From positions 1-32,948 of the forward strand of contig JYFJ02004340.1 of NCBI GenBank assembly GCA_000934665.2: DNA of 32,948 bases, given 5' to 3'. The notes under the pieces were generated by a model that saw only the letters and a list, made by a program, of their open reading frames with translations, ran no database searches and was not told the origin of the DNA. Of this stretch, positions 1 through 32,948 are shown piece by piece (the first letter of the stretch is position 1; the number at the start of each line of letters is the position of its first letter). The DNA is from Catajapyx aquilonaris. Lineage: Eukaryota. The translations under genes were made by a program, and so were the position numbers.

Positions 1-189
1 AGAGACCAGTCGCTGGGTCGTCTGCGTCACTCACTCGATTTGTAAACAGTGGCAACAATGGAAGCGCTCTCCATGGGCTGATGTTCGAATTGGCCCGCCG
101 GACGGGGTTGCCAGGTAACGGGCTACAATATAAGCAGCTTAGGCCGAATTTGTCAATAACTAAAACGACAAAAAAGTTTGATCACCCTG
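1..189. mobile_element. Right end of a CAGGGTG-type Tc1/mariner-like non-autonomous element, truncated by the window edge
   Basis: aaaaagtttgatCACCCTG|TA terminus at 183-191, the same terminal heptamer as the 7618-8216 element. The left end is not visible. Confidence 0.35.
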
Positions 190-1581
190 TATACAAACGG
201 GTCTTAGTCTGGTTTTATTACGAGTACATGGAACCAGCAGAAATAGCATCAATGATCAATCTTGCTATTTTATTACGGTAGAAGCGGATCGATGTAACGA
301 ACATGTACTGTATATCAAAGTAGTGCAGTGTATTAATACTAAGTTGTTTATTGAGCGTGTAAAATAATGGTGTGTCATGCATTTTTTAAATTGTGGAACC
401 CCTTTTATCTTTTGTTGAATTGGAGTCAATTTGACTAGGCTCGTCAGTATAGTTGGGTAGACTCGGCCGAGAGAAGTTGGAAAATGTAGTGAAGGAAGTG
501 GCCCAGTGAGTATTTTGAATTATGATTCGTTGAACCTGCGAGATATATTACAAATCGCATTGAATATTCAGAAACCTCATCGACAATATTATGTCTAATT
601 CCCGATAATTCCATACTCATTTTCGTTAGCTTGACTTGAATTTGTGTACGTGCACTTCAAGTACTTTTTAAAGCACGAAAACACAGCATAATCTATAAGA
701 CATTTGCTATATTTTACATAGTAAATAATTATCGAGTACCTCAGATATACCGGTACTGGTATCTTAGATTCCAATCCAAAACGAATAGCAATTAGCTAAT
801 GTACTACTTTGTGCCTCCTAAAATGCTATACCCACGATACTCCCGTGATTATACTGTAGAAACAGGCTTATACATTGCAATCGTTTCGGTTGGTTCTGGA
901 ATCCGTATAGATATCATCAGAAGTTTTTCCATGTGGCACCCTTCATCCAACAGCCCGCGCGTGTAAGATCTTGCGGGCCTCTTTATTGCCATTTGCAAGG
1001 AAAACGCATCCCCTTTACCTTTATGGGGCCGTTAATTTCTCCTCCGTAATCCTTTAGTTTCAAACTTTGAAAACTGGAACTTTACGCTTGTAAGGGTCCT
1101 TTACTTTCCGCCATTATTCCTAATAGTGAAAAATGAATGCTGTTTAAGCCATGTTCGTATATATGCGATCTAATTCTAAGGTTCTATAGATGGGTGAGAC
1201 AAGTACTGCAAACTTGGTAAGAAGCTTTAGAGCAATAATTGCAAGACGCTGTGAAAATTAAATGGACTGCAATGTTTCAGCATGTTTGTTTATACGGTAA
1301 GCTAGAAAGTTCTGCAGACACAAGCCACAAGCGCTGAGTATGCTGTTACTATGCAGCACTAATACGTAGCCTACATAAAGTGCCAAGAGGCGAAAAATTC
1401 ACTTTTAAAACCCCTCATTTGCTCCATAGGATTCACTCCATCCAAGCCCTTTAAAAAAAAAATCCTATATGACGAACTAGTAGTAGGCCCAATAGTAGCT
1501 GTAGTCCAGCCCTGTCCGAGTACGTGATAGGCATGAGTTTGCATATGCCACCTTGTCAAATGAGGCAAGTGAGAGTTAGTA

Positions 1582-1620
1582 GGGGGTTTTTTTTGGGGGG
1601 GGGGGGGNGGGGGGTGGTGG
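1582..1620. repeat. Low-complexity T8/G20 tract with an ambiguous base
   Basis: G run at 1595-1614 containing N at 1608. Confidence 0.85.
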
Positions 1621-2823
1621 AGAAGCTGGGAGGGCTTTGAGTCACAGTCTCACGCATGGTTGAGGTAACGCGATTTGCAACGGCAGAATTCGTTTTCCTG
1701 AGTGCTGGATCAGAGCGGAGGAGACAGGATGTCCTTCCCACGCTGTGCTGTCTGGCGGTCAAATTCATTCGAAAATCGGAGGATTTGGTCAAAAAAAAAG
1801 AGGGGGTGGAGGAGAGGGGGACAGGGGAGGGGGCAAGAACTCCTACTACACCCCTGTCCCATTCGCACGCTTTGCACAAGTTAGGACTAGGCTTGGGTGC
1901 TTTGTTCGGATTATCCCTCGGCGGCCTGCCAAAGTCTAGTTAGTCTGTTGTAAGTTCTTGAACGAATCTATCGCTTCTGGGTACCTGTGTTTCTGACAAA
2001 TGGGGTTCCCCTTGCGATTTCCACATGTTTGCTATGATGAGGAGCTTCCCACTTTTTAGTTGGTGGTGGCCAGGCATAATGAGGAGTATCACTCCAGTCC
2101 ACTTTCAGTGAGCGAAATGGAGGCTACGATGGGTGTGTTTTATATATTAGCTTATGCCAGTATCGGTTGTCACTATTTCAGTAACAGGCTGCTCACTTAT
2201 ACTTTTCAACATCCCTGGTATTTTCTTGACATATATTGAAAAAAAAATTAATATTTCTTTTTTTTTGCTCCGCCTCAGTATCATTGTTTCCATGCAAAAT
2301 CATATTGTCGCTTGAACATCACCAAAGAGCAGCAGTGGGATATTTCAACTACTTTCATACTGCTTGGTTTCCTTTCATCAACATGCTCAAAATTTAGTCG
2401 TCCAAAACATTATATCTGTCAAGTTTATTGACATTTGCCAGATGTTTGCTTTAAATGAAAATGCTGAAAAAGGCAGTAAAATACAAGATAATTACAACTG
2501 GCAAATAATCCAACATACTCTTTGGGAATTTGTTGATATAATATTATTACACACAAAGAGCATAATTATATTCAAGGTATAAATACCTAAAAAATTCATG
2601 CGTGGGATACTTATAGTGCAACTGTTAAACATTACATTGCATGTAAAATGGGTTTTGATGAGCAAAGTCATTTAAAAAGTAATTAAAAAAAAAATCCTGC
2701 AGCACTTCTACTGTGGTATAAGCTGATTCTAGTGCTGAAAATGGTGTGGCACAAGCAGGGTAATATAGAGATGTCGAGAAATGATGATTAGTTTTTCCAT
2801 TTTTGTACAAGTAGGCATAGCTT

Positions 2824-2964
2824 ACATCACAGAAAATGGAATATTTTATGCAACAGATAGGTATCTGTTGCATAAAATATTCCATTTTCTGTGATGTTCA
2901 AATATTTGACATAGAAAATAATGATGCGGTACTGCATCATTATTTTCTATGTCAAATATTTGAA
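2824..2964. repeat. Two abutting palindromes (36-bp perfect arms 2824-2859/2862-2897; 31-bp perfect arms 2897-2927/2934-2964)
   Basis: acatcacagaaaatggaatattttatgcaacagata-gg-reverse complement, directly followed by ttcaaatatttgacatagaaaataatgatgc-ggtact-reverse complement. Confidence 0.93.
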
Positions 2965-5669
2965 AAGTAAATAAAATATGCAGATTTTCATGAAATATTC
3001 AGGATCCTCGGAAAAACAGAAAAACCGTTTCCCCCCGGCCTTTACAACCCTATACTAGTTGACCCACGCATTGGCGCTAGTGGTCCTACCCACGGCCAAC
3101 CCAAGCTGGCAAGCAAGCTGGGTGAACGCCGACCTGCTGGTATAGGAGTGTCCGCGGGCTTCGAGAACCAAACTAGCTGTGACGCGATTGGTCGATTCAC
3201 TAATTTGACGCCATCGTTCGCTTCAGTGGCTAGTTGAGAGAAGAGCTTAATAAAGTCATGCTTTAAAAAATAAACGATTTTAGAGTAATCTTTTTAAAAT
3301 AGTCTATGCAATAACAATTTTTGCTTTATTGAATCTTTGGGGGAAAAATGTTATGCTTAGCATTTCCCTGATATCTCTAGAAATTCTATGAATTTCCATG
3401 AGGTTTAGGGGGGCGTTAGGGGGAGGCAGCTCCCCCCCACCCGGCTACGCCCATGACTCCGTGTGTAATCGACTTATTATTCTAGGTTTAGTGGAAGCGA
3501 ATCCGAGAAGACCTTCTCTCTCCTGTATACTAGCAGTAAGCCTTTTTTTCCCCCGAAAAGTATATATCGATTTAGGGTAAGGAAATATCCCTCACAAAGT
3601 AACACTTACTACACTGTATGAGCTGTATGTCGACCTGTCACTTTGCTAAAATCAGTTTCTAGTGAGCTGAATTCTTAAAATCCTTCAACCAAACATGCTG
3701 CAAGGACTTGCTATACTTTCTTAGAATTGGCTTTCATTTTCTCAATAATCGTTGAATGAAGATGCGTGTACACAGGCATCTATACGGGCGCTAATTATTA
3801 TTTTCACGCCATATATCGCTACGGAAATATTTCCTGTTCATCAAAATGTGGCAACTGCAATTTCCGACTTTTACATCATGCAAGTCTTGCCAATTGTGAA
3901 CATAAAATTCGTGGAGCTGCAAACAAAAGAGTCCCTGGCACGGAAAGCAGCAAGGTAGCGTTCGTTCCTTCCTTCAATCGAACCGGAAGCTAGGGAAAAG
4001 CCTGCCGATAGCCGGAGGACACGTAACTGTTTGAGGCTGGCAGACGTGTAGATCTTGCTTGCAGATCCGAGGCTCTGATTGCGTCCAGTTTCGTTTGAAT
4101 GGGCCCCGGAATTTGCATAAAGCCCTAGATAAAGTCGTACCTGCAATTCTCCTTCCCGCCGATAAGACTCTCTGGTGGGGCCAGATCATAGAATTCAGAT
4201 AATGGAAGCAAAGAGATGAACTCTTTCACTTCTCGAGAAAGAAGCGGAGAGATTACAGCCAAGAATGGTGCTTCTCGAATTTTTGTGTGTGTGTGTTGCA
4301 ATATCTAGATATTCATGTTTGATTATATACGGTACCGTATTTATTTATATATATATTACTACCCAGTGATCAGACCCAATTTATGTCTGATTATGCAGAG
4401 ATAATGTAATCTTCACAGCTAACCTTCATGTCTAAAAATCAGACAAATAATATGATTGGTCGTTCTGGATCATCTTTATTTCTAGCTGGACCGTCATTTA
4501 TTTTTAACATCAACTGCGACATTATTTCATGTAGGAGGCAACCACCCAGGCAACGGTAGTGCCATAGGCATTTTATGGACATTAAAAGTGATGTTATTTT
4601 TTATTAATGTTAATTAATTATCCAAGTAACGAGGTGGTCGAGACCTGTGCTGGTAATAATGAGCTAACCGCACTATAAGTTTGAATCGTTATGAAACGCT
4701 GTATGGAGTGAAGGCACTAAGTGACAATACAGTACGTCAGGCATATGTACTGTACAGTACAAGTACTGGAAGTACTGGAAAGGTCAATGTTCTATTTCAT
4801 GACCATCGGGCATCCCTGCAGGTATAAGTCAAATTCTGAGCTTATACGAAGTGTATAAACACTCCAGCACCGTGCACTCCTGTATCATTTTTTTGGGGTG
4901 CTCAACCGTCACCTAGGATTTTCTTCAGCGACGTAGCAAGTGCACAATTACATTTCCCAAATATCGACGCTTGTTGTGAGGACTTCTATAGGCCAGAGCC
5001 TTATGGCAAAGCCAATTTTGAACACCATCTGGGGATGTAACTGTGACATCGATCATCACGTCAGCTATAGGGTGCAGAATAGAACGTCATATCAAGATAA
5101 AGTTAATGCATCAATCTTTCATTTTTGACCACTCACAAGCTGGTTGTATGATAGCCTTTAATTACTCGGAACACCACTTGTGACATCCGCATTATTATAT
5201 ATATTATTAAATTCATTTACTCGTTACTCATTAGGGGTAAAATATAGCTTGAAGTGCAATTACCCCACCATTATTTTGTAGCGTATATGGTAATGTACTT
5301 ACAGTTCATGATTACATTTTGATGATAACATGTTGTCAATTAATTATTAACTAGCTTGGTTCTGTACGTCGTTCTACAGTTACATTTTGCGAGATTATGC
5401 CTACACAACCTCCCCAGTTCATGAGGGACCATGGAAAATGGCTTTTTCCGCACTCTCATTTGCCACTCTTTTTCGCTAAGAGTTTATTCATAAAGTTTAC
5501 ACTTTTCTGCTCTTGCTTATGTGTGCATGAAAAAATTGCGGAGGGAACTTGAATCCACATCGTATATTATGTGGAGTCGGTCCAGCTGTGTGATGAGGTT
5601 CGGGTCACGTTCTAGCTCAAAGTACACTGTGCCGTCTAAGTGTAATTGAATTTATGCGTATAAAAAGGC

Positions 5670-5695
5670 GCTGCTGCTGCTGCTGCTCCTGCTGC
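5670..5695. repeat. Short (CTG)n microsatellite
   Basis: gctgctgctgctgctgctcctgctgc. Confidence 0.8.
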
Positions 5696-7617
5696 AGTTC
5701 ATGCATGCTGGGGGGGAAATAGTGAGCAAGTTTCAAATGGCTGGAATTTTCATAACATGAAGGGCTCAGACTTTTATCAGTTGTTTACGAAACAGGCAGT
5801 CGTAAACGAAATACTTTCATGCGTGAGAATCACGGTCATCATTTTGAAAAGGCTGACGGAAAATCTTTGCGACATTTGTCCAATTAGTTTAAAAAAAATA
5901 AATCTTCAACATTATGACAGAAAGCCGACCCGTTGAATTTTATCAGCTTTAGTGTACACGAGTAATCTGGCATAAAAGTGATAAAACACCGTTAACGAGG
6001 CACCGATTACAAAAACAATATCGTCAAAGCATTAAAGCTGAGGAATATGCCGTGTCCACAATATACTGATGGCGTGATCAAATAATCCGACAACTTGCTT
6101 GACGTAAATCAAAACTAAAACTGATTAGGGTCTGTCACGGGATCAAGTACCGTAGTTAATGCCATTATGTTGATGCAAACTCTCCCGATAGTTTATAAAA
6201 TATTGAGTTAGCTTACACCGCAAAAACTTGGCTCGCTTGACAAGCAGATTGGTAGTTAGCACAACTTCAAACGTGGCGTATTTATTAACATTTCATAGCG
6301 AAAAGCAAGTTGTGGGCCCTCTAAGGTACTAAGCAAGCCTTAAACGGAATACACAACATGAGTCCCTTATGTTGACACATGCGCATTGCGTTTATAAATA
6401 AGCAAATATTTCGACTAAGTGAATAGCTCCATATCGCATGGAAGCTTGCATCTTGCTTGATATATATATTTTGTTATTCTTTTTGCGAATATTTTTGTGC
6501 CTTCCTCGTTTGCATTGAGTGGCTCAGCCACGGAAGACCAGCAGATAGTGCAATCTGGGTGCCGTGTTGCTCGATATGACAGCCACGCTCTAAGCCGGTG
6601 AACTACATGTCCCCATAACGTCTGTCTCATCTCCCCAGTGCTATCAGGGAAGAGGCTATAGCCTTGCCATGACTTCTGCAGCATGGGAATAGGCTTTCTT
6701 TGCCTCGCAGCCCCTCCAGTCATCACTTTTTTTTTGCGCTTTTCTCGAAAAATTCTTAATATTGGGTAAGCAAGGAATGAATAAGCAAGCAGGCAAGTGG
6801 GCTGAAAAATAAGTAAGTAAATGATGCTTAAGATGTCCAGTTGTACCTGACGTAATATTTGCAACTTTTTAGCTGCGGTATTGTTTAGTTTTTAGAAGCC
6901 CATGTCATGGCCAGTGAATGTGGCCAGAGGAGAAAATAGTCGCGTAGATTAGGCCTACAGGGTATGGATCGACACGGATATTAACGCGGGCACATTTCAT
7001 CATTGTGTAAATGCCGCACGTTTAGCACCTGGTGTGTGGAATGCCGAAATAATGTACTGTTGCAAAATGATGAATATTAGTACCTTGTAAATGTTGTCGC
7101 CTATAGCCTGCGAGGCCTGTGATATTGATACGGTTACATGTATAGAAGAGTCAATTATTTGGACTCTGCAGGATGTCATGAATGCAGGTTGTGATAAAGC
7201 AGAAGATGATGGTAAAAGAAAAAAAAGCCTATTCTGGTCTGCTAATATCTTACGAAAATCCAATACGTGCTTCGAATTTTTTAAATAATGCATGATGTGC
7301 AGGGCTTACTTGCACTGCATGACTTACCGGGTGAGAGCGAGAGTTCATATAAGTTATCTACCAAAGTATGAAGGAATGGTTATGTGGCATTATTGACGTT
7401 TAGTGTGTGCCCATTATTGGGTGCATTTGATAGTCAGCCCTTGCCCAATACATTTTACTTGGATTGATAAGGATATACCGGTAGTCAGTGTTGTTATCGA
7501 TGCCACCAAGTGCGGAAAGTGTGTGGGGTGGCGGAGTGTACAAAGTCAAGGTTGGCCCCTGCCTGCTACCACCTCGTCTGAAGTGTTCGTTGAATAGTAT
7601 TGTACTGTAGTACAGTA

Positions 7618-8216
7618 CAGGGTGATTTGGAGGACACGTTACCGGAGCTGCTGGAGAACGTGCCACTGGAGATATGCAGGAGGATGCGGTTTCAGCACAA
7701 CTGGAGGCAAGCACATTTCGGTTCAGTATCCCGAGATTACCTGTAGAGGAACTTTGTTGACAGGTGGATTGGGCGTGGGCCTGTGTAAGACCACAGATGA
7801 TCTCGCAGGAGTTGTGGCGGCATGCGAAGAGATCAATGTAACCGATAGGATTTTTGGGCAGGTTAAGCTGGTCATGTTGTTGTAGAGTTTGCATACATGC
7901 CCGCAGGCGTAATTTTGACAAGTTGTTGTAATGGATAATTATGATAGCAATTACGTTGCTGTGCAAATGTGACCATGCAGTTTTCATTTATACCGCGGAC
8001 CCCACACTTGTACACAAACCGGCCTCGAATGACAGTGTAGTTTTGAATGTTTCCGGTGTATTTTCAATTGCAAATCTTCCAGGACAAGCTATATTGCAAA
8101 TCACGTTATCTCGGTAACTATAGGCAGCGATGATCAAATCCTCCCCTGCATAACGATATCCTCTGGCTCGCACGAGGTCACCTGAAAGTTTGTCAGTATC
8201 TTTCCGAAGCACCCTG
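7618..8216 (-). mobile_element. Decayed, internally deleted Tc1/mariner-like DNA transposon
   Basis: Ends ta|CAGGGTGATTTGGA and TCCGAAGCACCCTG|ta form an imperfect TIR with TA on both sides. Minus-strand fragments (IIAAYSY...ACPGRFAIENTP; LSKLRLRACMQTLQQ; HVLQQLR* just before the TIR) loosely resemble transposase HTH and C-terminal segments, judged by eye only. Confidence 0.5.
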
Positions 8217-10527
8217 TATAGGCCTACTGAAAATCGATTTACTAAATCATTCCTGGAAATATACAAAATAACTTCTTACTTTTCTGAAATTAATTTTTGA
8301 AAGGATATATTAGAAGCACTGGGAGATAGATGTTACCCTGACAAGTTTTTAAATAAGTTATGTAAACGCGCACGCGTGTGATCATGACCATTAGAATATT
8401 TTTAGTTGTGACATCGTCAAACATTACTACAGATTCAAAACCTTGCAATGCTTCGTAATCATTTTAGAGTTAATACCTCTGTAATATTATCTAAAATCTG
8501 GATTATTGCACATGATTGTGTCAACATTACAATTCGGCGTCAGTTGCAATAATTTTCAGAAGTCGTGCATGTACTCAATACACTGTGGAAAGGCAACTCA
8601 CACGGCATTAAAGGTTATATTAATCATTGCTCGAGATTGCCTAATTGTCGCTTCTTATCAGATTTGAAACGACGTGGTAGAATAAACCACTCCTGACAAA
8701 ATAGTCGATTTAGTCCTAGCACTATAAAGCAAAAAATGGCGTACATTTTTTGTCCGAAACAACGAACAGGAGAGTTAATTACTCCTACAAACCAACGGTA
8801 ATTTCCTACCATAAATTTATCAGCGGCGCTGTAATATGGCAGTATCCGACGTTTATTTCTCTCCGACTCCCGAATCGCACCATGAACACATACAAGCATA
8901 GAGAAAGGGGCCTATTATTGCATACTTTTTTATTCTCTCATGGTGCGATGATACTAAACGGCAGGACACTGGCATTTAATTAATTTTATGCACTATAGAC
9001 AGTCCAGAAGCATGTTTAAAGCGCCTGGAAAAACATGGGCCTCACTGATGCAAAACGCAAAACGCACGTACTAAAAATACGTGTAGCTTTTTATTGTAAC
9101 TTAAGTGCAGCTTATACACAGAGGGCTCTTATTGAAATGTCCTTCTTGACGATTTCTTTGGCACTAAAATGCTTACGTATTTTTGACCAGTTGAGTAGGA
9201 ACTGTGAGATCTATCAAAGTATTAGCTGCTAATATTAGGTTGAGTGGACCTATTCTTTTAAATGGTTGAACAGGGGTGTGGCCAGCAAAAATGGGTTCTC
9301 TGTTCCAATGGGCCATTAGCAATCAGACATAACAATTAAGAGCTCTAAAAATTTAATTATGACTGATATTAGCAGTTAATACTTTTGACAACCACTAAAA
9401 GTAACTGTTACAAAGGAGCTGATTGAAAGTAACCAGCTTCTAAGGAACAATTTTTTTTTCGCGCGCTAACATTTTAATTGCAACGCCCTGTAACTACTAC
9501 AGTGGTAACATTTTGTAATTACGATTAGGGGCAGATGAGTCCTATCAGCCAGTGGAAAGCAGTATTTCCTGGATACAATCCATAGAGGTTGGATAATAGA
9601 CTACTTGTATCATACAGTACGTCTCACGGGACCAACTTGTGTTGCGCAGCTAACATGCAGTAACCTAAGTATGACCTAATTATATTCAATATTACAGCAG
9701 ACTGCCATATATAGTTTACAATAATATTGTTTTGGACGGAATTTATGAACGAAAAATAAAGCTAATATACTGCAGCTGAGAGATTTCCCTATACGCAGTG
9801 CCTGTTTCGTCATGTGTTCGATGGTACATGTATAAACGGAACAAGTGTTTGATCCACATTATTAACGTAGGATTAATAACTTGCCCTAGATTTACTATCA
9901 GTCACGCAACCTGCCCTTAATCTATATAACATTAGCGAGATCCGTCAGTAATTAACTTCACGGTTTAGTAATATGCAGCAATACAGCTTTCATTTCCTAA
10001 CTTACTAATCAGTTTAATGTGCACTACAATATAATGCCTACACGAGTCCAATATTAAAGTCCTTCTGTGTCTAAATCTGATGTGAATATAGTGAACATTT
10101 TGACGAAACTGTCTCAGAATAGGAAGACAAATGAATACCACATCTGTAAGTAATTACATCCAATCCCCCTTCCCCAATCCTGCATATATTAAAGAAACAG
10201 AGGATGGATGAATTTGAGAAGTGTGATAATACGAGTAATTTATAGTTGGCTAGGCAATCGGTGGGTAACATAATGGATCAGGTGGAGTGGAAAAAATAAT
10301 GACAATGCATTGAGTCTGAACGATGTCCATGAAGTGGTTTGTGGTGTTAATTTTAAAATTTCATGAGCGAACCTCGCTGCTTATTAAGGGGAGTCTGGTG
10401 ATGGAGGTTATGTCACTTCATTTGTGACAGTATAGCTATCGAATACCACATACACTCCTACCACCCCTATTCTAGGCATAAAGATGCGATACAATAAAAA
10501 GGAGTCAAGAATGACTACACAAAACAC

Positions 10528-10654
10528 TATAGATCGGTCGCTATACGAACGCAACCGAGTGGCCAATTTTATTACATGAAGTAATACAGCTTGTAATAAA
10601 ATTCCTGTAATAAAATTGGCCACTCGGTTGCGTTCGTATAGCGACCGATCTATA
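10528..10654. mobile_element. Foldback MITE-like element with 49-bp perfect inverted arms
   Basis: tatagatcggtcgctatacgaacgcaaccgagtggccaattttattaca (10528-10576) and its reverse complement (10606-10654). The terminal TA is a possible TSD, and the spacer holds a second tgtaataaaatt. Confidence 0.75.
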
Positions 10655-10918
10655 TACTGCTCTGGACGAATTGGGTATAAAATGAATAGAAGCACCACCG
10701 TGAGCACCACATTTGACCATAATTTTTACTGATTAAAAAAAATCAAGTTGTATTTTTTCTCTGAATTCTTCTGATAAACGGAACCGATTGAAAAAAGAAT
10801 TAGACTACCTTTCTTAATCTTTGAGTTATTTATGATCAAACAGAGATCCGGATAGTGGCAAAAGACCATCACTATATAAGGTAGATCACTGTCTAAATTA
10901 CACCTCCAACAATTTCAC

Positions 10919-11059
10919 GGGGTGAAACGTTATGTAGATGACTCGCTCCATTCACGCATGCGCACTCCATTACCGCATATACATTGGGACATACCAGTGG
11001 GAATGCTCATGCGCAACTATACAGTAGAGCGAGTCATCCATCTCGTTTTACCAGCCCTA
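10919..11059. repeat. Small degenerate inverted-repeat element
   Basis: ggtgaaacg...gatgactcgctc versus gagcgagtcatc...cgttttacc; ends in gcccta, a hAT-like TAGGG terminus. Confidence 0.4.
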
Positions 11060-12154
11060 TTTGTTAGAGATCTGTATATTTAGTGTAGGATATACTGCAC
11101 CAACCTGGACATGATTCACCAAATCTGACAGCAACATATTTCGAATTCACCATAGTAATATACGCGATTTATTTTATTATCCGGGCTCCTACGATTTTGT
11201 ATCCCAATTAATGTTCCCTGTCAGGCCAATGATTTGATGATGCCAATATACTGTACCTTTCATTTGTTATGACAAAGGAATTGATTTATGATGATCTCGT
11301 ATAGGAACATTAGGAAGATAGGCCTATGATGCAAGAGAGAGTAAATGATTATAATCTAATGCTCACATATATGTGTATAAAGCGTCCCTACAACACCATT
11401 GTTGCAATAATTTTCAGCATGCCAGGGCCGTAATAACTTTAAATATGATTACTCGTGGTAGTTCAGGTTAATTATTTTTTCAGGTTGGTGGAAGACATTG
11501 CACATATATGAAGTCATCAATATGATTATTCGATTAACTGTTATATGCACGTATGTATGCATGTATGTATGCATGTAGCACCCGCAGTACGCTGGAGAAG
11601 GATGACAGTATTGTTGCGTAAGTTACCTGTCTTTGGCCTTCAGGTAGCAATTAAAATTTTGAAAGTCACAAAATTGGTCATAACTGGCTACTTTTTAACT
11701 GTTATAAAAATTAAGTAATACTTTCATAAGTAACAAAACCAACTGCTCCATTTGAGATAGTCAAGGCTACTAAAAATGGATTGTGTTGCACAAAATCGCG
11801 GAAAACCCGTTACGGGTGCACGACTACAGCAGTGAAATAAATGCGAAAATTGTGTGGAAATGATGTGGTGAGGTGTCAGTTTTAAACTGCTCATTTCCAC
11901 AAATGTTAAAAAACCCATAATAGGATTAGGGCTCATTGTATAATATCCAGTATCCCACATCTACTGTCACTCGCAGCCCCTATATACTGTAACTACAGTA
12001 AATGTTCATACATGTAGACTTCCACAAAAACTACGCACAGACACACACCGTACAAAATTTTGTAAAAATGTGGGGTAGGATTCCCTGAGCGGATTAAGTC
12101 CAAAGTTGGTTTACCTCTGGTGACTTATTCCTTCAGGTGGCAGGGACGACCTAC

Positions 12155-12331
12155 CAGCTCATTGAGGATATCGTCTGGAACGTTCCTGGAGCTGTTGCAC
12201 AAGGCGTAGACCGACGAGTGCGAGAAGATGACCGGGGCTCTGGACACCTTCAGGACGTCTCTCATGGTACGCACCGACACATGGGACAAGTCGACCATCA
12301 TTCCCAGCCGGTTCATCTCCTTCACCACCGT
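12155..12331 (-). CDS. DPEP1: Internal coding exon (177 nt, phase 0/0) of a membrane dipeptidase (peptidase family M19, renal dipeptidase-like)
   Basis: Translates as [59 protein letters not shown], with the M19 motifs EMNRLG-DLSH, PVIFSHS (two metal-binding His) and RNV. Minus-strand acceptor ccttacctttcAG (AG = 12333-12332) and donor GTaggt (12154-12153). The symbol denotes the family; orthology is not established. Confidence 0.95.
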
Positions 12332-12944
12332 CTGAAAGGTAAGGCACTCTTTTCGTCCTGTTTTGCAAAAGTATATGTCTACTCTAAGTCAAAACAACAA
12401 AACACACGACAATAGATAATTATAATTATTGGCACTGAGGTCGCTTCCTCTTGACTGAATTTTGTCAGTAACGGACAAAAAAATTAAAAGATATAGCCTA
12501 CGCAGCTAAAGAGATGGTAGAGATATTGAAGTCGAATTGTCTTTAAATGGCCTGTGCTTGACAAAGGAAAAGTTATTGTGTGCATGCTTCCTACAGCCTT
12601 TGGCAAGGAAAGAAATCCATTAGAATCAGGTTAACAAAGAGGGTGTCTCCAGCTTCAAAGAAGGAGTGGATAATCAGCTAAATTAGAAGAGTTGAAGCAA
12701 AAGAAATTCCGTGCAAACAGTTTTGATTTTGTTCAGATGAGTCCGTCCATGTGGACTGTACATTAAGTTCAAATACAATGTGAAGTTGTAGCTGAACGGA
12801 ATTTAAAGGAAAATTTCTGGCCCATTAATCTCCGACTATATGGTAAAACGTCATGCTTGATAGAAAAAGTAGTGGCAATATTCTCTGTCGAAACAATCAG
12901 GAATCATATTCATCAACTCCATATGCAAATAGCAAGCCCAAAAT

Positions 12945-13312
12945 CAAGGGGTTAACCACTCGCCTGTAATGTGTACACTGGAGCACCAAATTAAAGGAGT
13001 ACCAAGGAGTACCCAAGAGTAAAGTAGCTACCTAAGGAGTACCAGGGAGTACTATGGCCCAAACAAGGATTGTCGCGGGTTATCCTGGCTTGGATGCAAC
13101 CCATTGCAGAGGTGTGCATTGTGTGTGTCCACAAAGACAGCTAAGGAGGCTCCGATGTCGAGCAAAGCAAGTATAAGGGACGGGGTCCGATAAGCAACAC
13201 AACACACATCTGTGCAATGGGTTGCATCCAAGCCAGGATGCGACAATCCTTGTTTGGGTTATAGTACCATTGCAGGTGTGTACACTGGAGTACCGAAGTG
13301 GTTAACCCCTTG
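12945..13312. mobile_element. Composite inverted-repeat element: outer 16-bp IR containing TTAA, inner long IR at 13049-13267
   Basis: Outer caaggggttaaccact / agtggttaaccccttg. Inner gtactatggcccaaacaaggattgtcgc...atcctggcttggatgcaacccattgca and its near reverse complement. Internal gagtac iterations and a direct repeat gtgtacactggag. Confidence 0.7.
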
Positions 13313-16300
13313 CCCAAAAAAGAACGATTGGTCTCAAGACATTGAGGATTATACCACATTACAGCAACACACAAGAATATAGAGGTATCATCAACCATAT
13401 AAACTACTGTATGTGGTGTATAATGAACATTTTGGTTCCCCCCAAAAGTGCATCCAACACTGCAATAGTCTCTGTGTGGGAAAGCATCTGTAGGCTTTTT
13501 TCTGCCGGGCATAACCCACATCATGTGTAAAAATAAGCAACATACAACGTAATTTATGCTAAGTACTGGCATGCAAGAGGGTATGAGTGCATTGCCTGGA
13601 ATCCAGGATGCCGTGTGGGTTTCGGCGTGTAGCTTATCTAGGTACTGCACAGCTAAATACCAGTCATGGTCTGCAAGGTTTTAATAGTTCCTGCCCCAAC
13701 ATTTCGCACGCATTCATTTTATAGTTTTTTAAGAAAAAGAAAACAAGTAACCATTATTACTTGTCGCTGAACTTGGGGTATTCGTTTCCAAAAAAAAAAA
13801 AATCAAGAAATACTTGACACATTAATACACAATCATAATGAAACACTTGCTCTGCGTATACTAGGGAAATGATCATTGTTCTTCAACTTAGATACTTAGA
13901 GAAGATAACAATCACAAGAGTGTACATTAACCATTTAATGCGTTCGTGAAGAGGGCTACCAAATGACGAGACGGTTTTATGTGGACGGAGTCTACACCGC
14001 GGAACATTCTAGGGAAACACTGAAAGACAGTCCCCTCGACAGTCCCCGTCTCAGCAGTCTCAGACTATGGCTTCGTTCACTGATGCAAATTTTTACGCAT
14101 TCTAACCTGCTACATTACAGTTACGGGCTGTATAACTTAAGAGAGGTTTCCCATTTACGGTGCTGGAAATACCGTGCAAAAAAGGAGAAATAACTGCGGC
14201 ACCACATTGCTTTCGCGTTCATTATTGAGGTTTTTCTGGTTAACCGGGCTATTTTGCAGATAATTTAGGTGGTGTTGCGCTTCATGGGACGCCATGTTCA
14301 ATTAGTAGGTAAAAAAGAAAAAGTTCAGGCCATTGTAGCATATGGAAGCGTGGTACTGTATCTTGCACACCTGCTATATACTGTGAAAAAACGCAAACGG
14401 CTTTTCTCGCTATACTGTATTCATTGATGCCGTGTTATGGAATTCAACTGGTAATTACTAATTACGCGTATCAATAGCATTATTAAAAATATGTACTCTT
14501 ACGGCCATGATTAAAATTCTTGCTTATAAATGCACTTATTTGTAGGATTGAATATGTGAGATCATTAGTGCCTCGGAAGTTCAGCAGACCATATAATATA
14601 ATTATTATGGAGGTGTATAGCAAAACGTTAGTAATTAGCCTACTCAGTGCAGTTAGAAATGGAAATTCTTGCAAAATAATAGTAGTGTTCACATATAGGA
14701 CTGCCTAAGGGTCGTTTTTTTATACTTATGCACTAATGACCCGAATGATTTGGCAGTACACAGAATGGCCTGAGGGCATAGTAGCAGTTGTTTGAAGTAG
14801 CTTCTTTGCTTCTGGGCTATCCCGTAGTGTGGAATAAACTGCTATTGATCATTGTTTCTTTTAACTGCAATTAAAAATAAAGAATTCATAATTATTTGAG
14901 AGAATTGTTATGGAACATTGTGGTAAAACAAGAGAGTGCGCCAAAGCATTAAAGTCCCACGACATGCTATGTTTTTGTCTAAGCATGCATTATTCTGCCG
15001 TGAGGTATTGTATACCTTTCATGCAGTATAGGCTGGGAATTATTCATGGACTTTACCAACTCAAGCGGCACAACAACGAATTGAATATAAAGCATTCACA
15101 ATAAATTCTGATCTTCCATCTACGTGAGCAAATCTATCTTTCCGTCTGTATTTCACCTAATAGATCAACAATATTATTGTTCCCTGACCTGTAATTGGAA
15201 TAAGAAGAGGGGAAAATGTTTCTGATAAAAAGAACACATCTGCAAGATTCCCACCCTTTCTCTTTGCTCTCTTTCTCCCAAGACCCGGGGACACTGAGTC
15301 CTAATCGCTTTTCACGCCAATTGCCAACAGCGGTATATCTTACAAAGCGGGCCACTTCCACTTTGCCAGCTGGAAGTTTGTACTTTTCGCGTCGTATTGG
15401 TTAACTCGTAACGGTGCCCAAAGGACTAACCTAAAAAGAAAACATTAATTGGCCTTCTATAAGAACGAGTAGCACGAGTTGCAGCGTAAATTTTACTATC
15501 AGATTTAATTCTTGAGTGTAGGAGATTCAATCCGGAAAGAATAGTGCTACACCAGTGTGGAGTGGATTCAATGCTGACAGCTTTGTAATCGGTGAATATA
15601 ATGCATGCAAACTGCATTATTTAAAAGCTATTTTAAATCAGCAGTATCTAGCAAAAAATTGTTGTATTAAGACAGAAAAATAGTTATTTTTTACGATCCG
15701 GATATTGGTTTCCAACGTGACCAAATTCCAGTGTGAAATATATTAACCTTCTTTATTTCGAAAATGTTACACTCCATGATAAACAAAAATCCTAAAATTG
15801 AGCTTGAAAACTTCCATGAAGTTTGTAGATTAATATTGGCTGTACATGATTAAAAGACGAAGCGAATATAACCCTCAGAACCATCGTTAGTCAACGTGCC
15901 AGAAATAAACGTTAACGGGAAAATATCGCCAGCAATATCGTCGAGGCTAGTAAGTAACCTATCTAGGGTTTCAAGTTGCCAGGAGGAGACATCGATAATA
16001 CATGCGAAAGCACAAAACCGCGCTTACAATGCACGCTGTTGCATGACTTTTCTGAGTAATATAATTTATTCCAAGTGCATTTGAGACCTACATGTTAAAT
16101 ATTGTGCAGTAGGCCAGTTGCTTTAGTTATTATGGGACAGTTATAGCTTCACTGCGGGCTTTTTCCGAGGTTCTCCGTGTGTTTTCAAGAAAAATTAAAT
16201 TAAATATTATGGAAGCAAATGCACGTGCCGTTCATTTTATTTCTACATAATTTCATAAATTTGAGCTTTTCTTGCACATCCCCTAAACCTCCTCAATAGT

Positions 16301-19300
16301 AACCTTGCCGCGACATAGTGAAAATCCTGGCTGTCCGAGAAGTACGTTTAACTTCTAGGAATCTTATTTTTCAGAGACCATGCTTCAAATATTGGTGCAC
16401 GTGGTAAATATACCTCGTATGTAGCCTATGTCAATTTGAAATAGAGGGGACCCTCACAAAGGCATGGGGCCCTCAGAAGGCAAACTTCTAGATGGCTCAC
16501 TATACAAGGCTGTGTCACGGGGCGAAAGTCCTCAAGATTTCCTTCTCTACCGATATAAATTCTCATATGTAAACGCACCTTAACACTGTAAATTAAATAA
16601 AGCAGTGTTTTGCAAATTGAACAAGTTGTAAGTTTGTATTCTTGGGCTTATTTTAATATGCTTCTCTAGACTAACTTGTGCAACTTGGAACATACCCTGA
16701 ACGAGTATGCAAATTGAGAAAGGCAAGCGACACCTTTGTTCCGTTTTGCTCCTAAGCAACTGCTTAGGAAAGTCAAACTTATTTTGAAGCATGCATTATC
16801 GGCAGCAAACGTGGTTTAATTTGAAATGTAAATTACAAAGGACGCCCGTCACTTTCCAAGTGAAATTAGGGCAGGCAACTTTTCATGAAGAGCCCAGGGA
16901 GAAAGTAGCCGACGGGTACATCAGGCCGTAAGGTCGAAACGTTGTATCCCCTGCATTCAAATCCAACAATGCGCGCTTCAAAATTACAACTGTGACCTGC
17001 AGTCATAATATGAATCGTGAGCAAAACAGCCTATTTGACGGACTAGAATTTAATAAACAGGTGTGAATTGTGCCAGTGACCATCATGCAAATTGCACCTC
17101 CTCTCTCCCTCGCTCGTTGTAATTCATAGCAAGTTTACTTTTTCTAGTAAACTGAAAAGCGATTTTTTTTTGGTCAGTATCTAAATGTCCGTACCCCTTT
17201 TTTGTGCCTATTATTTTATTCCTCAAAACGTGAACTTCAATACAGCAGCTGTTAGCCCTGGAGCTGGTAAAAGAAGGGTCACGCGGAATATTTCATTGCA
17301 CGTCCTATAACTGAATAATAGACGAGAGCGGTCTCGTAATGAAGGTAATGCAATTAGCCTCAGTTATAATACAAAGGGGAAATAGTAGATTTGCAGGTAA
17401 ATTAACATCCATGGGACCAGGAGTTCTATTCATCCTGATTGAACCATTCTCTAATATATAAAATACATATTGATATCAAATAGTCTATCTGGGTCGTTGA
17501 TGTGAATGATAAAGTCTTGTCCCTGGCAGAGACCTGGCTAATTAGTATAATGGGGGGCCGGGCAGCAGGGAGAGGCTACAAAACCACGAGTCCGCCACCT
17601 TAAGTAACAAGCGTCTTGGGTCATTTTCTATTCATGGGAGCGGAAATGGACTGGAGATGGCGAAATTGCATGCGGCGGTGTATTCAACGCCTGACGTCCC
17701 CTGGGCTACTTCCACCAGGATAGAAAAGATGGCGCTAAATATACATTCGCCTGTTTTGTCCCTTCCCTCACAAGTCATCTCTGGCTGCCTCTGACTCGTC
17801 TCATTTTGGCATGGGCTCTCGAGCAGCATTGGCTTTTGAGACTAACTTGAGGACCTCCGGCTCACAGCAACATTCGCATTTATGTGATTGCCACGTACGG
17901 GGGTGAGGCCTGCTCCGGACAGGTGCATTCATTCGACGCTGAGGGGATTTGCGACACTATATATTTCATCGTTCCTCACAAATTGATGAGTGCTGATCCT
18001 AAAGTAGCGCTTTTCAAACCTGCGAGCACACGCGTGGGAATAGGCGCGTTGTACTGGTAGTGGTGCAACTCAGGGACATGATGGGTGTCCGGAAAATGTA
18101 CGTAATTATTGGAAGATTGTGTGTTGTATAAAGCTGGACTAAATTACGTGCAGTGTGGGTTGGGGATGAAAGGTACTGGCACTTCACGTTCATGATGTTG
18201 CATTTGAAAGGTTAAAATTGCGCAACAAAGGACTGGAATTTTAGTAACTTCTCCGCATCATAAGGGAGGTTATCAAGAGAGGTAATTTGTAGGATATCAA
18301 TTTTGTTTGGTTCAATATGATTTTTGGTGTAAATGATGTTTGACAGTGTTTACTAAAATTGCAAGCTAGTACTGAAAACGATGAATACAGAATTGAGTTG
18401 TATGCTGGAATTTGACAATTCAAGTTTCACATGGGCACAGAATTTTTATTATAACTTTTGTGGCATTCTTAGACGATGCCCAATTTTTATAGTGATGTAT
18501 TCTTCACTAAAACAGACATTATTTAATGAAATATACCAGTGTTAGATGCTCGTATTGCAATACTCCATCTCGAAGGGTTGCCATATGGAGCATAAAGTAT
18601 AATTTCACAGCAGTCATCAAATTCATGATAAATCTGTTTTATGAACAAAGTGACTCTAAAATAGCTTGCCATATACCATCAAAATGTAAATTAAAATTAT
18701 TTGAGAATTATAATATTATGGCCTTCTGTGGTAACAATATTTGAAATTTGAACAATTGAAATTTTGCAGTCTTTCAACCTCAATATATCAGCTGTCTGTT
18801 TCTCATTTGCAGTAATAGCTTGCAATTTTTTGTTGGCACTGTCAAATATAATTCTTAGCGATTCAAGCACAACAGAATGATGCCCTACAGGCATGAAGTT
18901 GATATCAAAATACACCTCTCATCTTTTTTGCGACCTAGCTAAGCTTGAAAATACCGGTTTTTCCCTCGCTGCCGCTGTCGGGCAGACAATTCAAAGGAAA
19001 TTGTACAGTATAAAATTGTAGGAGTTTGTGGAGAAACCCATAAATGCGAAAAGTAATTGAACAGGTGAGTGGAAAAAGAGTAACATTTCAGTTTCCCTCT
19101 TCAGGAAAACAAAAATTAACAAAAAAAGTTTACTGACGAAATGATTTTTATTGAAAGAATTACTAAATATTACGCAATATATTGTCAATAAGTGTTCAAT
19201 CCCAAAACATCAAAATGAAATGCTCATAAGTTTGTTACTTATTAGGCTAAATTATAATCGCCTGTGTCAGAATCAATTTCCCATATTTTTGGAATGCAAT

Positions 19301-19556
19301 CCTTCTTCCACTCACCAGTTCAACTGTTGGAAAGTATGTCCTTAATAATAAGCAGCTTAGTGCCCAAAATGGCAAACCCCTCAGAATACCGTAAGTAACT
19401 TTGGGAGTTTTTGAAGATTTTCGTATCAGCAGAAACGGTTTAATGTTTTACCAACAAATGTCTTATTAAGGTTTGTACCCTCGTCCTTCCTCTACAAATC
19501 CGTGTTCAGATCATATAGATAACTTTATCCGTTACAAAATTATTCACATTTACATT

Positions 19557-20341
19557 TGTCACAAAGTCACCCCTTAATGTGGGGTGACTTTGTGACAGTG
19601 GTCATTTCCTTGAAGTTAAACATGAGAAACAAAAAATATAACAGTTACCGGTACCCCACAAACTTTTAATTTTAGACAAATTTTCGTCTTTAAAATGATA
19701 TATTATTTTATAAAATTGATCATATATAATAATGTAATATTATGAAAAAACCGCTTGTCTTTTCGTTCAAGTGCTTAACTTCCTCAAGTTCTCAGCGGCT
19801 GGTTTCTTTGGAATTTCATTTGGATGTGTATAATACCGGGTGATACGGTACCCTAAAGGACCCACATAGGTCAAAAAAATAAAATAATATCCGTGGACTG
19901 ACTTTGTGACAAGTTTATGCTGTCACGAAGTCACTCCGCAAAAATATGAAATTCATCTAACTATTCTAACATAACGTAGCTCCTACCAAACAAGTTCAGT
20001 CTTGCATCATGTTATATCATTTCTTAGCCAATGAATTTGTCTTCAAAATATGTTACATGTTTTTACACTTTTACTCTCATCGCAACTATGGGAATCGCTA
20101 TTAAGGAAAGTAATCGGAAGAAGTGCCAACAATCCTCGCAGTTTGCATACGTGGAATGTGACTGCCAGGACTGCCAACATTGCGCAATTGTGGGAGCTTC
20201 TCCAGATGTCTGCTAGGTGGCACCATATTCGCAGCCATCTACTGGCGCTGGTTTCAGTCAATAAGCTAAAATAATTAATAGTGACGCGAGATTCGAAACA
20301 CTGATTTGTCACAAAGTCACCCCGCATGTCACAAAGTCCCC
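19557..20341. mobile_element. DNA-transposon remnant with an iterated TGTCACAAAGTCACCCC motif
   Basis: Motif copies at 19557 (+), 19581 (-), 19899 (-), 19921 (+, variant), 20307 (+) and 20327 (+, partial). This pattern suggests subterminal transposase-binding repeats; boundaries are uncertain. Confidence 0.55.
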
Positions 20342-20656
20342 ATTTCGGATGTAGCACATGCTTACAAGGTCCGGTCATCCAAATCAATTGTCAGTGGTGG
20401 CTAGCGATTTATTTGCAGATAAAAGTATGCTCGCTGTCAGAAAGTACTAGGTGACGCAAAAATTTTCACATTCATCGGACTTAATTCTCAGGCCAATATT
20501 TGTGAATGCAATGGAACTCAATGACTTCCCGACTCAGATGGAGTGCATAGTTGTTGATGATTCCCGATACTTGACTTCATGACTGTTCCATAAGACTGAC
20601 ACCACAAGAGGTCGTAAGGTCTTGATTTTGTAGCTACGTAGTCGGGTGTATGCAGG

Positions 20657-20658
<2 letters not shown>

Positions 20659-20731
<73 letters not shown>

Positions 20732-20760
20732 CAATAACAATAACGACGACGACAATAATA
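20659..20760. repeat. Microsatellite (AAT)22 grading into AAC/GAC triplets
   Basis: Pure AAT run at 20661-20726, then aac aac aat aac aat aac gac gac gac aat aat. Confidence 0.97.
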
Positions 20761-20977
20761 AAGATGGCCGTTTCCATGTAAAGTGTGTATATTTGTTGAC
20801 ACTAAAAATTCTTAGATTCTAAAAAGTGGTGTCCTCTACCCACACAGGGCTCCCTTATGGAAGACGATGATAAGACTACCAGGTAGGAGTGAATTAACTT
20901 AATACATTTTCTTGTCCGATCTTCATATCACAGAATGCAAAAACCGGTAACAATCGTGTATTGCCACTGTACACTAC

Positions 20978-22129
20978 ATGACAGTCATTCATTTAAGCCT
21001 TCCTTCGGTCCAGGAGAGCAGTTTTTGGTCCAATATGAAAAAGAAATTGCTCAGTGGCCCGACTACTACCGGGACATTTGGGAGATGCGGTGTGTTAAAA
21101 AGGTCCTCGATCACCACACTTCACATACTCGATCCTGCAACGCTGAAGCTGACCTGGTACATACCTCCTGCCTCGGTGTTGGTAGTTAAGAAGATGGGGA
21201 ACGAACACATTCCGCGATTTGTGGAACTCATCAAGTGGCTCATTGCTGACAATGAGAAGATTGTGTACGTGGAACACTCGACCTTTATTGACGACTCTTG
21301 CCACAACAACCCGGAATTTACGGATATCCTTCATAAATTGAAGACATTCATGCCCGGCGACGAAGACCTGGCAGAGAAGGTAGATCTCATCGTTTGCTTG
21401 GGAGGCGACGGCACTCTGCTGCATGCAAGCTCGCTCTTCAAGAACTCCGTACCTCCCGTCATTGCCTTTAACATGGGAGTTCTTGGATTTATGACCCCCT
21501 TCAACTTTAACAGCTACCAGGAAGTCATAACAGATGTGTTTGAAAAAACCCCATTCTTGATGATGAGGAGCCGCTTGAAGTGTACCATACTGAAGAAGGA
21601 TGACTCGGCGCCTCTTGTAAGCTACACGGTCCTGAACGAAGTTGTGATAGATCGCGGAGAGTCTCCGTACCTCTCGAACATCGACCTGTTCATGCAGGGC
21701 AAGCACATCACGTCGGTGCAAGGAGACGGTTTGATAGTCTCTACACCAACTGGCAGCACCGCTTACGCTGGATCAGCCGGCTCATCCTTGATACACCCGA
21801 GCGTGCCATCGGTGATGGTGACTCCCATCTGCCCTCACTCACTGTCCTTCAGGCCACTTGTGGTACCGGCCGGCGTTCAGCTAGAGGTCTCTATTTCGCC
21901 GTTCAGCCGAGGTTCAGGATGGGTGTCTTTTGACGGACGGAACAGGCAGCAACTTCGTGATGGATACAAACTGCATATTAAAGTGTCAAAATATCCTCTC
22001 CCGTCAGTTTGCTCCCAGGATCAATTGTTGGAGTGGACAACATCGCTGTCAGAATGTCTCCACTGGAACGCGAGGGCAATACAAAAACCCCTGGATGTCC
22101 CACATGAGGAACAGCCCAATTCTTCGTAA
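20978..22129 (+). CDS. NADK: NAD+ kinase (cytosolic animal NADK type) with an intronless catalytic region; probable retrogene
   Basis: 383-aa ORF with CLGGDGTLL, LGFMTPF, VLNEVVIDRG, VQGDGLIVSTPTGSTAY, TPICPHSLSFRP, VSFDGR and LSECLHWN, plus the animal-type N-terminal FGxCG...HIxDPA...LTW segment. The start is uncertain (ATG 20978 or ATG 21035); the frame is closed upstream by TAA at 20948-20950. Confidence 0.95.
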   Translation: MTVIHLSLPSVQESSFWSNMKKKLLSGPTTTGTFGRCGVLKRSSITTLHILDPATLKLTWYIPPASVLVVKKMGNEHIPRFVELIKWLIADNEKIVYVEHSTFIDDSCHNNPEFTDILHKLKTFMPGDEDLAEKVDLIVCLGGDGTLLHASSLFKNSVPPVIAFNMGVLGFMTPFNFNSYQEVITDVFEKTPFLMMRSRLKCTILKKDDSAPLVSYTVLNEVVIDRGESPYLSNIDLFMQGKHITSVQGDGLIVSTPTGSTAYAGSAGSSLIHPSVPSVMVTPICPHSLSFRPLVVPAGVQLEVSISPFSRGSGWVSFDGRNRQQLRDGYKLHIKVSKYPLPSVCSQDQLLEWTTSLSECLHWNARAIQKPLDVPHEEQPNSS

Positions 22130-22426
22130 AGTAACTTGGTCATTGTCTTGCCACCATGTAAACAGTGAAAAAGTAAAACAAAATTGTAGCAGTGAAGGTG
22201 TGCATCTCTCTCATCAGCCAGATTGATTGACAGTGCACAAGGCACTGCATGTTTTTGTGTAACTTTCATAGGTGTTGAGTGGCAGTTACTGCAGTGTCGC
22301 AAGATTTTAAACTGATATTGCAATGCTGCAATCAACAGATAGTAATACTATATCTGTATAACATCGTGAGTTGGTTTGTAAGTTATAATTTTTATGAATA
22401 CATCGCATTGGCGAATGGAATGTCGG

Positions 22427-22514
22427 GCTGACTCGTGCACGAGTCAGCTATCAATGAAATAACGAAAGTCAATCTTTCCATGGAAAGATTGACTTTCGTT
22501 ATTTCATTGATAGC
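22427..22514. repeat. Two abutting perfect, spacerless palindromes (22 bp at 22427-22448; 68 bp at 22447-22514)
   Basis: gctgactcgtgcacgagtcagc overlaps by 2 nt with gctatcaatgaaataacgaaagtcaatctttcca|tggaaagattgactttcgttatttcattgatagc. Confidence 0.95.
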
Positions 22515-23015
22515 AATAACAGGATAAATTGCGATATCCAACAGCAGCAAGTACAATATTATTCCTAGTGCTCTTGGTCTCTTGAAATTAAGCCATCCAA
22601 TAAGTCGAACAGTACTCATCACCTTTCACTAGCACTTCGGCATGAAGCACTCTGTGGCCATTTGTTTGATCACAGGTTTTTATTAGCAGGAAATGACGGT
22701 ATTTTCTCGTCTGGTGCGGAGTAGTCTACTGTCTACATTCACTCACAATCAGTTGTGACCGACATAATTGTCCTAGTCGATCCAGTCCTTTGTTTATTGT
22801 GTGTCCTTGCATTTTTGCTTCATATAACATCGAGTCGTCGGCAAAGAATATCCAGAACAAGCCCTATCCCATGTTATGACTCCGCCATTGTCATAAAAAA
22901 TTAAAATGCCAGCAGAGTCGCCTCCTGTGGCCATTTGAAGTGCTAAAAAATTGCAACTTCTCAACTTTTAATCCCCAGTTTTCAAAACTAAGAGAAGTAA
23001 CACTCAGACATCTTA

Positions 23016-24081
23016 CAAGGGAAGGTCACCCATTGTATCATCAGTTGAAAAAGAACTGTCCCAGTCATCCTGACGTGTGGGCTGGCCGCTCGACACACAC
23101 CATGTAAGTTACATGGTGTGTGTCGAGCGGGCAGCACACACATCAGGATGACTGGGACAATTCTTTTTCAACTGATGATACCTGGAGTTTCTGAATGAAA
23201 CTTGGCACAATAATATAGGCATCAGGTATGTTATTAACCAAAATGCACACCGTTTCAGCCTAGCGATACAAGGTCAAAAGTTATGACCTCTCGATGTGAG
23301 CCCGGACAGCTTACCTTAATAGGAGTGAAGTTTCAGATATTGCACTCAAAAAAGCAGACATTTTATTACATAATTGGAAATGGATAATATTACTCTGATT
23401 ACAACGAGCTATACCAGACCTGCTAGATCGCAGCTATTATTGAGAAAATAGCTTCTGAAGTTTTGCGAAAAAAAACAATTATTTTCTCTCAAATTACGTG
23501 CCCGATTGGCATCAAATCCAGCTTATAGCCTACTCCTAGAAAATTTAGAAAATCAGGTTCCCTAATTTTTCGTATGCCGGAAGCATAAGCCACATGCAGA
23601 TGAAATGAAGCATCGTACATTAGCACCTAAGACTGTTTGCGATAATGATTGTGTTCAAATAAAAACATGTATGTACAACGAGCACATCTTATGTATAAAT
23701 GAGAGTGTGGGACAGTACTGCACAGTATAAAGAAAGCAGAGAAACCTTTCTTATATTTTTGTCGGCTCGCTCGATAGAAGGCAATGCAGGAACTTGTCGT
23801 TTCTGAGATGTGCTCATTGTACAAGTGTGTTTTGTTTTGAACATATAATTTAAAACATGCATAAGTGTTAATTTTCTATGCTTCTTTTTATCTGCCAGTG
23901 ATTTACCCTTCCCGCTTAGGTAAGCTGTCCGAGATGACTTCGAGAGGTCATAACTTTTGACCTTGTATCTCTAGGCCTAAACAGTCTGCGTTTTGGTTAA
24001 TAACATACCTGCCTATATTATTGTGTCAAGTTTTATTCAGCACCTCCAATCCTCCATGTTACAATGGGTGACCTTTCCTTG
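23016..24081. mobile_element. About 1.07-kb non-autonomous element with long TIRs and a TTA target duplication (PIF/Harbinger, Tourist-like)
   Basis: tta|CAAGGGAAGGTCACCCATTGTA ... TACAATGGGTGACCTTTCCTTG|tta. Inverted homology continues between about 23181-23316 and 23918-24050 (aggtatgttattaaccaaaa, gatacaaggtcaaaagttatgacctctcga, cggacagcttacct). Confidence 0.8.
23038..23178. mobile_element. 141-bp foldback element inserted at TA within the left TIR of the larger element
   Basis: 70-bp arms around a single G (23108) with 4 mismatched pairs. Flanked by TA at 23036-37 and 23179-80, and absent from the partner TIR. Confidence 0.8.
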
Positions 24082-24852
24082 TTAGCTCTGGTGTGTAATT
24101 CTACGGTATTTGTCACATTTTAGTAGCCTACATACTATCACGCACTATTTGTGCCATAATATTTGTGGACCAAGCAAAAGTACCTATCTTACTTTTTTAC
24201 TTTCTTTAAAAATGATATTTTATTATGGCGACAACTGTACATAATACTGTTGGACTCTTCCATATACATGTAGGCCTACCATATGTTTGTTTATTCAATT
24301 CCTTTCAAAATCGGATTTTCCCTCGCGCATTTTCTAAATGTTTTATTTTGGAGATCTGGTACGCTCTGGCATAAACTTGACTAGCCCTCCATCATCCATC
24401 TGCCAAAATTTGCTTTGTTCATTTCCAAATCCTGTCAATGGGTTCGGCCACCAGATATGCAGTCCCTCTTATTTCTTGCATTTTAGGCCGGGGCATTATA
24501 AGGGTATTTATTGATGGGTTGGCCGCGGTTTCTAATTAGCGAGATAAAAACTCCCCTCTCCCATCATTTCAGTTTTTTGGGTAAGGCCGTTGTAGTACCT
24601 TTTTCATCCGAGCTGCATAATAAAAAGCACGAATTTGTGGGGAGTCAAGAATTTGAAGGATATTGGCCTGGTAGATTGCCTGGGAACGTTAGTTAATTTT
24701 ATATTGGGATTAAGTTGATTAATTTTTTCGGTTTATTTCAGATACGTGTATTCCTTGGTGTATAATTATTCACTAATGTTAATATCTGTATACGTCATGA
24801 GCTCACTATCCAAATGCGTGGGTTTATCATCATGTATGTTGCACTCAAAGTA

Positions 24853-25012
24853 CAGTGTTGGTCATATATTGAGGCAACCGCCAGCGACATTTTCCGAAGC
24901 GGCAGAAGAAGGAATCGAAGATAAGCATACTGCAAGCCAGGCGAGAAAGATTCCTTCTTCTGCCGCTTCGGAAAATGTCGCTGGCGGTTGCCTCGATATA
25001 TGACGAAGACTG
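24853..25012. mobile_element. 160-bp MITE with CAGT...ACTG termini and TA TSD (Tc1/mariner-pogo type)
   Basis: ta|CAGTgttggtcatatattgaggcaaccgccagcgac...ggaatc, a 32-nt spacer, then the reverse complement ending gaagACTG|ta. Arms are 64 bp with 3 mismatches. Confidence 0.82.
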
Positions 25013-25712
25013 TACTGCAGTTTGCAGCATTGGAGTCAAAATTCGTGTCCGGAAAATTATGCCGTTTAATAGAAGATGGTACAATGAACCTTTTAAATAG
25101 TGCTAATGATCTCTGTAACGATGCTTCTAAGAACAAATGCCACCTTTCCATTTAGTGATCCTCTGCTTTCCAAGAAGTTTGTCTCAATCATTATGATTAT
25201 GAAACACTATGCAGTCCAAATGCACTGCATCTCAAAAATATACATGATGATCCAAAATACCTGTAGTTGTACGAATTTTATTGTGTTCGGTAATAACGTC
25301 AGAAGAAACAAACTAAACATCAGCATAGCATAGTGAGCTGACTAAACGAAAGGGTCTTACATTATCTCGAATTTTCTTCGTCACGGGATGGGCAATTTGT
25401 TCGCGTTGATTGCGTCAAGACTCTGTGAGAAACTCGTGTAGGAAAACATTACAGGAAGCGTTACGGAAGTCTAATGGATCCCTTACAAGATGATGATCAT
25501 TAAGCAGCGATGCTTTACTTTCTACACAGCATGCCACTTGAGTGGATGGGGAATACGACACATTTGACAAAATTACGACTTTCCAAATTGTCAAGCTGAC
25601 ACCGGTTGTCTTGGCGATCCAAAATGCCATTACGCTTCAAAAAAAAATATCAATACTTTGTACATATACTGATCATTGTCGGACCTTTAAAAATAGAAAA
25701 AAATTTACTTAC

Positions 25713-25782
25713 CTTCCCAAACTCGGTGAGCCCTCCATGTTCGGAATGATAACCCGGATTGTCTGCCGTAGCGGAATCCGCC
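25713..25782 (-). CDS. DPEP1: Preceding internal coding exon (70 nt, phase 2/0) of the same membrane dipeptidase
   Basis: Absent from the ORF track. The minus strand reads ctaattcattttattggcAG|G GCG GAT TCC GCT ACG GCA GAC AAT CCG GGT TAT CAT TCC GAA CAT GGA GGG CTC ACC GAG TTT GGG AAG|GTaagt, i.e. (W)ADSATADNPGYHSEHGGLTEFGK. This is the (PW)AD...GLTxFG segment that directly precedes VVKEMNRLG in M19 enzymes, and it splices in frame to 12331. Confidence 0.93.
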
Positions 25783-28700
25783 CTGCCAATAAAATGAATT
25801 AGAAACCTTTTACACTCGCGTTTAGAGCGCAGGTATTAATTTCACCCTGAGCCCCCTCATGTAGCTGTGGTTATGGGAACTAATTACACTATTTCAGCTT
25901 TCCCCGACAGCATTTTTTTTGAGAGCGAAACATTCCACTGAGCTGTGGTACTTTAGAAAATTAGTCGCAGAAGACCGCTGTTTTATTGCATATGACTTGG
26001 AATTGTTAATGAATATCACCGTGCTTGTGAGCTTTAACTTACTGGATGGGCGATTATAACTATTAAAATAGTATTAATTGCATAGGCTTGAATTATACAG
26101 AATCGTCCAATTGAATTGATTCATTAAGTTACACTTGGCACTAAGCTTCTTTTTTGTTAAGTACTTTCGAGCAGTCATTTTTAAGAGAAGCAATATATTG
26201 CTTCTAATATTAGTGTTACAGTACATTGTAATATGATTATCATCTTATGCTATTGTGCAAGGTCATCCAACTGAAATATCCGTCGTATTGACAATTTTTT
26301 ACACTAAGCTGCTACACTCAGCTTCTTGTCAACAGTTACTCTCAGAGGATGGGTCACGCAACCTGATATTAGCACTGATCTGATACTTTCGATAACTACC
26401 AAAAGTAACAATTGAACAGCAACTGCTTTAAAAGAAGCAGCTTAATGCCAAAATCGCTAACAACTATACGGCCATTTCAGTTGTAACACTTTGTGTATAA
26501 TAATAGGCTTACAATTCCGGAAGCCTGAAACTTTGTCGATTTCTGCAGAGGCATTTGAAAAAATGGGTGCAGCCTTGGAGAACCACACGTTGCCACATTC
26601 TAACAAATACTCGGCGTAGTACCCGTACAAGGGTACTACTTATATTCAACCTAATAATAATGTAGGATAAGACATAATAATTAATGCATTACGGGTTTTA
26701 TTTTTGCTACCACATAATACTACAAAATAACTACTCAACGAAACCTCGTCTTATATGCCATAATTTCAATTTTCAAAGTAAAAGTGATTCAGAAACATCT
26801 CATAAAACTGCAGTATGAAAATATGATTATTAATTTGAGGGCGGCAATATTGGATCTGCATAACATGTACCGTGGGGCTTCACATGCAATACAATCCAGG
26901 GATTTATTTTTGATTGTCACATACTGTACCAAAATGATATAATCGTTAGGATTTACAAAGCGTCAAATTGCTTTGATCTTATGACATAACCAATGGCATG
27001 TAAAAAAAATCTGGCCGAGGCTAAATTATGTAATTTAATTTACTGTGTACAGTTTGGGCTTATTTAACATTCAATATTGTCACACCCCATTGTAATTCAA
27101 AAACTTATTACTGTCATAGTTTGAAATGTGTGCATACATAGGCAGCAGGCCAGCAGCACACCTACCCTATAGTCGCAAACAAATATTATTTTCAGGGAGA
27201 AATACGCCCTAGCTGCTTTGAATACGGGACCCGTTATTGTACGTTTACGGGAAGCCTCTATCCCATTTACGTAAACGCTCTTTATTTTTCTCAAGCTTTT
27301 AGACGTCCGCTGCGGGAAATTATTCCATATTGTAACCCTCATGTAGTATGTAACAAAATCGCCATTCTCCGAGAGAAATTCCGTACTCCCAGAAAATGTG
27401 CGGTATACGATTAAATTTTTTTCCCCACCTTGACCAAATCCTGCCATAAGAGTCCTGCACCTAAAAATGGCGGTTAAGCAACAATAACTCTACTCGATAT
27501 AACACATATTATTTAGCAACTCATGTTAATTCACATTATGTTCGAGTGTATCCAACCCTGTGATTCACCATGAAACCTTGCAACTCGCTTTAAACGCACG
27601 AATTATCCTACTACGCACTGCCCCGGTTCATAATATTATTATTATGGATCATTGTGTAGAGTACCATTGCACCGCTTTGATAATAGTACAAACAAAATGA
27701 CAGTGCACGCAAAGTGGAATCCATGTTTATAATTATATTAAAGCGCATTATATGCATTCATCCTCTTCCTGCTGGGTATGTTATTATATCTTCGGATGAC
27801 TGACGTAACACCTAGTAAATATTTGTTCAGTCGTGTAACCAGTATGCTGCATATAACCACTTGTATCATAACCGGCGATGCACGGAACGGTTATTAATTT
27901 TAGGCCTATTTGGACACAAGTAGCCCTTGAAAACCCACCACCACATAGGTTATATTCGATGGCGAGTCTGCCTGCAAAATATTGCTGTTAGCCTCAAATT
28001 GGGCCGTGATAAGTGAGTCATAAATGGACTTGAATATTGCGCAGAAACATTCCAGAGCGCATATTTTAGTGCTAGGAGTGCAATTTTGTTTAATCAACGT
28101 TTCCCCCCTCCCCCCCTCGCCATGCTATATTTTTTTTCACAAGTTTGCATGTCGAAAAGCAGACTCGGATATCACCCCCCGAAAAGTTGACTAGGTTATA
28201 ACGAGGCTTCATTTTAGCTATTGAATTCGACGTATAACTTTTTGACAAGAGCGAGACTGAATCAGCAGCAACGAGTGATATTTTTTTTTTTCTGCTCCAC
28301 TTCCCGTTTTTTTATTATTATTTCTGAAGGCTACCCCCCCTCTCCCCTCCTCCGTTTTTTTTTTAAAGCACAGAAAACGAAATTTTTGCATGGAATTTCA
28401 TATCGGATGACGCGGAGAAAAATGAATAGGAAGCGTGGGGCGTTGCGGGCGGCCTCAGGGCTTAGCGGAAGCAGAAAACGCTAATGAGTACGACATAATG
28501 AAATCTTTATAAGCTAATAAATGATGCGTGGTCATTTTGAGCGAGTTAGAGGCATGTTTTCCTCTCGCCTCCACGGTTGGGACAAGGAATCAAGGCATTC
28601 ATTTTCCTCGCGTTGCCATTTTTTTCACCGAGAGATGGCGCAGAGCGTGTGGGGGGTGGGGGGTACCCAGGGGGGGGGGGACAAAAGGGCGAAAGGCTTA

Positions 28701-29523
28701 CAATGGCTTCACAGAGAAGTCTGGAACACGGTATTAATTAAAACTGCCTCATGTGGGTGGGAAAAAATATATATGGAGGGATTATAGCCGTTTCAGCTTG
28801 TTATATACCAATTACCCTACTCAGACGTAATTGACACTCATTTTTGGGCCTTCTCTCCGACAGGGATAAAGCAAATAAAATATTTGTCCCAGATTACTGC
28901 AGGCATGAATAATAGGGCGTAATATAGGGGGGTTGATAAATCGCAATGAAAGGGCATTAGGAACGAGGTGCCTAATACCATCATGCTAATTGAAATTTAT
29001 ATTTGATTAAGGCGTCGAGAAATGCGGACTCGTAGTTTGTTTGCATGCGGCATATGAATGGTATACGGTACATAGGGTGCGAATGAGTGTGGCTTTTGCC
29101 TGGAAAAGGTCACCGCTAATGAAAGGTTTTTAAAAAGAGAGTGTTAAAAATAGGAAATTAACGCTTTGACATAAAGTGAGGGAGGGAAATTGCAGTTTTA
29201 TTAAGGCACAAAAATTGCACATAACTCCTAGGTACCAGATGGCTTATTATTTTAGTCATAGTTAGCCAAGAAAGAACATTACTTTGAACTGTAATATCAT
29301 GAAAAATACTTTTTCTAAGTGATTTACGTATTATCTGCAAAACTGAAACACGATGAGGAATAAAACTGCAATCTACGAATGAGAAGTAACTTCATTCACT
29401 TGCCAGTATTGTAAGAGTGAGTAGAAGTACGTTTGCGAGATACATATTACATGCTCATGAATATAACTTTGAAATAATTACTGCCAATACAGATGAAAGA
29501 ATTCGTTATGCAGGAAGGGTGAG

Positions 29524-29537
29524 AAAAAAGGACAAAA
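29524..29537 (-). terminator. Pol III oligo-T terminator of tRNA-Leu(CAG)
   Basis: Minus-strand TTTT (29537-29534) followed by T6 (29529-29524), downstream of the tRNA. Confidence 0.75.
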
Positions 29538-29545
29538 GTGAAGTC

Positions 29546-29628
29546 TGATGGTGGCGGGATTCGAACCCGCGCCTCCGGAGGAGACTGGTACCTGAAACCA
29601 GCGCCTTAGACCACTCGGCCACACCACC
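29546..29628 (-). tRNA. trnL-CAG: tRNA-Leu (anticodon CAG)
   Basis: Minus strand GGTGGTGTGGCCGAGTGGTCTAAGGCGCTGGTTTCAGGTACCAGTCTCCTCCGGAGGCGCGGGTTCGAATCCCGCCACCATCA. It has an A box, B box GGTTCGAATCC, anticodon stem CTGGT/ACCAG, long variable arm, discriminator A and one G-U pair in the acceptor stem. T4 and T6 tracts follow downstream. Confidence 0.92.
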
Positions 29629-30203
29629 TTTCCGAGTACTAGAGACTTGATTGTCTTTTATCAAGAGTTCGCAGTGAGCGATATTATGCAACTTGTGTGC
29701 CTCCTCCACGCTCCTCCACCACCTCACTGCGCCTGCTTCAAAGCTAAGAGGGGAAAAACAAGTGTCCTGTTACACGAGCTACAGGTCATGGCGCCTTATC
29801 TCTCTACATTAAATGATATTGTGCATAAACAAGAGGGTAGTACGTACGTGTCACTTCGAAGCTCCAAATATTGTTTGCGTAAATGAATTATTAACCCATC
29901 GTAAAGAAACCAACAAAAATCCTATATATGGCAGGAATGCTATGGACACTAAAGTTTTTGGAGCATGATGTTTTTGAAAATATCCGTTACAACAAATTCA
30001 CAATAGCCTACGTTTACCCCTGTATCTCACTGAGTAGAGAGATAAGGCGCTTTGACTTGTAATTGAGTCACAGTACAGTTTTTCCTCGAGCTTTGAAGCA
30101 GACGCAATCAGGAAACTTCGCCTGCACTGAACAGACAAGTAACATAATTCCTGTCACCGCGAAGTCTAAGATAAAGCTCAATAAAGTCTCCAGTGCTTGG
30201 GAA

Positions 30204-30285
30204 GGTGGTGTGGCCGAGTGGTCTAAGGCGCTGGTTTTAGGTACCAGTCTCCCAGGAGTCGCGGGTTCGAATCCCGTCACCACCA
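30204..30285 (+). tRNA. trnL-TAG: tRNA-Leu (anticodon TAG)
   Basis: GGTGGTGTGGCCGAGTGGTCTAAGGCGCTGGTTTTAGGTACCAGTCTCCCAGGAGTCGCGGGTTCGAATCCCGTCACCACCA. Perfect acceptor stem GGTGGTG/CACCACC, anticodon TAG at 30238-30240, variable arm, A and B boxes. Confidence 0.94.
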
Positions 30286-30293
30286 AAATGCAC

Positions 30294-30301
30294 TTTTTTT
30301 T
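30294..30301 (+). terminator. Pol III oligo-T terminator of tRNA-Leu(TAG)
   Basis: T8 run beginning 9 nt after the tRNA 3' end. Confidence 0.8.
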
Positions 30302-32948
30302 CTCACTCTTTCTTCATCACGAGTTTTTCACCTGTATTGGTAATTATTTATAGAATTCTCAACTGAAGTTATTTTTTAACAGAGTTGTTTATGATCGTGT
30401 AGGTATCACACGAACTTAATCCTAAGATATGCAAATTATACCATTTTAGTGTTAACAGTTAGCTTACGCGAAAGACAATTACTTGAAAATCCCTATAATC
30501 GAGTCGTGGTGTGTTTTATTAAAGAAATACAAGATATGCCCAGTTGAATGATTGACTTTGACATCTCAGCTTTCATTTTAAAAAGGATTCGTTGGTATAT
30601 TAAGTTTGTTTATATGTATCTAATCCGGTTGGAAGGATTGAAATAGATCGCAGGAATCGAATAGACGAGGAATGATATTCTGTAATCAACATCATTAGAA
30701 GTAGCATTAGTCAGATTTTGTAAAATGATTTTAAATTGAGTTCTCTCTCTCCTTGCACAATATACTGGGAGTACAGTCTGCGTCTCACCCAAAAACCGAA
30801 TAGCAGGTTCGACTTGGACAGCAACAATATCGACTTATGATCCTGAAATAACAGGAAATCAGATCGTCTCTCCTGAATCAGTGATTCGTCCTATAAAGAA
30901 CCCAAACAAAAAAAAAGTCTCCAGCAGTCGCTCTTCACTTATATACAGCGTATAAATTTTTCTCCTTTCTCTCCCTCCGACAAGTGTTGTCAGGCGGCTA
31001 GAACGCACACATTGTGACTGGAAATCGGATCTAGTTGCAGCTGCACGTCTACGACCAAAAAATCTACTGTAGCCCCTCTACCATACCCCCTCCATCTCTC
31101 TGCTCCATCGATTTTCCCCGCCTGTTATGCAATAGTCACTGGGATAATGCCCTCCGGTCACGTTGCTCTTGTCTCTGGCAATGTGGCAGCTTTCATTTTT
31201 GGACCCACCAAAAAACTGTTACATCTCCCCCCAAAAAATGTACATATACCAGTAGTAGTGTCTATAATCTTAAGCCATATTTTTCTAAGCAAAAGAAAAG
31301 CAACGAGAGAATGAGTTATAATATTTTGAACACAATGGCAGCTGCCAATACCGCGTGTTACCCGCCCTGAAAATAAACACACGGACCTCCAAATAAAGCG
31401 TCGATGCTTTGAATAGCTTTGGTGAAGTGTGAGCCGCAAAGTGCACGTTTTGTCTACAAGTCTGGTGACGATGGCAGCCACCTTTTGTGAAGGAAAAGTT
31501 TGTAGCCAACAGTGGAATGTTCCACCCGTCCGGAAATGGCCTTTTGTCGACCTTTTTCCCACCGTCGACCCCATTCTCCACCCTGCAGTTAAGCGGTACA
31601 GTACATAGGACAGACACATGACGCCTGTCCACCCAAGGAAAGAAAACGGGTAGGAAAAAAAAGTCAGGCCTGCTGCAGTGAAGATCTAGCATAAAACCTC
31701 TATCATTTCGAATATTCACCTCCACGTAGACTATGAGCAGCAAAGAATAATTTAAATTGTCATTAAATTGTTATCATTTTTGGAATGTTTCAAGTGCTGG
31801 TTTGGCGGCGTGAATGACCTTTCAGTGTCAAGCAGAAATATTGGCACGACCCTGCGCTTAATTAGGCGTGGATGACATTTATTGATTAATAATGGAGCCA
31901 GTAAAAGTAGTGATGTTAGAACCTATTGATACTCTTAACGTGTTTGTGGACCATCTCAATGAAAGCAGAGTCGCATAATATTTTGTTTATGGACCTACAG
32001 TATGACAGGAGTAATAATTGTTGTTTTTTCTGGTGTTTTGTTTTTGTTCTCGCCCTCGACATGATATGGATTTTAGACCTAGTTATAGTCCTGAGTGGAG
32101 GGGGGACTAGCATTAGAAAAATAATGTGCCGGTTTATTGACCAGCCTGCCCTTACGCTATCTGCCCCACTCTACTATGCCTATACCGAATATCCCGTCGA
32201 ATGTTGTCCGCCACAATGCACTGGCGCTTGAGTCAAGGGGGTGGATTCACCAGGTATTTCTATCAGTTGTACTATCTTGCATTGTCTACAGAATTGTTCA
32301 GAATGTACTCTATACAATATATCAAGTTGAAATGTAGGGAAATAAACCTTGACCTTTCTGATGATCATACAGCGCCAGGGTACGTTTGGTCGAAACATTT
32401 TTTGACATCTTAACAGGCACATTTTCTTCAAGAGATGTACAGGGTATGTATCAAAATACTTCTTCAGAGTGATCATAAATATTCTGCACAAGACTTACAT
32501 CGCACCATGTTTCAAATTACCTTTCTTATCCGACCTTACTCCCTGCAAGATAGATGGGCAGTGCAGCAATGTTTTATTACGCCGTCTCGAACGAACGCAT
32601 TCCTAGCCATTTTGCTCGACGAAGCGAAATCAAGCTTGCCATTCCTGATGCCACAGTTTTTTTTAAAGGTTACTGGTATCGCGTTGCGCAAACAAAGAGA
32701 ATGACCAGGCTCGTGAGGGTAAAGTTGCACTCTTGGACTACATTAAATGTAGTCGACGCGACGTGTGGATCTGAACTAATACATGGGATAATGGCCTTAA
32801 TAGATTTGGTTACACATCAATGTTGAAACATAGTATACCGGTATTCTACTATAGTTATTGATTTACTTATTTATTTGACTTCAGTCTCTTGCACCTCTAA
32901 CTGCCCCATTTGTCGGGATTTTTTTTTCTTTTTTCTTTTTGGGGGGGG

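Follow-up and report, generated by a model that had tools for sequence, protein, structure and literature searches.

How did a complete reading frame for an NAD kinase (NADK) come to lie within a dipeptidase gene, on the opposite strand, and does it still encode an enzyme? The question is raised by a 32,948-nt stretch of the Catajapyx aquilonaris genome (contig JYFJ02004340.1, assembly GCA_000934665.2; hereafter, the window), in which the NADK frame, measured from stop to stop, is the longest at 392 codons starting at 20951. The runner-up frames are of 225 aa, which is the antisense of the NADK frame itself, and of 195 aa. The frame is delimited as follows:

20948–20950, plus strand: in-frame stop 5′ of the NADK frame, read from the sequence
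20978–22129, plus strand: NADK frame, ATG to TAA, 383 codons (383 aa), unbroken

Both domains of an NADK were recognized in the translation with Pfam—that is, NAD_kinase (PF01513; 70.1 bits against a cutoff of 25.5, profile positions 3–127 of 130) and NAD_kinase_C (PF20143; 109.9 bits against a cutoff of 23.7, positions 1–122 of 126)—and the human NADK chains 8kgc, 9cr3, and 3pfn match it with E values of about 1e-113 to 1e-107. In alignment, residues 21 to approximately 379 are collinear with arthropod NADKs, with zero stops and zero frameshifts. The canonical cytosolic NADK ("cyto-clade," PMC6675116) has the same two Pfam domains, the same GGDG, NE, GDG, and STPTGSTAY motifs, and the same W/N/R/Q residues of the C-tail, and the copy is collinear with it from the position of its RTRSL motif to the C-tail. 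The original prediction of a full NADK catalytic frame lacking intron, stop, and frameshift was thus borne out, with both domains passing their cutoffs and the homologous body unbroken; the word intronless applies to that homologous body, since a short 5′ exon is possible. No second NADK-like piece was found in the window with 120 NADK queries, the best match beyond 20900–22200 having an E value of 0.37.

The surrounding gene encodes a membrane dipeptidase (M19, DPEP1-like) on the minus strand, for which the following features were obtained:

25713–25782, minus strand: upstream host exon, 70 nt, with AG acceptor and GTAAGT donor
12155–12331, minus strand: following exon of that dipeptidase gene, 177 nt; AG acceptor and GTAGGT donor
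12332–25712, minus strand: host intron, 13,381 nt (13.4 kb), defined by the flanking exons and splice sites and carrying the NADK frame on the opposite strand

The upstream exon (25782 to 25713), with ttggcag before it and gtaagt after it, has the translation ADSATADNPGYHSEHGGLTEFGK; the next exon (12331 to 12155), which lies between ctttcag and gtaggt, has a translation ending in DILNEL. The two exons join in phase 0. In tblastn searches, 7 of 10 insect or crustacean dipeptidases matched the two exons over query ranges that adjoin (206–228 and 228–288 in the case of query P0178), and the remaining three matched the larger exon only. On Peptidase_M19, the larger exon reaches 97.1 bits, and the small exon, with weak E values of 4.5e-4 to 0.21 when taken alone, is supported by its adjacency and splice sites. 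As had been predicted, the NADK frame is, according to this exon structure, located wholly between two consecutive in-frame exons of one host gene and on the opposite strand, with canonical splice sites, phase 0, and 7 of 10 adjoining alignments. No additional dipeptidase exons were found in the window, which indicates that the host gene runs past both window ends. A transposon or virus was considered as a carrier of the NADK frame and rejected: when the 131 frames that reach 62 aa were scanned, the Pfam cutoffs were passed by the M19 exon and NADK alone, sub-threshold matches to DUF1456, Pex24p, and Zn_ribbon_15 were dismissed, and no other Pfam-level coding match lies inside the host intron. 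With respect to linkage of the two genes elsewhere, a 0.79-Mb interval of Drosophila melanogaster 3R containing the DPEP1-like CG6154 lists, in the portion of the source available, neither of the NADK genes CG6145 and CG33156 (PMC4965076), a weak indication from one species.

The residues expected of an active NADK were located in the frame, together with the remnant of the motif at which the canonical body begins:

21038–21061, plus strand: KKKLLSGP, degenerate counterpart of canonical RTRSLNAP (human RTRS64LHGP)
21401–21412, plus strand: GGDG motif, aa 142–145, with the equivalent of the catalytic Asp, human D184
21635–21658, plus strand: NEVVIDRG, aa 220–227, whose N and E correspond to human N284 and E285
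21716–21766, plus strand: VQGDG...STPTGSTAY, aa 247–263, with the equivalents of human D314, T325, and Y327
21773–21775, plus strand: Ser266, codon TCA, in the place of human A330
22061–22084, plus strand: HWNARAIQ C-tail, aa 362–369, with the equivalents of human W427, N428, R430, and Q433

The GGDG, NE, and STPTGSTAY motifs, described as intact from the outset, were found as such at aa 142–145, 220–227, and 255–263, respectively, and the stretches TAYAGSAGSS and FNMGVLGFM, which had been singled out as altered, are both present. In human NADK, D184 has the role of the catalytic Asp and W427, R430, and Q433 of the C-tail are required for activity (PMC11759006), and N284 and E285 are described as contacting the adenine and ribose of NAD+. 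The equivalents of D184, F211, N284, E285, D314, T325, Y327, H351, W427, R430, and Q433 are kept in the copy, as is the CPH histidine of canonical NADK. Indeed, all the named catalytic or NAD-binding residues of the human enzyme are retained but two. At the position of L212, the copy has Met172, a conservative change that differs from all 23 arthropod orthologs compared; at that of A330, it has Ser266, versus Ala in 23 of the 23. Animal cytosolic NADKs are reported to conserve Ala330 strictly, and other NADKs to conserve a Ser, which hydrogen-bonds the nicotinamide amide (PMC11759006). The change to Ser is therefore compatible with catalysis. Overall, given the selection on its fold and active site described below, the product of the copy is most likely still a functional NAD+ kinase (ATP + NAD+ → NADP+); activity is not assured, because identity between its N domain and the ortholog consensus is just 52%.

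Outside the active site, the copy is strongly diverged. Its identity to the 23 arthropod NADKs is 52.5–59.2% (approximately 54%), and those 23 are 66.7–92.4% identical among themselves, comparisons of horseshoe crab with insects included; furthermore, 44 of the 186 columns invariant across all 23 are changed. The terminal branch of the copy measured 5.78, versus a median of 0.28, and 10 versus 0.27 in a second tree. The adjoining dipeptidase exon is 78–85% identical to dipeptidases of other hexapods, indicating a normal rate for the host genome. The evolution of the copy has thus most likely been many times as fast as that of the canonical gene, and its description as old and diverged stands, at approximately 54% identity against orthologs that are 67–92% alike. 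Close relatives were not encountered: no closer relative of near length was found in a 90%-cluster library, where the top identity was 58%; among the 73 of 150 matches listed from a 50%-representative library, none was nearer to the copy than to canonical NADK, with a few distant representatives tying within 1–4 bits; and among 120 short fragments, none was nearer to the copy.

The affinity of the copy within the arthropods was assessed from shared character states and an AU test, which were relied on for placement in preference to quick tree searches. Of 21 columns separating Pancrustacea from Chelicerata, 10 show the pancrustacean state in the copy, none the chelicerate state, and 11 another state (binomial p 0.002). 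The copy was split together with the arthropods from molluscs with an SH-aLRT value of 96; at 10 of the 44 columns informative for that comparison, it has the mollusc state. Grouping the copy with Pancrustacea improved the log-likelihood by 2.77 units over the free tree (p-AU 0.705); the free trees left the copy unplaced at the arthropod base, with long-branch warnings. Against six mixed outgroups, the copy agreed with the arthropods at four columns and with the outgroup at four, and had another state at three. Insect versus non-insect arthropod states (2, 1, and 3 of 6) were uninformative. Taken together, the copy is an arthropod-type NADK, most likely derived from a pancrustacean-type parent, which points to a within-lineage duplicate rather than an ancient paralog. 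A precedent for an insect with two cytosolic-type NADKs of unequal divergence is provided by D. melanogaster, in which CG6145 and CG33156 are reported to be 54.1 and 63.4% identical to human NADK, respectively (PMC5336252). However, an old paralog clade shared with CG6145 is argued against by the database searches, in which the leading matches of the NADK frame are all of the canonical type and none is nearer to the copy than to canonical NADK.

Whether so diverged a frame could be an unexpressed processed pseudogene, open by chance, was evaluated from the pattern of its changes. In substitution-only neutral simulations, 8 of 300 runs remained stop-free at 80% amino acid identity and 3 of 300 at 70%, whereas none of 300 did so at 62% and none of 300 at 55%, indels having been left out. 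The changes are also distributed by constraint: the copy matches the consensus at 149 of 201 invariant columns (74%), versus 23–45% at variable ones (Fisher p 8e-14), with 41 of 91 matches at columns conserved at 80% or more, 14 of 56 at 50–80%, and 5 of 22 below 50%. For the 52 changes at invariant columns, the mean BLOSUM62 score is +0.35, versus −0.66 ± 0.21 for random single-nucleotide changes, and no random set of 2000 was as conservative as that of the copy. In addition, GC3 of the NADK frame is 0.60, versus a GC of 0.39 for the remaining intron. The lack of a poly(A) signal consensus 3′ of the frame is in favor of a pseudogene, but its changes, being conservative and avoiding conserved columns, its GC3, and its open frame at an identity where no neutral run stayed open all speak against one, and a pseudogene with a frame open by chance is considered highly improbable. 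The substitution pattern rather indicates that the copy is not decaying and that its frame is kept open by selection. Purifying selection, proposed originally from the intact motifs, is in this way upheld by the simulations (0 of 300 stop-free), the graded constraint (Fisher p 8e-14), and the conservative changes (0 of 2000).

A frame under selection with a complete active site might also be the only cytosolic NADK of the animal—namely, the ortholog itself, relocated or intron-less, and fast-evolving. The 186 columns in question are invariant from horseshoe crab to ants, however, and change at 44 of these in one lineage would be exceptional for a sole essential copy; the neighboring dipeptidase exon is ordinarily conserved, and relaxed constraint is what redundancy predicts. 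It is accordingly thought quite improbable that the copy is the sole NADK.

Animal cytosolic NADK genes are normally multi-exon, and retrogenes nested antisense in the introns of host genes form a general class in animals. We infer retroposition of the NADK copy from this multi-exon structure and from the uninterrupted body at the present locus. The copy resembles nested antisense retrogenes in being an uninterrupted version of a housekeeping gene, alone on the opposite strand in a large intron of an unrelated gene, and fast-evolving; of the features by which a retrocopy is jointly defined, including a parent gene, the poly(A) tract and target-site duplication were not found. Specifically, no poly(A) tract is visible, the most A-rich downstream 20-mer having 14 A at 22164, right after AGTAAA; AATAAA is absent within 1.1 kb of the NADK stop; and there is no convincing target-site duplication, direct repeats of 14–21 nt with 81–86% identity not being placed as in a LINE-type insertion. 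The lack of a poly(A) tract and a target-site duplication is weak evidence, because such hallmarks are expected to erode at the divergence of the copy.

The same observations would be accounted for by a DNA-level duplicate, arising by segmental duplication with intron loss or from a parent whose body was already single-exon, and then retained and diverged. Such an origin would agree with the missing poly(A) tract and target-site duplication, and with the frame upstream of K21 having no clear homology to any canonical first exon (one of eight aligned positions matching). Against it, besides the expected erosion of the hallmarks of retroposition, several events would otherwise be needed to lose every body intron, and the copy lies alone and antisense in an intron of an unrelated gene with no duplicated flank; a DNA-level origin is therefore regarded as unlikely, while keeping an appreciable share of the probability. 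With moderate confidence, the copy is instead regarded as an old, retained retrocopy of cytosolic NADK that is still working and evolving fast under constraint. Of the original designation as an old, retained retro-paralog, the old, retained, and within-lineage duplicate stood; retroposition is its proposed origin, with no poly(A) tract or target-site duplication visible.

In the retrocopy scenario, which we infer along with the existence of a parent and with the transcription, activity as an enzyme, and lost regulation of the copy, a spliced cytosolic NADK mRNA of a pancrustacean, probably hexapod, host would have been reverse-transcribed to give a lineage-specific extra copy, which would have landed antisense in the intron of the DPEP1-like dipeptidase gene. 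The copy would then have evolved fast, with purifying selection still acting on its NADK fold and its active site, and be transcribed from a promoter of its own, with a canonical NADK elsewhere in the genome carrying the essential regulated function. That a gene copy should be retained in antisense orientation within an intron is in itself an ordinary, common kind of genomic event. In the literature searched, outside which most subscription journals lie, no description of an NADK retrogene was found; the text of PMC6675116 contains none of the words "retro," "intron," and "arthropod."

The copy differs from canonical NADK at both ends of the protein. Canonical NADK has a regulatory N-tail 5′ of RTRSL; in the copy, no homolog of the human upstream inhibitory N-tail was found, RTRSL has degenerated to KKKLL, and the equivalent of human S64 is Leu. 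At the C-terminus, canonical arthropod NADK carries a ELSDLTHSSSNDTLDSLD tail, and the copy is without ELSDLTHSSSNDTLDSLD. The human N-tail is reported to be inhibitory and controlled by phosphorylation, with isoform 3 and the deletions 1–68 and 1–87 raising activity (PMC11759006). These human forms are like the copy in that most of the N-terminal inhibitory region is gone and the core and C-tail are kept; they are, however, splice or engineered variants of the canonical gene, whereas the copy is a separate, diverged gene with its short N-terminus fixed. By analogy, the copy would be a constitutively active, signal-independent NADK. That it is further a specialized isozyme—free of Akt/PKC-type N-terminal control, with the Ala330-to-Ser reversion, and with altered substrate or product handling in one tissue—is rather doubtful. 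If true, such an isozyme might differ in its use of NADH versus NAD+ or in its inhibition by NADP+, for example in the germline; in NADKs of bacteria, yeast, and others, the Ser to which the position would have reverted binds the nicotinamide amide. Two concrete predictions that can be assayed follow from the absence of the N-tail and from Ser in place of Ala330. Cytosolic NADP+ is reported to have NADK as its sole source, and an arthropod copy in which a quarter of the invariant positions have changed and the whole active site is kept amounts to a natural experiment on what NADK needs for catalysis versus regulation. NADK is also among the most conserved of the arthropod proteins compared.

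The start of the protein bears on the length of this N-terminus, for which two further features were identified:

21035–21037, plus strand: second in-frame ATG, Met20, directly before K21
20857–20882, plus strand: candidate 5′ mini-exon, 26 nt from an ATG to CAG/GTAGGA, a pure sequence prediction

K21 aligns with the first residue of canonical RTRSL, and it is possible that Met20 is the true start, which would give a 364-aa product. Among 30 isoforms from eight arthropod species, the N-terminal sequences vary until RTRSL is reached, with a common body from there, suggesting that alternative first exons of canonical arthropod NADK genes join the common body just before RTRSL. The frame of the copy runs straight through this junction point, and 5′ of K21 only one of eight aligned positions matches, with no clear homology to any canonical first exon. 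The 1.15-kb frame might nevertheless be the main coding exon of a gene with one or more short 5′ exons, its start not being at 20978. A pyrimidine-rich stretch with AGs at 21012–21021 lies five to eight codons before the canonical junction position, where canonical genes splice their alternative first exons, and two of these AGs (acceptors 21017–21018 or 21020–21021) could receive the ATG...CAG/GTAGGA unit at 20857–20888 in frame. Yet the first AG past the pyrimidine tract (21012–21013) is out of frame and would result in a frameshift and a stop, the NADK frame has ATGs of its own with A at −3, no NADK-like N-terminal exon was found upstream in the window, and the exon is known from prediction alone, so that a spliced start is judged improbable. 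Canonical arthropod loci also make isoforms with a short N-terminus, and a short N-terminus is in this respect not unique to the copy.

The NAD kinase (NADK) copy is a genuine extra gene that is intact, has diverged strongly, and has been maintained by selection; it lies antisense in an intron of a DPEP1-like membrane dipeptidase (M19) gene.

Features of the locus (coordinates, strand, and description)
12331-12155, minus strand: dipeptidase exon, scoring 97.1 bits on Peptidase_M19
12332-25712, minus strand: dipeptidase intron of 13,381 nt, with the NADK frame inside on the opposite strand
20978..22129, plus strand: NADK frame from ATG to stop, 383 aa (ORF listing)
25782-25713, minus strand: dipeptidase exon, ending ...GGLTEFGK
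29546-29628, minus strand, and 30204-30285, plus strand: tRNA-Leu genes (anticodons CAG and TAG), on opposite strands

Measured from stop to stop, the NADK frame spans 392 codons and is the longest of the whole window, the runners-up being of 225 aa (antisense of the NADK frame) and then 195 aa. The Pfam profiles NAD_kinase (70.1 bits) and NAD_kinase_C (109.9 bits) are both covered almost end to end, and the human NADK structures 8kgc, 9cr3, 9cr4, and 3pfn matched the frame with E values of 3e-113 to 1e-107. A TBLASTN search of the window with 120 NADK proteins gave no other significant NADK match, the best one outside 20900-22200 having an E value of 0.37; thus, this single uninterrupted frame holds all of the NADK homology of the window. 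The G+C content of the region is 50%, against a background of 38-40%. An (ATA)28 microsatellite (20659-20743, 95% pure) precedes the first ATG of the frame by 235 nt. Also upstream, a TGTCACAAAGTCACC-type motif of 15-21 nt occurs several times within 800 nt (19551-20341), in both direct and inverted orientation, and the copies resemble what is left of a small inverted-repeat element.

The two dipeptidase exons join in phase 0, and both are flanked by AG plus GTAAGT or GTAGGT. Exon 12331-12155 was found to be 78-85% identical to DPEP1-like proteins of stick insects, springtails, thrips, termites, and locusts. Of ten full-length dipeptidases used in tblastn, seven matched both exons as adjoining query ranges and three matched the larger exon alone, with no further dipeptidase exon being detected within the window by the same ten queries. 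Only the M19 exon and NADK exceeded the cut-off in a Pfam scan of 131 window frames of at least 62 aa. Thus, the ORF, Pfam, splice-site, phase, and tblastn adjacency data agree, bearing out the original prediction of an intact NADK frame antisense between consecutive dipeptidase exons. The tRNA-Leu pair is located in what should be the next upstream dipeptidase intron, and each gene is part of a unit of about 320 nt. The 85% similarity between these units extends to about 170 nt of 5′ flanking sequence and to a 3′ T-run.

The best 120 matches to the copy in a 90%-cluster library were all canonical arthropod NADKs, with 48-58% identity. When the frame was aligned with 23 canonical orthologs from insects, crustaceans, a millipede, spiders, and a horseshoe crab, its identity to each was 52.5-59.2%, compared with 66.7-92.4% among the orthologs themselves, and it differed at 44 of the 186 columns invariant across all 23. 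In quick trees, its terminal branch measured 5.78 versus a median of 0.28 (29 rows) and 10 versus 0.27 (22 rows). The host genome does not seem to be fast-evolving in general, since the adjoining dipeptidase exon has ordinary conservation. No sister of the copy was found in a 50%-representative library of 1.84 billion proteins: none of the 73 listed of the 150 representatives compared was nearer to the copy than to canonical NADK, with a few distant ones, among the matches listed, equally near to both. Likewise, none of 120 short fragments was nearer to the copy.

Such divergence is accompanied by signs of constraint. In neutral simulations starting from the NADK ORF, with substitutions only and no indels, stop-free runs numbered 8/300 at 80% identity, 3/300 at 70%, and 0/300 at both 62% and 55%; adding indels would lower this survival further. 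Agreement with the consensus was graded by ortholog constraint (Fisher p 8e-14) when columns were classed by conservation in the 23 orthologs, the invariant class numbering 201 rather than the strict 186 because up to 20% gaps per column were allowed.

Consensus residues retained by the NADK copy, by conservation class
Invariant columns (201): 149 retained (74%)
Columns at least 80% conserved (91): 41 retained (45%)
Columns 50-80% conserved (56): 14 retained (25%)
Columns less than 50% conserved (22): 5 retained (23%)

At invariant columns, the 52 changes are conservative as judged by BLOSUM62 (mean +0.35, with random single-nucleotide changes giving -0.66 +/- 0.21 and 0/2000 random sets reaching the observed value). 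The C domain is 75% identical to the consensus, the figure falling to 52% for the N domain and to 38% for the N-terminal segment, and GC3 is 0.60 in the frame versus 0.39 in the intron around it. The predicted purifying selection is thus upheld by the simulations at 62% and 55% and by the constraint-graded, conservative changes, and the sequence argues that the copy codes for a protein on which purifying selection is relaxed but does act.

With respect to origin, column counts are clearer than trees. In a tree rooted on molluscs, the copy clusters with arthropods (SH-aLRT 96), its position within them not being settled and long-branch effects calling for caution. Of 21 columns that distinguish Pancrustacea from Chelicerata, each group being nearly fixed for its own residue, the copy agrees with Pancrustacea at 10 and with Chelicerata at 0, and carries another residue at 11 (binomial p 0.002). 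A tree constrained to join the copy with Pancrustacea lies 2.77 log-likelihood units above the free search (p-AU 0.705). Other comparisons speak less clearly: arthropod versus mollusc (19, 10, and 15 other), arthropod versus six mixed outgroups (4, 4, and 3 other), and insect versus non-insect arthropod (2, 1, and 3). From these counts and trees, the copy is concluded to be a duplicate born within the host's own pancrustacean lineage, the exact node not being fixed; an ancient paralog and foreign DNA were both rejected.

The canonical NADK body contains many introns in fly and human genes. Among 30 annotated NADK isoforms from eight arthropod species, N-termini vary until the RTRSL motif and the body is common thereafter, indicative of a conserved junction of alternative first exons just before RTRSL. 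The NADK frame continues through this position, with Met20 immediately preceding K21; a fused junction is not proven by this, because the 20 residues before K21 are without reliable homology to any first exon. A short 5′ exon could possibly be joined to the frame: it would start with the ATG at 20857, end at a donor (CAG/GTAGGA) at 20882/20883, and be spliced in frame to an AG at 21018 or 21021. Retroposition appears to be the most economical account of how a complete, uninterrupted NADK body came to stand by itself, antisense, in an unrelated intron, and the copy is probably a retrogene. Of the proposed old retro-paralog, the age is in keeping with the strong divergence, and the flanks bear no clear mark of retroposition: AATAAA is absent from the 1.1 kb past the stop, where only the variants AGTAAA (22172) and ATTAAA (22900) occur, no 3′ 20-mer has more than 14 A, and no convincing target-site duplication was found, the flanking direct repeats being short, imperfect, and wrongly placed. 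A perfect palindrome (22447-22514, 34-nt arms) lies 318 nt past the stop and a second (23035-23181, 73-nt arms, 95% complementary) further downstream; both may be foldback or MITE-like elements.

Human residues were placed via the structure-match alignment, with numbering checked by the D314, T325, Y327, and H351 spacings. The copy retains the equivalents of these four, of D184 (in GGDG), F211, N284, and E285, and of W427, N428, R430, and Q433 in the C-tail, where W427G and R430A almost abolish human NADK activity (PMC11759006). L212 is replaced by Met, and F436 by Leu, as in most insects. A330, which is Ala in all 23 arthropod orthologs, is Ser266 in the copy (codon 21773-21775). A330 is reported to be strictly conserved across animal cytosolic NADKs and to stand where every other NADK structure has a highly conserved serine (PMC11759006). 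Ser266 is thus a return to the general NADK residue and is compatible with catalysis.

N-terminal homology starts at K21 (KKKLLSGP, versus canonical RTRSLNAP and human RTRS64LHGP), the S64 equivalent being Leu. No counterpart of human region 38-61 (S44, S46, S48, and S50) is present in the copy, and the conserved arthropod C-terminal ELSDLTHSSSNDTLDSLD is missing. Removal of residues 1-68 or 1-87 makes human NADK more active, so that it equals isoform 3, which is naturally short (PMC11759006); by analogy, the copy may be an unregulated, constitutively active NADK. Canonical arthropod NADK genes also produce isoforms with short N-termini. Only two features of the copy, the reversion at Ser266 and the absence of the regulatory tail, would repay experiment.

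Animals are described as having one cyto-clade and one mito-clade NADK, and the excerpted text makes no mention of NADK retrocopies (PMC6675116). The fly DPEP1-like gene is CG6154 (PMC6372189), and neither fly NADK appears in an excerpted gene list for the surrounding 0.79-Mb interval (PMC4965076), which gives no sign of an old NADK-dipeptidase linkage. Drosophila melanogaster has two unequally diverged cytosolic-type NADK genes, CG33156 and CG6145, the latter being a precedent for a second insect NADK copy (PMC5336252).
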